From contig JARVGK010000020.1 of assembly GCA_029762535.1 (NCBI GenBank), positions 1 through 54,822 on the forward strand: DNA of 54,822 nt. Reading direction: 5' to 3'. Both the position numbers and the translations under genes were made by a program. Below the pieces are notes generated by a model that was not told where the DNA came from, ran no database searches, and saw only the letters and a program-made list of their open reading frames with translations. This stretch comes from Thermoplasmatota archaeon (GTDB lineage: Archaea; Thermoplasmatota; Penumbrarchaeia; Penumbrarchaeales; Penumbrarchaeaceae). Below are positions 1 through 54,822 of the stretch, one piece after another. How positions within the stretch are numbered: position 1 is the first letter of the stretch; every line of letters starts with the position of its first letter.

Positions 1-31
1 ACATGTATACTTTATTCGGTATTATGGTCTC

Positions 32-89
32 TGTGGGAGTCATACGGACGACCTCAAGGTTATGGCAAATCCGTATGGCTTTTCCCACA
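32..89. terminator. Imperfect inverted repeat (hairpin) just downstream of the minus-strand ORF
   Basis: TGTGGGA (32-38) pairs with TCCCACA (83-89); GTCATACGGA (39-48) pairs with TCCGTATGGC (70-79) with one G-U pair. Function not established. Confidence 0.35.
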
Positions 90-100
90 CTTAATATTTA

Positions 101-988
101 TTAATTATATTCAATATTTGTACCTTTTAGTTTAGCGCCAAGGCCATCTAGTAAAGGATCCATGTGACCTACATTAGAATTTGTATATATTTTTACAGGA
201 TTACCATCATCACTATATGTTGCTTCAGTATAACATATTATCCAATCCTCAAAATATTGGCCAGTTATATAATCCTTGAACTTCACATTCATTCGAATTT
301 TTATTTCGAAGTAATTGTATAGATCATTAGCCTCGCCGTTGTAGAAAGGTTTTCCTAATTGATTATTTTTTGTTATGTCAAGATGTGCAGTAAGTATAAA
401 TGCCATAAATATACTTTCATAATCACCGAAATTAAAAGTTGGCACAGTGTTTGGTGTGGGCCAGTAATCATCACTCCAACCCCAGCTCACAGCTTTGGAT
501 GAATCCTGGACATAAGTAGTAACTTGAGGTCTTGCTAAAGTATATCTATTGCCTACAGTAGAATCAGCTAACCAAATACACACATCAATGGTTTTTCCAC
601 TAGAATGTTCTGTTACAGGAAAAAAAATTGAAGCTGTTTGAAGAGAACCAGATGTTGGATAGATTTCAATTATGACCTCCTCCTTTAGAGTAAACCACAT
701 CATATCCCCAGTGTCTATTATAAATTGACCTATATAATCTCCACTATCTTCTTGATAAAAAGTTGTATAGTCTTCCGGATCTATATAACTATATATTATG
801 CACTGCGAATCTACTGTCGCTCCTTTGAGTTCTCCTTCCGCTAGAACTGGATTGATATAAAAGGTAATATCAGTAATCGCTGTTACGGGTGGCACTGAAA
901 GGTACCCACCAAATAACATCGTCAATACTACCATTATACCAACAACAGATATAGCCCATGACTTTTTCTTTTTTGCAAACATATTCAT
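101..988 (-). CDS. AT-rich hypothetical secreted protein (about 295 aa)
   Basis: ORF 101..1093. ATG at 988 is preceded by a GAGGT SD-like motif. N-terminus MNMFAKKKK plus a hydrophobic stretch looks like a signal peptide. Far more AT-rich than its neighbours. Confidence 0.7.
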   Translation of the reverse strand: MNMFAKKKKSWAISVVGIMVVLTMLFGGYLSVPPVTAITDITFYINPVLAEGELKGATVDSQCIIYSYIDPEDYTTFYQEDSGDYIGQFIIDTGDMMWFTLKEEVIIEIYPTSGSLQTASIFFPVTEHSSGKTIDVCIWLADSTVGNRYTLARPQVTTYVQDSSKAVSWGWSDDYWPTPNTVPTFNFGDYESIFMAFILTAHLDITKNNQLGKPFYNGEANDLYNYFEIKIRMNVKFKDYITGQYFEDWIICYTEATYSDDGNPVKIYTNSNVGHMDPLLDGLGAKLKGTNIEYN

Positions 989-1135
989 CGACCTCACATC
1001 TTTCACATATTCTGACCGACTCATCTCCCAATGAGACCGTCCTTGGATCACCCGGGATCCCTCCCTGATGGATCTCCTTGGTAGGTACGTCATAAAAATA
1101 TATAAAACTACCGAAAAATTCCGGAAAATAAATAT

Positions 1136-1169
1136 ATATTATATTATATTATATTATATTATATTATAT
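1136..1169. repeat. (ATATT)n microsatellite, 6 full copies plus a partial copy
   Basis: Read directly from the sequence. Confidence 0.9.
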
Positions 1170-1551
1170 GTAGGAACTATATAGACACATTGCCTGTGGA
1201 GACAATTCCCCTGCCATGGGGAAAGGTTCCATCTATCACCTCTGAGGGTGGGGGGAGGAGGTTGATCTATCGAACTGATCTATGTACGGTTATTCTGGAC
1301 CGGGATCCGGATCTCCTCCTTGCCATCATGGAGATCCCCGTTCTGATAAGAACGGTGGGAGATCCCGAGACGAGGGGGATCAATGATCAAGGCTTTTCTC
1401 CGACGGTCATCATCTCATCGGTAGAACCCTATCATATCCGATGCATCGAATATCTCGATCCCTTCATGATCCGCACATTTCACCTTCGTGACCAGGACCT
1501 TGGGGCCGTCGATGTCTGATCGGTCCGAAAACCTGGAGATCTGTAATTTCT

Positions 1552-1579
1552 TTAACCACGGTTTATTAACCACGGTTAA
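1552..1579. promoter_or_regulatory. Tandem palindromic motif TTAACC-AC-GGTT(T/A)A, two copies
   Basis: TTAACCACGGTT at 1552-1563 and 1566-1577. The second copy is the dyad TTAACC-N2-GGTTAA. Confidence 0.3.
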
Positions 1580-1609
1580 CGAAATTCCGTCCCGATCCGA
1601 TCGGACCGT

Positions 1610-2695
1610 TCACTGGTTCTTCGCCTGGAAGTCCTTCAGGAACTCGACCAGATGCTTGACGCCATCCATTGACATGGCGTTGTAGATCGAGGCCCTCATG
1701 CCTCCGACGGATCTGTGGCCCTTGAGCCCGACCATTCCCGTCTTCTTCGCCTCATCCACTATCTGCTTCTCCAGATCCTCGGTCGGCAGCTTGAAGGTGA
1801 CGTTCATCAGCGATCTCGAGTCAGGATCGGCATGCCCCTTGTAGAAGCCGCCGGAGTTCTCGATCGCATCGTATAGGAGCTTGGCCTTCTCTCTATTGAT
1901 CCTCTCGAAGTAGGGGACGCCTCCCTTCTCCTTCATATATTCCAGAACCAGCTTGCACATGTATATCGCCCAGCAGGGCGGGGTATTGAAAAGAGAGTCC
2001 TCCGCCGCGTGAGTGCTGTACTTCAGCATTGTCGGGGCCTTCTCCGGTGCTTTCGGGAGGAGATCCTCCCGGATCACCGCAAGAGTCACTCCAGCAGGTC
2101 CGAGGTTCTTCTGGACCCCTGCGTAGAGAAGTGCGATCCTCTTCACATCGATTACCTTATCCATCAGGTTCGAGGACATGTCCACGACCAGGGGAACATC
2201 GGAAGGCACCTTCGGATCGTAGTGCCACTCCGTCCCGAATATCGTGTTGTTCCCCGTTATGTGGGCGAACGCGGCATCCTCGGAGAAGGATACGTCCTTC
2301 GGGATGTACGAGAAGTTCTTATCCTCGGATGATGCGACCACCTTGACCTCGCCGAAGAGCTTGGCCTCCTTGATCGCTTTCTTCGACCAGGCGCCGGTGT
2401 TCACGTATTCCATGGGTTTCCCCGGCACTGACAGATTCTGCGGGACCATCAGGAACTGCGTCGAAGCGCCTCCCTGAAGCCAGAGGACCTTGTAACCGTC
2501 CGGCCATCCCATCAGCTCCTTCACGAGGGACATCGCCTCGTGATGCATGGCATCATATTCCTTGGACCTGTGGGAGACCTCCATGACGGACATCCCGGTA
2601 TTCTCCCAATCAAGCATCTCATCCTTTGCCCTCTCCAGAACGGGCACGGGAAGCGTTGCTGGTCCTGCGTTGAAGTTATACACTCTCTTTGCCAT
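1610..2695 (-). CDS. serC: Phosphoserine aminotransferase (bacterial type)
   Basis: NFNAGPA, EVSHRS, LQGGAS, GVQKNLGPAG (PLP lysine), FNTPP, GHRSVGGMRASIYNA. Confidence 0.97.
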   Translation of the reverse strand: MAKRVYNFNAGPATLPVPVLERAKDEMLDWENTGMSVMEVSHRSKEYDAMHHEAMSLVKELMGWPDGYKVLWLQGGASTQFLMVPQNLSVPGKPMEYVNTGAWSKKAIKEAKLFGEVKVVASSEDKNFSYIPKDVSFSEDAAFAHITGNNTIFGTEWHYDPKVPSDVPLVVDMSSNLMDKVIDVKRIALLYAGVQKNLGPAGVTLAVIREDLLPKAPEKAPTMLKYSTHAAEDSLFNTPPCWAIYMCKLVLEYMKEKGGVPYFERINREKAKLLYDAIENSGGFYKGHADPDSRSLMNVTFKLPTEDLEKQIVDEAKKTGMVGLKGHRSVGGMRASIYNAMSMDGVKHLVEFLKDFQAKNQ

Positions 2696-2711
2696 TCTTT
2701 TCCCTCCTAAG

Positions 2712-4040
2712 CTATACCTTGTTGAAAGTGAAACCGGTCCAAACCTTCGGATGGAAGAACGTGGACTTCTGCGGCATGCACTCGAAATTGCGCGCCACGG
2801 CCTCCACCTCGCCTATCCTCGTCGGGTTCATGAAGAAGACCGCCTGGGCGTCCTTCTTCACTGATTCTATCGATTCGTCAACCGCATCTCCGATGCCCTT
2901 GATATATACCACATATCCACCGCCGGTCATCGTGCCGTGCAGCAGCTTCTCCTTGTCGATCCCTAGGATCCTGTCGAGTATCAATGAGTGGAGTATGGAC
3001 ACGTCGAGGTACCTCAACTGCGGGGACCTATCAGGGAGGATCGAGTCCATGACGGACTCGTCCTTGAGGGTCAGGCAGTAGAACTTCCTATCGTTCATGA
3101 ACAATCCGAACGCATGCTTTCCTTCTTCGAAGAGCTTTTCCATGCGCTTGAACATACCGCTCTTCGTCTTGTACTCGGCCATTTCGAAGTCCCTGCCGAT
3201 CTTCTTAAGAAGATCGCGCGGCTTGAATCCCTCGAGGTTCTGGACCACCCTATGGGTCGGGAGGATGACAAGGCCGGTATTGGCCATGTTCACGAATGCC
3301 ATCATGCGATATTTTGCGCTTTCGTTCTTCGGGTTCTCGTCCCTGAATGCGAGCGCCGTCTTGTATCGATGATGGCCGTCGGCGATTATCACGTATTTGT
3401 CGGCCATGGTCCGGGTGATCGACTCGACGTCCTTGGCTCCGTCCACTATCCAGAGCCTGTCGCGCACCCCGTCGGCGTCATAGACGTCTATCACGGGCTT
3501 CTTCTTCATGTATTTCTCCAGTATGCGGTCCACCTTCCCCTCATGGTCAGGATAGATCACGAAGATCTGCCCGTCCTGGACGTGGGTCTGCGTGTAGAGG
3601 TTCAGCCTGTCCTGTATGTCCTTGGGAAGGGTCTCCTCGTGCTGAAGGACTCCCGTGAACGACCCGCTCTCCGGAGCCTTCTTTCCGAACTCCTCGAGCT
3701 CAAGAAGGCCGATGAAGCCGAACCTGAAGAGCTCCCTATCCCCGACATCGAAGTTCTGCCCGTATATGTAGAAGGCCTCCTTCTCATCCCTTTTCAAGGC
3801 GCCTTCCTTCATCCATTTCTCGATGAGATGCTTCGCCCTGGTGTACTGGTTTTCCTTGTCCGCGTCGCCTTCTTGAGGTTTGTTCTTGGTGATCCAGGCG
3901 ACGTTGTACGGGGATAATGATTGGATCTCATCGACCTTCTTGCCCTTGATCACATCATAGGGAGGGGCCACTGCTTTTGAGAGATCCCCCACCACACCGG
4001 GATCGTACCTGTATGCCCTGAAAGGAACCGCTTTCACCAT
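2712..4040 (-). CDS. DUF1015 family protein
   Basis: PFRAYRY, PPYDVI, HEET, IADGHHRY, PTHR, MPQKSTFFHPK. Start placed at 4040 (MVKAVPF), with a TATA-like TTTATG about 26-30 nt upstream. Confidence 0.9.
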   Translation of the reverse strand: MVKAVPFRAYRYDPGVVGDLSKAVAPPYDVIKGKKVDEIQSLSPYNVAWITKNKPQEGDADKENQYTRAKHLIEKWMKEGALKRDEKEAFYIYGQNFDVGDRELFRFGFIGLLELEEFGKKAPESGSFTGVLQHEETLPKDIQDRLNLYTQTHVQDGQIFVIYPDHEGKVDRILEKYMKKKPVIDVYDADGVRDRLWIVDGAKDVESITRTMADKYVIIADGHHRYKTALAFRDENPKNESAKYRMMAFVNMANTGLVILPTHRVVQNLEGFKPRDLLKKIGRDFEMAEYKTKSGMFKRMEKLFEEGKHAFGLFMNDRKFYCLTLKDESVMDSILPDRSPQLRYLDVSILHSLILDRILGIDKEKLLHGTMTGGGYVVYIKGIGDAVDESIESVKKDAQAVFFMNPTRIGEVEAVARNFECMPQKSTFFHPKVWTGFTFNKV

Positions 4041-4197
4041 GGTGGGCAGTATAGATGATGCCTCCATAAATGTTTCTACCTATCTAGGACGAAGGATCTG
4101 TAAAGAGTATCATTTGGATCATCTGAACCAGGGATCATGAATCATGGTTCGAATATCAATGATCAAAAGGCCCCATGATGAGAAAAGGAAACATCCC

Positions 4198-4836
4198 TCA
4201 TCTACAGATGATCAAACAGGCATGGTCCTTCTGGAAGGGATCCAATTCCACGACCTCCATGACGCTCCAACCTTTCTTCCCAAGGATCGAGGCGGCTTCC
4301 TCGAATATTTTCCCGGGATCGGATGTGACATCGACGCTTCTCGCCTTCAGCATAAGATACCCGATCCCATCACCCGCAAGCATCATATCCGCGTTCTTGA
4401 TGAACATTCCGACCTGGTCCTTCTGGGAAACGTCCTGATAAAGGGTGTTCACCCTTCCGACCATGGGAAGATATTTCTCAGGATGGAATGCATCCTCAAG
4501 GATCGGGACGATGTTGCCTCTCTCCCTTGCGATCGAGGCAAGCTTCCTGTAAGCCGTGGGGGAGAACTCAACCGCGTAGATGACCGAATCCGGAAGAAGG
4601 TCAGATATATGGGTCACCGTGGTGCCCTGAGCAGCCCCTAAATAGAGTACCGGACCTTTGAGTTGGGGGAGATGACCCCCCATCCTCCTAATCAGGGCCG
4701 CAAGCTTGGACCGCCAGGGGATCCACTCCCTGAACTTCTTCCCCTCGATCTCGATGATCTCCTCTCCGTAGACGGGAGATCCGCCTTTCATGTCGAGGGT
4801 GTATATCTTTCCATCCTTGAATGCGATCCGATCCAT
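4198..4836 (-). CDS. flpA: Fibrillarin-like rRNA/tRNA 2'-O-methyltransferase
   Basis: REWIPWRSKLAA, VLYLGAAQGTTVTHISD, AVEFS, YQDVSQ, KARSVD, PFQKDH. Confidence 0.96.
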   Translation of the reverse strand: MDRIAFKDGKIYTLDMKGGSPVYGEEIIEIEGKKFREWIPWRSKLAALIRRMGGHLPQLKGPVLYLGAAQGTTVTHISDLLPDSVIYAVEFSPTAYRKLASIARERGNIVPILEDAFHPEKYLPMVGRVNTLYQDVSQKDQVGMFIKNADMMLAGDGIGYLMLKARSVDVTSDPGKIFEEAASILGKKGWSVMEVVELDPFQKDHACLIICR

Positions 4837-5070
4837 GGCAGGGCATGGCCAAGATCGTATTATATTCTGACGGCCCCTATTTTTCCATTGGGTAGGGCCA
4901 TGCCATTATCCCGCCCTCGAGGACCTTCACGTTGTTATATCCTTTCTGCATGAGGATCCTCGCAGCGGTCGATCTTGCACTTGAGCTGCTCGGCGGATCC
5001 ACGTATCACTACTATATTCTTCCATGTTCCATCGAGGTCCACACCGGGGCGCAATACCACCATCGAGGAC
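4691..5070. repeat. Copy A of a diverged direct duplication, homologous to 5962-6234, 6404-6446 and 7803-7882
   Basis: 4691-4836 versus 5962-6107 shows 15 mismatches in 146 nt and no indels (counted by eye). Similarity continues through the intergenic region and the reductase gene ends. Confidence 0.9.
4877..5032 (-). pseudogene. Collapsed remnant of the CoA-disulfide reductase/rhodanese gene
   Basis: Retains the ATG-GAA-CAT start (as at 7845), an internal piece (as at 6404-6446) and a C-terminus ARILMQKGYNNVKVLEGGIMAWPYPMEK* versus ARILMQNGWKNVKVLEGGIVAWPYPREK* in the intact gene. Confidence 0.85.
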
Positions 5071-5110
5071 GTGTGAACATAGTAAAACCGGGTATTTTTT
5101 GATCTCTATG

Positions 5111-5124
5111 AATAAATATTTATT
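5111..5124. promoter_or_regulatory. Perfect palindrome AATAAATATTTATT upstream of the PIN gene (candidate operator or promoter)
   Basis: 14-bp self-complementary sequence about 30 nt upstream of the ATG at 5153. Confidence 0.4.
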
Positions 5125-5152
5125 GTCCTATGTTCATATAAACTTCGATAAC

Positions 5153-5629
5153 ATGAAAAAATTGAGGGCCTATATCGATACATCCGTGATCGGAGCACTT
5201 TTTGATAAGGAGGATAAAAATCGTATTAGAACGACACAAAAGTTGCTGGATATAATAAAAGATAGAGAAAAATATGAACCATTTATTTCGAATGTTTTCT
5301 TGGAGGAGATAGATGAAGCTCCGCTAAATTTAAAGAAAGGTCTGAAAAAAGTCATTGACGAAATGGCTTTTGATATTATCTTGGAGAACGAAGAGTCTGT
5401 GGAATTGGTCAAGGCATATATGGATGAAAAGATCCTGAACGAAAAAAATAGAGATGATGCAAGACATGTTGCACTTTCCGTTGTCAACAACATAGACTTC
5501 ATGGTATCTTGGAATTGCAAACACCTGTCCAATATAGAGAAAAAGAGAGGGTTCAATGCAATAAATTTAAAAATGGGTTATAGAGAGATAGACATAATCA
5601 CCCCATTGGAGGTGTCCAAAGATGACTGA
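5153..5629 (+). CDS. PIN-domain ribonuclease (VapC-like toxin)
   Basis: AYIDTSVI, EEI, DDARHVA, MVSWNCKHL, IITPLE. AT-rich. Start at MKKLR. Confidence 0.9.
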   Translation: MKKLRAYIDTSVIGALFDKEDKNRIRTTQKLLDIIKDREKYEPFISNVFLEEIDEAPLNLKKGLKKVIDEMAFDIILENEESVELVKAYMDEKILNEKNRDDARHVALSVVNNIDFMVSWNCKHLSNIEKKRGFNAINLKMGYREIDIITPLEVSKDD

Positions 5630-5774
5630 ATGGGAATATGAATCACTAAGGTGGATCCACAAGGTCAGAGAAAAGAACTACAAGAGAACAAAGAATATCC
5701 CATTGGAGAAGGTCATAGAGCAAAGTGTGGAAAGAGCCAATAAGTACATTCAGAAAAAGAATAAGAGATCATAA
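5622..5774 (+). CDS. 50-aa basic protein, putative antitoxin or partner (not in the ORF track)
   Basis: GGAGGTG SD at 5608-5614. Overlaps the PIN stop codon. Sequence MTEWEYESLRWIHKVREKNYKRTKNIPLEKVIEQSVERANKYIQKKNKRS. Confidence 0.75.
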   Translation: MTEWEYESLRWIHKVREKNYKRTKNIPLEKVIEQSVERANKYIQKKNKRS

Positions 5775-5945
5775 CTTATAAGAGATCGGGAGAAAATTCA
5801 GATAGCCCTAAGGTAAGATCTGACCCTCTACCTCGATATACTTGACGTGGTCAGACGTTCTTATTTTCTTTCCGTGTTGCTTTAGGACGACCCCCCATTT
5901 TTCAGTCCTTGATCTCTGATGGAGGCATGGTAGAACTGGTGCAAC

Positions 5946-6107
5946 TTACGGAAGCCTCTTGATCAGGGCCCCCATCTTGGACCGCCAGGGGATCCACTCC
6001 CTGAACTTTTTGCCCCCGATCTCGACTATCTCCTCGCTGTAGACGGAGGATCCGCCTTTCATGTCGAGAGTGAATATCTTTCCATCCCTGAATGCGATCC
6101 GATCCAT
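5946..6107 (-). pseudogene. Truncated second copy of the fibrillarin 5' end (53 codons)
   Basis: MDRIAFRDGKIFTLDMKGGSSVYSEEIVEIGGKKFREWIPWRSKMGALIKRLP* versus flpA MDRIAFKDGKIYTLDMKGGSPVYGEEIIEIEGKKFREWIPWRSKLAALIRRM. Confidence 0.9.
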
Positions 6108-6147
6108 GGAATGTCATGGCCAAGACCGTATTATATTCTGACGGCCC

Positions 6148-7845
6148 CTATTTCTCCCTCGGGTATGGCCACGCCACGATCCCGCCCTCGAGGACCTTGA
6201 CGTTCTTCCACCCGTTCTGCATCAGGATCCTCGCCCCTTCGTAACCCCTCAACGAGATCTTGCAGTAGCATACGATCTCTTTCTCCTTATCCTGAGGGAT
6301 CTCGTGCAGCCTCTTCCTCAGCGCTCCGAGGGGGATGAGGGTCTCCCCGATGCCGAGCCTCATCATCTCGTACTCGTCGGGGCCCCTGAGGTCGAGTATA
6401 TAGGGATCCTCACAGCGGTCGATCTTGCACTTGAGCTCTTCGGCGGTGATGCCCGTGAAAAGCCCCCTCATCTTGTTCTGAAGCACCTGGGCCGTCATTA
6501 TCAGATTGTCAACCGCCAGGGTGAACGGAGGAGCATAGGGGAGGTCCGCATTGACAAGGTCCTCGACGGTCAATCCGCCCATGATCGCAACGGCGGCCTG
6601 CGAAACCTGCTTGGAGACGTCCCCGGGCCCTATGCACTGGAATCCCAGCACCCTCCCGGTGTCTTTCTCCGCCACCATCTTGTTTATTAGAAGCTTTCCC
6701 CCCATAAAGCCTGGTTTATCCGGCCCCGATGTCAGGACGCTTGTGACACCGAACCCTTCCTTTATGGCCGCTCTCTCGCTCAATCCGGTGGACCCGGCGG
6801 AGAAATCAAACACCTTGCATATGCCGGTCTGGATCGCTCCGGGGTGTTTCACGGAGTTTCCCAGCACCGCGTTCTCCCCTGCCACCCGGCCCTGAAGGTT
6901 GGCGAGGTCACCCCACGGGGCATGTATCCTCTTTCCGGTCTGCTTCTGTACGGCCTCCACGCAGTCCCCTATGGCGTAAATATCCGGGTCCGAGGTCTGC
7001 ATATATTCATCGATGAGTATCCCCCTTCTATCCCCCAATAGAAGGCCCGCCTTTTTAGCGAGCTCCGAATTGGGGACCACACCGGTAGCCACGACCGCCA
7101 GTTCACATGGCAGCTCGGTCCCGTTGGAGAGCTTGACCCCGGTAAGCTTACCATCGTTCCCGAGGAATTCCGATACCGAACTGTCGGTTATGACGATGGC
7201 GGCATAATCCTTCACGTGTCCTTCTAGGACCTTAGCAAGCTGCCAATCAAGGAAGGTCAGCACCTGCGGCAGCATCTCGATCACCGTGATCTCGATCCCT
7301 GCCAGATGGAGGGCTTCGCACGTCTCCATCCCGATGAGGCCCCCGCCCACGACGACGGCTTTCTTCACATTCCCCTCGTCGCGGACCTTTCTCAGATAGT
7401 CCGCGTCCTTCATTGACTGGAGTGTTGTTATACCGTCGAGTTCGATCCCAGGTATCGGGGGCATTCTGGGCTTCGAACCCGTGGCGATTATTAGTTTGTC
7501 GTATTCGACATCGAACTCCCTTCCGTCACCCAGGTCCCTGCAGCTGACTTTTTTGGACGCCCTGTCGATCCCGATCGCCTCGGTCCTCGTGAGCGCCTTG
7601 ATCTTCTTGGCGTTCATGTAGAAGGTCGGATCCCTAACCACTCCTGTCGGAGTACATAGGAGCTGATTCCTGTTGTCGAACACGCCCCCTACATAGTAAG
7701 GATAACCGCAAGAGGCCATCGACAGGTCCGGATCCTTCTGTATTATGATAACTTCCGCGTTCTCGTCAAGCCTTCTGGCCCTCGCCGCTGCCTTCGGCCC
7801 TGCGGCGGATCCGCCTATCACAACGATCTTCTTCACATGTTCCAT
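6148..7845 (-). CDS. FAD-dependent CoA-disulfide/persulfide reductase with a C-terminal rhodanese domain
   Basis: GGSAAG, SMASCGYPY (redox Cys), ATG, GGGLIG, AIGDC, DLPYAPPF, LDLRGPDEY, YCKISLRG, LEGGIVAW. Confidence 0.92.
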   Translation of the reverse strand: MEHVKKIVVIGGSAAGPKAAARARRLDENAEVIIIQKDPDLSMASCGYPYYVGGVFDNRNQLLCTPTGVVRDPTFYMNAKKIKALTRTEAIGIDRASKKVSCRDLGDGREFDVEYDKLIIATGSKPRMPPIPGIELDGITTLQSMKDADYLRKVRDEGNVKKAVVVGGGLIGMETCEALHLAGIEITVIEMLPQVLTFLDWQLAKVLEGHVKDYAAIVITDSSVSEFLGNDGKLTGVKLSNGTELPCELAVVATGVVPNSELAKKAGLLLGDRRGILIDEYMQTSDPDIYAIGDCVEAVQKQTGKRIHAPWGDLANLQGRVAGENAVLGNSVKHPGAIQTGICKVFDFSAGSTGLSERAAIKEGFGVTSVLTSGPDKPGFMGGKLLINKMVAEKDTGRVLGFQCIGPGDVSKQVSQAAVAIMGGLTVEDLVNADLPYAPPFTLAVDNLIMTAQVLQNKMRGLFTGITAEELKCKIDRCEDPYILDLRGPDEYEMMRLGIGETLIPLGALRKRLHEIPQDKEKEIVCYCKISLRGYEGARILMQNGWKNVKVLEGGIVAWPYPREK

Positions 7846-8085
7846 CGAGATCACTACCAGGGCAAAACACTACCTTGAGGACATAATTAACAACTGGATT
7901 ATTAATTTAATTGATTTTTCACAAATAATCACATCGATTCCATTACAATTATTTGTATTTCATAGATCATCTGTGTCAAACAAGTTCTGTATACGATAAG
8001 GTCTCCTTTCGGTCTTTAAATCGATAACTATCGCTCACCTCCCACCCGATGTATTCTTTATACCTTCGACCGATACCCTGCTGTC

Positions 8086-9582
8086 ATGCCAGGCAAAGAA
8101 CGAAAGGAGATCGAGGCATCCATACCGGTAGGGGCGGTCTTCGGCAACGTCGGGTCCTATTCCTTCAGGTGCGCTGTCATCGATGATACCCTGCGGGAAA
8201 TGGATCATGTCTCCTTCGAACACCCCACATGCGGCGAGGTGCTCGGGATCGTCTCATCGATCGAGCTGCAGTCTGACATGGGGCGAAATGAGGCTGCAAG
8301 CTCTGTGTATCGAAAAAAGGCGTCCACCACATGGACGGGAGTGGCAAAGATAGATGTGATCGGTTTCAGGGATCATAATTCCAATCTTTCAAGGCCGCTG
8401 ACGCCTGTACCCCCTTCGACCAAGGTCTTCAGGGCCTCGAGGACCTTTCTCTCCTCAGTTCTGGGGCTGGATGTCTTTAGGGAGAACGGAGCATACCTTG
8501 GCAAGGTCCAGAATTCCGACGTCGACGTCGTTCTGGACCCGGAGATATTGATACAAAAACACGTATCGATAATTGCGAAGACCGGCGCGGGAAAATCCTA
8601 TGCGTGCGGGGTCCTCATCGAGGAACTGTCAAAACACGACATACCCATTTTGATCATAGATCCGCACGGGGAGTATTCATCGATGATATCTCCCAACATC
8701 GACCCGGAGGAATACAGGAGAATGGGGCGCTTCGGGATCGATCCAAAGGGACTGGGGGGCAGAATAATGGAGTTCTCGATCGGAGCGGGATCTGGGGCCA
8801 CCCCCCTCGGATTGGACCCAAGGGCATTCAGGCCGGAGGAATTGCTGGAGCTTATCGGGATCAAGGCCGTGGGCCCGAACGCATCTATCCTTTACAACGC
8901 CTACCGAAAACTCAAGGCCGTGCTGGAAGAGGATTGGGACCTGTCGGACCTCTTGAGCGTGGTCGAGGCCGATCCCAGCATCGGAAAATGGGCGATCGCC
9001 TCAGGGCTTCAGCATATGGCATCTATGCCGATGTTCTCTGCCCCCAGGACACCACTTGGCGAGATAGTGAAGCGGGGGGCGATCTCGGTCGTTGACCTTA
9101 AGGAGGCGCCGCTCGACGTTCAGCAGATAGGGGTTGCGGCGTTGATGAAGAGGCTCTTTCAGGCGCGGAAGGAGGGGCTCATCCCACCCTTCATGCTCGT
9201 TGTGGAGGAGGCGCAGAACTTCTGCCCCCAGGGTTCGAGCACGATAACGTCCGAGGTCATGAGGGCCATCGCATCTGAGGGACGCAAGTTCGGCATGGGG
9301 TTATGCGTTCTCACCCAGAGGCCCGCCAGGATCGACAAGTCGGTCCTCTCCCAGTGTGGGACCCAGATAATATTGAAGGTCACGAACCCCAACGATCTTA
9401 AAGCCGTGATATCCTCAGTCGAGGGCCTGGACCCCAGGATGAGCGACGAGATCCAGATGCTACCGGTGGGACAGGCGATCATGGTGGGAGGAGGGATCGC
9501 TTTCCCCTTGATACTCGATATCAGGACAAGGCATACACGTCACGGCGGGGACTGCGTGAAATTCCTGCCGGAGCGGAATTGA
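8086..9582 (+). CDS. HerA-family (HAS-barrel/DUF87) ATPase or helicase
   Basis: AKTGAGKS Walker A, IDPHGEY, VVEEAQ Walker B, SEGRKFG, TQRP, SQC. Confidence 0.88.
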   Translation: MPGKERKEIEASIPVGAVFGNVGSYSFRCAVIDDTLREMDHVSFEHPTCGEVLGIVSSIELQSDMGRNEAASSVYRKKASTTWTGVAKIDVIGFRDHNSNLSRPLTPVPPSTKVFRASRTFLSSVLGLDVFRENGAYLGKVQNSDVDVVLDPEILIQKHVSIIAKTGAGKSYACGVLIEELSKHDIPILIIDPHGEYSSMISPNIDPEEYRRMGRFGIDPKGLGGRIMEFSIGAGSGATPLGLDPRAFRPEELLELIGIKAVGPNASILYNAYRKLKAVLEEDWDLSDLLSVVEADPSIGKWAIASGLQHMASMPMFSAPRTPLGEIVKRGAISVVDLKEAPLDVQQIGVAALMKRLFQARKEGLIPPFMLVVEEAQNFCPQGSSTITSEVMRAIASEGRKFGMGLCVLTQRPARIDKSVLSQCGTQIILKVTNPNDLKAVISSVEGLDPRMSDEIQMLPVGQAIMVGGGIAFPLILDIRTRHTRHGGDCVKFLPERN

Positions 9583-9632
9583 GAGGGTTAATTATTAATC
9601 CGTAATAGGACCTTTATGAACCAGGGATCATC

Positions 9633-9932
9633 ATGGTCGATAACAATACGATCAGCGAGGAGAGGATGAGAAAATACCTCGAGACCACCTCCAGGGCGCT
9701 GTCCATGATCAAGATCGCATCGCCTCCGAGATCCCATTTCTTCAGGCTTGCTGAGGATTTTCTGAACATGGCGAAATCCTATCATACCGATGCGGTCTCG
9801 TTCGCTAGGGAGGGAAACTATGTCAACGCCTATGGGGCTGTGAACTACGCCCATGGTTGGCTGGATGCCGGGGCCCGATTGGGGCTGTTCGATGTGAACG
9901 AGGACGATCAGCTCTTTACGCTCGCGGAATGA
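9633..9932 (+). CDS. DUF357 family protein
   Basis: MAKSYHTDA...GNYVNAYGAVNYAHGWLDAGARLG. Confidence 0.9.
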   Translation: MVDNNTISEERMRKYLETTSRALSMIKIASPPRSHFFRLAEDFLNMAKSYHTDAVSFAREGNYVNAYGAVNYAHGWLDAGARLGLFDVNEDDQLFTLAE

Positions 9933-9966
9933 ATTCGAACTATCATTCACGAATAATCAAAATAGT

Positions 9967-10266
9967 GGACCCATGGGGATTCGATGCTTAGAAAATCCCT
10001 ACGGATTTTCCGCATCTTGGGACCCAACAAGATAAATGATCGTTCAAGGTCCCAAGAACCAAGGTTCGAATCCAAATGTACATTGTTCTTGAAAATAATT
10101 AGAAAGCGGACCCATGGGGATTCGATGCTTAGAAAATCCCTACGGATTTTCTGCATCTTGGGACCCGCCATGATCAATGATCGTTCAAGGTCCCAAGAAC
10201 CAAGGTTCGAATCCAAATGTACATTGTTCTTGAAAATAATTAGAAAGCGGACCCATGGGGATTCGA
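9967..10266. repeat. Tandem 141-bp units, each bounded by the tRNA-Arg 3'-terminal 18 bp (GGACCCATGGGGATTCGA on +)
   Basis: The 18-mer starts at 9967, 10108 and 10249 (period 141). The two 123-bp intervening segments differ at 5 positions. Confidence 0.95.
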
Positions 10267-10321
10267 ACCCCAGTCTTCAGCTCCGGAGGCTAATAGGATA
10301 TCCAGGCTACCCTATGGGTCC
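10248..10321 (-). tRNA. tRNA-Arg (CCG)
   Basis: GGACCCA TA GGGT AGCCTGGAT ATCC TA TTAGC CTCCGGA GCTGA AGAC TGGGG TTCGAAT CCCCA TGGGTCC G folds as a cloverleaf. TTTATA promoter box at about 10355-10360. Confidence 0.95.
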
Positions 10322-10435
10322 ATGTCGGTTTGTAGTCCGAATGTAATGAGGACTATAAACCTTTACATGGTGATTAATAGGCTGGATAGACGGCCAAAGC
10401 CACTTTCGGGGCGGGGATAAATAATCTCTGTACGG

Positions 10436-10483
10436 AGGCCGGATCGGGGATCCGGCCTTAGGATATCCAGGCTACCCTATGGG
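10436..10483 (-). repeat. 25-bp exact copy of the tRNA-Arg 5' portion abutting a perfect 10-bp hairpin
   Basis: TAGGATATCCAGGCTACCCTATGGG at 10459-10483 is identical to 10294-10318. AGGCCGGATC-GGG-GATCCGGCCT lies at 10436-10458. Confidence 0.85.
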
Positions 10484-10494
10484 ATCCCACGGGA

Positions 10495-10641
10495 TCATTT
10501 CTTCTTGAACTCGGTAAAACCACATTTACCGCAGGAAAACCTGTCCTCATGATCGGCGAGGAAGGATCCCTCGCATTTGGGGCAGAACTTCCTATTCCTT
10601 GTAAGTTGACCTTCTTTGATCTCATAATGTTCCTTCGACAA
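10495..10641 (-). CDS. rps27ae: 30S ribosomal protein S27ae (eS31), TTG start, not in the ORF track
   Basis: [48 protein letters not shown], with a GAGGTG SD; follows rps24e. Confidence 0.95.
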
Positions 10642-10651
10642 TGAACCCACC

Positions 10652-10951
10652 TCACTTCTTCTTCTCCTTCTCTATCAGCTTGTTCCTGAGAAGGATATGC
10701 TTCTCCTCCACATACTTGGCCCTATCGAGGCTCTTGTATATCTTGGCATATCCCCTTGTCTCGCCCTTGCCGAACTCACCTTCGAACGAATCGATAACAA
10801 GGGTCTCCTTGGAGAGCTTCAATTCCTCCTTTAGCGCATCCTTCACAGCGCTCCTTGCCGGGGTCGTTTCCCCCTGATGCTTCACCTTGAAATCCACCTC
10901 GATGCGCTCGAGCGTCTGATTGTCATGCTTCTTCAATATCTCTATCTCCAT
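10652..10951 (-). CDS. rps24e: 30S ribosomal protein S24e
   Basis: [29 protein letters not shown]. Confidence 0.96.
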
Positions 10952-10955
10952 CCGA

Positions 10956-11474
10956 TCACACCTCCATCTCGCGGAGCATATCCTTGACCTTTATCTTGAT
11001 AGCCTTATCCACGTTAACAACAACTAAACCAGCATCAGGTTGTCCGTAAACCACGGTCCCTCCTACCGGTAGAAGATCTATACAAGGGAGAGTTGCCAGA
11101 TCCTCCTCTCCATCCACATCGATCAGTATCGGGCCATTCCTCTCGTCATCGACGATTATATTTCTCATCGATTCAATAATGGCCTTCATAAGCTCAGGAC
11201 CGATGATGCCCGCCCCGTTCTTGACCTTGAGGGTCTTCCAGGGCTCCACCATGAGTGTGGGGATCTCCCTGCCTCTCTTGGTGTGATTGTCCACAAGTAT
11301 AATATCGGGTATGAAACCCATTCTGGTCATGACCGATGCCGTGACATCGCCCACTAGTACGAGCGGCCTGGTTATGATATCCTCCATTCGGCCTCTGGTC
11401 CTTTCCTCGTTGGGGATTAGGATCCCCAAAGGAAGTTTCAATTCGGACCTTAGATGATTGGTCAGTACATACAT
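10956..11474 (-). CDS. GTP-dependent dephospho-CoA kinase (DUF359)
   Basis: LKLPLG, VGDVT, VDNHTKR, VDGEEDL, YGQP; conserved position between spt4 and rps24e. Confidence 0.92.
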   Translation of the reverse strand: MYVLTNHLRSELKLPLGILIPNEERTRGRMEDIITRPLVLVGDVTASVMTRMGFIPDIILVDNHTKRGREIPTLMVEPWKTLKVKNGAGIIGPELMKAIIESMRNIIVDDERNGPILIDVDGEEDLATLPCIDLLPVGGTVVYGQPDAGLVVVNVDKAIKIKVKDMLREMEV

Positions 11475-11484
11475 CGAAGATACC

Positions 11485-11670
11485 TCATCTCACCTTGAGG
11501 GCGTATTTCCCATTGCCCTTGATCCCCATATGCCTCGCTACTTCCGACTGGGTATGATCAACGATGACGATCATTCCCTGCCATTCCTTGGAGACCTCCC
11601 CCCCACAGCTAGGACAACTTTCCTGTTCTGTCAGCATCATGCATTTCTTGCAGGCGAGCATCATGATCAC
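11485..11670 (-). CDS. spt4: Transcription elongation factor Spt4 (RpoE2)
   Basis: ACKKC, CPSCG, WQG, SEVA, GKYALKVR. Confidence 0.96.
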   Translation of the reverse strand: MIMMLACKKCMMLTEQESCPSCGGEVSKEWQGMIVIVDHTQSEVARHMGIKGNGKYALKVR

Positions 11671-12257
11671 TTCTTTTTCTTTTTCGTTTCCTCTTCTTCG
11701 GGATTGGTATCCTTAAGGTGATCCTCGTCCAGCCACTCCAGCTTTCCAAGACCGCCCTGCCTCATGGTCAGGCCGATCCTGCTTTCGCGAGGGGACCTCT
11801 CGTTCATTGACATGGAGACGATCCTTGCCCTCACCTTGTCCCCCACCCTGAGATCCCTCTTCGAGTCCTTTCCCAAAAGGCGCATGTTGCCAAGGTCGAC
11901 ATCGATATGGTCATCCATTACCTGGCTGATATGGACCAATCCGTCGAGGGGGCCGAACCTGACGAAGGCTCCGAACTTCAGGATCTCCACCACCGACCCC
12001 TCAATTACCTCATGAAGGTGGGGCTGAAAAGCCAGAGCGTTGAAACCTACGCGCTGGAATACGGCGCCATCCCCGTGAACTATACGGCCTTCGCCCTCCC
12101 TCTTAACATCGGTTACCTGGATGGCTAGCCTGTTCTCTCCGTCCATCTTTCCCTCGAAGTTCTTCCTTGTCAGGAAATTTGCAACTACATCGGGATCCTT
12201 CCCGAGATAATGCGGGGGGATTCGAATGACGTCCTCACGGTAGATCAACTTGTACAT
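11667..12257 (-). CDS. rpoE1: RNA polymerase subunit Rpo7 (E')
   Basis: IRIPP, GDGA, FGAFVRFGPLDGLVHISQ, IGLTMRQGGLGKLEW. Confidence 0.97.
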   Translation of the reverse strand: MYKLIYREDVIRIPPHYLGKDPDVVANFLTRKNFEGKMDGENRLAIQVTDVKREGEGRIVHGDGAVFQRVGFNALAFQPHLHEVIEGSVVEILKFGAFVRFGPLDGLVHISQVMDDHIDVDLGNMRLLGKDSKRDLRVGDKVRARIVSMSMNERSPRESRIGLTMRQGGLGKLEWLDEDHLKDTNPEEEETKKKKK

Positions 12258-12377
12258 GCCGAACTACTCCTGCATGGTTTTATTCCCCGTCCGTATAGAA
12301 TCCAATATAGGATATGAGCGGGGTGGAGTTGGGTTAAACTGGTTCTCCTTTATAATGATTATCATTAGGACATCCTA

Positions 12378-13439
12378 TCATATAGAGAGGAGGGAGTCCC
12401 CGTCCCAAGTATATCTCCTACCCTTGCGTGGCTTGCCCTCCCTCCTCTCCATTACCGCGCCTGCAATCAACGGTAGGGCAACGGATAGTTCCACATGCGC
12501 CATGGTATGCGTCGCCTCGGCCAGGATCTTGCCCCAGGACTGTGCCTCTCCAAGGGTCGATCCGGACAATCCCCCCCACTCGGCCCTATCCATTGTTATC
12601 TGGAATGCGTATTCATGCCCGTCCTGCTCGCCGTAGAGCATGTCGGCCATAACCACCGCATCGTTTATGTAGTTCTTAGGCACCCCTCCTCCAAGGTATA
12701 CCGCCCCGGTGCCTGAAGACATATGGACTATCTGGGCGATCTCGTAGTTATCCCGGATCGTATCGAGGAGGAATACATCGGATGAGGGCTTCCCCTCGTC
12801 CCTGGCCCTCTTGTAGGCGGTCGCGAGGCCAATACCTATGGACGAGTCCGCGATCGCGGGACAATAGACCGGAACGCCGCGGGAATGGGCGGCCCCCAGA
12901 ATGGAATCCGGATCGTTGATGCACCTTGACCCGAGGATCGACAGGAACTCCCTGGTCGAGTATCTGCCCCCTCCGATCTCCTCCATGATCCTGCCGATGA
13001 ATACATCCGTCTCCCTGAATTTGTCCTCGTCCACATAAGTATCGTAGATCCTGTCTATCATATAGGAATGAAGGAGAACATCGTCAGAGTTAGGATCGCC
13101 CCTGTAATGCCGGTAACCCCGGGCCTGATAGAAATCCTGATAGACGATCGCACCAGTGGTGACCACAACATCGACATAGCCACTGCGTATCAGGTCGGAT
13201 ACGATCTTCCTGAGACCCGCGGCCACCATAGCACCGGACAATCCCATCAATATCGAGAACTCTCCTTCATGGTCGAGCATGCGCTCGTAGATGGACAGGC
13301 ATTGGGAAAGCCTCCTTGCCTGAAAGGACGTGTTCGCGAACCCCTCCATGAGTTGTCCGATCGTCACTTTATCGGATACGTCCAGCATACGAATGGGTGT
13401 CATTAAAAGGTCATCCCTGGTAGGGACATCGTCGGTCAT
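12378..13439 (-). CDS. Deoxyhypusine synthase-like protein (second paralogue; possible polyamine aminobutyltransferase)
   Basis: LSGAMVAAGLR, TTGA, RIYDT, PAIADSSIG, GGGVPKN, GGLSGSTLGEAQSWGK. Confidence 0.88.
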   Translation of the reverse strand: MTDDVPTRDDLLMTPIRMLDVSDKVTIGQLMEGFANTSFQARRLSQCLSIYERMLDHEGEFSILMGLSGAMVAAGLRKIVSDLIRSGYVDVVVTTGAIVYQDFYQARGYRHYRGDPNSDDVLLHSYMIDRIYDTYVDEDKFRETDVFIGRIMEEIGGGRYSTREFLSILGSRCINDPDSILGAAHSRGVPVYCPAIADSSIGIGLATAYKRARDEGKPSSDVFLLDTIRDNYEIAQIVHMSSGTGAVYLGGGVPKNYINDAVVMADMLYGEQDGHEYAFQITMDRAEWGGLSGSTLGEAQSWGKILAEATHTMAHVELSVALPLIAGAVMERREGKPRKGRRYTWDGDSLLSI

Positions 13440-13448
13440 CGGTCCACC

Positions 13449-14009
13449 TCATGGAACGAAGACGGCGGCGGTGATGACAGTGGTCCATCTTCCATCGCGG
13501 TCCCCTTCGGCGAATTGGGTTATGTTCATCGTATTGACTATCCTTCCATCAATTCGGAATATCTCCCTCTTCTGGTCGTAATTCGAATCCACATCGAAAG
13601 GTATTCCAAGCGTGGATGCGAGCATTTCCGCGGCCAGGTCCTCAGCGTAATCTCCCGCGAACTTCTCCGATTGCCCGAAAGAGTAATGCTCGGATAGATA
13701 TCCGTAATGCTCCCTGTCCTGGGGTATGGCTATGCCGACCGAGGCCGCCATATGCCTTCCAGGTTCGTTCGATTCCGCGCGGCTCATTACGCAAAAGACT
13801 ATCTGACCGCTGTTGAGCTGCTTCAACCCTTCGTCCTTGCTGATTATCACACAGTTGGGAGGGAAGATCGAAGAAACGTGAACCAAGTTGAAGTTCTGTA
13901 TCCCGGCATCCCTCAGGGCCAATTCGAAGCTAGCGAGCTTTTCCCTGTGGACCCCGACCCCCTTGGTCAGGAACAATCTGTTTGGTGTGAATCCTACATG
14001 GTCCGCCAT
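13449..14009 (-). CDS. pdaD: Pyruvoyl-dependent arginine decarboxylase
   Basis: SFELALRDAGI, NLVHVSSIFPP (Ser-Ser cleavage site), GYLSEH. Confidence 0.93.
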   Translation of the reverse strand: MADHVGFTPNRLFLTKGVGVHREKLASFELALRDAGIQNFNLVHVSSIFPPNCVIISKDEGLKQLNSGQIVFCVMSRAESNEPGRHMAASVGIAIPQDREHYGYLSEHYSFGQSEKFAGDYAEDLAAEMLASTLGIPFDVDSNYDQKREIFRIDGRIVNTMNITQFAEGDRDGRWTTVITAAVFVP

Positions 14010-14197
14010 GAGCGCCGATATCAGTTTTTGATATTTAAAAGTTTAATGGATATGGAAAAGGCGATGAGAGTGGAAGGTGTTCTAAACCTATGCCGCCTTA
14101 ATTGTTGCAGATCACTTGCGGTATGCTAATTTTATATAGGACCTCTTTATTAGTGGGCGGACACGGGATATGTCCTGACATATGATAGGTGATCACC

Positions 14198-14698
14198 ATG
14201 ACTAGAAAACCAGCAAGGATGTACCGGAAGATCACAGGGCCGGCGTACACCCGAAGGGAATATATGGGAGGTGTGCCAGCATCGAGGATCACCCAGTTCG
14301 TCATGGGCAACTCCAAGGGCTCTTTCCCAATGGAATACCGATTGGTCGCCAAAGAACAGTGCCAGATCAGGCATATGGCCTTAGAGGCCGCTCGTATCGC
14401 AGCGAACAAACACATCCAGAAGAGGGCCGGGGCCCAGAATTACAAATTGGTCATCAATGTCATCCCACACCACATACTCAGGGAGAACAAGCAGGCCACC
14501 GGGGCTGGAGCGGATAGAGTGTCGCAGGGTATGAGAAAATCTTTCGGTAAGAACATAGGAAGCGCTGCGAGAGTGAGGGCAGGCCAGCTCGTCATGTTCC
14601 TACAGACCAACCCGAACATGGAGCTTCCGGCAAAGGAGGCTCTCAGGAAGGCCTCCATGAAGCTTCCGACACCTGCATCCATAGTCAAAGTTATATGA
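14198..14698 (+). CDS. rpl10e: 50S ribosomal protein L10e (uL16)
   Basis: RKPARMY, YTRREY, QIRHMALEAAR, RENKQATGAGADRVSQGMR. Confidence 0.97.
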   Translation: MTRKPARMYRKITGPAYTRREYMGGVPASRITQFVMGNSKGSFPMEYRLVAKEQCQIRHMALEAARIAANKHIQKRAGAQNYKLVINVIPHHILRENKQATGAGADRVSQGMRKSFGKNIGSAARVRAGQLVMFLQTNPNMELPAKEALRKASMKLPTPASIVKVI

Positions 14699-14776
14699 TT
14701 TTTATATGAGCGGGGATAATTATTCATTGAATGTACGGATTACTCCTTATGCCGTGACATTCATGGAGAAAATATT

Positions 14777-15142
14777 ATGAAAGAGCAGTTCCAGAACAAG
14801 CTGGTGATAGCTGTGAGGTCGGATCTCAAGCTCTCGCCCGGAAAACTAGCTGTCCAGGTCGCACACGCATCGGTGAGCTGTGCTCTGGAAACGAAGAGTA
14901 AAAAGGGGAGATGGTTCAAGGATTGGTACAGGGAGGGGCAAAAGAAGGTCGTTGTCAAGGTTGCCGATAAAGAAGCGCTCTTCGAGCTCCTGGCCTTCGC
15001 TTCGGAACTCGGGATCATCGCTTCCCTGATCAAGGATGCCGGGCTCACCGAAATAGATCCGGGAACGGTCACATGCCTGGGTATCGGGCCCGCGCCTGTG
15101 GTCGAGATCGATAAGGTAACGGGGGCCCTGCCCCTGCTATAG
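14777..15142 (+). CDS. pth2: Peptidyl-tRNA hydrolase Pth2
   Basis: RSDLKLSPGKLAVQVAHA, GQKKVV, DAGLTE, GIGP. Confidence 0.96.
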   Translation: MKEQFQNKLVIAVRSDLKLSPGKLAVQVAHASVSCALETKSKKGRWFKDWYREGQKKVVVKVADKEALFELLAFASELGIIASLIKDAGLTEIDPGTVTCLGIGPAPVVEIDKVTGALPLL

Positions 15143-15152
15143 GAGGACTTCT

Positions 15153-15737
15153 ATGAAGCACCTCAAAGACCATTTGAGGATCATGGGGGTGGACGATGCG
15201 CCGTATCGGCGAGGGTCCGCAAAGACCATGGTGGTTTTGACCATTTGCCGTCTCGATGGTTACCTCGAGGGGGTCCTGACCGCCCGGATCACAACTGATG
15301 GCGATGATTCCGCGTCGGCCATAGGCAACGCGCTCTTGCGCAGTCGTTTCGCCGAACAGGTGAGGTATATAATATCCGACGGAGGTTGTCTCGGGGGCTT
15401 CAACGTACTGGACCTCGGAGAGCTGAACAGGATCACCGGCATACCCGTGATTACCTCCTCGGATGAGGAGCCGGACCCGCCCTCGTTCGAAAAAGCCCTG
15501 AAAAAAGCTGTCCCGGATTGGGAGAGAAGGCTTGAACTCATAAAAGAATACCCTCCAGCCCCCTTGGTCATCGATGGAAGGACGATCTTTATCAGATCGT
15601 GCGGAACTTCAGCTGAGGAGGCCTCGACCGTCGTATCCAGGTCCATTGTCCACGGAAAGGTAACGGAACCTGTCAGGATGGCCCATATCATTGCGGGCGC
15701 TCTATTCAAGGACGGAGGCGGTACAGATGACCTATGA
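15153..15737 (+). CDS. DUF99 family protein (endonuclease V-like)
   Basis: GVDDAP, DGDD, GGFNVLD, EPVRMAH. Confidence 0.88.
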   Translation: MKHLKDHLRIMGVDDAPYRRGSAKTMVVLTICRLDGYLEGVLTARITTDGDDSASAIGNALLRSRFAEQVRYIISDGGCLGGFNVLDLGELNRITGIPVITSSDEEPDPPSFEKALKKAVPDWERRLELIKEYPPAPLVIDGRTIFIRSCGTSAEEASTVVSRSIVHGKVTEPVRMAHIIAGALFKDGGGTDDL

Positions 15738-16392
15738 GCCGGCAAGGCTCCTCATGGGCCTTGCGAAAAAGGGAGGGCTTGAAAAATACATCGATATCAC
15801 CACCGGTGATCTGTCGAAGGACCTGGGATGCAGCCAGCAGACCGCGTCCATTTATCTGGTCAGATTGACCTCAGAGGGTTATATCGACCGGATAATGAAG
15901 AGTTCCGGATCCAGATTGAGGATGACCGAGAAGGGATTGGACCTGCTCATGAGGATGTATGCGGACCTACATTCAATGTTCGGTAAGGAGAGGATGATTA
16001 AAATCAAGGGACAGGTCGCTTCAGGATTGGGAGAGGGGGCCTATTACCTATCCCAGAAGGGATATATCGATCAGATAAAGGAGAAGTTGGGTTTCGACCC
16101 CTACCCCGGGACGTTCAATGTCCTTCTCTCCCAGCAGGATTCACCCGTCATCGAACTGCTAAGGAGAGGGGCCGGGATCGATATCGGATCCTTCACCAAC
16201 GGCGATCGGACATTTGGCGGCTGTATATGCTACAAATGCCTAATAGAGGGCCATCCAGGGGCAGTGATGATCCCCGCAAGGACCATTCACAAGAACACCC
16301 TGGAGATCATATCTGATGTGAGGCTGAGGTCTTTGATCGAAGAAGGTAATGCAGGGGTCGAGATCGACATAGACTATCCCTCTTCCCTTTGA
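15727..16392 (+). CDS. ribK: CTP-dependent riboflavin kinase with N-terminal HTH
   Basis: SQQTAS HTH; SGLGEGAYY, PYPGTFN, LEIIS. Confidence 0.93.
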   Translation: MTYEPARLLMGLAKKGGLEKYIDITTGDLSKDLGCSQQTASIYLVRLTSEGYIDRIMKSSGSRLRMTEKGLDLLMRMYADLHSMFGKERMIKIKGQVASGLGEGAYYLSQKGYIDQIKEKLGFDPYPGTFNVLLSQQDSPVIELLRRGAGIDIGSFTNGDRTFGGCICYKCLIEGHPGAVMIPARTIHKNTLEIISDVRLRSLIEEGNAGVEIDIDYPSSL

Positions 16393-17480
16393 GCTTCCTC
16401 TTCCGGTTCCATTGTGCCTTCATCCTTATCTAGTGCGGCCCTCAAGGCCTTGGAGAACTCCGTGGCACATGTTTCAAGAACACGGTCCACCCGGCCTTTT
16501 CCGTTTAGGCCGGCGGCAGCGTCATGCCCTCCGCCTTCGGCCCCTATCATCCTGCCGACCTCCTCCATGAACTTGCCCAGGTTCATGCCCGCCCTGATTA
16601 TATGGGGCTTGGCCCTGGCCGAGACCCTCATCTCGCTATCCTTCTGAGAGCCGATGAAAACGACATCGCACCCCACTACAAGCAGGCCCCTGGCTGCCGC
16701 TGACTCGAACGATCCCACCGTTGAAGTGGCCACTATCTGGTCCTGAACCCGTTGATATCTGACCCTCTTGAGAGATTTTAGAACGGCGATCTTCTTGGAA
16801 ATGTCGAAATACTCATCTCCCTCGATAGTTGAGAGAACATCCTCGATGCTGACCCCGGACCCTTCAACGAGGAATGAGATGATTGCCATGTCCTCCGCCT
16901 TCGCGAACCGGAACCTGCCGGTATCCGCCGTGATCCCGGCCATGCCCGCAATGGCGATCTCACGGGTGAGGGACATTCCGGACATCATGGCCATTTGTAG
17001 CATTATCTCGACGCATGCGCTTCGCTTCTCGTCCCTATAAACGTTTCCGACCCAGTTGACGTTATCCTGATGATGGTCTATGACGATGTACTCCTTCCAA
17101 GAGGAGATGTCGCCGTCAGAGACCTGTGATGGCGATGAGGAATCGATTATCAACAACAGCTCTGCGGAGCCCGTATCCGGATCCACTTCCATTGACTCCC
17201 CGAGGGAGGACAATAACATCCTGCCTGCCTGAGATATGCTCTTGTATGAACCTATCCTAACCCATGGGAACAGCCATTTGATGATCAGACATGATGCCAC
17301 CGCGTCAAGGTCCGCATTATGGTGGGCAAGCGCCAGAACGTTCTCTTTCCTGCCCTTGATGATCCGCTCGCATATCCTCATAAGGGCGATCGGGTCCTTG
17401 GGATGGGGCAGGGTACCTATTCCGAAGGACCATCCGGCAGGGAACCTTTCCGGCCTTCGGGATTCGGAAGCTGAATCCAT
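16374..17480 (-). CDS. DHH/DHHA1 family phosphoesterase
   Basis: HHNADLDA, IDHH, DTGRF, SARA, GGGHDAAAG. The start may lie further downstream. Confidence 0.9.
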   Translation of the reverse strand: MDSASESRRPERFPAGWSFGIGTLPHPKDPIALMRICERIIKGRKENVLALAHHNADLDAVASCLIIKWLFPWVRIGSYKSISQAGRMLLSSLGESMEVDPDTGSAELLLIIDSSSPSQVSDGDISSWKEYIVIDHHQDNVNWVGNVYRDEKRSACVEIMLQMAMMSGMSLTREIAIAGMAGITADTGRFRFAKAEDMAIISFLVEGSGVSIEDVLSTIEGDEYFDISKKIAVLKSLKRVRYQRVQDQIVATSTVGSFESAAARGLLVVGCDVVFIGSQKDSEMRVSARAKPHIIRAGMNLGKFMEEVGRMIGAEGGGHDAAAGLNGKGRVDRVLETCATEFSKALRAALDKDEGTMEPEEEAQREEG

Positions 17481-17516
17481 ATAAAAAACCTGAAACCTAA
17501 AGATCCTACGAGGAGT

Positions 17517-17867
17517 CTATTGGTATTTACCCAGGGCTTCGTTCAACTCCTTGCCCAGGGATTCGTACATCTCCCTTAGTGACTTCTCCTGCTTCTCCAT
17601 GCTGTTGAGTCTTATGCCGGTGGTCTCCAGCTCGTCCTTCAAAGACGCTTTGAGGGAGGCCACATCCTCCACCTTTATGAGAAGGTCCCCCGCACGTTTA
17701 TAAACATCGGACCCGGAATTACCCTCAAGCGCGGAAAGCGCCGATTCCATGTCCTTTTTTCGCGCCTCCATATCTCCTCTTTGAGCTATGATCATCTGGA
17801 GCTGACCCTTGATCTGCTCGAACCTACCTAACTGGTCCTGTATCTTCTGGGGTATCTGTGTTGCCAT
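17517..17867 (-). CDS. pfdB: Prefoldin beta subunit
   Basis: Coiled coil with a VYKRAGDLLIK beta-hairpin; conserved position. Confidence 0.92.
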   Translation of the reverse strand: MATQIPQKIQDQLGRFEQIKGQLQMIIAQRGDMEARKKDMESALSALEGNSGSDVYKRAGDLLIKVEDVASLKASLKDELETTGIRLNSMEKQEKSLREMYESLGKELNEALGKYQ

Positions 17868-18138
17868 ATCGATCCCTGCCTTTCATCGCGGAGAAACCTT
17901 TACTTCTACTTATTCTTTTCAAGGGAGGGGGGTCAAGAGCGGAAACGACTGCCTGGACAAGACCGAGGTATGAATTCAGAGAGGCCCTGTGGGATGTTAG
18001 ATCGGCCGAGGCGATGTCGAGCACGATGTGACCATCCGCTTCCGTTCCACTGTCGATCGCCACGAAAGAACCTGAAGGTGGGCTCTGAAGTTCCGGGTCC
18101 AATGCCCCTCTGACCGCGGATGATAGCCCAGAGGGCAT
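17824..18138 (-). CDS. pcc1: KEOPS complex subunit Pcc1 (start uncertain, possibly nearer 18180)
   Basis: ALDPE...IASADLTSHRASLNSYL; lies between rpoP and pfdB. Confidence 0.75.
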   Translation of the reverse strand: MPSGLSSAVRGALDPELQSPPSGSFVAIDSGTEADGHIVLDIASADLTSHRASLNSYLGLVQAVVSALDPPPLKRISRSKGFSAMKGRDRYGNTDTPEDTGPVR

Positions 18139-18182
18139 GCTCAATTCAAGCCGGGAACGAGCTATGATGGAAGAAGGACCGA

Positions 18183-18317
18183 TCAGATCGATCTGAGGAC
18201 CTTCTTGCTGTTGGGCCTTTCCTTGTAAAAAACCTTGTATCCGCATTTGGAGCACTGTATCCCTATGGGGCTGAACTCCGTCTGAAGCTTTTCCCCGCAC
18301 CTTCCGCACTTGTACAT
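18183..18317 (-). CDS. rpoP: RNA polymerase subunit Rpo12 (P), not in the ORF track
   Basis: MYKCGRCGEKLQTEFSPIGIQCSKCGYKVFYKERPNSKKVLRSI. Confidence 0.95.
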   Translation of the reverse strand: MYKCGRCGEKLQTEFSPIGIQCSKCGYKVFYKERPNSKKVLRSI

Positions 18318-18578
18318 TCATATCCCGCCGAGTTTGCTCTCCAACATCTTGTGTTTCGGAGTTTTTGGTGAGTAGGCGCCTCCAGCGAACTTCAGATCGC
18401 AGGACCTGCACTGCCATATGCCTGTGGAGACGCGTCTGACATTCTCTTTTGAGCATCGGGGGCAGTGATATTTAGAGGACTTCTTGATCTCGATCGAACG
18501 GATCCGCTTTTTAACGCTGAGGCCATACCTCGCACCGAACTTACCATATCTGCCGACCTTCTTGGTCCTGCGGGCCAT
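18318..18578 (-). CDS. rpl37ae: 50S ribosomal protein L37Ae (eL43)
   Basis: RTKKVG..GKFGARYG, CPRC, TGIWQCRSC, AGGAY. Confidence 0.97.
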   Translation of the reverse strand: MARRTKKVGRYGKFGARYGLSVKKRIRSIEIKKSSKYHCPRCSKENVRRVSTGIWQCRSCDLKFAGGAYSPKTPKHKMLESKLGGI

Positions 18579-18672
18579 AACATTGCCTCCGAACCCGATA
18601 TATACCGGTTAGGATTTCCACCTAAACGGGAATCATTATTTATAGGTTGTGTAAGAGGCAAGATCTTTAGGA

Positions 18673-19374
18673 TCACTGATTGAGGAGCTTGATATCGATC
18701 TGGCCATGGGTCCTGTTGTTGAGCATGTCGAAGAACTCGGCCTGAAGGCCTGCGGGTATCTCGACCAGACATATCCACTGTCCGCTGCTATTCCACTCCT
18801 CCTTCAGGATTTTTCCGTAACCACGGATCTCTCCTATAAGCTTCCCGTACAAGCCTCCGTCCACCTTCAGTGCGATGGGGGTCATCTCCATCCTTATCGG
18901 TATAAGAGGCCTGAGCAATTTCAGGACATCCTGGACCTGGCCTTCGGCGGATTTGAACGGATCAACGTTCACCTTCGCTTCCTCCATGGCCATTTCAATA
19001 CGCTGAGGGGGGTGGGGGTTCTTGGTCACAGGATTGATGCAGTTCCTGGTGAGGATGGCGACGACCTGCTTCCTCTTCTCCTCCTGCATCTTCCTGCGCT
19101 GCTCCACCGTTAGCTGTATCTCTCCTTTCTCGATGATGGCCTTTGCTACCTCGAACACATCGGTGGTCTTGAACGCCTTCTGAAGCGATTCATCTGGCGC
19201 CCTGTCGCCTTTGTTGGAATCCTTGAAAACCATCTCCACGGCGAGTACGTCGGCCAGGTTCACGGATTCCGGCTCTTCACGTATTCTCTGGGCGAGAACC
19301 GGATCGACCAGTATCTCGAACCTGTCACCCATTCGGTCCAGGCGGGCGATGACCGCATCATCCATCGAGACCAT
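18673..19374 (-). CDS. Ribosome maturation factor SBDS/Sdo1
   Basis: FEILVDP, KGEIQLT, PHPPQRIEMAM, KEEW. Confidence 0.96.
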   Translation of the reverse strand: MVSMDDAVIARLDRMGDRFEILVDPVLAQRIREEPESVNLADVLAVEMVFKDSNKGDRAPDESLQKAFKTTDVFEVAKAIIEKGEIQLTVEQRRKMQEEKRKQVVAILTRNCINPVTKNPHPPQRIEMAMEEAKVNVDPFKSAEGQVQDVLKLLRPLIPIRMEMTPIALKVDGGLYGKLIGEIRGYGKILKEEWNSSGQWICLVEIPAGLQAEFFDMLNNRTHGQIDIKLLNQ

Positions 19375-19386
19375 GGAGGACCACCC

Positions 19387-20103
19387 TCACTTCTTCTTCT
19401 GGAGGTACTTCGATACCTTTGCGGGGTCCATCTTCTGGAAGGGCATATCCTTCTTGACCACTCCGATCTCGACGGCCAATGTGTTGAGGCCGCCCTCTTC
19501 GGTAGCGCTCATGAGAGCCTCCAGCCCGAGACCGATCCCCTCGTCCATGGTTATGTTGGGTTTGTACCTCTCCTCGAATATCTCCATCACCGCGCTCCTT
19601 CCCGACCCTATGGATCCGGCTTTATACGACATCATGGCACCGGAAGGGTCCGTCTCGTAAAGATGTACGCCCGTATCATCGACACCTGCGATCAGAAGGG
19701 CCGTTCCGAAAGGCCTCACGCCGCCATATTGGGTGTAGTTCTGTTTGAAATCGCATATCTTTTTCACGAGTATGTCCACGGGGATCCTCTCATCGAAGGT
19801 TATCCTGTTGATCTGTGCCTCGATACGAGCCCTGTCCACCAAAACCCTTGCGTCGGCCACAAGGCCGGATGTGGCACAACCTATGTAGGTGTCTATCTTG
19901 AAGATCTTCTCGATCGACGTGGGCTCTATGAGAGGGCTTGTTATCCTCTTGTCGATGATGAGGGCCGCTCCATCCTTGAACTTGAGCCCTACGGTGGTCG
20001 TCCCTCTTTTTACGGCTTCCCTGGCGTATTCCACCTGGAAGAGCCTCCCATCCGGCGAGAACACCGTGATGGCCCTGTCGTAAGCCATATTTCCCGGCTG
20101 CAT
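19387..20103 (-). CDS. psmA: Proteasome alpha subunit
   Basis: [39 protein letters not shown]. Confidence 0.98.
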
Positions 20104-20229
20104 GTTTATCTCCTCGAACTGTTCTGTATTAAACCCGTTGGATCGATAAGATGGTCCGCCGGACTTAGCCCCAGATATCTGTTCCGGTAAATAACTATTG
20201 GTATAGTTAGCATGGTCCGTTGATGATAT

Positions 20230-20598
20230 CTACCTTCCTTCGGACCGCTCTTCGTGATAATGCCTCTTTGCTCTGACCCCGCCGGGTATGAACCTGTTGA
20301 ACGCCCCCTTTATCGTACCGGATACTCCTAGGACCTCGAACCTGAAATCCCCGCCTGAGACCTTGACACCCTGCACCTTCTCAAGGATCGACATCATATC
20401 GTCCAGACCATCAAGGGATGTCTTTATTATCGCAAATCCCTCGCAATAGTATACCACCCATGCCTTCAACCTTCGAAAATCATCCTCGCTCATCCTCTGA
20501 GTCATGCTGCGGACCATCTTGATCACGAGGCCTTTGCCCGGCCTTTCGGGAGATTGGACCTTTATGGCAACATATCTCCTTCTGTATGGGTGGACCAT
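20230..20598 (-). CDS. rnp2: RNase P protein Pop5/Rpp14
   Basis: RRRYV, VLGVSGTIK; upstream of psmA. Confidence 0.85.
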   Translation of the reverse strand: MVHPYRRRYVAIKVQSPERPGKGLVIKMVRSMTQRMSEDDFRRLKAWVVYYCEGFAIIKTSLDGLDDMMSILEKVQGVKVSGGDFRFEVLGVSGTIKGAFNRFIPGGVRAKRHYHEERSEGR

Positions 20599-20744
20599 GC
20601 CGACGAATGTATGACGGATATAATAAATGACTAGACGAAGGGAGGAAAGACAGTAATGTCAAGTAAAATATTTATAGCAAGTATTAAAGTATCATTTAGA
20701 GTTTAACCACCCCCTTACCTAAACCCCGATAGGAGTGTGATACC

Positions 20745-22127
20745 ATCGCGAATAGGATCTGGAAGACCGCCCCCCTGACGATCATTACCCTTGCATTCCT
20801 GTTCATAGTGGGGATCCCCCCGATGGACGAGGGCCCAACATCCACTGCCGCCGCCAATGAGACGGGAGGACCTCCTGAACTCTCACCCATATTCCTCTAC
20901 ATGAGGACCTCCATTGGGATAAGCCCCGAGGCCCCCGACCTGGACCAAGCGGAGTACACAGCTACGATACCGAACGGGTTCGTTCAGGATGGTCCGTTCG
21001 GACGCGGCATCCTGCCCTTCATGGGCCATGTCCAATGGAGGGAGGTGGGAACATGGAACACCGAGCCCGTGAAGAACACCATAAATCTCGGCGGCCAGGT
21101 GAGGATAGTGATGTACGTCAAGGGCAATCCCTCCAACAGCGGTACCGTCTCATCCGATTTCGAATTCATAATAACAAGGGCCGGAGAATCAGCCCCGATC
21201 CTACAACTCACCAAGGCGAACGTCAGGATTCCATCCGGAACAAGCGGGGACGTTGGGAGCTTCGATGTCCTTGGCAATTTCCCCTTCACGAACGACACCA
21301 CGATAAACGCCGGAACGGCCATGTCACTAAGGATCCGCGCTAGATGCAACGGCGGGGCCATACTCGTATTCGGGTCCTCTTCATACTCCTCCGGTGTCGG
21401 ATTCGATACGAACTCCCTGGCCGTTCACTCGTTACATATGTGCCGCGATGGTGTGACCGTTGAATACAGGGACGCTTTCTACATGTCGTGGATGAGGCTC
21501 GACAAGAGGTTGACCATAAATGCTCTGGTGCAGGACAACTCATACATGAAACCCGACATCAACTCAGTTAACAGCACAAGGGTTCTTTTTTGGCCTCTTG
21601 AAGTGAGCCCTGGTTCCTATGAGGTCAGCGCCAATCTTTCGTACAATCCCGAAGGTGCGGGGGTGGTCTCGAAATCGGAGATCTTCCGCATAGAGGAGGA
21701 GTTCATCCCGCCTTTTACCAGGTTCAAAATGTTCGTCTCATCCATCTCTATATATTTGATATTGATTTTGTTCATCACCATTATGCTCCTTTTCGTCAGA
21801 AAACAGAGGTTAAAGACCTGGAAGAGGAGGGTTAGGACCCTTCCCCCCGATGAGAGGGGGAAGTCCTTCAGGAAGCAGAAGAGGGCCTGGAAGGCCCGTA
21901 ACAAGGAAGAGAAACGTGACAGGAATGCTCAAAGGGCCGCCCGCAATAAAGAGGATGAAGAGGAGAGAGCGGAGTCTGGTTTCTCAATATTTAGAAAGAA
22001 GAAGGATGCCAAGCCCCCAAGACCTCACAGAAAAAGGCCCCCCGCGAAGACCGTTGAGGTTATCGAAGAGGGCGATAAGGAGAACGTGACCTTGGAGGGC
22101 CTCGGAGAGCTTGACCTCGACCTCTGA
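20745..22127 (+). CDS. Hypothetical type I membrane protein (signal peptide, beta-rich ectodomain, TM helix, basic/acidic tail); probable ATC start
   Basis: The frame is open upstream of GTG 20808 to a TAG at 20730. SD-like AGGAGTG at 20731-20737 precedes ATC 20745, giving (M)ANRIWKTAPLTIITLAFLFIVG. Confidence 0.7.
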   Translation: MANRIWKTAPLTIITLAFLFIVGIPPMDEGPTSTAAANETGGPPELSPIFLYMRTSIGISPEAPDLDQAEYTATIPNGFVQDGPFGRGILPFMGHVQWREVGTWNTEPVKNTINLGGQVRIVMYVKGNPSNSGTVSSDFEFIITRAGESAPILQLTKANVRIPSGTSGDVGSFDVLGNFPFTNDTTINAGTAMSLRIRARCNGGAILVFGSSSYSSGVGFDTNSLAVHSLHMCRDGVTVEYRDAFYMSWMRLDKRLTINALVQDNSYMKPDINSVNSTRVLFWPLEVSPGSYEVSANLSYNPEGAGVVSKSEIFRIEEEFIPPFTRFKMFVSSISIYLILILFITIMLLFVRKQRLKTWKRRVRTLPPDERGKSFRKQKRAWKARNKEEKRDRNAQRAARNKEDEEERAESGFSIFRKKKDAKPPRPHRKRPPAKTVEVIEEGDKENVTLEGLGELDLDL

Positions 22128-22194
22128 TCGTATTTCGAACCCTATCCATCACCCATGATCCTCATCAAGGACGCACAAAAGGAGGGCATCCCCC

Positions 22195-23451
22195 ATGTCG
22201 GAGACTTTCGTCCAGAAGGTATTGAGAAAAAGATTGGGAGTTGAAAGTGCTCAACCGGGCCAGATAGTAACGGTGAAGCCAGATCGCCTTCTGATGCATG
22301 ATAACGCTTCAGCGATAATCGAGAAGGTGAAAAGTGACATCGACAGGTTCGGGATCGTCGATCCGGACCTACCCGTGATCGTACTAGACCACGTAATACC
22401 AGCTTCCGATGAGAAGACCGCAATAAACCACAGGAGGATCCGGGAATTCGTGAGGAAGCATGGGATAAGGCATTTCTTCGACATAGGCGAGGGGGTCTGC
22501 CACCAGGTCATGTTCGAAAAAGGCCTCGTCCTTCCCGGGGACCTGGTCCTTGGATCGGACTCCCATACCTGTTCTTATGGGGCCGTGAACGCCTTCTCAA
22601 CTGGTATCGATCGGACCGAGGCCGCGGCCCTTCTCCTAACCGGCGAGACCTGGTTGAAGGTCCCTCATACGATGAAGATCATGTTGGAGGGCGGCCTATC
22701 CAAAGGAGTATACGCCAAGGACCTTGTCTTGACGATGATAGGCACTATCCACTCCGACGGGGCCTCCTACAGGTGCATCGAGTTCCATGGGGATATTGGC
22801 GGCCTAAGCATATCCGACCGCTTCACGATCTCCAACATGGGTGTGGAGATGGATTCCAAAGGGGCCGTCTTCCCTGTCGATGAAGTGACGAGGGAACATC
22901 TCGATACCGCCGGGATCGAAGATGTGTCTCCCGTATGGGCCGACCCGGACGCGAATTACTGGTCGGTCCACGAATTCGATATGGGGGATGTCGTCCCTGT
23001 CGTTTCCGCGCCCCACAAGGTCGATAACGTCAAACCCGTGTCGGAACTGACCGGCCTCCACTTCGATCAATGCTTCCTGGGAACCTGCACTAACGGCAGG
23101 CACGAGGACCTGAAGGTCGCTGCGAGAATACTTTCGGGCGAGAGGGTACATCCCAGCACAAGGCTGATAATCGCTCCGGCCTCGAGATCGGAGCTGGTAA
23201 AGGCCATGGCCGACGGGACGATATCCGGGCTCCTGGAGGCGGGCGGGGTCCTGCTCCCTCCAGGATGCGGGCCATGTTTGGGCGCCCATCAAGGGGTTAT
23301 GGCCCCCGGAGAGAGGACGATCTCCACATCGAACAGGAACTTCAAAGGGCGAATGGGGTGCAAGGAGGCAGAGATATATCTCGCGAGCCCCGCGACCGTG
23401 GCCGCCACGGCTCTCAGGGGAGAGCTGACCGATCCTATAGAGGTGATATGA
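22195..23451 (+). CDS. 3-isopropylmalate dehydratase/homoaconitase large subunit
   Basis: GVCHQ, GSDSHT, GTCTNGR, GCGPCLG, STSNRNFKGRMG. Substrate (LeuC or HacA) not resolvable from sequence by eye. Confidence 0.93.
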   Translation: MSETFVQKVLRKRLGVESAQPGQIVTVKPDRLLMHDNASAIIEKVKSDIDRFGIVDPDLPVIVLDHVIPASDEKTAINHRRIREFVRKHGIRHFFDIGEGVCHQVMFEKGLVLPGDLVLGSDSHTCSYGAVNAFSTGIDRTEAAALLLTGETWLKVPHTMKIMLEGGLSKGVYAKDLVLTMIGTIHSDGASYRCIEFHGDIGGLSISDRFTISNMGVEMDSKGAVFPVDEVTREHLDTAGIEDVSPVWADPDANYWSVHEFDMGDVVPVVSAPHKVDNVKPVSELTGLHFDQCFLGTCTNGRHEDLKVAARILSGERVHPSTRLIIAPASRSELVKAMADGTISGLLEAGGVLLPPGCGPCLGAHQGVMAPGERTISTSNRNFKGRMGCKEAEIYLASPATVAATALRGELTDPIEVI

Positions 23452-23940
23452 ATGAGGGTATGGAGATACGGTGACAACGTCAATACGGACATGCTCTTTC
23501 CAGGAAAATATACTTACACATGCTCGAAGCCAGAAGAGATAATGCCCCATCTGCTCGAGGACCTTGACCCTGACTTCTCCTCCGGTGTGAAAAAAGGGGA
23601 TCTGCTCTTGGTCGGTAGTAATTTCGGCTGCGGATCGTCGAGGGAACAGCCGGTGCTGGGATTGAAGCATGCCGGGATCGAGGCGATCATCGGCAGGTCC
23701 TTCGCCAGGATATTCTACAGGGCGGCGATCAACCAGGGGCTCATACTCATAGAATGCCCTTCCGCCGTTGATGCCTACAAAGATGGCGACGAGGTCATAC
23801 TTGACATCGGATCAGGAAGGATCGAGATAGGTGGAGAGGAGCACAGGTTCCCTCCTCTTCCCGATGCAGTATTGGCCATCAGGGACTCCGGGGGGCTACT
23901 GGAATACACCAGGAAGAGGCTCGAACCCCGGAAGGGTTAA
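23452..23940 (+). CDS. 3-isopropylmalate dehydratase/homoaconitase small subunit
   Basis: GDNVNTD, NFGCGSSREQ, SFARIFYR. Confidence 0.93.
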   Translation: MRVWRYGDNVNTDMLFPGKYTYTCSKPEEIMPHLLEDLDPDFSSGVKKGDLLLVGSNFGCGSSREQPVLGLKHAGIEAIIGRSFARIFYRAAINQGLILIECPSAVDAYKDGDEVILDIGSGRIEIGGEEHRFPPLPDAVLAIRDSGGLLEYTRKRLEPRKG

Positions 23941-25439
23941 AAATCGAACAAGCTTGATTGCCCCTTTCCGTTCGGATCGTATGGCATGTCCTCCTCGATG
24001 ACCGAGTGAGACGGGGGCTCTTTCTCCGAACCCTCCTCTTTCTCATCGTATGAGAAGAGGCCCCCTTCTGACCCTATCGCTTTGGGTGCGGCCCGAGAGG
24101 CATTGAGGGCCGAGGCGGCATCGAGGATCCGCTGAACGTCCTTCTTCGAGGCCTCGACACCGAGCATCAGCTCGAGGTTCTCCCTGGTCAGGCCTGCCTC
24201 TGCCGCGACATGTACGGCGAGCTCCTCGTCCCTGCCCATTGCGGCCTGGAGCAGGTATATCCCGTCCTCTTTCAGGGACCGGGAGGATGTGTGCGTTATC
24301 GATGCGAGCTTCTGACATGTGTCCTTCAGGTTGGCCCTCGAATCCTTGGACCGGGACATGAGCTTGAGATACGTTGGGAAGGAGAAGTAGGCACCGGAAC
24401 CACCGCCCTGCCTCCTGATCGTTCCGATTGATGCCAGAAGGTCGGAGCTGTATCTCCAGAGCCTGTAGTTCTGCCTCCTGCGAACACGGCCCGAGAAAAT
24501 ATCCGAGCGTGCCAGAATACCCATGGCCTTGTTCAGATCGGAACTGGAAGTGTAGTGTCCGGGAACGTTCTCCGCGAACCATAGCAACAGGGTCTCTGGA
24601 TCCTCATCAACGCCCCTCATGGCCTCCCTCACCTCCTGGATCGATCGGGAATGGAAGGCGATCTCCATCAGTTTGAATATGTTCTCCTTGGTATCCCTGT
24701 CCCCCAGGACGGAAAGGTCGGACATCGAGATGTAATTGCGCCCATGGGATAGGATCTCAAGGTCCCCGATGGCCGATCTCATGTCGCCACCCGATTTCTC
24801 CGCGATCGTGTCCAAGACCCCCTGCTCCACCTGTATCCCTTCGCTGACGCATATCTCCCTCAGGCGGCGGACCATGGATGCTGCCATGATCCTTCGGAAC
24901 TTGATCTTGATGCACATTCCGTTCAACGGCGCTCCTGACCCCTTGGTGAGGGAATACATGTCGTTCACGATCAGGATCACGGGGTGCAGGGTCGTCGACA
25001 GCAGCTCGATTATCGCCCTCTTTCCTCCCCGGTCGGACAGGTCCTCCCCATCGGAGATCGCTGAGGATTCGTAAAGATTGTCCGCCTCGTCCAATATGAT
25101 GAGCTTTCGCCTCATCTTCGTTTCCTTACCGCTGGAATAATCATCCGTTATCGAACCGGACATGGACCCCCTGGTAACGATCCTCCTTATAGCCTCCTGG
25201 TTCCTCGAATCCGAAGCGTTCAGCTCGACCGGGTCCCATTCCATGACCCGGGCGAGCGCGAGCGCGGCGCTGGTCTTTCCGGTTCCCGGCTCGCCATCTA
25301 GGATCAAACCCCTCTTTTTTGGGATCTGGCCATTCTCCCACGACCTCGCCCAGCCCATGATCTCCTCCACGGCCTTGTTCTGACCTACTATATTTTGAGG
25401 GGACAATGGCCGGTACTTCTCCACCCAGAAACGGCCCAT
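23937..25439 (-). CDS. rfcL: Replication factor C large subunit
   Basis: WVEKYRP, GEPGTGKT, ELNASD, LDEAD, GDMRSAI, C-terminal PIP box QSSLFDF. Confidence 0.95.
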   Translation of the reverse strand: MGRFWVEKYRPLSPQNIVGQNKAVEEIMGWARSWENGQIPKKRGLILDGEPGTGKTSAALALARVMEWDPVELNASDSRNQEAIRRIVTRGSMSGSITDDYSSGKETKMRRKLIILDEADNLYESSAISDGEDLSDRGGKRAIIELLSTTLHPVILIVNDMYSLTKGSGAPLNGMCIKIKFRRIMAASMVRRLREICVSEGIQVEQGVLDTIAEKSGGDMRSAIGDLEILSHGRNYISMSDLSVLGDRDTKENIFKLMEIAFHSRSIQEVREAMRGVDEDPETLLLWFAENVPGHYTSSSDLNKAMGILARSDIFSGRVRRRQNYRLWRYSSDLLASIGTIRRQGGGSGAYFSFPTYLKLMSRSKDSRANLKDTCQKLASITHTSSRSLKEDGIYLLQAAMGRDEELAVHVAAEAGLTRENLELMLGVEASKKDVQRILDAASALNASRAAPKAIGSEGGLFSYDEKEEGSEKEPPSHSVIEEDMPYDPNGKGQSSLFDF

Positions 25440-25601
25440 GGCGGATGAACGATCCATGAGGATGCAATGACGGGGGTGTAGTTTATATTTACGGAGGGAG
25501 GTTACCGTATGATATGGATCGAGGGGGATACGGTCTCGAGACCGCCTCCCAACATTTCATAGTTCAAACGTCAAGGAATGTCCAGACCAGGAGGAACACC
25601 C

Positions 25602-26795
25602 ATGACGAAGGCCAAAGATGACAAGGAAACGGCTACGAATGCGGCAAAGGCGAAAGGCAGAGGTCGGCCCCGAAAGGATGGTCCTAAGACATCGCTGACA
25701 TTGAACCCCTCGAAGCGCAAGCAGTTATACGACGAGATACTGGAATCCTCCACCGCGATCATCATCGGTCTCGACCCCGCTGGCAGGATCAAAATATACA
25801 ACAAGGGCGCCCAAAGGGCATTGGGATACGATCGCAGATCGGTCCTCGGGAGGTCCTGGTTCGAAATGGTGGCGGATCCGGGAGAGGGCAAGAAGGGTAT
25901 GGATATCTTCAAATGGGATATCAAGGACGGGTTCAGGACCCGCTTCGAGAACATGATCCGATCGGCGAACGGAGCGGAGATCGCCGTCGGTTGGGAGAAC
26001 ACCATCCTTTTCGACAAGAACGGCGAGGTCTCCCTGGTCCTCATGGTAGGACAGGACATAACGCAGGTCAAGGCCCTGGAAAGGGACCTTCTGAGAAGGG
26101 AGGACGAGCTGAAGAAGGCGCTCGAGGACCTCTCCATATACAGCGATCTCATGCTTCATGACATACATAACTCAACAGCGGCCATCATGGGTTACCTCGA
26201 ACTCCTCGGGGGTTTGGAGAACGATCCAGAGAGAAGGAAGAGGTTCAGTTCCATGGCGCTGCAGGAAGCGAAAAAGAGCGTGTCCATCATGAAGGAGATC
26301 AGACTGCTCTCCAGGATCGATAACACGCAACCCCTAGTTTCAGTATCCGTTACCGATGCTTTCCGGAAGGCCATCGACGATGTCGGGAGGGAAATGGGTA
26401 AGCACGGGGTGGCGATAGAGACCGAATTGAACGACATCGATGTCATCGCGGATGGTTTCCTGGGCGATGTCCTGGCCCGGATATTCGAACACTTCCGACC
26501 GGGAGATGGGGACTCCCTGAGGGCAAAGGTCCATGTTAGAAGGGCCCCTGAAATGTCCAGAAAGCTCACACAACCGGTCCTCATCACTCTTTCGGCCCCG
26601 GACACCACCATTCCAAAGGACATGAGGAGGACGGTTTTCACAAGCAGGCCCGAGAAGGGGGGCACATCCGACAGGCTGGGCCTTTATGTGGTCAGAAGGC
26701 TGATAGAGAGGTACGGCGGATCGATATGGATGGACGATGAGCCATCCGAGGGATGGCCCCGGTTCAACATACTGCTCAGAGAAGCCGTTCTGTGA
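25602..26795 (+). CDS. PAS-domain histidine-kinase-like protein with N-terminal AT-hook-like motif
   Basis: KGRGRPRK; PAS (YNKGAQRALGY...GQDIT); H-box HDIHN; degenerate HATPase (LGLYVVRRLIERYGGSIW). Confidence 0.8.
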   Translation: MTKAKDDKETATNAAKAKGRGRPRKDGPKTSLTLNPSKRKQLYDEILESSTAIIIGLDPAGRIKIYNKGAQRALGYDRRSVLGRSWFEMVADPGEGKKGMDIFKWDIKDGFRTRFENMIRSANGAEIAVGWENTILFDKNGEVSLVLMVGQDITQVKALERDLLRREDELKKALEDLSIYSDLMLHDIHNSTAAIMGYLELLGGLENDPERRKRFSSMALQEAKKSVSIMKEIRLLSRIDNTQPLVSVSVTDAFRKAIDDVGREMGKHGVAIETELNDIDVIADGFLGDVLARIFEHFRPGDGDSLRAKVHVRRAPEMSRKLTQPVLITLSAPDTTIPKDMRRTVFTSRPEKGGTSDRLGLYVVRRLIERYGGSIWMDDEPSEGWPRFNILLREAVL

Positions 26796-27014
26796 TCACT
26801 CGGCCACGACGTGCAGTTCGCCGGCCTTGTAGTATATCCAGATATTGTCCTTTATCTTCTTGGTGAGTTCGGATAGCCCCTTATATATCTCTTCTTCCGA
26901 GACCCCCATCGCAACGGCCACTCTGGATGTGATCCATGGACCCGTCTCGAAATCATTGGATAGGATGTAATTGTAAAGCCTGGACTCGAACGGTGTAAGG
27001 TCCGATATCACCAT
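26796..27014 (-). CDS. Small winged-helix-like hypothetical protein
   Basis: LTPFESRLYNYI...VAVAMGVSEEEIYKGLSEL helix-turn-helix pattern. Confidence 0.65.
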   Translation of the reverse strand: MVISDLTPFESRLYNYILSNDFETGPWITSRVAVAMGVSEEEIYKGLSELTKKIKDNIWIYYKAGELHVVAE

Positions 27015-27025
27015 GAGCCCACCGC

Positions 27026-27382
27026 TCATCTCCATCCGGTTCTGTTGATGCCGCCGTCCCCGAAACCCTTCTTGACGACCCTGAGCTTCCTCTTCCTGCC
27101 GTCATCTATCACTCCCGGGAGAGTGATCTCGCCCTTTCTCCTTATCCTTCCCGGGAAGTATTTCAGAAGGATTATTCCCGAACCCGAGATGGACTGTATC
27201 CATCGGAATGGGACCCCCACATTGACGCCTTCCTCAACGATATCCGGGTTGGTCTCGGTCACAAGTACCTCGTATATGTCGTTGTTCTCGATATCCACGA
27301 TGACATCGTCCACGATGCCCAGATTGATCCCCTTGTCGGTTATTACCTGCATGCCTTGCAGATTGTCGATCTCGGTAAGCAT
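27026..27382 (-). CDS. PRC-barrel domain protein
   Basis: GMQVITDKGINLGIVDDVIVD, VPFRWIQSI. Confidence 0.88.
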   Translation of the reverse strand: MLTEIDNLQGMQVITDKGINLGIVDDVIVDIENNDIYEVLVTETNPDIVEEGVNVGVPFRWIQSISGSGIILLKYFPGRIRRKGEITLPGVIDDGRKRKLRVVKKGFGDGGINRTGWR

Positions 27383-27631
27383 TTACGGCTCCCCCTGACT
27401 ATCGCCGAGTCCCATACGGTCCAGGACCCATTTGCTGAGACGGATAAGTATCTTTCTATGGTTTAAACCTTTTTAGAAGTATCCTTCCGCTGATAATATG
27501 ATATCAGGGGCGGGAACAACGGACCATCTGATAACTTATTGTATCATCGATCAAAATAAATACAACATTATGTCCCATTATCGACCTCAAGTTTAATTAG
27601 AAGTTAGGGTATCCACCCGCGGTGTCCCATA

Positions 27632-28189
27632 ATGAAGGATGAGTTGAACGAAAGGACCGTTACCACGGAATATCGAGGCCATAGGATCCTAAACGAGCTC
27701 CTTCGCGATCCCACAAGGAGCCTTGAGGAGATCGCGAACGCTTGCGGCTCCTACCGCCAGAAGATATGGAGGGAGAAGAAGAAGCTGGAGGATGGCGGTG
27801 CCATCTGGGGTTATACCGCTGTTGTGGACGAGGACAGCATCGATTGGAAGACGTTCATTCTCATGCTCAAGCTCAAGCCCCTAACGACCGATCAGGCCAA
27901 CACATTGATCACAAGGCATGTGAGCAATGCTCCTGGAAAGCTCGACATAAGGCTGATGGACACCTACTATCTGAACGGCAGATACGACCTCCTGGTCATA
28001 TTCGCCGCTCCCGATTGGATGACCGCAAGGAAATATTACGACAGCATTAGGATAGAGTATGAACCCTTCATCGAGGAGAGGCCGGAGATCATAGACGTCG
28101 CCTTCTCCCTAATCAGATGGGGCAAGGTCAACCCGAGCATCGAGAGGTTGAGGGAGTTCATTCCTCCCTCGAAAGAGGATAACAGGTAG
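27632..28189 (+). CDS. Lrp/AsnC family transcriptional regulator
   Basis: N-terminal HTH, KLEDGGAIWGY, GRYDL. Confidence 0.85.
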   Translation: MKDELNERTVTTEYRGHRILNELLRDPTRSLEEIANACGSYRQKIWREKKKLEDGGAIWGYTAVVDEDSIDWKTFILMLKLKPLTTDQANTLITRHVSNAPGKLDIRLMDTYYLNGRYDLLVIFAAPDWMTARKYYDSIRIEYEPFIEERPEIIDVAFSLIRWGKVNPSIERLREFIPPSKEDNR

Positions 28190-28264
28190 GGAACATCCAT
28201 ATCTCATATGTAAGGGGTCGGGAATTAATAACACTCGGTGTATCACCATTTATGAGGTGGTACA

Positions 28265-28747
28265 TTGGGAAAGATAAGTTCTTATGGACCAGGGGACCCG
28301 GCACCGGAGGTGTGCCTCCCCGACCAGAACGGCACCGATAGGCGAACATCGGAGATGATGGGAAAATGGCTTGTCCTCTACTTCTATCCAAAGGACGACA
28401 CGCCTGGATGCACCAAGGAGGCGATCGATTTCACTTCGAACATCGATGATTTCGAAAAGGAAGGGGCGGCCGTTCTCGGCATAAGCCCGGACAGCTGCTC
28501 CAGTCACAGGAAGTTCATCGACAAGAAGGGGCTGAAGCTTACCCTGCTGAGCGATCCTGAGCACGATATACTCGATTCCTTTGGCGTGTGGCAGGAGAAG
28601 AGCATGTACGGGAAGAAGTACATGGGAGTCGACAGGTCCACATTCCTGGTCGATCCCGAAGGGATAATAAGGCACGTCTGGAGAGGGGTAAAGGTCGAAG
28701 GGCATGCCGAAGAGGTTCTCAAGACGCTCAGGGACCTGAAAGGATGA
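28265..28747 (+). CDS. bcp: Peroxiredoxin BCP/PrxQ
   Basis: YFYPKDDTPGCTKEA, GISPD, RSTFLVD. TTG start after GAGGTG. Confidence 0.95.
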   Translation: MGKISSYGPGDPAPEVCLPDQNGTDRRTSEMMGKWLVLYFYPKDDTPGCTKEAIDFTSNIDDFEKEGAAVLGISPDSCSSHRKFIDKKGLKLTLLSDPEHDILDSFGVWQEKSMYGKKYMGVDRSTFLVDPEGIIRHVWRGVKVEGHAEEVLKTLRDLKG

Positions 28748-28784
28748 TGATCGGATCCGGACCCCCACCGGAGGGAAAGGAACA

Positions 28785-31199
28785 GTGACCGAAAAAAGCT
28801 CAAGGATGAAGATAAAGGTCACAGGAATGACCTGTGCCTCATGCTCGGGGTCCGTGAAGAGGGCCCTTGAGAAAATGCCAGGGGTCATGAATGCGGATGT
28901 TGACCATGCTTCGGGGATGGCCACCGTTTCATACAAAGGAGGTGGAATAAGCGCCTCCGAGATGAGGCGCTCCATCGAATCTTCCGGGTACGGGGTCGAG
29001 GCGCAAAGCGTGGAGGTCCGCATCGATGGAATGACATGCGCCTCGTGCTCCTCGGCGGTGGAGGCCGCCCTGACATCCATTCCAGGAGTGATATCGGCCA
29101 ATGTGAACCTGTCCAACAAAAGCGCCATCGTCAGGTTCCTGGAAGGCACCGTTCCTCTCTCGACCATCAGGGATGCCGTCAACGGTCTGGGTTACAGCTA
29201 TCAGGGAGTGATCGGCAAGGAAGAGGCCGACACCTCCGATCGGGAGGGCAGGAAGCAAAGGCTTCGACTTATAAGGATCATACTGGGGTTTTCGATCTCA
29301 CTACCAATGTTGGCCCTGATGCACATCGACGTCCATCTACCAGTGGACATGTCTCTATCGTTCCTCATGATCACGGTACCCGTCCTATCCTTCATAGGAT
29401 ATCCAATATTCCGATCGGCGTTCACATCCCTCCTCCACAGGTCGCTGACTATGGACGTAATGTACGCTATGGGCATCTCGGCCGCGTTCATATCCTCAGT
29501 GATGGGGACCTTCGGGATCGTCCTCGACGGTCACTTCAACTTCTACGACACGACGATCATGTTGGCCTCATTCCTGACCCTTGGCAGATATCTCGAGAAC
29601 AGGGCGATGTCAAGGACGGGGGACGCTGTGAGAAAGCTCATAGGTCTCAGGCCCAGGAAGGCGAACCGCCTGGTGGATGGAAGGCTCGAGATCGTCGATG
29701 CCGATGAACTTTCCGTCGGGGACCTGTTCGTTATCAGGCCCGGGGAGAGGGTCCCGGTGGACGGCCGGGTCAAGGACGGCAGGAGCTATGTCGATGAGTC
29801 CATGATCAACGGAGAACCGATCCCCTCCCAGAAGGGGAAGGGTGAAGAGGTCATCGGGGGAACGCTGAACCAGAAGGGGGTCCTGACCGTTGAGGCGACC
29901 AGGGTTGGGGCCGATACCATGCTCTCCCAGATCGTGAGGCTAGTTTCCGAGGCCCAATCCTCCAAACCCGCGCTCCAGAAGATCGCCGACAGGGTGGTGA
30001 CGTATTTCATCCCAGCCGTTCTCGCCATATCGATCGGATCGTTCGTTCTATGGTACCTCGTTCTTGGAGAGAGTCTGCTATTCTCCCTCACCGCCCTGAT
30101 CTCGGTGATGGTAATAGCCTGTCCCTGCGCTTTGGGATTGGCTTCCCCCACGGCCGTGACCGTCGGGATCGGCCGCGGGGCCGAGATGGGGATCCTGATC
30201 AAGGGAGGGGATATTTTGGAGAGGGCGGAGAGGATAGACACCGTCCTATTCGACAAGACGGGCACCGTCACGATGGGCAGGCCGGAGGTGACCTCCGTCG
30301 ATGCATTCGGGATCGATGAGGGGGCGCTCCTCTCGTTCGTCGCACCCGTGGAATCCCTCTCCGACCATCCTTTGGCAAGGGCGATAACGGAGCGAGCGAA
30401 AATGTCCGAAAAAGAAACGGACGAGGTACGCGATTTCGAACTGATAGAAGGCAGGGGTGTTATGGGAACGGTAAAGGGTTCGAAGGTTCGCATAGGCAAC
30501 AGGCGCATGATGAAAGAGGGGGGGATCGAGATACCTCCCATGGTCGAGGAAAGGATGGAGAGGATGGAGACCGAAGGCAAGACCGCATCCCTGGTCTCCA
30601 TTTCAGGAAGGATAGCTGGCCTTATAGGGATCGAGGACCCGGTAAAAGAGGGAGCCTCGGAGGCCGTGTCCTCCATCAAGAGCATGGGCATCAGGACCAT
30701 GATGGTCACCGGGGACAACCCCCGGACCGCAAAAGCGGTGGCGCGCAAGGTAGGGATCGATGAGGTCCTAGCCGAGGTGCTTCCGGGAGGCAAGTCCGAG
30801 AAGGTGGTGGAGCTTCAACGAAAGGGTAGAAAGGTGGCCTTCATAGGAGACGGGATAAATGATGCCCCCGCGCTCGCCCGCTCGGATGTCGGGATCGCAA
30901 TAGGGACCGGGACCGACATCGCGATCGACAGCGCGGGAATAGTTCTGGTGAGCGGAAAGTTGAACAACGCTCTACATTCCCTCAAATTGAGCAGAAAGGT
31001 CATGGGCAGGGTGAGGATGAACCTCTTCTGGGCCTTCGCATACAACACCGCCCTGATCCCTGCCGCCGCAGGGGCACTCCACCCTCTTTTCGGGGTCCAT
31101 TTCAGACCCGAGTGGGGGGCGCTCGCGATGGCTCTGAGCTCGGTGACGGTAATAAGCCTCTCACTCATGCTGAAGCGATACGATCCTGCCTCCGGATGA
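28785..31199 (+). CDS. copA: Cu(I)-translocating P1B-type ATPase
   Basis: Two GMTCASC HMA domains, CPC, DKTGT, HP, GDGIND, YN, MALSS. Confidence 0.96.
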   Translation: MTEKSSRMKIKVTGMTCASCSGSVKRALEKMPGVMNADVDHASGMATVSYKGGGISASEMRRSIESSGYGVEAQSVEVRIDGMTCASCSSAVEAALTSIPGVISANVNLSNKSAIVRFLEGTVPLSTIRDAVNGLGYSYQGVIGKEEADTSDREGRKQRLRLIRIILGFSISLPMLALMHIDVHLPVDMSLSFLMITVPVLSFIGYPIFRSAFTSLLHRSLTMDVMYAMGISAAFISSVMGTFGIVLDGHFNFYDTTIMLASFLTLGRYLENRAMSRTGDAVRKLIGLRPRKANRLVDGRLEIVDADELSVGDLFVIRPGERVPVDGRVKDGRSYVDESMINGEPIPSQKGKGEEVIGGTLNQKGVLTVEATRVGADTMLSQIVRLVSEAQSSKPALQKIADRVVTYFIPAVLAISIGSFVLWYLVLGESLLFSLTALISVMVIACPCALGLASPTAVTVGIGRGAEMGILIKGGDILERAERIDTVLFDKTGTVTMGRPEVTSVDAFGIDEGALLSFVAPVESLSDHPLARAITERAKMSEKETDEVRDFELIEGRGVMGTVKGSKVRIGNRRMMKEGGIEIPPMVEERMERMETEGKTASLVSISGRIAGLIGIEDPVKEGASEAVSSIKSMGIRTMMVTGDNPRTAKAVARKVGIDEVLAEVLPGGKSEKVVELQRKGRKVAFIGDGINDAPALARSDVGIAIGTGTDIAIDSAGIVLVSGKLNNALHSLKLSRKVMGRVRMNLFWAFAYNTALIPAAAGALHPLFGVHFRPEWGALAMALSSVTVISLSLMLKRYDPASG

Positions 31200-31212
31200 T
31201 GCTTTTTTGACC

Positions 31213-33822
31213 CTAAGAGGATGTGGGTGCTTCCTCTGAGGAAGGGGGATCATCTTTCGGGGCGGGAGCGGTCGTTGGGGTCTCCTCAGAAGGTCCCTCG
31301 GGAGGGGCTTGCTGATCCGGGAGGTCCACCTTTGGAGGGGGGGTCTCGGAAGGCGGCTCTTCCGGTGCCGGGGGAGCAGGTCCTGCATCGGATGATGGAG
31401 GCGGTGTGATGTCGCCATAAAGCCTCTTGAACTCCTCCTTCTTCCTCTCCTCCTCCTTCAACTTCTCCTCAGCCTCCCTCAAAAGCCTTTCCTCCTCGGT
31501 CAATACCTCCTGAGCGGGTTCTCCTTCCGGTCTATCATCCTGTTTCTTCGACCTCAATACGAAGAAAAGTACAATGCCTACGATGGCCGCTATGATGATG
31601 ATCACGAGGAATATGACCAGCCCCGTAGGGATCGTAGTGCCCGGGTCCTTTGGCGGGGGAACTTCTCTCTCGTTGACCCTCAGGATGAAACCGGAGGTAT
31701 TGGTATTGCCCTGGGCATCCTTTACGACCACGTCGATCTTCCAGGATCCGGGCTGTTCCACAACGCCTCCTACCGTCAAGCCCTCCATCGGGAACAGGGC
31801 GGGCTTGGCCGTCCATACTATCGAGGTCACCCCGATGTTGTCGCTGACATCAAGGGTGACGTTGAACGATTCGCCAACGTAAATGGTGATGGGCGAGAGT
31901 ATGCCTAGATCTGGCGGGGTAGCGTCGTACAGGGTCGAGTTGAAGAATACGGTCTGATTAGAATTACCTTCTGCGTCCCATGCCCGAACGCTGAAGAACA
32001 GTCGGTCCAATCGATCCAGTGGTATGGGAACGTAGCCCACCCACTCCTTCACCGATTCGCTCATCTCTGCGGTTCGGGTAACGGTGTCATTACCGAAGCG
32101 GTAGATGATCTCGGCCCCGGCGACCTTGATATTGTCCGTGATCGATATGCTGATGCGATGGTTCAGGCCCGAACCCGCCATCTCACCGAACCTAAGTGTG
32201 ATGGTCGGCAACGAAGGAGCGGTCCTATCCACCACGGAGAAATTCCTGGAGATCGTCTTCCTCCAATTGCCGTTGACGTCCCTGGCATTGAACATGTAAT
32301 GGACGGGCTCGATATTGTTGGGGTCCAGGGTGACGTTGAGCTGGTAGGTCCCATTGCCCTTCACCATTGTCTGGTTCTTGACCTCACCCTCGCCATAATT
32401 AAGAAGGAGATGCACCCTGTCAACGGCGATATTGTCCGCAACCTCTATCTCGAAGCTGTATATCGCGCCCGTCTCCATGGGCCCATCCGAAAGGTCCCTG
32501 CCAAAAACAGGGGGGTCGTCATCGATTATTTCGATCCTCTTCTGGGCCGATGTCCGATCGTTACCCTCCGCATCCAACGCATGGATGACGTAATGGATAT
32601 CATCGATGGAATCAGGGACGATCATCGATCCGGACCAGGTTATTCCGCCGATGTTCAAAAGGCTCACGTTATCGAGTTTGACAAGGCCCTGATTGCATTC
32701 GATGATGGCCGAGGCGACCAGAACGTTGTCGGTCACATTGATCGAAAATACCAGTTCGTCCCCTGTGAAAGCGGTGTTCGGAGTGTCGTCCGCCTGTATG
32801 ACCGGTGGATCGTTATCGATTATCCTTATGGTCTTCGGAGGAGTGGAGTTCTCGTTGCCGGAGGTGTCCCTCGCGTGGAAAGTGTAGACGATGTCGTTGT
32901 CGATCGGCCCTACCCACACATCCAAGGTCCAGTCGTTCCCCGCCCCGAGGTTCATATTAAGGTCGAACTGGTCCAATCCGTATAGATAGGAGACCTTGAC
33001 CTCCTCCACTTCTATGTTGTCCTGAACGAACACCGAGAACCTCAACGGATCCCCCGTCGTGGCCTCGGAGGGGGTCTGATCGATCTGGAAGACGGGGAGC
33101 ACATCGTCGATGACCGGGATCGTCCTTTCGGGAGTGACCAGTTCAAGGCTGAAGAGGTCGCTAACCCTGTAAAAATAGGTCAGGGGCCTTCTGGAGTCCA
33201 GAGGCACGCTGAGGTTCCTGTAGTATGTGTCGCCCTCTCCCTTGAACATCTTCACCTTGGTCAAAGAAACGTTCCCGAAGCGGTATTCCAGCCTGACATC
33301 GAATATGTTGATGTTGTCGACGAGGTCGGCGGATAACATCAACACCGCTCCGGTATTGGTCTGGGCGGGGGTATGGTCCGCTATCATCTCCGGGGGGTCG
33401 TTGTCTATGACGTTCAGCGTGGCCTGAGGGGTTTCAGCCTTGTTCTGAGCGGAGTCCCAGGCACGGAAGATGTATTTGAACTGCTCCACCGAGTTCAATG
33501 GGGCGGTCAGGTTCACCTTGTATTCCTGCAGACCCAGCTCTTTCTCCATCTCCTCGATGTTTGGAACGGAGGTTCCGAACCAGTATTCGATCTCGACCCG
33601 GGCCACGTCCACATCGTCGTTGACGACTATTACCAACTGGAACTCGTCCCCTGTCGTCAGGAAGGTCGGTATCTGAGATGGTATTATCGTGGGAGGGGTC
33701 GTGTCGTCCCTCGTTGGAGGAGGGGTCGGTGATCCTGCCGTGATCGATGAGGCTATAGAGAGGGTTGCGATCAAGATTATCATTAGCCAAGAGGCGATGG
33801 CGGTCCTGACATTCATTTTCAT
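31213..33822 (-). CDS. Membrane-anchored surface protein with about 7 tandem Ig-like repeats of about 100 aa and a Pro/Glu-rich tail
   Basis: Signal peptide from MKMNVRT. Recurrent D..PP / V.DN..V / A.D..GN motifs. C-terminal TM helix. The track start at 34044 overlaps a tRNA and is rejected. Confidence 0.85.
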   Translation of the reverse strand: MKMNVRTAIASWLMIILIATLSIASSITAGSPTPPPTRDDTTPPTIIPSQIPTFLTTGDEFQLVIVVNDDVDVARVEIEYWFGTSVPNIEEMEKELGLQEYKVNLTAPLNSVEQFKYIFRAWDSAQNKAETPQATLNVIDNDPPEMIADHTPAQTNTGAVLMLSADLVDNINIFDVRLEYRFGNVSLTKVKMFKGEGDTYYRNLSVPLDSRRPLTYFYRVSDLFSLELVTPERTIPVIDDVLPVFQIDQTPSEATTGDPLRFSVFVQDNIEVEEVKVSYLYGLDQFDLNMNLGAGNDWTLDVWVGPIDNDIVYTFHARDTSGNENSTPPKTIRIIDNDPPVIQADDTPNTAFTGDELVFSINVTDNVLVASAIIECNQGLVKLDNVSLLNIGGITWSGSMIVPDSIDDIHYVIHALDAEGNDRTSAQKRIEIIDDDPPVFGRDLSDGPMETGAIYSFEIEVADNIAVDRVHLLLNYGEGEVKNQTMVKGNGTYQLNVTLDPNNIEPVHYMFNARDVNGNWRKTISRNFSVVDRTAPSLPTITLRFGEMAGSGLNHRISISITDNIKVAGAEIIYRFGNDTVTRTAEMSESVKEWVGYVPIPLDRLDRLFFSVRAWDAEGNSNQTVFFNSTLYDATPPDLGILSPITIYVGESFNVTLDVSDNIGVTSIVWTAKPALFPMEGLTVGGVVEQPGSWKIDVVVKDAQGNTNTSGFILRVNEREVPPPKDPGTTIPTGLVIFLVIIIIAAIVGIVLFFVLRSKKQDDRPEGEPAQEVLTEEERLLREAEEKLKEEERKKEEFKRLYGDITPPPSSDAGPAPPAPEEPPSETPPPKVDLPDQQAPPEGPSEETPTTAPAPKDDPPSSEEAPTSS

Positions 33823-33986
33823 ATTATACCCCCTTAGGGCAGAAGGCTGAGATGTTTCATTGTCCATAAAGCTAACCAAAACCCTTTCACATACCAGGAT
33901 ACTACCTTCACACCTCTCAGAAAGATATTTTAACAACCGCGTTGTATCCGGGCTCTCCCGAAATAATATGATCCCAAGTAAATAAG

Positions 33987-34072
33987 GCGGGGGTGGCTCA
34001 GCCCGGTACGGCGACGGATTGCTAATCCGTTGACCTTCGGTCACGGGGGTTCAAATCCCCCCCCCCGCGCCA
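33987..34072 (+). tRNA. tRNA-Ser (GCT), CCA encoded
   Basis: GCGGGGG acceptor pairs with CCCCCGC. Anticodon arm ACGGA-TTGCTAA-TCCGT, variable arm TGACC-TTC-GGTCA, T-arm GGGGG-TTCAAAT-CCCCC. Confidence 0.96.
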
Positions 34073-34212
34073 ACTATCTCTCGTCAATGTTCAATTGCTA
34101 CGATAGTTGGCGCTCGACATCAATCAGATACGAAAAATGCCAAAGTGAACATTGCTACTTCTCTTTCGCACGAGGAGGCGTTATTAGTCCGCTCATATGA
34201 AATGGATATCGA

Positions 34213-35100
34213 CTATTGTGTCAGAAAGATGACCGTTAAAGCTGCGATGTTATTGAATCCGTGTATCACGATCCCGGGAAGTACCGATCCGCTGCGATGC
34301 CTGGCCCATCCCAGGACCAGCCCTGTGAGGAAGAGGGGGAGGATCCGCACCGGGTCCAGATGCGAGACGGCGAAAAGCAGAGATACGGAGATCACGGAGG
34401 GCAGCGGGCCTATAACCCTTGATACGCTGCCCTGGATCGCCCCCCGGAACGCGATCTCCTCGATGACAGGGACAAGTAGAGCGATCGGAACCATGAGCAA
34501 GGCCATGTCGAGTATGTCTACCATTTCGAAAGGATACGCCGGTATCGGCCTCTCCTGGCCGATCCTCATGACGATGAAGACGAATGCCACCAGCCCCTGG
34601 GCAAGAAGCATTACGAGGGCCCCAAAGAACGCCGTGGATGCCGTCAGCCTCCCGGACATATACGTTCTTATCCTATCCCTTCCGAGGAACAGGGACATGG
34701 CGGAGAGGAAAACCGCGCAGTAAACGGCGAGCAGCATGGATAGGGTCGCGGAGGGGATCCTCCCCCCGCCCCAACCCGGAAGATCCATCGCTGCTGAGTC
34801 CCCCGGAAGGAACAGCAGAATGGCGCCGGAAAGCGCAACGGATACCAACTGTGACGCCAACAGCATGCCGATCAGCGATATCGCCAGATAAGTCGGCGGG
34901 CCCTCAACGATCCCTCTCCACTTCGGGTTCGAACTCAGGCTAAAGATGATCAGGGCAAGGACGGGTGATAGAAGCGAAAGTGTTATCCCCTCCGCGATAG
35001 GGACCTCCCTCCTCTTGATGAATAACATCATCAGGGCGTCGATCCGCAGGAGGGCCCCGCCGACGATCACGATCAATCGAAGGCTTCCTATGACATCCAC
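34213..35100 (-). CDS. CPBP (CAAX/Abi) family intramembrane metalloprotease
   Basis: PVIEEIAFRG, FAVSH, HGFNN. Confidence 0.9.
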   Translation of the reverse strand: MDVIGSLRLIVIVGGALLRIDALMMLFIKRREVPIAEGITLSLLSPVLALIIFSLSSNPKWRGIVEGPPTYLAISLIGMLLASQLVSVALSGAILLFLPGDSAAMDLPGWGGGRIPSATLSMLLAVYCAVFLSAMSLFLGRDRIRTYMSGRLTASTAFFGALVMLLAQGLVAFVFIVMRIGQERPIPAYPFEMVDILDMALLMVPIALLVPVIEEIAFRGAIQGSVSRVIGPLPSVISVSLLFAVSHLDPVRILPLFLTGLVLGWARHRSGSVLPGIVIHGFNNIAALTVIFLTQ

Positions 35101-35200
35101 GGACCCATATCTACGTCGAGGTTAATTATTATCATCCCCCTAATTATCCACCCGAACGGAAATGATAATAAGAGCCGGTATTTCTAGCCCGTTGATATTC

Positions 35201-36160
35201 ATGACCGGCAAGATAGCATATCCCGTGGTCGAGGACATCGACCTGGAAACGGTTGGATCCGCCCACCAGCTGCTCGAACAGATGGGCAGGGGCGGGGGGT
35301 TCACCGCCAAGAAGCTGCATGAGGCCGCCTCTATCGTTCGTGACATGATAGGTAACGACTCCTGCTTCACCTTCCTATCATTCCCGGCCTGCATCATGTC
35401 AACAGGCCTCAGAGGGGTGCTCGTTCACATGGTCAGGAAGAAATGGGTGGATGCCATCATCACGACATGCGGGACCATCGATCACGACCTGGCCAGGATC
35501 TGGAGGGACTATCATCACGGCGATTTCGAGATGGACGACGCATCGCTTCACAGGAAGAGGATACACCGGTTGGGCAACGTTTTGATCCCCATGGACTCCT
35601 ACGGAGTGATACTGGAAAAGAAGGTAAGGACGATCATGGAGGACGTATGGAAGACCGGCATGAGGGAGTTCTCGACCCGTGAGATCGTCAAGGAGGTCGG
35701 TTCCAGGCTAGACGATGAGGGATCGCTCACGTACTGGGCGGCGAAGAACGACATACCGGTATTCATTCCGGGCCCCACCGATGGGTCCTTCGGCGCCCAG
35801 CTCTGGATGTGGAGGCAGACCCACAGGGACTTCAGGCTGGACCTTTTCAAGGACGAGCAGGATCTCGCCGACATCATATTCGATGCTAAGGAGACGGGGG
35901 CTCTGATGATCGGAGGCGGGATCTCCAAGCATCATGTCATCTGGTGGAACCAGTTCAGGGATGGCCTCGACTATGCGGTCTATATCACCACCGCCGTCGA
36001 ATGGGACGGATCCCTATCCGGGGCTCGGGTGAAAGAGGGGATCTCATGGGGCAAGGTCAAGGAGAAGGCACCGCAGGTGACGGTGGAGGGCGACGCGACA
36101 GTCCTCATGCCCCTGATGATGGCTTGGGTGAGGCAGGAGCTCGACGGAGGAGGACCTTGA
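35201..36160 (+). CDS. dys: Deoxyhypusine synthase (archaeal type)
   Basis: SFPACIMSTG, RLGNV, DGSFG, GGGISKHH, DGSLSGA, ISWGK. Confidence 0.93.
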   Translation: MTGKIAYPVVEDIDLETVGSAHQLLEQMGRGGGFTAKKLHEAASIVRDMIGNDSCFTFLSFPACIMSTGLRGVLVHMVRKKWVDAIITTCGTIDHDLARIWRDYHHGDFEMDDASLHRKRIHRLGNVLIPMDSYGVILEKKVRTIMEDVWKTGMREFSTREIVKEVGSRLDDEGSLTYWAAKNDIPVFIPGPTDGSFGAQLWMWRQTHRDFRLDLFKDEQDLADIIFDAKETGALMIGGGISKHHVIWWNQFRDGLDYAVYITTAVEWDGSLSGARVKEGISWGKVKEKAPQVTVEGDATVLMPLMMAWVRQELDGGGP

Positions 36161-37566
36161 TCGAATACCATCTGGGCATCGACAGCACCGACTCCCTGAA
36201 ACTCGGGATGTGCACTACCTATCTGGGTGCCAGGATCATAGAGGCCCTCGCTGGCATGGGTTGCGAATTCGAAAGGTCCCCCGATCTTGTCAGGCTGAAC
36301 CCGAACATCCCATGGAAGACCCGGGGTAACGGAGCTGTATGCATACGCATGATGCATGCGGAAGGGGGCGCTGAAGAGATCATGAGGGTCGCCCAGGGCC
36401 TCACCGATAAGCTGTCGGTTCTGGAGGACGAACAGGCCAACCCCGGCATAGCCCTTGTTACGGGATCGGTCCCTGAAGAGCTCAAGGACCTGTACATCAA
36501 AGCGGTGCACGAGGTCGTCGAGATAGAGTATGCCATATCCGTCGGTGAGCTTTGCGGGGCTTTGATGAAGGGATACAAGAATCGACGCGGGCTGATCGGG
36601 GCCCTCTCCGCAATAGGTGCGATGGATATGCCGAATTGGACATGGGAGACGATGGCCTACAGGGACCCCTATTCTAGAACGAGGGAGCGTATGGTCGATC
36701 CCTCTTCCATAGCCTCCTTATCCTTGAGATATCCGAGCACGTTCTTCAACATCGACGGCTCAGGAAAGCCCCTTTGTATCCCGCATTCCCCATGCCCCGT
36801 AATGTTCGGAATACGTGGGACGGATGCGGTGGATTCGCTGAAAGCCGCTTCCGAGGTGGCATGCTCTGGCATGGAGAGATGGGTGCTGTGGAGGACGAAC
36901 CAGCATACGGACGCACACATCGAGACCGTCGAGAACATTGACTATCTGAAGGAACTCTCCTCCGTTAGAATGAAGGGGGGGGTCGCCCGGCGCCCCTCCT
37001 ACCATCCTGGAGGGCATCTCAGTTTCTCTCTGGAGGACGGGCGAAACCATACGATCGATTGCTGGGCCTACGAACCGACCAAGGACTTCAGAAAGCGTCT
37101 CCGGGGCCTGATAGAAGGGGATGTCGTCGAGGTCTGGGGGGGCATCAGAGCCGAAGAGGACGGAATGCCTGCATGTATAAACCTCGAGAAGGTGCTGGTC
37201 ATCGAACTTGTACAATTAATGAAGAGGACGAACCCTCATTGCCCGGAATGCAAAGGACCCACCGAGTCCATGGGAAGAGGACAATCCCTCAGATGCAAGG
37301 CATGTGGGTTCAGGAATGGCACCCTCCACCCGGTCCTTCGACCAGTTGAACGAGATCTCTGCACAGGATTCATCGATCCTCCAGAGGTTGCCTGGAGGCA
37401 TCTTTACAGACCATCCTGGCTGGAATTCTCCAAAGAGCCGACGAAAACACCTGCATCTTTCTGGGGCAGGGGGCCGCTTTCACCGATAACGGGCGGCATG
37501 ATCTCTGTCAGGAGTGAAAGGAGTAATAGAGAGCAAGGGGTTAAGAAGAGAGGATTGAATGCGTGA
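36157..37566 (+). CDS. tiaS: tRNA(Ile2) agmatidine synthetase
   Basis: GIDSTDS..GMCTTY, LVRLNPNIPWKTRGNG, TNQHTD, GGH, AYEPT, Zn ribbon. TTG start overlapping the dys stop, after GGAGG. Confidence 0.95.
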   Translation: MIEYHLGIDSTDSLKLGMCTTYLGARIIEALAGMGCEFERSPDLVRLNPNIPWKTRGNGAVCIRMMHAEGGAEEIMRVAQGLTDKLSVLEDEQANPGIALVTGSVPEELKDLYIKAVHEVVEIEYAISVGELCGALMKGYKNRRGLIGALSAIGAMDMPNWTWETMAYRDPYSRTRERMVDPSSIASLSLRYPSTFFNIDGSGKPLCIPHSPCPVMFGIRGTDAVDSLKAASEVACSGMERWVLWRTNQHTDAHIETVENIDYLKELSSVRMKGGVARRPSYHPGGHLSFSLEDGRNHTIDCWAYEPTKDFRKRLRGLIEGDVVEVWGGIRAEEDGMPACINLEKVLVIELVQLMKRTNPHCPECKGPTESMGRGQSLRCKACGFRNGTLHPVLRPVERDLCTGFIDPPEVAWRHLYRPSWLEFSKEPTKTPASFWGRGPLSPITGGMISVRSERSNREQGVKKRGLNA

Positions 37567-37840
37567 TGAACAAAAAAAGTTCCTCGCTCTCTATTTTGTA
37601 TTGCACAATGCGTACACTGCGCATCTTGATAAAAGAATTGCATATATATTAACTTATTCCATAAATGTTCCAATACATCTCAATCGTCTGTCATGATGTC
37701 CAGATTATGACATGACATCAATAAAATTATAAACATCAATTATTACAACATGGTGATAATTCAAGGTTCGATCGCCATTCGATCTTTGGCTCAGGACGAT
37801 CCATGATCGGAACGGGCCCATCTTCAACAAAGGTTTTATA

Positions 37841-38032
37841 ATGGACCTGATATTGCCCCCCCTCATGCGCTATACAAGGTTCGAAAAGGCCAGGGTCATA
37901 GGGGCTAGAGGGCTTCAGATAGCGATGGGCGCACCGGTCCTCGTCGAGCTTCTCGAGACCTGTGTCGATCCAATAGAGATCGCGACCGTAGAATACGAAG
38001 AGGGCATGATCCCGATCTCCATAAAGAAGTAG
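37841..38032 (+). CDS. rpoK: RNA polymerase subunit Rpo6 (K)
   Basis: YTRFEKARVIGARGLQIAMGAP. Confidence 0.96.
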   Translation: MDLILPPLMRYTRFEKARVIGARGLQIAMGAPVLVELLETCVDPIEIATVEYEEGMIPISIKK

Positions 38033-38138
38033 GCGCGACCCTACCCAACACATCTTTTTTACATGGTGATCCATAAGGATAATGCCTATACGATCAGGGC
38101 CAGGACCGACCTCGACCCTTTACTTTGTGGATTTATCG

Positions 38139-39812
38139 TCACCCTTTGGGTTCCGGAGCCTTCAGAAGCAGGGCCAGGACTGCAGCGCTGAAGCATGCGA
38201 TCCCAGCTGGGATGAAAGCCCATGCCCACAGCTCCATGTCACCCATGACGCCTCCCAGTATGGGGCCGAGTATGCCTCCGAAACCGTAGGACAGGAAGAC
38301 CCAGCCGTAGTTCAGCCCTACGGTCTTGTTCCCGAAGAAATCCGCCGTTGCCGATGGGAAGAGGGCGAAATTGCCGCCGAAGTTGAAACCGATCAGGGCC
38401 GCCGCGAGATAGAGCAGATATTCGCTTCCGCCGACGAAGAAGAACGCTATCATGACGACCCCTTGCGATCCGAACATCAACGCGAAGGACAGCTTCCTTC
38501 CTAGCTTGTCGGACAAAGCCCCCCATATTATCCTGCCGAAACCGTTGCTCAGCGAATAGAACAGGGCAAAGGCCGTGCTCGCGATGGTCACCGCTTCAGC
38601 GGCAGCATAGCCGTTCTCCGTCAACGCATATTTCGCGAAGAGCTGGATGACCCCTATTACCATCAGGCCGGCACCGGCCCCCACCATGAACATGTAGAAG
38701 AGCATGTAATACTGCGGAGTCCTCTTCATCTGGGACGGGGTGAACTCATTGCTGCCTGACGCTTTCTTGGAGGTGGGTTCGGGCGGGTTCCATCCTGCAG
38801 GCTTCCAACCATCGGGCGGGTTCCGCATGATCAAGCCGCCCAGAACGACGATGACCATGAACATGATGCCGTAGAGAAGGAAAACGTTCGAGACGCTCAT
38901 AGTCTCATACAATCCCCCCCAATCGCCGGTCAGCTTCAGCGGTCCGAATATGAAGCCCGTGCATAGCTTCACCCAGATAAGAGCGCCAAAACCGAATCCA
39001 GCAACAGCGAGCCCGGAGATCAGACCCTTCTTGTCGGGGAACCATTTCACCCCGACGGCTATTGGGACGACGTATCCAAGGCCTATGCCTGCTCCTCCCA
39101 TCAGACCGATAGCGATGGTAAGTCCTATGAAGCTGTTTCCGAGGAACGAACCGATGATATAACCGGAACCGAGCACGACCCCACCGATTATCGCCATATT
39201 CCTCGGGCCGATCCTGGCCGATATCCTGCCTCCAATGATAGTAAAGACAGCGAACGTCAGCAAGCCGACCGCGAATATGATCTGGGTCTGGGTTATGGTG
39301 AATCCGAACTCTCCGGTCCTGACGTTCTGGAGGACCTCGAAAGTCTCGTTCTCGGCACCGTCCATCTTGATGATGAAATGCCAGCTGCCGCCCTTTGTGA
39401 CCTTCGGTGAAATCACGTAATGGTCACCATCGATCTCGACCGGCACGTCCTCCATAACGATGGGATCGCCTTTATGATAGGTAATTCCCAAATAGGGTAC
39501 GATCTTATCGTCCTTGACGGGCTCGTTCTCGCTGTTCCTGAGAGCGAGGTCCACAATGAGGGGCACATCATTTACGGGCTCTCCGTTCCTGAGCAATTTT
39601 ATCTCTATCTCAGATTCCGCGCCCACGACCAGGTCCCCTTCCAGTTCGACGGTCATGACGCCAGCGCTATCCACGTTGATGAAGTCCTCGTCCGGTAGCG
39701 GGTTCGAGAGCGGGGGCGTAAAAACGGACCACGCGTATATCGATCCCAGGGCCAACTGTATCATTATCGCTCCGACGACGATCAGCCATCTGTTGGGTAC
39801 TCCTCCTGCCAT
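38139..39812 (-). CDS. OFA (oxalate/formate antiporter-like) MFS transporter with a large insertion after TM1
   Basis: LGSIYAWSVF, KWFPDKKGLISGLAVAGFGFG, NGFGRIIWGALSDKLGR, FGGNFA, NYG. Confidence 0.9.
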   Translation of the reverse strand: MAGGVPNRWLIVVGAIMIQLALGSIYAWSVFTPPLSNPLPDEDFINVDSAGVMTVELEGDLVVGAESEIEIKLLRNGEPVNDVPLIVDLALRNSENEPVKDDKIVPYLGITYHKGDPIVMEDVPVEIDGDHYVISPKVTKGGSWHFIIKMDGAENETFEVLQNVRTGEFGFTITQTQIIFAVGLLTFAVFTIIGGRISARIGPRNMAIIGGVVLGSGYIIGSFLGNSFIGLTIAIGLMGGAGIGLGYVVPIAVGVKWFPDKKGLISGLAVAGFGFGALIWVKLCTGFIFGPLKLTGDWGGLYETMSVSNVFLLYGIMFMVIVVLGGLIMRNPPDGWKPAGWNPPEPTSKKASGSNEFTPSQMKRTPQYYMLFYMFMVGAGAGLMVIGVIQLFAKYALTENGYAAAEAVTIASTAFALFYSLSNGFGRIIWGALSDKLGRKLSFALMFGSQGVVMIAFFFVGGSEYLLYLAAALIGFNFGGNFALFPSATADFFGNKTVGLNYGWVFLSYGFGGILGPILGGVMGDMELWAWAFIPAGIACFSAAVLALLLKAPEPKG

Positions 39813-40040
39813 GAACCTTATTCCCCCTTGTCATTAATGCGTTATGAAAAGCCGAAAACGAACCCGACCTGACACATCAGCGTGATTACCCCCCTGAATA
39901 TAATCATTTCCCCGGGGAGACAGGATGTGAAGGGAACCCTTACTCTTCCCGCTAATCGGAGGCTGCAATCGATCCTTGAGGGATGGTCACCACCGTACTC
40001 ATGCGAAAAAAATATCTCCAAGAGAGTACAATCATCATAC

Positions 40041-40298
40041 ATGCTTCGAGGTTTCATAATGGTGGAATGTGAGGTCGGCAAGGAGCTCTCGGCCTATGAG
40101 AGCCTGAAAAAGCTCACCTGGATAACCGAGGTCCATCCCCTGTTCGGGGAATACGATTTCATCCTCAGGGTCCAGGCCAACGACCCCGACGAACTGGCAG
40201 GACACATAATCGATGAGCTGAGGGCGATACCCGGCGTGATCACCACCAGGACCTACATGGAGGCCTCCTTCGGAGGCGTCCCTGTAGATAAGACGTGA
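40041..40298 (+). CDS. Stand-alone Lrp/AsnC ligand-binding (RAM) domain protein
   Basis: EVHPLFGEYDFI, IPGVITTRT. Confidence 0.88.
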   Translation: MLRGFIMVECEVGKELSAYESLKKLTWITEVHPLFGEYDFILRVQANDPDELAGHIIDELRAIPGVITTRTYMEASFGGVPVDKT

Positions 40299-40328
40299 TC
40301 ACCTCTTCAAAGCCCCCTTAACATTGCT

Positions 40329-40991
40329 TCATTGGGGGATCTCGGGGAAGACACCGGGAGGAAGGACGCCGGGCCTCCAATGGGGGTCATCTATCAGAGG
40401 CCCTCCAGGTTCTCCCCGGGGGAGCGGGTTTCCAGCCATCTTCAGTATGATATCACATAGCTTCGCCCTTGAGGAAGGGTCCATGATATCGAATGCGAGC
40501 ATTCCCTCGATGGACCCGTGAACGGATGCTGACGGTCCGGAGATGCCAATTATCCTTTCTTTGCCTATACCTCTTACGGCCACTGTCTCGTCGAAGTGCT
40601 GCGGGGATCTCAAGGAGAGGACAACTGGTAGCCCTCTTGAGATATCCACCACTCCCTCGCAAATCACGAACTGCACCCTGTCTCCGAAGAGCGGCATGAC
40701 CTCCTTCAACTCCTTCCTTTTTCCTGGATGTCGTTCGATACTTACCGTCTGCTCCATGGATAGGGATACAGTGAAGGACGCCCCCGCATCCCCGTGCCTG
40801 CATGTGTCCTTCCCCTTGACATCCATATCGAACCTGGACATTAGCATGGACTTGATCGTTCCCACCAGGTAACCCCTGCTCCTCAATTCCGCGACAATAC
40901 CCTCCACGACGGAGGTCTTTCCGGATTTCTTCAATCCAGCGACGTTCACGGAAAAGGGCGCGTTCGATGGCAGTGAAGGCCCGTCAAGCAT
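40329..40991 (-). CDS. mobB: MobB-like P-loop GTPase (molybdopterin-guanine dinucleotide biosynthesis B)
   Basis: GLKKSGKTS, GYLVGTIK, DVKGKDT.RH..AGA, VICEG. Confidence 0.8.
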   Translation of the reverse strand: MLDGPSLPSNAPFSVNVAGLKKSGKTSVVEGIVAELRSRGYLVGTIKSMLMSRFDMDVKGKDTCRHGDAGASFTVSLSMEQTVSIERHPGKRKELKEVMPLFGDRVQFVICEGVVDISRGLPVVLSLRSPQHFDETVAVRGIGKERIIGISGPSASVHGSIEGMLAFDIMDPSSRAKLCDIILKMAGNPLPRGEPGGPLIDDPHWRPGVLPPGVFPEIPQ

Positions 40992-41062
40992 TTTCGCCAG
41001 AGCTCCTAAATGATAACAACAATGTGATTGATTACTTATACCTAGCATGAAATACCACAACG

Positions 41063-41692
41063 ATGGCGGTCAGCGTCAGTATAACGGTCGGAGACGGCGG
41101 GAGGGGGGTCGTTGGAAAAGGACGAATAACTCTCCTCAAGCTCATAGAGGAGAGGGGAAGCCTCCGAAAGGCCGCCATGGATATGGGCATGTCCTACCGG
41201 AACGCCTGGGGCGTGATCAGGCACATCGAGGAGCAGCTGGATATCAGGATGGTCGAATCCAGCAGGGGAGGTGCCAACGGCGGTAGGACCCGACTGACCT
41301 ACGAGGCGAGGAAGATGATAGATGAATACGATAGCGCCAGAGAGAGGGTGGACAAGGCCCTCGCGGGGGTCTTGGTCCACGCAGAGGTGCTGCTTGTGAT
41401 AAAGGGCGAGGAGAACGGATACCTTTCCATCGAAGGCAGGCTCCCCAGGGGATCGATCACCGAGAACCGGCCCGTTCCGGCGGTCATATCCGAACTGATA
41501 GGATCCCTCGGGATCAGGCCAGACCGGATAAGGGGCCCCAAGGTCATTTCCGGCCCCGGGGAGGAGGGATTGAAGCTCGTTTTCCAGATGGTCACGGAGG
41601 GGATCCCCTCCGGGGAATGGACGGCGCTGACGAACCTCGACGATAACGATCGTGAGGCGGTCCGGCTCTTCATCGAGCCATCTATCGGATAA
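41063..41692 (+). CDS. ModE-like winged-helix regulator with an unrecognised C-terminal domain
   Basis: GRITLL..IEERGSLRKAA..MGMSYRNAW, SRGGANGGRTRLT. Confidence 0.85.
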   Translation: MAVSVSITVGDGGRGVVGKGRITLLKLIEERGSLRKAAMDMGMSYRNAWGVIRHIEEQLDIRMVESSRGGANGGRTRLTYEARKMIDEYDSARERVDKALAGVLVHAEVLLVIKGEENGYLSIEGRLPRGSITENRPVPAVISELIGSLGIRPDRIRGPKVISGPGEEGLKLVFQMVTEGIPSGEWTALTNLDDNDREAVRLFIEPSIG

Positions 41693-41755
41693 TAGCTTAG
41701 AACGAGAAGCAAAGGGCCCGATCCTGCCCTCCACGACTATATCGGAAAAACAGGT

Positions 41756-42322
41756 TCATTCGCCTGATGAAGGCCCTTTACCCTCCAGGGAAGGCCTGTA
41801 CACATATCCGGTATTCTCCAGCATTTCTATTGGATCCCCTTTTTCAAAAAATTCGACCGGCACCATCAGCCGGCATCGGGGACAGGAAAGGACGAGCCTC
41901 GCGAATGGGTTTACAGGATCCCTGCATCGGGGGCATACCTCCCTCCATTCTACGCTGAAGCTCGAGAAGAACATATGTCCTTTCTGGCATCTCCACGGCT
42001 GGAATGTGATCCTGGCCCGGGTCAACGCATGCTCCTCGCCGGATGGGCCGCTCCCCGTCATCCTCCCCTTATGGTAATGGTCCCTGGTCTCCTTCGAGAG
42101 CACCTCCACGGCCTCGCCGCATATACCGCAGGACAGCCCGGTTACGGCCCGGAACGGCCCCTGGACCAGCTGGCTTCTGCGGGCCGCTTCCGCGTCCCGG
42201 CGCATCTTCCTCTCAAGCTCGGACCTGAGGTCCGCCCCGCACCTATGACAGGCTTTCCTGGATGGATCGCTGTTGTAGGCCGAGCATCTGGGGCAATACT
42301 GGATCGGTACAGGGGTTGACAT
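41756..42322 (-). CDS. Multi-zinc-ribbon hypothetical protein
   Basis: CPRC, CHRC, CGIC, CQKGH, CPRC, CPRC. Confidence 0.7.
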   Translation of the reverse strand: MSTPVPIQYCPRCSAYNSDPSRKACHRCGADLRSELERKMRRDAEAARRSQLVQGPFRAVTGLSCGICGEAVEVLSKETRDHYHKGRMTGSGPSGEEHALTRARITFQPWRCQKGHMFFSSFSVEWREVCPRCRDPVNPFARLVLSCPRCRLMVPVEFFEKGDPIEMLENTGYVYRPSLEGKGPSSGE

Positions 42323-42544
42323 CCTGTTGGTCTAATTCGCAGGTATTTAAAAAACCTAATCCCTACGATATCCCGTCATCGGAACGCATGGTATCCATTG
42401 ATCAACTGTCCCATATAGGAGACTATCATGCAGGACCGTTGCATAACTATCCCGAAAACGAATGATATTCGGGACCGACATGGGAGATGATAATATGACA
42501 AGCAGGAAATTATAAACAGAAGTTCCATTTACAGGGGGCTCATC

Positions 42545-43780
42545 ATGATAGTGTTCATATTCATCATGCTGCTGCTCGCGGCTTCCCTCCTCTTCGGGAA
42601 GATCGCCGAGAGGATGGAACAGCCCCCCATAGTCGGAAACATCATAGGAGGTATCGTTTTCGGGCCTCTGTTCCTGGCACTTCTCAAATGGCTTTACGGC
42701 ATGATCGAGATTCCTGATATCAAGGTCCTCTACACATTACTGGACCCTGACCTCATGGCCCCCGAGGTGGAATTCCTCCTGGACTTCTCCGTAGTCGTCC
42801 TCATGTTCGCATCCGGGTTCGAGACCAGGATCAGGGACTTCATAGCCTCTTTCAGAAGGGGGATCGTCACTGCGTCCATTGGCGTCGTTCTCCCATTCGC
42901 TCTCGGGTTCATCGGGACCTACCTTTACCTGGGCGACTGGATCATTTCCCTTTATGTCGGAGGCGCCCTGTCCATTACGGCAGTTGCCCTCTCTGTGGCC
43001 TCGCTCATCAACATCGACGCCATACACACCCGTTTCGGCATGACGATAATAAACGCCGCCATCGTGGATGATATCATCGGCATACTGCTTCTGACAGTCA
43101 TCCTATCCATATCAAGGACGGGGCGGGTCCCAGGGGTATCGTTCCTCCTCGGGATCTTCGTGCTCGCAGTGATATTCGTCCTGTTCGTGCTCTTCCTCTC
43201 GCCAATGCTTTTGAAACTGATATACAGGAGGTCAAGGGAACTGAGATCAACCGAGGGGCTCGGCATCACCATACTGGTGGCCGCCCTGTTCGGATTCATA
43301 GCCCATATCATGGGGCTGCACCTGATGATAGGAGCCTTCCTGGGAGGCATGGCCGTGAGGGAGACTCTCAGCAAGAGAGTGCAACAGTCTATCAAGAAAT
43401 GGGCCTTTGGCTTCTTCGCCCCGATCTTCTTCGCCTACGTGGGTTACTCCGTGACCCTCTCAGGAGCCGCCATATCCCCTCTTCTCCCGCTGATAATCGT
43501 CCTCGGATTCATTGGAAAGGTGTTCGGAGCCGGCATCGGCGCCAAGATATCCGGACTGAAATGGTCCGAATCGCTGCTTGTCGGACTCGGCATGAACGGG
43601 AGGGCGGCCGTGGACCTCATCCTGGCATCCGTTGCCCTGAACGCCGGCATGATAGGAAGGGACCTGTTCTCCGTCCTCGTCCTTAACGCAGGGGTCATGG
43701 CCGTGCTCACGCCCATTTTGATAAAGGCCACCTATAAGAGGTTCTCCAAAAGGGGATGGATAGAGGGGAACGGATCATAG
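42545..43780 (+). CDS. Cation:proton antiporter (CPA2/NapA-like)
   Basis: ALSITAV, AAIVDDIIG, GAFLGG, PIFF, GMNGR. Confidence 0.92.
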   Translation: MIVFIFIMLLLAASLLFGKIAERMEQPPIVGNIIGGIVFGPLFLALLKWLYGMIEIPDIKVLYTLLDPDLMAPEVEFLLDFSVVVLMFASGFETRIRDFIASFRRGIVTASIGVVLPFALGFIGTYLYLGDWIISLYVGGALSITAVALSVASLINIDAIHTRFGMTIINAAIVDDIIGILLLTVILSISRTGRVPGVSFLLGIFVLAVIFVLFVLFLSPMLLKLIYRRSRELRSTEGLGITILVAALFGFIAHIMGLHLMIGAFLGGMAVRETLSKRVQQSIKKWAFGFFAPIFFAYVGYSVTLSGAAISPLLPLIIVLGFIGKVFGAGIGAKISGLKWSESLLVGLGMNGRAAVDLILASVALNAGMIGRDLFSVLVLNAGVMAVLTPILIKATYKRFSKRGWIEGNGS

Positions 43781-43784
43781 CCCT

Positions 43785-44318
43785 TCATCCGGCGTTCTCC
43801 AGGACCTCGGACCATTTCATGACCTTCTTGAACTGGAGTATTATGGATTTGATAGTAAGCTCGCCGACGAGCCTTCCGCCCTTTACGACCGGGAGCCTTT
43901 TCAGGTGATGCCTCTTCATCTTGAGAAGCGCCTGGCCCACGCTGGCCTTCGGCGAGACCGTGACCAGGTCAGATATCATCATGTCCTCGGCGCACTCGAT
44001 CCCTCCGAACACCATGGAGCGGAACGTCGATCCCGAGATCGAGAACTGGTACGGGTCCAGCTTCCTGGGCGCGATCACGTCGACAAGGTCCCTTTCCGTG
44101 ATGAGGCCCAGAAGCTCCCTCCTCTTCAGGTCCTTGATCACCCATATATGCTTCCTGGTGCTCAGTATCCCTATGACCTCCTCGATGGATGTGTCAGGAG
44201 TGACCATGCACATGTCCCACATCTTGTCCTTCATAACCGTCTCGACGTCGATCTGATGGAACTGCTTTAGCATCCTCGAGAGGTTCGGCGTCTTCCCGTG
44301 CTTCATTGGCTGCGTCAC
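43785..44318 (-). CDS. CBS-domain pair protein
   Basis: LLGLITERDL, RLPVV..GRLVG. Confidence 0.88.
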   Translation of the reverse strand: MTQPMKHGKTPNLSRMLKQFHQIDVETVMKDKMWDMCMVTPDTSIEEVIGILSTRKHIWVIKDLKRRELLGLITERDLVDVIAPRKLDPYQFSISGSTFRSMVFGGIECAEDMMISDLVTVSPKASVGQALLKMKRHHLKRLPVVKGGRLVGELTIKSIILQFKKVMKWSEVLENAG

Positions 44319-44464
44319 CTTATCCCTTCATCCGGGCATTCCGGCAAGGAACGCGAACCGGCACACATGTATATAAAATCCACTTCGAATCCGTATTTTA
44401 TATCTAAAAAACTATAAATACAACCCTACGGGATGGTCATGGCCCATATATGGGAGGATATATC

Positions 44465-46609
44465 TTGGCGGTAAAGAGCACTTCAAAAAAAAAGAGTGCC
44501 GAGAATTCGGAGCCGGACCTGGACGATCCCGGCCTTTACATCAACAGGGAGATATCCTGGCTGAAGCTCAATGAGAGGATACTCGAGGAGAGCCTGGACC
44601 CCTCACAGCCGCTATTGGAGCGCATGAAGTTCCTGGCGATATGCGGATCCAACCTCGACGAGTTCTTCATGGTCAGGGTATCAGGGATCAAGAGGCAGTT
44701 CGAGGAGGGGGTCTTAAAGCTCCCGGCGGACGGCATGAGCCCCAGCGAGCAGCTGGTAGAGATAAGGAAGGAGGTCAAACTGCTGCTCAAAAGGTACACC
44801 AGATGCTGGAGCGATCTCATTCAGGAGCTTGGGAAGAACGGCATAGAACTGACAAGGGTCAAGGACCTCAACAGGAAGCAGAAGGACGCGCTCTACTCCT
44901 TCTTCAAGGAGAACATATTCCCCACGCTCACGCCCCTCGCCATGGATTTCTCCCATCCGTTCCCGTTCATTTCGAACCTCAGCCTTAACCTGGCAGTGGT
45001 CATAGAGGATGGCGATCTGCCCCAGAGATACGCCCGCGTCAAGGTCCCGAACAATATATTCCCCAGGCTATTCTCCATAACCGAGGACGGAAAGAAGATA
45101 CTGCCCTTAGCGCAGCTCAAGGTCGCGAGGAACATATCGTTGGTCCTCCTTGAGGACATCTGTTCGAGCAACATATCTGAGCTCTTCCCAGGGCTTAACG
45201 TCGGCGCCACATATCCGTTCAGGACGACCCGCGATGCGGAGATCGAGATCGCCATAGACCAGGCAGGGGACCTGATGACGGCCATACAGGAGGGGATGGA
45301 GGAAAGAAAGTTCGGAAGGCCCGTCAGGCTGGAGATCGACGCTTCGATGCCTGAAAAGGTTAAGGACCAGTTCGCCAAGAACCTCAAGCTCACGAACGAC
45401 TTCGTTTACAAGTTCGACGGCCCGCTTGGCATCGTGGACATGTGGCAACTGCTGAAGATCGATCGGCCGGACCTCAAGGACCGACCATTCAAGCATCACA
45501 TACCGCACGAGCTCTCGGAGGAGCACAATCTGTTCGCCTCCATTTCGAAGAGGGATTATGTGTTCTACTATCCATACGACAGCTTCCAGGTCATCGTGAA
45601 CCTTATCCGACAGGCGGCGAGGGACCCTGATGTCCTCTCCATAAAGACATCGCTATACAGAATAGACAGGGACTCACCCGTCATCGAGGCGCTACTCAAG
45701 GCCAGGGAAGAGGACAAGGCCGTATCCGCCTTGGTGGAGCTCAAGGCTAAGTTCGATGAGGAGAACAATATTGAATGGGCACATGCCCTCGAACAGGCCG
45801 GAGTGCACGTCGTATACGGGGTCGAGGACCTGAAGGTGCATTCGAAGATCCTCCAGATCGTGAGAAGGGAGGGGGGTGGGATCAGATTCTATTCATACAT
45901 ATCGTCGGGCAATTTCAATGCGATGACCGCGAAGGTCTACGCGGATATCGCTTACCTCACCTCTAACAGAGAGATCGGAACGGAGGTCGCAGAGGTGTTC
46001 AACTCACTTACAGGATATTCGAGAAAGACGGACTACAAGCATCTTCTCGTGGCCCCTCACACCCTCAGGAACGATATCCTCTCATCCATCGAGCGCGAGA
46101 TCTCCCTCCACAAGGAGAAGGGCGGCGGCCACATCGCCCTGAAGCTTAACGGATTGACGGACAGGGGCATCATCAAGGCCCTCTACAAAGCGTCCATCGC
46201 AGGGGTCAGGGTCGTTCTCAATGTCAGAGGGCTCTGTTCGATCAAGCCGGGGATACCCGGGATCAGCGAGAACGTATCCGAGACATCCATAATCGGGCGG
46301 TTCCTGGAACATGCGCGAATTTACTATTTCAGCAACGGCGGGGATGAGGAGGTCCTCATAGGGTCCTCCGACCTGATGCCCAGGAACCTATACCGGAGGA
46401 TAGAGGTCCTTCTCAGGGTGCCCGATCCCCGGTTGAAAAAGGCGATCATAGAGAAGATGCTCAACGTTCATCTCTCAGACAACTTCAAGGCCAGGAGGCT
46501 TCTTCCCGACGGGACATGGGTCAGAGACCATCCTGAAAAGGGACATGATCCATTCAACTCACAGGAATACCTGATATCCAACAGGGGGTTATGGCATGAA
46601 ATTCAGTAA
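44465..46609 (+). CDS. ppk1: Polyphosphate kinase 1
   Basis: NREISWL, SNLDEFFMVRV, HPFPFISN, VELKAKFDEENN, KVHSK, GRFLEH, RNLYRRIE. TTG start after GGAGG. Confidence 0.97.
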   Translation: MAVKSTSKKKSAENSEPDLDDPGLYINREISWLKLNERILEESLDPSQPLLERMKFLAICGSNLDEFFMVRVSGIKRQFEEGVLKLPADGMSPSEQLVEIRKEVKLLLKRYTRCWSDLIQELGKNGIELTRVKDLNRKQKDALYSFFKENIFPTLTPLAMDFSHPFPFISNLSLNLAVVIEDGDLPQRYARVKVPNNIFPRLFSITEDGKKILPLAQLKVARNISLVLLEDICSSNISELFPGLNVGATYPFRTTRDAEIEIAIDQAGDLMTAIQEGMEERKFGRPVRLEIDASMPEKVKDQFAKNLKLTNDFVYKFDGPLGIVDMWQLLKIDRPDLKDRPFKHHIPHELSEEHNLFASISKRDYVFYYPYDSFQVIVNLIRQAARDPDVLSIKTSLYRIDRDSPVIEALLKAREEDKAVSALVELKAKFDEENNIEWAHALEQAGVHVVYGVEDLKVHSKILQIVRREGGGIRFYSYISSGNFNAMTAKVYADIAYLTSNREIGTEVAEVFNSLTGYSRKTDYKHLLVAPHTLRNDILSSIEREISLHKEKGGGHIALKLNGLTDRGIIKALYKASIAGVRVVLNVRGLCSIKPGIPGISENVSETSIIGRFLEHARIYYFSNGGDEEVLIGSSDLMPRNLYRRIEVLLRVPDPRLKKAIIEKMLNVHLSDNFKARRLLPDGTWVRDHPEKGHDPFNSQEYLISNRGLWHEIQ

Positions 46610-48851
46610 AGATGTTCGCCGCTTCGGGGCCATCACCATTGTGGAACGTATCGAGAAGCTGTCCAAGCATATGGATAGAGCAAGGAGCATGGAGGATCCG
46701 GAGGACGTGCATCAGCTCCGAGTGACATCGAGGAGGCTACGGGCCGCTCTCCCGGTCTTCAAATCCTGCTTCCAGAAGAGGAGATTTGAAGGATATATCA
46801 AAGGAATGAAGAAAGTGACACGATCATTGGGCATGGCCAGGGACCTCGATGTCCAGATCATTTACTTGAATTCACTTCTGAAGGAACATCGAAGGAAGCC
46901 TATGGGGCCGGCTCTGAGATACCTGATCGACCATAGGAAAAATGAGAGAACCGCTCTCCAGGGAGAGGTGATCAAGGCGCTGAATGACCTGTCATCCTCC
47001 GGGCTTCTTGATTCTATTATGAAGGATTGCAGAGGGGCGGATGATCTGAATGGAGACGAACCCTGGCCGGACTCGCTCTTCATGCTCTTCCGGGACAATC
47101 TGACAGGCCCTCTCGATCAACTCCATCAGCTCTCCTCCTCGCTCCAAGACGAGGATAAGAAGGAAGAGCACCACGAGATGAGGATCGCTGCCAAGCGCCT
47201 GAGGTACACTCTTGAGCTCTTCTCTAGGATCTTTGAGGACGGGCTTGCAAATGAGATATCGTACCTCAAGAAGCTTCAGGACGTTCTTGGTGAGATCCAC
47301 GATTGCGATGTCTGGTCGATGCAGCTGCCCAAGCTGAAGGATGTTGTCCCCGAGTCCGCCGAATTGGGAAAGGGGCTCGACCTTTTTATGGAACATATCA
47401 AGGACAGGCGGTCCCAACTCTTCGTCAAGGCGGGGGAGGTGTGGTCACTTAACGCCGAGAGCCTGTCCTTTCTGAGGAAGATGGCCGGATCGGATTCATA
47501 CCTTCCGGCCTCTCGCTTCCCCAAGGTGGCCTTCATATCCGACATACACGGCAATTTTCACGCGCTCGGATCCGTCATGGATGATGCGCTCGCCAGAGGC
47601 GCTTCCCTCTTCATCAACGCAGGGGATTCGGTAGGGTTCGGCGCGCTGCCTGGAAAGGTCATCGAGGAGATATCGGCAGATAATTTCCTAAACATCTGCG
47701 GCAACTTCGACCTGGAGATGCTTGATTTCGGCAAGAAGGGAAAGAAGGGTTCCGCCGAAAGGGAAAAATCCATCTCTCTCAAGCATGCCAAAGGATCGCT
47801 GACCGGGTCCCAAAAGAGGACGATCGCTGGTTTTCCCTCAAAGCGGGACCTGATGATCGGACCTTTGAAGGTGCATGTCGTACATTCGAGCCCCCTTTCA
47901 AAAAAGGAACATGTCACCATGGATATGCCCGAACCTCGTCTCTCGGAACTTTTGACTTCATGCGGGGCGGACCTTCTCGTGATCGGACATTCACATGAGC
48001 AGTTCCTCAGGGACTGCAGCGGGGGGATGGTGCTCAATCCCGGTTCTGTAGGCAGGCCCGGCGACGGCGACCCAAAGGCGGCGTACGCGATCATGGACGC
48101 CAACACCGGCGAGGTCCAGCTGATAAGGGTCGATTACGACATCGATGCCGCCGTGGAGGCGATACGAAGCGAGGGCCTGCCCGAACGTTTTTCCCAGATG
48201 CTGATAAGGGGAAGAGCGCTCGAGGTCGTGATGGAGGAGGAAAAGATAATGGATTCGCTTGGCCGTTCCGACGAGGACCTGCTATCCTTCAGGGAGAAGG
48301 TGATGGCCACGGGGTCCGTTTTCGATCCGGATCCCGGCCATACACAGAGAGTGACCTCGCTATCGCTTTCCCTCTTCGACCAGCTCCAATCGATACACAT
48401 GATGGGAAGGGAGGAGAGGCACCTTCTGGATTGCTCGGCTCTGCTTCACGACATCGGTTGGAGCAGGGGCGGGGGCAAACACCACGTATCGTCAATGCTT
48501 ATGGTACTCAATGATAATGAAATGCCTTTCGGCATCAGGGAGAGATATATTGTCGCATCGATCGCCAGATATCATAACTCTCTCCCGAAGTCCAAACATC
48601 CCAACTATTCCATCCTCAATCAGATAGATCGAAGGACCGTTTCAATGCTTTCCTCCTTACTCAGGATCGGCGACTCTCTGGACGCCTCCCATGAGGGGAA
48701 GGTCAAAGGCATCGAGGTTCGTCTTTCCGAGGAGAGGATCGAATTGTTAGCCAGTGCTTCGGAGCCGATCCCTCAGGAGATCGAGAAGTTCTCGGTGAAG
48801 AAGGACCTTTTCGAGAAGGTCTTCAAGCGTTCGATCGTACTCTCAGCCTGA
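46596..48851 (+). CDS. CHAD + calcineurin-like metallophosphoesterase (YfcE-like) + Ppx-type HD domain fusion
   Basis: CHAD: HQLRVTSRRLR, RDLDV, HEMRIAAKRLRY, LQDVLGEIHD. MPE: SDIHGN, GDSVG, GNFD, GHSH, NPGSVG. HD: ALLHDIG, HH, ARYH, LRIGDSLD. Confidence 0.9.
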   Translation: MKFSKDVRRFGAITIVERIEKLSKHMDRARSMEDPEDVHQLRVTSRRLRAALPVFKSCFQKRRFEGYIKGMKKVTRSLGMARDLDVQIIYLNSLLKEHRRKPMGPALRYLIDHRKNERTALQGEVIKALNDLSSSGLLDSIMKDCRGADDLNGDEPWPDSLFMLFRDNLTGPLDQLHQLSSSLQDEDKKEEHHEMRIAAKRLRYTLELFSRIFEDGLANEISYLKKLQDVLGEIHDCDVWSMQLPKLKDVVPESAELGKGLDLFMEHIKDRRSQLFVKAGEVWSLNAESLSFLRKMAGSDSYLPASRFPKVAFISDIHGNFHALGSVMDDALARGASLFINAGDSVGFGALPGKVIEEISADNFLNICGNFDLEMLDFGKKGKKGSAEREKSISLKHAKGSLTGSQKRTIAGFPSKRDLMIGPLKVHVVHSSPLSKKEHVTMDMPEPRLSELLTSCGADLLVIGHSHEQFLRDCSGGMVLNPGSVGRPGDGDPKAAYAIMDANTGEVQLIRVDYDIDAAVEAIRSEGLPERFSQMLIRGRALEVVMEEEKIMDSLGRSDEDLLSFREKVMATGSVFDPDPGHTQRVTSLSLSLFDQLQSIHMMGREERHLLDCSALLHDIGWSRGGGKHHVSSMLMVLNDNEMPFGIRERYIVASIARYHNSLPKSKHPNYSILNQIDRRTVSMLSSLLRIGDSLDASHEGKVKGIEVRLSEERIELLASASEPIPQEIEKFSVKKDLFEKVFKRSIVLSA

Positions 48852-50351
48852 CGAGGAGGGCGGCGGGCACTGTTCCTTCAACCTGCCCTCGATGGCGGAG
48901 GCTATCGCACTGAGGGTGCTTATCCTTGAATGTTTCTTGGAGTTCGCCTCCACGATCGTCCAAGGCACCTTTTCGGTCGAGGTCCTGTACATCATCTCCT
49001 CCGCGGCCCGGATGTACTGGTCCCACTTCGACCTGTTCCTCCAGTCCTCATCCGTTATCTTCCATCTCTTGTAGGGATTGTTCATCCTCTCGTTGAACCT
49101 AGAAAGTTGGGTCTCGGCATCGATGTTGAGCCAGAATTTCAAAAGGACGGCGCCCTCGTCAACCCACTGTTCCTCCATCTCGATTATCTCGCTGTAGGCA
49201 CGCTTCCATTCGTTCTCGGTGCAGAAGCCTTCTATACGCTCCACGAGGACCCTTCCGTACCATGATCGGTCGAAGATCGCCATCCTCCCCGCGGGGGGCA
49301 GCTCCTTCCAGAACCTCCAAAGATAGTGATGGGCCTTCTCATCATCGGTGGGGACGATGATCGGGATGACCTTGTATCCGCGAGGGTCCAGTTTTTGGAC
49401 CAGCCTCTTGATGTTGCCTCCCTTGCCAGCGGCGTCCATACCCGAATAGATGATGATAACCGGGACCTTTCTGGCATAGACCTCGGCCTGAAGGCGGACC
49501 AGCTTGTTCTGAAGCTCCGAAAGTGCGGTCTCATATTCTGGAGGGTCCATTGGTGGCGGGTCGCGGATCATTGATAGGACCTGGGGGATATCATCCTCAT
49601 CATATGTTGCGCCGTTGATGGACCGGCGGCCTCCCATTATTATCTCCAATCTGCGGGATTCTATGGCGGAGACGATAGCCTTGAACACCTCCACCGTGGC
49701 CAGTCTCCTGTCGTGGGCGGGTATGATGTGCCAGGGCGCCCATTTCGTATGGGTGCGGACCAGCATGTCGTCGTAGGCCTTCAGGTAATCGCTATAATGC
49801 TTGTGATGGTCCCAGCTCTGAGGAAGATAGCGCCATGGGGTCTCCTTCTCTTCCTGAAGCTTCCTCAGTCTCCTCTCTTGCTCCTTTCGGGTGATGTGAA
49901 GGAATATCTTGACCATCAACGCCCCATCGACCGTCAATTGCCTCTCGAAGGAGTTTATCCTCTCATATATAGAGGGCAGCATTCTCTTCTTTAACTTGTC
50001 ATCTACCCTGTCATCAGAGGCCTTCATATACCATGATCGATCGAAGATAGCTATCCTTCCCTTGGGCGGGGTCAGTACCCAGAACCTCCAGAGGAACGGG
50101 CGCAGAAGTTCATCCCCATCAGGGGATTGTATAGGATGGACGGAATAGTTCCTCGGGTCCATCGACATCAGGACCCTGTTGATCATGCTGGCCTTTCCGG
50201 ATACGTCCCATCCCTCGAAGACCACCATCATCGGAAATCCAAGGTCCTTGACCTGCCTGTGAAGCACCCCCAGCTCCGTCTGCAGTCGGGAGATCTCCCT
50301 TTTGTATATCGAGTTCGAAATAAAACGGGATGTGTCGATATCATCGAGCAT
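48843..50351 (-). CDS. Two-domain PPK2 (class II, polyphosphate:AMP phosphotransferase)
   Basis: Two PPK2 repeats: EGWDVSGK...FDRSWY and GMDAAGKGG...FDRSWYGRVLVER, WKITDEDWRNR. Confidence 0.93.
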   Translation of the reverse strand: MLDDIDTSRFISNSIYKREISRLQTELGVLHRQVKDLGFPMMVVFEGWDVSGKASMINRVLMSMDPRNYSVHPIQSPDGDELLRPFLWRFWVLTPPKGRIAIFDRSWYMKASDDRVDDKLKKRMLPSIYERINSFERQLTVDGALMVKIFLHITRKEQERRLRKLQEEKETPWRYLPQSWDHHKHYSDYLKAYDDMLVRTHTKWAPWHIIPAHDRRLATVEVFKAIVSAIESRRLEIIMGGRRSINGATYDEDDIPQVLSMIRDPPPMDPPEYETALSELQNKLVRLQAEVYARKVPVIIIYSGMDAAGKGGNIKRLVQKLDPRGYKVIPIIVPTDDEKAHHYLWRFWKELPPAGRMAIFDRSWYGRVLVERIEGFCTENEWKRAYSEIIEMEEQWVDEGAVLLKFWLNIDAETQLSRFNERMNNPYKRWKITDEDWRNRSKWDQYIRAAEEMMYRTSTEKVPWTIVEANSKKHSRISTLSAIASAIEGRLKEQCPPPSSSG

Positions 50352-50454
50352 GGCCGATCCTCTCGAAAAGGCCGATCCGCGTTAATAAACCATCGTCCCT
50401 AGCAAAGATAATTATGTGTTAATCCATGTCGAAGAGCGTTCGCGAGGGATAGAA

Positions 50455-51639
50455 ATGAAAAGGGATCCGACATCGTTCTTGAGGACGGAATACGAGGAAC
50501 TGGTCCGGCAGGGCTTCAACTGGAAGCTGAGGGAGCTACAGGGCCCCTCCACGCCCAGATGCAGCGTCGACGGCAAGGAGCTGATAATGCTCTGCTCGAA
50601 CAACTACCTCAATCTTTCGAACCATCCGAGGCTGATCCAGGCGGCCATCGATGCTGCCAAGAGCCACGGGGCGGGATCGGGAAGCGTGAGGGCCATCGCG
50701 GGAAACATGGACCTTCACATCGAGCTGGAGAGGGCCATCGCCCGCTTCAAGAAGACCGAGTCGGCACTGTATTACCAGACCGGTTTCGCCACCAACGCCG
50801 GCCTCATCACCCAGCTCGCTCCCGACAAGGAGGACCTCATCATATCCGATGAGCTCAATCACGGTTCGATAATCGACGGCGTAAGGCTTTCGAAAGCCGA
50901 AAGGGGGGTATATCCCCATAACGACATGGGTGGGCTGGAGGACATCCTCAGGAGGTCCGAGGATAAGAGAAGGGTGCTGATCGTCTCGGACGGCGTGTTC
51001 TCGATGGACGGTGATATCGCGCCCGCCAAGGACATCGTAAGACTGGCCAACGAATATGGCGCCATGACCTACATCGACGACTGTCATGGCGAAGGTGTCA
51101 TAGGACATGAGGGCAGGGGGATCGGAGCCCATTTCGGGATCGAGGGCAAGATCGACGTGGAAATGGGCACGTTCTCGAAGGCTTTGGGCGTGGTCGGCGG
51201 CATGATAGCCGGAAGCCAGGACCTTGTCAATTTCGCTTACAACAAGTCGAGGACATGGCTCCTATCGGGATCATGTCCCCCCTCGACGGCGGCTGCCTGC
51301 AAAGCCTCCATCGAGGTGCTGGAGTCCGAGCCGGAGCATGTCAATCGGCTCTGGGACAACATCAGGTACTTCAAGAAGGAGCTGGTGTCCATGGGCTTCG
51401 ACACGGGACACAGCGAGACCGCGATCACCCCGGTGATGTGCGGCGAGTCCCACAAGGCCAAGGCTCTCTCGGAAGAGCTGTACGGAATGGGTGTTTTCGC
51501 CCTGCCGATCGTATTTCCCATGGTCGCAAGGGACAAGGCCCGGATCAGGACAATGATGAACGCCGGGCTGACCAAGGAAATGCTGGACGAAGCCCTCAAC
51601 GCCTTTGATAAGGGTGGAAAGAGGGTAGGGATAATCTAA
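50455..51639 (+). CDS. Glycine C-acetyltransferase / 8-amino-7-oxononanoate synthase family (Kbl-like)
   Basis: SNNYL, SDELNHGSIIDG, DGVFSMDG, DDCHG, GTFSKALG. Confidence 0.92.
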   Translation: MKRDPTSFLRTEYEELVRQGFNWKLRELQGPSTPRCSVDGKELIMLCSNNYLNLSNHPRLIQAAIDAAKSHGAGSGSVRAIAGNMDLHIELERAIARFKKTESALYYQTGFATNAGLITQLAPDKEDLIISDELNHGSIIDGVRLSKAERGVYPHNDMGGLEDILRRSEDKRRVLIVSDGVFSMDGDIAPAKDIVRLANEYGAMTYIDDCHGEGVIGHEGRGIGAHFGIEGKIDVEMGTFSKALGVVGGMIAGSQDLVNFAYNKSRTWLLSGSCPPSTAAACKASIEVLESEPEHVNRLWDNIRYFKKELVSMGFDTGHSETAITPVMCGESHKAKALSEELYGMGVFALPIVFPMVARDKARIRTMMNAGLTKEMLDEALNAFDKGGKRVGII

Positions 51640-52247
51640 GCGGTATAACCCTTTATCATCATCTCGCATCTCTGCAGGGCCGATGAGACCTCGCTGTCGT
51701 CGGGGTTGATCCTGAACGCCTGCCTGAGGAATGCTCTGGCCTCGTTCAGCATCGGCCTCTCGGAGCCCATCATGAGCAGCCCCAGCTGATGCCATGCCTC
51801 AGCGCAGTCGGTCCTCATTGCGAGAGCCCTGTTGAGGCTCATGGCGGAATCGGCAACGTCCCCGAGCATCCTCTGGGCAGTTCCGAGGCGGACCAGGGAC
51901 TCGAATTCCCTGAACCCGCATTTGGAGAGCTCCTGATATATGTCCCTGGCCTGATAGAAATAACCCTGGTCAATCAGCTCCTTGCCCATATCGAAACGCA
52001 TCGAGTTCACCTCGACCTCATCGATAGGGGGCTGTTCCTCGAGCATCGTCTGGGGGAACTCAGGGTCGTTGAGGATCGCAGGATCGAGTATGTTCTCGAT
52101 CTCAGAGAGCAGCTGATCATCGCTCATCTCGACGTAAACGGTCTCCTCCTGGAAATTCTCCTCGACGGGCATGTTCATCTCCAGGAGCTGTAGGGACAGG
52201 TCTCTCTGGGCGAGTTCGAGGGTGTCATTGTCCATGGTCATGTTCAT
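51636..52247 (-). CDS. TPR protein with an acidic N-terminus
   Basis: AEAWHQLG, EARAFLRQAFRINPD TPR patterns. Confidence 0.8.
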   Translation of the reverse strand: MNMTMDNDTLELAQRDLSLQLLEMNMPVEENFQEETVYVEMSDDQLLSEIENILDPAILNDPEFPQTMLEEQPPIDEVEVNSMRFDMGKELIDQGYFYQARDIYQELSKCGFREFESLVRLGTAQRMLGDVADSAMSLNRALAMRTDCAEAWHQLGLLMMGSERPMLNEARAFLRQAFRINPDDSEVSSALQRCEMMIKGYTA

Positions 52248-52332
52248 TCACCATTCCTTTCCTTGACGAATAGATCGGCCATGCTCTTATATAACTGATT
52301 AGCCCAAATTTTACCGATGGGAGAAAAACGGA

Positions 52333-52950
52333 CTATAGCCTCTCCATCACCCTGAAATAGAAGGGTTTCCCCAGCATAAGGCCCCATCTACCTGATGATC
52401 GAAGGCGTAGCGATGGTATGGAATCGATCATGCTCGATGTGTTGCGGGTGAGGTGGCAGTTCGATGGGATCCTCCATATAGGGGCGATCGCTCCGAAGAA
52501 CAGCCTTTGGGGGAGGGGACCGGGGGTTTCGTGCTCCATCGCTATCAGCACACCCCCTTTCTTAAGGACCCTTGCCGCCTCCCGCACGGTCGTATACGGG
52601 TCCTTCACCGTGCAAAGGATCAGCGTGAACACCACCGTGTCGAAGCTCTCCTCCTCGAAGGGCAGGCTCTCGCCGAAACCCACGCTGGTCCGGACACACC
52701 TTCCGTTTGGGCCGTAGCCGTACCTCCTTCCCTTCCTTTCAAGGCCTTTCAGCATCGCCTCATCGGGGTCCAGCGCGGTTACGCAGCTGACGGTGTCCGG
52801 ATAATGCCTAAGGTTCGACCCGGGGCCGCTCCCTATCTCAAGAACATGGCCACGGGCATACTTCATCAACCGTTCTCTGTATCTGTTGAACCAAAGAAGC
52901 TCCATTGGAGCCAGGACAAATTCGTAGCCGGCGGATCCTAACAATCCCAT
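52333..52950 (-). CDS. Class I SAM-dependent methyltransferase
   Basis: VLEIGSGPG, LPFEEESFDTV, LCTV, RVLKKGG, EH. Confidence 0.92.
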   Translation of the reverse strand: MGLLGSAGYEFVLAPMELLWFNRYRERLMKYARGHVLEIGSGPGSNLRHYPDTVSCVTALDPDEAMLKGLERKGRRYGYGPNGRCVRTSVGFGESLPFEEESFDTVVFTLILCTVKDPYTTVREAARVLKKGGVLIAMEHETPGPLPQRLFFGAIAPIWRIPSNCHLTRNTSSMIDSIPSLRLRSSGRWGLMLGKPFYFRVMERL

Positions 52951-53513
52951 CAATCCGAGAACTTCGATCCGCAGGAGGGGCAGTGTTTCCACTCCGGCTT
53001 GACCCTGAACTTGCATTCGGGACAGAAGGGTAGAGTGCCCTCGATCTCCTTCTTGAGCTCTTTCTTGATCGCCTTTACCAGCTTCTCCCTCTCGATCGAC
53101 CCAGGCAGCTGTATGAGTATGAGCGCTGTCATTGCGAAGAATGACATTATTGTGAGTACCGGGATTATCATGAACACGTAACCGGGAGAGTTCAAGGGGT
53201 CCGAGAATATGCTATTGCCGAAGGTGAAGGCCGCGATCCCCGCGAGGAGGAAGAGGTAGAATATGAAGACGGACCAGTAAATGAAGCCCTTCCTTCTGGC
53301 CTTTGAGAAGCTGACCAGTATCAGGAAAATAACGGCTGTGAGAAGCAGTACCGAGACGGCGAAGATTATGATCGATCCCAGGCCCTGGCTGTAGGGAAGC
53401 GTGGCCTCCGGATTGTCCAGATCGTAATTCTTCAGGGTCAGGAATACTATGACCATGCTGACTATCAACCCTATGTTGTAGAACACCGCTCCGACCTTGC
53501 TCATTAACGCCAT
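52950..53513 (-). CDS. Four-TM membrane protein with a C-terminal zinc ribbon
   Basis: Four hydrophobic segments; CPEC...WKHCPSCG. Confidence 0.8.
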   Translation of the reverse strand: MALMSKVGAVFYNIGLIVSMVIVFLTLKNYDLDNPEATLPYSQGLGSIIIFAVSVLLLTAVIFLILVSFSKARRKGFIYWSVFIFYLFLLAGIAAFTFGNSIFSDPLNSPGYVFMIIPVLTIMSFFAMTALILIQLPGSIEREKLVKAIKKELKKEIEGTLPFCPECKFRVKPEWKHCPSCGSKFSD

Positions 53514-53550
53514 CGGTCTTACCCCGCCCTGCGTAAACCCTTACAGACAT

Positions 53551-54201
53551 TTATTCCTTTTCTAATTCCGCGCGACCTCGTTCCAACAGCAGGTCATGGA
53601 ACGTCCTCATCCGGGACCTGGTCCTCTCAAGCAGACCGCTGGCATGCTCCAGCCACGAGGGCAGGAGAAACTCCAGGGCATCCTTCGGCACCCCTCCAAG
53701 AGGGACCTCCATCCTCTCCGTCCCCATCACCTCAACGGTGACCCCCCATGGGACGGGGTGTCCCTCTTCGTCGAGGCGAACGGACCTTATTGTGGTGAAC
53801 TTGAGACCGGCACTGTGGGCCATCTCCCACAGCTGTACTGCCGAGACGAGGTCCCTGCAGCGGACGTGGAGGAGGAAGGGCTGGGCCATCAGGAAGGCGT
53901 TCCTGGCCTTCCCGTATTTGGAGATGGCCCTAATCACCTCGCCGCTATCCACGGGTTCGTGCCATTTTCCAAGGACGATGCTGCCCTGCTTGTCCCCCAC
54001 CTCATCGAGGGTGATGAGCTGGACCCTTCCCGCGCAGGACGAGGTGGAGGCGAGATCCACCATGGAGTTCAAGGTGTGAAGCAGGGGCAGGACCTGATGA
54101 TCCACCCTGCCCTCGGATGCGGCCCGCTCCAGGGAGGCCAGGGCGGCCTCCCTGGGCGTTGTTGGTTCGCCCATGGCAAGGTATAGGGTGTCCCTCTTCA
54201 T
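53551..54201 (-). CDS. taw3: tRNA wyosine biosynthesis methyltransferase Taw3/Tyw3
   Basis: STSSCAGR, KWH, LLHV, EVMGTERMEVP. Confidence 0.9.
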   Translation of the reverse strand: MKRDTLYLAMGEPTTPREAALASLERAASEGRVDHQVLPLLHTLNSMVDLASTSSCAGRVQLITLDEVGDKQGSIVLGKWHEPVDSGEVIRAISKYGKARNAFLMAQPFLLHVRCRDLVSAVQLWEMAHSAGLKFTTIRSVRLDEEGHPVPWGVTVEVMGTERMEVPLGGVPKDALEFLLPSWLEHASGLLERTRSRMRTFHDLLLERGRAELEKE

Positions 54202-54206
54202 TAGGC

Positions 54207-54821
54207 CTACTCTTCTTTCGCCCCGGGCTCGTCTTTCTTGCCCTTGCTCAGGAGAACGACCATTACCACCACTACGATCAGTATCACGATCGCGATGACG
54301 ATCAGTAAGACCCAGGTGTAGTCTGGATCATCTTCGGGACCCTGGCCACCTTCCGTTTCGACCAGGATGAGGTCCTTCTCCGTTGTGACGGAGAGGTCCG
54401 CCCCTATGGTCCCGTCGGTCGTCAGCTCATCGTATCCGGTCAGTGTCACCTTGATGGAGACCTGCTCTCCGACCCATTCTGCGGGGACGTTTATCACCGC
54501 GATACCGTCGGCGCCGGTCGTGCCGGTCCTCTGGGCCGAACCCTTGGTGATAACTATCGAGGCCCCGGAGACCGGCGTCCCGTCCGAGAGGATCGGGCCT
54601 ATGGTGATGTCCGATGTCGGCGCACCAACGATGAACTTCAGTCCCACGGCATATGCTGTGATCTCGTTGCCGGCGATGTCCTTCAATCCGGACACGGAAA
54701 GCGATGTATCGCCGCCGACGGTGTCGTTTACCTGTATGGTCAGCGTCATACCGTCCGCGGACAGCTCGTACCGGGCCGGGACCGAGTCGGTCCCTCGCTT
54801 AAGGGAGACCTGCCCTGCGGT
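54207..54821 (-). CDS. C-terminal part of a membrane-anchored Ig-like surface protein (5' end beyond the window)
   Basis: Frame is open to the window edge. LKDIAGN, GTTGADG, C-terminal TM helix followed by lysines. Confidence 0.82.
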   Translation of the reverse strand, partial: TAGQVSLKRGTDSVPARYELSADGMTLTIQVNDTVGGDTSLSVSGLKDIAGNEITAYAVGLKFIVGAPTSDITIGPILSDGTPVSGASIVITKGSAQRTGTTGADGIAVINVPAEWVGEQVSIKVTLTGYDELTTDGTIGADLSVTTEKDLILVETEGGQGPEDDPDYTWVLLIVIAIVILIVVVVMVVLLSKGKKDEPGAKEE

Positions 54822-54822
54822 C

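Follow-up and report, generated by a model that had tools for sequence, protein, structure and literature searches.

A tandem array of structured 141-bp units behind tRNA-Arg(CCG) is one locus of an order-wide family flanking tRNA genes in uncultured Thermoplasmatota

The window, a stretch of 54,822 nucleotides from a Thermoplasmatota archaeon, carries an intact tRNA-Arg(CCG) gene on the minus strand at positions 10247-10321 (ARAGORN; Rfam tRNA model, 54.7 bits, E = 2e-10), which is the host gene of a tandem array. Two units of 141 nt follow it on the same strand, a proximal unit 1 at 10105-10245 and a distal unit 2 at 9964-10104, both delimited with Tandem Repeats Finder (TRF) and a repeat search. 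They are 96% identical and score 111.3 and 112.6 bits, respectively, against a covariance model, R1. TRF reported a 141-bp period with 2.2 copies, 94% matches and a score of 565, and the repeat search recovered a 21-nt repeat family whose members, at 9964, 10105 and 10246, are spaced by exactly 141 bp. An earlier note on this DNA had described the last 18 bp of the tRNA as occurring three times at this period, and ARAGORN, TRF and the 18-nt core GGACCCATGGGGATTCGA, which is exact in all three tRNA-end copies, bear this out. The identity block extends in all three from U55 to the discriminator plus 1, and the copy that ends unit 2 has the discriminator G replaced by A. Beyond unit 2, the degenerate start of a third unit was recognised by sequence reading and the repeat search (9930-9963, minus strand); it consists of a spacer-like stretch and an antisense T-arm remnant, AGTTCGAATTCA, and runs into the stop codon of a convergent DUF357 gene (ORF 9633-9932). 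Two ORFs that cross the array (9947-10216 on the minus strand and 9984-10346 on the plus strand) have no Pfam match.

Read in the tRNA sense, unit 1 consists of a T/A-rich spacer with T-runs, an antisense T-arm (GGATTCGAACC), a mini-stem, two hairpins (the long H3 and the short H4) and the tRNA sequence repeated from U55 through its 3' end. The antisense T-arm lies on the minus strand at 10204-10214 in unit 1 and at 10063-10073 in unit 2; the earlier note's observation of an 11-nt antisense to the T-arm in each insert is correct, with GGATTCGAACC present in both. The 5' part of this piece forms helix H1 with the terminal TCGAATCC of the unit, and its 3' part forms the mini-stem H2 (GAACC/GGTTC) with the GGTTC directly after it. 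Hairpin H3 has a 10-bp stem, TCTTGGGACC/GGTCCCAAGA, and a 23-nt loop, and was located by the repeat search on the minus strand at 10156-10198 in unit 1 (arms 10156-10165/10189-10198) and at 10015-10057 in unit 2 (arms 10015-10024/10048-10057). Hairpin H4, AGAAAATCC/GGATTTTCT, occupies 10131-10152 in unit 1 (arms 10131-10139/10144-10152) and 9990-10011 in unit 2 (arms 9990-9998/10003-10011), also on the minus strand, and has the form GGAAAAYC-loop-GRTTTTYC, a motif common to all unit families (A, B and C). The stems of the three-way junction proposed earlier exist, among them the closing helix GGATTCGA/TCGAATCC, but a four-way junction fits better because of the extra mini-stem. In outline, the unit repeats the T-arm and 3' end of the tRNA as a fold-back copy into whose T-loop two hairpins are set. 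That the antisense and sense pieces together make a whole T-arm fold-back had been overlooked, as had the mirror modules at tRNA 5' ends and the genome- and order-wide reach of the units, both described below.

The antisense arm of the window's units matches well to the T-loop/T-stem part only. Their longest run complementary to the acceptor part is 5 (background mean 4.9), and runs of 7-10 occur in some other units. Units 1 and 2 differ at six positions, of which four lie in the H3 loop, one changes an A-U to a G·U pair at the base of H4 and one is the discriminator of the distal tRNA-end copy; the four differences previously placed in the stem-enclosed region were right, but the differences number six in all rather than five. 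A 358-nt stretch folds far better than its shuffles on both strands (z = -7.1 and -7.7). Units begin with a terminator-like T-rich stretch, with T5-T6 at several other tRNAs and only T3-T4 (TTTCTAATTATTTTC) after tRNA-Arg(CCG).

A mirror module was found by the repeat search on the other side of the gene, upstream of tRNA-Arg(CCG), at 10322-10494 on the minus strand. Its most distal element is a 25-nt copy of tRNA positions 5-29 (10459-10483, 25/25 match), next to which, moving inward, stands a perfect 10-bp hairpin (10436-10458), followed by CCGTACAGAG/a T-rich stretch and then by the promoter-like AAAGGTTTATAG (10353-10364) together with the leader that belongs to the real tRNA. The tRNA-Arg(TCG) gene on another contig has a similar upstream module, whose 5' piece corresponds to the TCG tRNA itself. 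Upstream cassettes bring a promoter, a leader and a 5' end, and downstream ones a 3' end and a T-run; the cassettes thus carry what a tRNA gene needs to stay working. Read from the sequence, the units of the window have no promoter-like motif of their own, and no unit was found with a AAAGGTTTATAG-type promoter like that before the tRNAs.

Units of this kind form an order-wide family found beside many tRNA genes of uncultured Thermoplasmatota, and the array described here is one of its loci. In this genome, about 18 tRNAs are followed by exact repeats of 14 nt or more from their own 3' end, and at least eight are preceded by copies of their own 5' end. The genome holds at least three unit families, which can be mixed within one array. 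Two units of the same family as those described here lie behind tRNA-Arg(TCG), and one lies behind tRNA-Arg(GCG), where it ends in that tRNA's own, different 3' end. In families B and C the tRNA identity block begins at about position 59/60, compared with U55 here. The covariance model R1 matches all 26 genomes of the order (this one, 23 others of the family and two of the sister family) with 2 to 23 matches per genome, and gave one marginal match among 11 genomes of the same class outside the order. All 38 R1 matches with context lie 24-63 nt downstream of a co-oriented tRNA, and the tRNAs that precede them represent at least ten amino-acid types. A single array, that at tRNA-Thr(CGT), has the opposite orientation to its tRNA. 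An exact-pattern scan of genome contigs found family C in no genome other than this one. A scan of IMG/VR for free or virus-borne copies, made with one exact pattern only, gave no matches, and no Rfam family matches the units (cmscan of 9000-11500, E up to 10, with only tRNA significant).

The fold of the units is strand-specific and lies on the tRNA-sense strand. Among 52 distinct homologues from eight genera, 95.5% of cells are paired and 21 of the 28 pairs show double-sided changes, a level of support that no shuffled or slid control approaches. Such changes occur at every one of the ten pairs of H3 across these homologues, and all seven pairs of H4 covary. The pair 7/210 covaries with T-loop position 57 (C-G in 27, U-A in 23). 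On the tRNA-sense strand, G·U pairs outnumber A·C (52 vs 6) and purine-purine mismatches outnumber pyrimidine-pyrimidine ones (48 vs 10), and the sense strand forms the more stable fold in 35 of 50 units. The CCG units have the H3 stem GGGACC/GGTCCC and the distal TCG unit has GGGATC/GATCCC, a compensatory difference. Hairpin loop sequences are not conserved. Some hairpin features look DNA-like, namely a 2-nt TT loop at the fold-back centre (22 of 50 units) and the triloops of the short hairpin, where C(GAA)G, GCGAAGC and TTT triloops occur and triloops dominate. The earlier note had held that homologues lacking covariation or a tRNA association would speak against its reading; what we find instead is the covariation of 21/28 pairs and a tRNA before 38/38 matches.

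Comparison between loci separates the units into a shared and a local part. The 121 non-tRNA nucleotides of the CCG units have 89-90% identity to the distal TCG unit and 78% to the proximal one, and the modules are common to several tRNA-Arg loci, but every embedded tRNA piece is that of the tRNA at its own locus. Upstream modules follow the same pattern, with a module common to loci and a tRNA piece that is local. Modules are thus exchanged between loci. Copy number at tRNA-Arg genes varies among relatives from one to four units: the tRNA-Arg(CCG) loci syntenic with DUF357 have two, one and two, four identical units follow tRNA-Arg(GCG) in one relative, and tRNA-Arg(TCG) has no unit in one congener. 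Units are kept at tRNA-Arg genes across genera. No clean filled/empty pair of orthologous sites was seen in this comparison, in which tRNA-Arg(CCG) stands beside DUF357 in only four of 19 genomes and one of those contigs ends 89 nt past the tRNA. Copies beside other tRNAs, varying copy number and compensatory changes, for which the earlier note had proposed to search, were all found with the covariance model and these comparisons.

With this anatomy, a strand-specific fold, a link to tRNA 3' ends, module exchange and variable copy number as observed features, we favour, at a probability of roughly 45%, the reading that the units are protein-less integrative tRNA-end cassettes that fold as single strands and are moved in trans. 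The tRNA-sense strand would fold as single-stranded DNA, its active form, its two arms together reproducing the T-arm and 3' end of the tRNA gene as a duplex image, and a recombinase supplied in trans would exchange strands in the T-loop. This role could fall to a XerA-type enzyme of the host, to a transient tRNA-targeting integrase or to the host's homologous recombination, acting on the tRNA-end repeats of about 20 nt. The product of insertion would be an intact tRNA, then the cassette, then a displaced copy of the tRNA end; the displaced end would again be a target, and the array could grow by re-insertion and unequal crossing-over. A simple crossover in the T-loop would import the acceptor strand of the donor, so spread to tRNAs with different 3' ends would need an extra step, for which repair from the displaced copy is a candidate. 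The earlier note had proposed a mini integrative element, and much of this proposal gains from the units behind many tRNAs, their local ends, the sharing of modules, the copy number of 1-4, the identity block from the T-loop and a classical integrase gene between tRNA-Trp and its own unit array, but no enzyme that would move them was identified.

As the earlier note had stated, no integrase lies in the window: PF00589 has no match on this contig, and the only two matches in the genome are on other contigs. At tRNA-Trp, a classical tyrosine-integrase gene lies between the tRNA and a displaced 16-nt tRNA-Trp end, which is followed by Trp-type units. This arrangement shows tRNA ends of this kind at work as attachment sites in the genome, and integrase elements in the order use tRNA 3' ends in this way. 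The tRNA-Trp integrase was rejected as a general mobiliser, as it has homologues in only five of the 26 genomes of the order and the flanks of its element show no similarity to the units. Good genomes of the order have only one or two tyrosine recombinases, of which the constant one is XerA-like; in an order with many incomplete genomes, XerA-like recombinases are near-universal and other integrases sporadic. To our knowledge, no action of XerA on tRNA genes has been found. No mobilising enzyme was seen to correlate with the units.

Other sources of mobility were considered and set aside in this 93%-complete genome. An IS200/IS605 or TnpB origin was rejected on the counts for PF01797 (no matches) and PF07282 (one sub-threshold match), and retro-mobility, in which the 3' copy would be a stop product of primer-binding-site-like origin, on the lack of any reverse transcriptase among the genes found. 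Casposons have a Cas1 casposase, terminal inverted repeats and a 14-15-bp target duplication at tRNA 3' ends; the sole Cas1 of this genome stands beside a 52-spacer CRISPR array, i.e., in an ordinary CRISPR locus. TRF consensus units of this array, which is on another contig, looked like the hairpin region of the units, but a CRISPR link was rejected, as none of the 52 extracted spacers matches a unit beyond chance matches of 13-18 nt. A C/D-box guide RNA for T-loop methylation was likewise dismissed, since no C or D boxes lie beside the antisense piece and Rfam snoRNA matches reach only E values of 0.2-9.

Tandem repeats that end in a tRNA 3' end have been known in E. coli since 1978, and we know of no accepted origin for these tRNA-linked repeats (TLRs) and, for most of them, of no function. 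Like the archaeal units, they (the tyrT 178-bp repeats/RtT, rrA/rrB/rrF) lie directly downstream of and co-oriented with a gene (a tRNA or, in E. coli, also a 5S rRNA) whose 3' end they repeat at their own end, as single units or tandem arrays at many loci per genome. In E. coli, the last 18-19 nt of each unit are the same as the last ones of the tRNA or rRNA before it, and there are 22 TLRs at 10 loci, single or in tandem, with function and origin largely unknown (PMC8144298). Unlike them, the archaeal units include the tRNA end in antisense as well, so that they fold back into a four-way junction, and they come in several families, with upstream 5' modules and at a far larger share of tRNA genes; they also have no sequence or structure match to RtT (RF00391; cmscan of 9000-11500, E up to 10). 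The archaeal order thus presents a much richer version of the E. coli repeats, with dozens of units per genome in several families at both ends of tRNA genes, covariation, a strand preference and exchange between loci, and this richness makes the question of their origin and function testable.

The cassette reading draws on two further groups of known systems. The first comprises integrative elements of the T-loop class, whose identity block also runs from the T-loop to the tRNA 3' end and whose insertion restores the tRNA, leaves a re-targetable end copy and allows tandem accretion. In class II tRNA-targeting integrases such as that of Ms6, the identity block of the attB core (26 bp in Ms6) takes in the T-loop and extends as far as the tRNA 3' end (PMC1762012). 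In contrast to such elements, the units are 141 bp long with neither an integrase between the att-like copies nor cargo, their identity begins at U55 rather than in the 5' T-stem strand, their embedded end is always that of the local tRNA, they hold an antisense arm and conserved hairpins, and no integrase was seen to co-occur with them across the order. The second group is formed by CTXphi and IMEX, protein-less or hitch-hiking elements that use XerCD and recombine as folded single strands (PMC3442271, PMC4246890), and by the attC sites of integrons, which also recombine in this form (PMC4792948). Imperfect inverted repeats in CTXphi attP(+)/IMEX and attC fold on one strand into a duplex image of the site with a protruding structure; these systems have no recombinase of their own, their insertion regenerates the target, and arrays build up. 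The units share the hallmark of attC and attP(+), being imperfect inverted repeats with a fold conserved on one strand and a variable sequence. They differ in that a tRNA gene takes the place of dif or attI as the target, no genes are carried, recombination is only proposed, and no IntI-type integrase was seen, judging by PF00589 counts only. MITEs and palindrome-associated elements, both derived from IS200/IS605, are, like the units, small, gene-less, hairpin-rich and multicopy and are active as single strands; they produce no target duplication, whereas the units are bounded by tRNA-end copies of about 20 nt.

A bolder form of the cassette reading, which we advance only tentatively, would make the units a new class of protein-less mobile DNA, in which the folded strand mimics the T-arm and 3' end, the twin hairpins form a 'handle' at the crossover, and a host recombinase or repair is hijacked. 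These elements would insert behind tRNA genes, and in mirror form before them, with their arms re-tailored for each tRNA; they would be an archaeal counterpart of IMEX and attC and possibly the origin of the E. coli repeats. Should the units be mobile, they would rank with the smallest known site-specific elements, and they would show a folded strand imitating its target, a tRNA gene.

Co-orientation and the G·U excess count against the cassette reading to the extent that they are equally expected of a transcribed RNA. The units could be functional parts of the tRNA transcript and an archaeal counterpart of the E. coli TLRs: read-through past a weak T-run would yield a trailer with a four-way junction, whose 3' end would be processed like a tRNA, giving RNAs of about 140 nt or modulating maturation or termination. 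We consider this, the main rival of the cassette reading, somewhat unlikely, and the evidence pulls in both directions. The position and orientation of the units behind the tRNA (38/38), the G·U surplus over A·C and the greater stability of the sense fold agree with an RNA, as do the strong covariation and the retention at tRNA-Arg genes across genera; a T-run of only T3-T4 makes read-through plausible here, and E. coli TLRs, which have the same 18-19-nt hallmark, are co-transcribed and processed, three of them being sRNAs (PMC8144298). Against this stand the terminator-like T-rich start of every unit and the missing AAAGGTTTATAG-type promoter, a 2-nt loop at the fold-back centre that RNA could not close, the dominance of triloops in the short hairpin and the unconserved loop sequences. 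Presence and absence among close relatives, several unrelated families and swapping between loci are unusual for a host RNA gene, the tRNA-Thr(CGT) array has the wrong orientation, and Rfam holds no match to the units. The trailer RNA that the earlier note offered as its alternative keeps the co-orientation and the G·U excess in its favour but has a T-run terminator at the unit start and no promoter of its own to contend with. If the units are RNAs, they form a large undescribed class of archaeal tRNA-trailer RNAs.

It is improbable that the units are inert scars of classical integrase-bearing elements that had inserted at the T-loop and then lost all cargo, with the remnants later duplicated in tandem and homogenised between paralogous tRNA-Arg loci by unequal crossing-over and gene conversion. 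Integrase elements of the order do use tRNA 3' ends as attachment sites, the block of identity from the T-loop to the 3' end is that of attL/attR (PMC1762012), the four identical units of one relative resemble recent slippage or unequal crossing-over, and 20-nt direct repeats favour duplication and homogenisation. However, scars are not expected to hold a covarying four-helix fold in 52 distinct copies from eight genera, a strand-specific mismatch spectrum or compensatory H3 changes between such recent paralogues as the CCG and distal TCG units, and the flanks of the single integrase element seen are unlike the units.

Archaea have non-canonical tRNA introns and split tRNAs, and the sense pieces GGTTC and TCGAATCC border the two hairpins like exons around a T-loop insert. 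Even so, there is very little chance that the units are pieces of disrupted tRNA genes, either T-loop bulge-helix-bulge introns or spare 3' exons used by tRNAs that are split or joined in alternative ways: tRNA-Arg(CCG) is intact and needs no splicing, no unit supplies the middle part of a tRNA with its anticodon arm, the canonical tRNA introns of this genome show no similarity to the units, and a check by hand of the insert boundaries for a 4-bp helix flanked by two 3-nt bulges found no such motif (GAAU at 57-60 needs AUUC, and the insert starts UUGG/UCUU). An assembly artefact that duplicated a single unit, the outcome the earlier note had named as a danger to its reading, is as hard to credit, as the two units differ at six sites and independent arrays homologous to this one are present on two further contigs and in another 25 genomes, although the genome is a 102-contig MAG and arrays are often at contig ends or beside N runs. 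The arrays break assemblies at tRNA genes, and in annotation they can be mistaken for integration scars or pseudo-tRNAs.

The tRNA-Arg(CCG) gene occupies 10247-10321 of the minus strand (predicted by ARAGORN; 54.7 bits with the Rfam tRNA model) and is followed on its 3' side, at lower coordinates, by two complete 141-bp units, one proximal (10105-10245) and one distal (9964-10104), and by the start of a possible third, degenerate unit (9930-9963). Both complete units terminate, in the tRNA sense, in the final ~20 nt of the tRNA, and they are 96% identical. The 18-nt tRNA-end core reported in the earlier note was recovered in three exact copies (at 9967, 10108 and 10249), as was every stem it listed. 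Four unit-to-unit differences do fall in the loop of H3, the long hairpin, but the total is six and not the five claimed, the others being a change of A-U to G·U in the short hairpin (H4), at its base, and the discriminator of the distal tRNA-end copy. The array region is far more stable than shuffled sequence (z about -7). A perfect self-complementary 10-mer, AATGTACATT, occurs in each spacer (10075-10084 and 10216-10225) and is not conserved in the tRNA-Arg units of relatives. The neighbourhood consists of ordinary archaeal housekeeping genes, with a convergent DUF357 gene (9633-9932) on one side of the array and the rpS24e-rpS27ae genes on the other, and a search with a window protein found relatives that belong to uncultured EX4484-6-type Thermoplasmatota.

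We scanned the genome (2.96 Mb, 102 contigs, 93% complete) and found copies beside other tRNAs, as expected of the element that had been proposed: tRNA-Arg(TCG) has two homologous units and tRNA-Arg(GCG) has one, whose terminal copy is the GCG tRNA's own 3' end, distinct from that of CCG. Across all tRNA genes, about 18 have their own 3' end copied downstream (exact matches of at least 14 nt), in units of 91-192 nt and arrays of up to four or more, and at least eight have their own 5' end copied upstream with a period of ~160-175 nt. The downstream units fall into at least three families (A, B and C), which have a GAAAAT...ATTTTC hairpin in common and are sometimes mixed within a single array. 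The second tRNA of the window, tRNA-Ser(GCT), has no copy of its 3' end behind it (33987-34147); this region contains a 12-bp fold-back without mismatch, GCGCCAACTATC ... GATAGTTGGCGC, the first arm of which takes in the tRNA's encoded CCA end, and after it the beginning of a family-C unit hairpin (ACGAAAAATGCC). Downstream of tRNA-Thr(CGT) (L052; contig C22:6700-7120), two family-A-like units are inverted relative to the tRNA, so that the tRNA gene itself stands in for the next antisense arm. Where ARAGORN predicts an intron of more than 400 nt in a tRNA of this genome, the call is very probably wrong.

The upstream mirror module of tRNA-Arg(CCG) (10322-10494) contains a copy of positions 5-29 of the tRNA (25/25 identical), a perfect 10-bp hairpin and a T-rich stretch, after which come the promoter-like AAAGGTTTATAG and the leader of the real tRNA. 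In this module and in one on another contig (L002 1858-2200), the promoter-like AAAGGTTTATAG and a leader precede the initial 25-30 nt of the tRNA, and a GC hairpin and a T-run come after them. Such modules resemble short, self-contained transcription units and could be a source of 5' tRNA-fragment-like RNAs.

Family-A units open, in the tRNA sense, with a T/A-rich spacer containing T-runs, followed by an antisense T-arm copy, GGATTCGAACC, which in many units reaches into the acceptor strand. After a fold-back centre of 'TT', or of a 20-25-nt loop in longer variants, come the 5' strand of the sense T-stem with TTC, then H3 (10-bp), then H4 (7-9-bp), and the unit closes with sense tRNA from U55 to the end. 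The antisense arm pairs with GGTTC on one side and TCGAATCC on the other, so that the strand, once folded, reproduces the entire T-arm and 3' end as a duplex, broken by H3 and H4 at T-loop positions 54-56. Compensatory changes, which the earlier note had proposed to look for, were detected among 52 distinct units: 21 of 28 pairs show both-sided changes and 95.5% of cells are paired, far exceeding shuffled and slid controls. The antisense base facing T-loop position 57 follows the host tRNA (C-G in 27, U-A in 23, U·G in 2). The fold is specific to one strand: counted on the tRNA-sense strand, G·U cells number 52 and A·C cells 6, purine-purine mismatches 48 and pyrimidine-pyrimidine mismatches 10, and 35 of 50 units fold better as the sense strand. 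Loop sequence shows no conservation among units; H4 is often capped by C(GAA)G, GCGAAGC or TTT triloops, and 22 of 50 units have a 2-nt loop at the fold-back centre.

The family-A covariance model (R1) matched all 24 genomes of the family, including the source genome, and both sister-family genomes of the order, with one marginal match in 11 genomes from the rest of the class. The proposed tRNA association extends to these relatives, since all 38 matches with context sit 24-63 nt 3' of a co-oriented tRNA.

The five tRNA-Arg units of the genome form two subtypes, one comprising both CCG units and the distal TCG unit (89-96% identical over 121 non-tRNA nt) and the other the proximal TCG unit and the GCG unit (80% identical), with 75-80% identity between them. 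The subtypes cut across loci, so modules are common to several loci; the embedded tRNA pieces are the local tRNA's in every case. Upstream of the CCG and TCG tRNAs, the modules follow the same pattern, with a common module and a local tRNA piece. The H3 stem of the CCG units differs from that of the distal TCG unit by one compensated pair. Where synteny with the DUF357 gene is kept, tRNA-Arg(CCG) loci have 2, 1 and 2 units; tRNA-Arg(GCG) of one relative has four identical units and tRNA-Arg(TCG) of one congener has none. N runs and contig ends occur in or beside tRNA-linked arrays on contigs C7, C23, C47, C69 and C5 (for example L003 1200-1226 and L025 2446-2500), so array lengths in this MAG are lower bounds.

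We tentatively favour, with a probability of 0.45, the reading that the units are fold-back integrative cassettes which encode no protein and are mobilised in trans, and whose arrays would grow by re-insertion and unequal crossing-over. Recombination would take place at the T-loop, which fits the T-arm fold-back image and the identity break in the T-loop; the attB cores of class II tRNA-targeting integrases encompass the T-loop (PMC1762012). We infer the active form, which would be single-stranded DNA, and likewise both the crossover point and the enzyme. The units resemble the CTXphi attP(+) and integron attC sites, which are folded single-strand substrates, in agreement with a cassette (PMC3442271, PMC4246890, PMC4792948). 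A small selfish cassette is preferred over a host RNA gene because of the strict tRNA linkage with local tRNA ends embedded, the swapping of modules among loci, the occurrence of several unit families side by side, the varying copy number, and the 'gene-end-restoring' content (3' end and terminator downstream, promoter and 5' end upstream).

The main rival, a co-transcribed and processed trailer RNA like the E. coli tRNA-linked repeats (TLRs; PMC8144298), agrees equally well with the co-orientation and the G·U excess; we consider it less likely than the cassettes, and against it stand the T-run that opens each unit, the absence of a promoter from the units, their DNA-like loops and their turnover. 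That they are inert scars homogenised by gene conversion is improbable given a conserved, strand-specific fold. An origin from a BHB intron or split tRNA is scarcely credible, as a hand check found no bulge-helix-bulge, and assembly duplication is equally so because the window units differ at six sites and homologous arrays occur elsewhere. Among known kinds, the nearest are the TLRs, which have the hallmark in common with the units but no homology to them, and the tRNA-att arrays of integrative elements, which have the identity block in common but, unlike the units, carry an integrase. A limited full-text literature search returned E. coli TLR papers and no archaeal arrays of such units.

As to the enzyme that would move such cassettes, the 93%-complete genome contains no Y1 transposase, TnpB or reverse transcriptase, and one exact unit-like pattern had no match in the viral contigs of IMG/VR. 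The genome's two tyrosine recombinases are one XerA-like protein and one integrase, and no second recombinase universal in the order was found; related integrases lie at tRNA 3' ends in relatives, but in only 5 of the 26 genomes of the order. The C-terminal part of the integrase lies directly 3' of tRNA-Trp at a contig end (L055 2219-2599, C53), while contig C102 starts (L028 1-800) with a winged-helix ORF, a 16-nt copy of the tRNA-Trp end and then two Trp-type family-A units and one family-C unit. These layouts suggest that a classical element integrated between tRNA-Trp and its unit array, and the two pieces are probably one small integrated element split by assembly. The sole Cas1 of the genome is in a normal CRISPR locus, and none of the 52 spacers matches the units. 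On contig C5 (L054 9182-15041), the CRISPR array (36-nt repeat, 52 spacers) adjoins a 555-aa Cas1-containing ORF and is broken by a ~2-kb insert with a 401-aa ORF.

Follow-up and report, generated by a model that had tools for sequence, protein, structure and literature searches.

In prokaryotes, the breakdown of polyphosphate (polyP) is usually put down to Ppx and PPK2 alone, and, to our knowledge, many archaea make polyP without a known exopolyphosphatase. The locus described here raises the question of whether a protein fused from a CHAD domain, a metallophosphoesterase (MPE) and an HD-type module, encoded directly after the polyphosphate kinase gene ppk1 of a Thermoplasmatota archaeon, could degrade polyP. 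The window, that is, the whole stretch of DNA that was analysed, comprises 54,822 nucleotides, and the relevant features are collected in Table 1.

Table 1. Features of the ppk1 locus, in positions of the window.
Feature	Position	Strand	Description
AT-rich stretch with TATA-like boxes, 5' of ppk1	44360..44425	+	read from sequence
ppk1, polyphosphate kinase 1	44450..46609	+	719 aa; all four PPK1 Pfam domains; TIGR03705, 786.8 bits
CHAD-MPE-HD fusion gene	46596..48851	+	751 aa; ORF call, translation, Pfam
CHAD domain	46644..47318	+	PF05235, residues 17-241, E 1.3e-45
MPE domain	47523..48230	+	residues 310-545; basic two-helix insertion and SapH-type C-terminal extension
Ppx/GppA domain III (HD-type)	48309..48737	+	Ppx-GppA_III, PF21447, residues 572-714, E 3.6e-13
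Two-domain PPK2, polyphosphate:AMP phosphotransferase type	48843..50351	-	502 aa; TIGR03708, 599 bits vs cut-off 547.65

The ATG of the fusion gene at 46596 lies inside ppk1, whose TAA stop codon occupies 46607-46609, and a GGGGG run is found 7 nt upstream of this ATG. Judging from its composition, the AT-rich stretch is likely the promoter of the operon. The PPK2 gene is convergent to the fusion gene, with 9 nt shared between the 3' ends; its ORF contains two PPK2 domains (Pfam), and it is the sole PPK2 gene in the genome. The genome search likewise found that the CHAD domain of the fusion protein is the only one encoded.

The three domains of the fusion protein are all intact, and purifying selection acts on them across 130 homologues (32-87% identity). 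An AlphaFold2 model (pLDDT 92.5, pTM 0.86) confidently predicts a single compact unit. Iyer and Aravind are said to have defined CHAD in 2002. Here the CHAD match is well above the curated cut-off (156.6 vs 25.6 bits), the predicted helical bundle extends to about residue 297 (residues 5-297 are all-helical, in keeping with the two four-helix bundles of CHAD), and ten histidines and basic residues are invariant among the homologues (H39, R42, R46, R49, R82, H193, R196, K200, R203 and H235). Foldseek matches this part to a CHAD-polyP complex (6qva, TM 0.71). The MPE is detected as Metallophos_2 (PF12850, residues 310-504, E 8.4e-19, 68.5 bits) and retains all five metal motifs (D316-I-H318, G343-D344, G369-N370-F-D372, H430 and G464-H465-S-H467), each either invariant among the 130 homologues or conserved to 90% or more. 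Its insertion (residues 373-415) forms two helices in which Lys and Arg make up 22.6% of residues across the family. This insertion (net charge +4), the CHAD domain (+5.5) and the HD part (+5.2) are basic, and the MPE core is acidic. Domain III also exceeds its cut-off (50.2 vs 27.3 bits) and is followed by a beta/alpha tail up to residue 751.

No Ppx-GppA ASKHA domain (PF02541) was found by Pfam in the fusion protein, the window or the genome; lacking ASKHA catalytic domains, the fusion protein cannot use the mechanism of PPX. The initial annotation had described a CHAD-MPE-HD protein without the ASKHA domain that is coupled to ppk1. Pfam, the motifs and Foldseek agree with that architecture and with the missing ASKHA domain, and the coupling is seen in the 14-nt overlap here and in a linkage to ppk1 almost everywhere in the family.

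We then examined how widespread this architecture is. At 50% identity the family falls into 477 clusters, and its members come from over 500 genomes of Bathyarchaeia, Thermoplasmatota, methanogens and some bacteria, with its modules either fused or encoded by neighbouring genes. The family is thus large and widespread and not a one-off, and the architecture, described earlier as unusual, is not rare. A literature search on this architecture and on archaeal polyP found no paper on the family. All 16 carriers of the phylum sample have ppk1 immediately before the module, as do about 70 of 79 loci. This linkage survives where separate CHAD, MPE-HD or HD genes make up the module, as seen in bacteria and Methanospirillum. 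Among cultured hosts, Methanospirillum purgamenti has the split form and relatives of Methanomassiliicoccus have the fused one. A complete canonical ppx (ASKHA and domain III) lies directly downstream in the same operon in 67 of the 79 loci, and in one genome the module and Ppx form a single ORF in frame. Hence the family did not originate as a substitute for Ppx. The earlier proposal that the MPE replaces the catalytic module of Ppx is accordingly not supported as an account of how the protein arose or of what it generally does; such replacement would be limited to lineages that lost Ppx secondarily, this Thermoplasmatota one among them.

In this genome (93% complete), the profile search found no match to Ppx-GppA, and no match to a DHHA2/PPX1-type exopolyphosphatase was found either. 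Searches of relatives belonging to three or more families likewise found no Ppx-GppA. A complete Ppx in the genome together with a fusion unlinked to ppk1 elsewhere had been named as evidence against the initial annotation, and the data show neither of the two. Among 48 PPK1-bearing genomes of the phylum sample, 32 have only Ppx, eight have both, eight have only the fusion and none has neither. The corresponding numbers in PPK1-bearing Bathyarchaeia are 2, 9, 2 and 0, where the two cases with only the fusion end at contig edges. The Fisher test for the Ppx/fusion pattern (p = 3e-5) overstates the signal because the genomes are related and include MAGs of only 73-97% completeness. The Ppx-less context of the fusion and the either-or pattern with Ppx are new here.

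We propose that the fusion protein is tethered to polyP and cleaves it as a binuclear-metal hydrolase, acting beside Ppx in most hosts and being the sole candidate for a Pi-releasing polyphosphatase here; we give this reading a probability of roughly 55%. Synthesis of the protein would be translationally coupled to that of PPK1. The polyP chain or the granule surface would be held by the CHAD bundle together with the HD-type PPX tail (domain III), and the MPE, its active site flanked by the Lys/Arg-rich helical insertion, would cut the P-O-P bonds of the polymer, either internally or from the chain ends. By experiment, CHAD domains bind polyP, and a proposed role is that they bring substrate to the enzymes fused to them (PMC6537752); the C-terminal domains of PPX influence polyP hydrolysis (PMC11234463). 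In most hosts, the fusion protein would act beside the canonical Ppx encoded downstream. Since ppx is missing in this Thermoplasmatota lineage, it would here be the only candidate for Pi release from long-chain polyP. The convergent PPK2/PAP could serve as an energy-conserving exit for polyP, and a stand-alone CYTH protein, encoded by a separate 190-aa ORF on another contig (C80) and the only CYTH of the genome, could handle triphosphate.

A comparable arrangement is known from the YgiF-type CYTH(TTM)-CHAD short-chain polyphosphatases of E. coli, where a CHAD polyP-binding module is likewise fused to a metal-dependent phosphoanhydride hydrolase. The fusion protein is not of this type, as Pfam detects no CYTH domain in it: it carries a calcineurin-like MPE instead of the triphosphate tunnel, its CHAD domain is N-terminal, and it has in addition a PPX-tail domain and a fixed gene position after ppk1. 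A precedent for the MPE fold comes from yeast, where, according to Gerasimaite and Mayer in 2017, the vacuolar endopolyphosphatases Ppn2 and Ppn1 reportedly belong to the calcineurin-like metallophosphatase superfamily and use cofactors of the Zn, Co or Mn type to hydrolyse polyP. Compared by description and not by sequence, these are eukaryotic, vacuolar enzymes without CHAD or PPX tail. More tentatively, and with somewhat less confidence than in polyP cleavage itself, we suggest that the module is the first prokaryotic MPE-type polyphosphatase and possibly the missing archaeal endopolyphosphatase, which alone could assume the role of Ppx and hence is always present in Ppx-less PPK1 archaea.

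The MPE matches SapH/Spr1479 of Streptococcus pneumoniae (3qfm/3qfn) and the uncharacterised 3rqz, 1nnw and 2gju (TM 0.75-0.82 in Foldseek; E 1e-12 to 7e-16; identity ~24-27%). All belong to an MPE subfamily of ~250 residues in which an insertion follows the GNxD motif and helices extend the C-terminus; those proteins are single-domain, whereas here the insertion is Lys/Arg-rich and the MPE is flanked by two polyP-binding modules. Relatives carry the NCBI name YfcE family phosphodiesterase (TIGR00040). The fusion protein itself scores below the cut-off of that model (49.3 vs 56.25 bits), and its MPE is structurally closer to SapH/3rqz than to YfcE (TM 0.82 vs 0.62-0.64). In favour of the proposal, SapH (3qfm/3qfn, TM 0.82) is, by its PDB title, an enzyme that breaks the phosphoanhydride chain of Ap4A. 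Against it, the substrates of the closest characterised MPEs are nucleotides or artificial diesters and not polyP, and a second polyphosphatase looks redundant beside the Ppx of most genomes unless its mode or chain length differs.

PPK2-type enzymes over-phosphorylate nucleotides, and the fusion protein might instead be a granule-tethered nucleotide-oligophosphate hydrolase, whose MPE cleaves Ap4A, adenosine tetra-/pentaphosphate or similar side products of PPK1/PPK2 at the polyP surface, with CHAD and the PPX tail serving solely for localisation. An Ap4A or nucleoside-polyphosphate hydrolase had already been offered as the alternative in the initial annotation. Such an enzyme would resemble SapH, the asymmetric Ap4A hydrolase/phosphodiesterase that is its closest characterised homologue and structural match, and could coexist with Ppx without redundancy. 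We nevertheless consider this unlikely: an identity to SapH of only ~24-25% allows only a weak transfer of the substrate, the basic insertion and two polyP-binding modules exceed what a localisation tag needs, and the absence of Ppx solely from genomes that carry the module would be left unexplained.

The C-terminal part raises a second alternative. Foldseek matches it to PPX/GppA C-terminal domains (3rf0, 8jgo and 1u6z). It aligns to residues 344-518 of Deinococcus radiodurans PPX (8jgo; E 2.4e-19) and is 31% identical to the tail of a Bathyarchaeia Ppx. The fusion protein and Ppx/GppA (including E. coli PPX, 1u6z/2flo) thus share a homologous domain III and the place of operon partner of ppk1. 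This HD-type tail might house the actual active site or an additional one, acting for instance on short-chain polyP or on a nucleotide, with the MPE doing a different job in a dual hydrolase. Its residues H582, H618-D619, H629, Y659-H660, D693, D696 and H699 are invariant in the 130 homologues, and in Methanospirillum the HD part persists as a separate 199-aa gene. However, the metal-ligand residues H582, H618-D619 and D693 also occur in PPX tails without known catalysis, as in D. radiodurans, and do not show a second catalytic site. Furthermore, the HD match in Pfam (PF01966, residues 582-675, E 1e-4) is borderline at 22.9 bits against a cut-off of 22, and the PPX literature examined reports no catalytic role of domain III (PMC11234463). 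We find this alternative quite improbable.

The strict translational coupling to ppk1 would also suit a regulatory protein phosphatase, in which the MPE strips the phosphohistidine of autophosphorylated PPK1, or protein-attached polyP or phosphate, and thereby balances synthesis and breakdown at the granule. Protein phosphatases are common among MPEs, the weaker fold matches include lambda phosphatase and PP5, and in other archaea polyP kinases repeatedly have the phosphohistidine phosphatase SixA as a neighbour (PMC12995831). The best structural matches, however, are small-molecule MPEs and not PPP phosphatases, and neither the PPX tail nor the either-or pattern with Ppx would be explained, which makes this role very improbable. 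As to function without catalysis, MPEs that have become non-catalytic typically lose their metal ligands. Here all of these ligands are fully or almost fully conserved in archaea and bacteria alike, and a phasin-like scaffold ('phosin') whose enzyme-like domains merely bind polyP or metal is hardly credible, even though the MPE fold can be non-catalytic (Vps29) and stand-alone CHAD proteins are described as granule-associated without known activity (PMC10892726).

In Haloferax volcanii, a Mn/Co-dependent polyP-degrading activity of ~45 kDa has been described whose gene is not yet assigned (PMC13318637). A two-domain MPE-HD relative was considered as its source and rejected, as the H. volcanii control genome contains no Ppx-GppA_III match.

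Because no Ppx was found in its genome, the locus presented here is the cleanest natural test case for the candidate polyphosphatase. If cleavage proves to be internal, the fusion family would be a prokaryotic endopolyphosphatase. If the polyP-hydrolase reading is true, polyP breakdown would gain a third route, carried out by a conserved three-domain enzyme that is encoded after ppk1 in some bacteria and in hundreds of anaerobic archaea.

The product of the 751-codon open reading frame carries a CHAD domain at residues 17-241 (Pfam, E 1.3e-45), a calcineurin-like metallophosphoesterase (MPE) domain at residues 310-504 (Metallophos_2, E 8.4e-19) and a Ppx-GppA_III tail at residues 572-714 (E 3.6e-13), with an extra HD match that was borderline. 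No ASKHA Ppx-GppA domain was found in the protein by Pfam search. All details observed in the initial annotation (the reading frame, the CHAD, MPE and Ppx/GppA-type parts, the ppk1 overlap and the missing ASKHA domains) were confirmed by Pfam and by the sequence, including its five MPE motifs (D316-x-H318, G343-D344, G369-N370-x-D372, H430 and G464-H465-x-H467). The start codon lies 14 nt within the 3' end of ppk1 and a short way downstream of a G-run; upstream of ppk1, an AT-rich stretch contains TATA-like elements. The 3' end overlaps that of the convergent PPK2 gene, which leaves no space for separate terminators.

Features of the polyphosphate (polyP) locus and of related loci (L, loci of fusion relatives in other genomes; G000, the window's genome; G395, one Bathyarchaeia genome)
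Feature	Position	Strand	Remarks
Na+/H+ exchanger family gene	42545-43780	+	411 aa; 5' of the polyP locus
ORF between exchanger gene and polyP locus		-	177 aa
ppk1	44450-46609	+	TAA at 46607-46609
Fusion ORF	46596-48851	+	751 codons
Two-domain PPK2, polyphosphate:AMP phosphotransferase (PAP) type	48843-50351	-	Convergent; 502 residues; TIGR03708, 599 bits
Shared 3' ends, fusion and PPK2	48843-48851		9 nt
Stand-alone CYTH/TTM protein	G000:C80:89353-89895	-	190 aa
Downstream Ppx	L010:10262-11836		ASKHA + domain III (Pfam check)
In-frame ORF, Bathyarchaeota MAG	L008:7950-11855		1301 codons
Split module, Methanospirillum purgamenti and related MAG	L076:7959-11900, L079:3479-7400		CHAD-MPE 630-635 aa; HD gene 199-216 aa; Ppx
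Split module, bacteria-like contigs	L081:2834-8936, L082:1083-5964		MPE-HD 440-451 aa; separate CHAD gene just 5'
Locus with ppk1, CHAD-only ORF, ppx	G395:C10:324544-327551		CHAD-only ORF 360 aa

The architecture had been considered unusual. We find instead that CHAD-MPE-HD proteins form a large family and are not peculiar to this genome, because a word-indexed search returned 1168 relatives, an exhaustive search (E < 1e-30) 477 clusters at 50% identity, and 517 stretches in species-representative genomes code for a relative. The best 120 of the 1168 all share the three-domain architecture; their sources are mostly MAGs of Bathyarchaeia and Thermoplasmata, and their annotations go no further than 'YfcE family phosphodiesterase', 'putative phosphoesterase' or 'CHAD domain-containing protein'. 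Among the 477 clusters are many two-domain MPE-HD proteins (440-480 residues) and some CHAD-MPE forms. Hosts include Methanolliviera, Methanomassiliicoccales, the cultured isolate Methanospirillum purgamenti, Synergistales, Brocadiia and Chloroflexota. A literature search on the CHAD-MPE-HD architecture found no paper on the family.

To describe the genomic context, we used 79 loci of fusion relatives. In about 70 of these, the ppk1 end and the fusion start lie no more than a few bases apart, and in 67 a canonical Ppx starts at or overlaps the fusion stop. The common operon is ppk1, fusion and ppx; in most cases a convergent one-domain PPK2 comes next. The module can be split, as in the Methanospirillum purgamenti loci and in the bacteria-like contigs, which are arranged as ppk1, CHAD, MPE-HD, ppx (L081, with Bacillota-like neighbours CtsR and McsB) or as ppk1, CHAD, MPE-HD (L082); in another bacteria-like arrangement, ppk1 is accompanied by MPE-HD alone. 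The long ORF at L008 joins CHAD-MPE-HD to a complete Ppx (ASKHA and domain III); it is a natural fusion of five domains or else results from the loss of a stop codon or an error of assembly. In G395, there is no space for an MPE-HD part. Several Bathyarchaeia loci (L003, L007, L008, L027, L037, L038 and L044) contain the fusion gene twice in a stretch of about 10 kb, an arrangement suggestive of tandem duplication of the polyP module. The ppk1 linkage persists when the module is split, fused or transferred from one domain of life to another, which is strong evidence that the module has a role in polyP metabolism. From the same operon context, it is also clear that the family did not start out as a replacement for Ppx.

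The genome of the window (2.96 Mb, 93% complete, 1% contamination) gave no match when searched for Ppx-GppA and for the PPX1-type family DHHA2. Its sole CHAD domain is in the fusion and its sole PPK2 is the neighbour of the fusion. It also encodes one stand-alone CYTH/TTM protein, a candidate triphosphatase that is unlinked to the polyP locus. Of 251 genomes sampled from the phylum, 48 have PPK1, 16 have the fusion, always with ppk1 directly upstream, and 52 have Ppx. The PPK1-bearing genomes have Ppx only (32), both (8, always adjacent) or the fusion only (8), and none has neither (Fisher test, p = 3e-5, to be read as a pattern and not as a probability, as the sample consists of related genomes, many of them incomplete MAGs). 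Six of the fusion-only genomes belong to the window's family and one each to two other families. In a single genus of the window's family, ppk1-fusion-ppx stands in one genome and ppk1-fusion without ppx in two; this coexistence points to a recent loss of ppx. Ppx was also not found in one Methanolliviera genome and in one Thermoflexales genome with the two-domain form. Among 201 Bathyarchaeia genomes, 13 have PPK1, of which nine have fusion and Ppx, two the fusion only (in each case at the end of a contig), two Ppx without a full fusion and none neither. Such a pattern is expected if the module is able to stand in for Ppx. The initial annotation stands in its domain parts, its polyP link and its Ppx-less genome, whereas its proposals of an unusual architecture and of an origin by replacement of the Ppx catalytic module do not hold.

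We consider it somewhat probable (about 0.55) that the fusion is a polyP-docked phosphoanhydride hydrolase. Yeast Ppn1 and Ppn2 are a precedent for polyP hydrolysis by an MPE fold. An AlphaFold2 model, based on 130 full-length homologues (32-87% identity), is confident throughout (pLDDT 92.5, pTM 0.86) and suggests that CHAD, MPE and tail pack as one unit. Among the 130 homologues, the positions that never vary or are kept in at least 90% comprise the MPE metal ligands with the NPGSVGR loop, H39, R42, R46, R49, R82, H193, R196, K200, R203 and H235 of CHAD, and the HD-type tail residues H582, H618-D619, H629, Y659-H660, D693, D696 and H699. Foldseek pairs the N-terminal bundle with 6qva, a CHAD-polyP complex from Chlorobium, and the tail with C-terminal domains of PPX/GppA; a sequence alignment places the tail on residues 344-518 of Deinococcus PPX (E 2.4e-19). 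Experiments have established that CHAD binds polyP, and CHAD has been proposed to feed fused enzymes (PMC6537752); polyP hydrolysis is influenced by PPX C-terminal domains (PMC11234463). CHAD (+5.5) and the HD part (+5.2) are basic, as is, family-wide, an insertion of two helices that separates MPE motifs III and IV (22.6% K+R, net +4); the MPE core is acidic. Like YgiF-type CYTH-CHAD polyphosphatases, the fusion would join CHAD to a phosphoanhydride hydrolase, but with a different catalytic fold. With Ppx/GppA it shares the tail alone and lacks the defining ASKHA domains. It falls within the MPE superfamily but is not YfcE proper, NCBI's name for its relatives, as it scores below the NCBIfam cut-off (49.3 vs 56.25).

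In Foldseek, the MPE part matches a subfamily of enzymes of about 250 residues (3rqz, 1nnw, 2gju) that includes Streptococcus SapH (3qfm/3qfn, TM 0.82), an asymmetric Ap4A hydrolase/phosphodiesterase that cuts the P4 chain, an activity in line with a polyP-docked hydrolase. SapH would also fit a tethered hydrolase of nucleotide oligophosphates; this reading is unlikely, however, and leaves the either-or pattern with Ppx unexplained. Less probable still is a dual hydrolase in which the HD tail, too, would be catalytic. A phosphatase that targets PPK1 or modified proteins is slightly more doubtful again. Lastly, a non-catalytic scaffold is very improbable given the invariant metal ligands.

If the fusion is a polyP-docked hydrolase, its coexistence with the exo-acting Ppx would be explained most easily if the module made internal cuts or favoured chains of a different length. 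In the Ppx-less genome of the window, PPK1 would make polyP, the fusion would then free Pi or shorten the chains, and the convergent PAP-type PPK2 would return energy to ADP; such a flow is likely here. This genome is a Ppx-free background, and a single recombinant protein could show whether prokaryotes have an MPE-type polyphosphatase.
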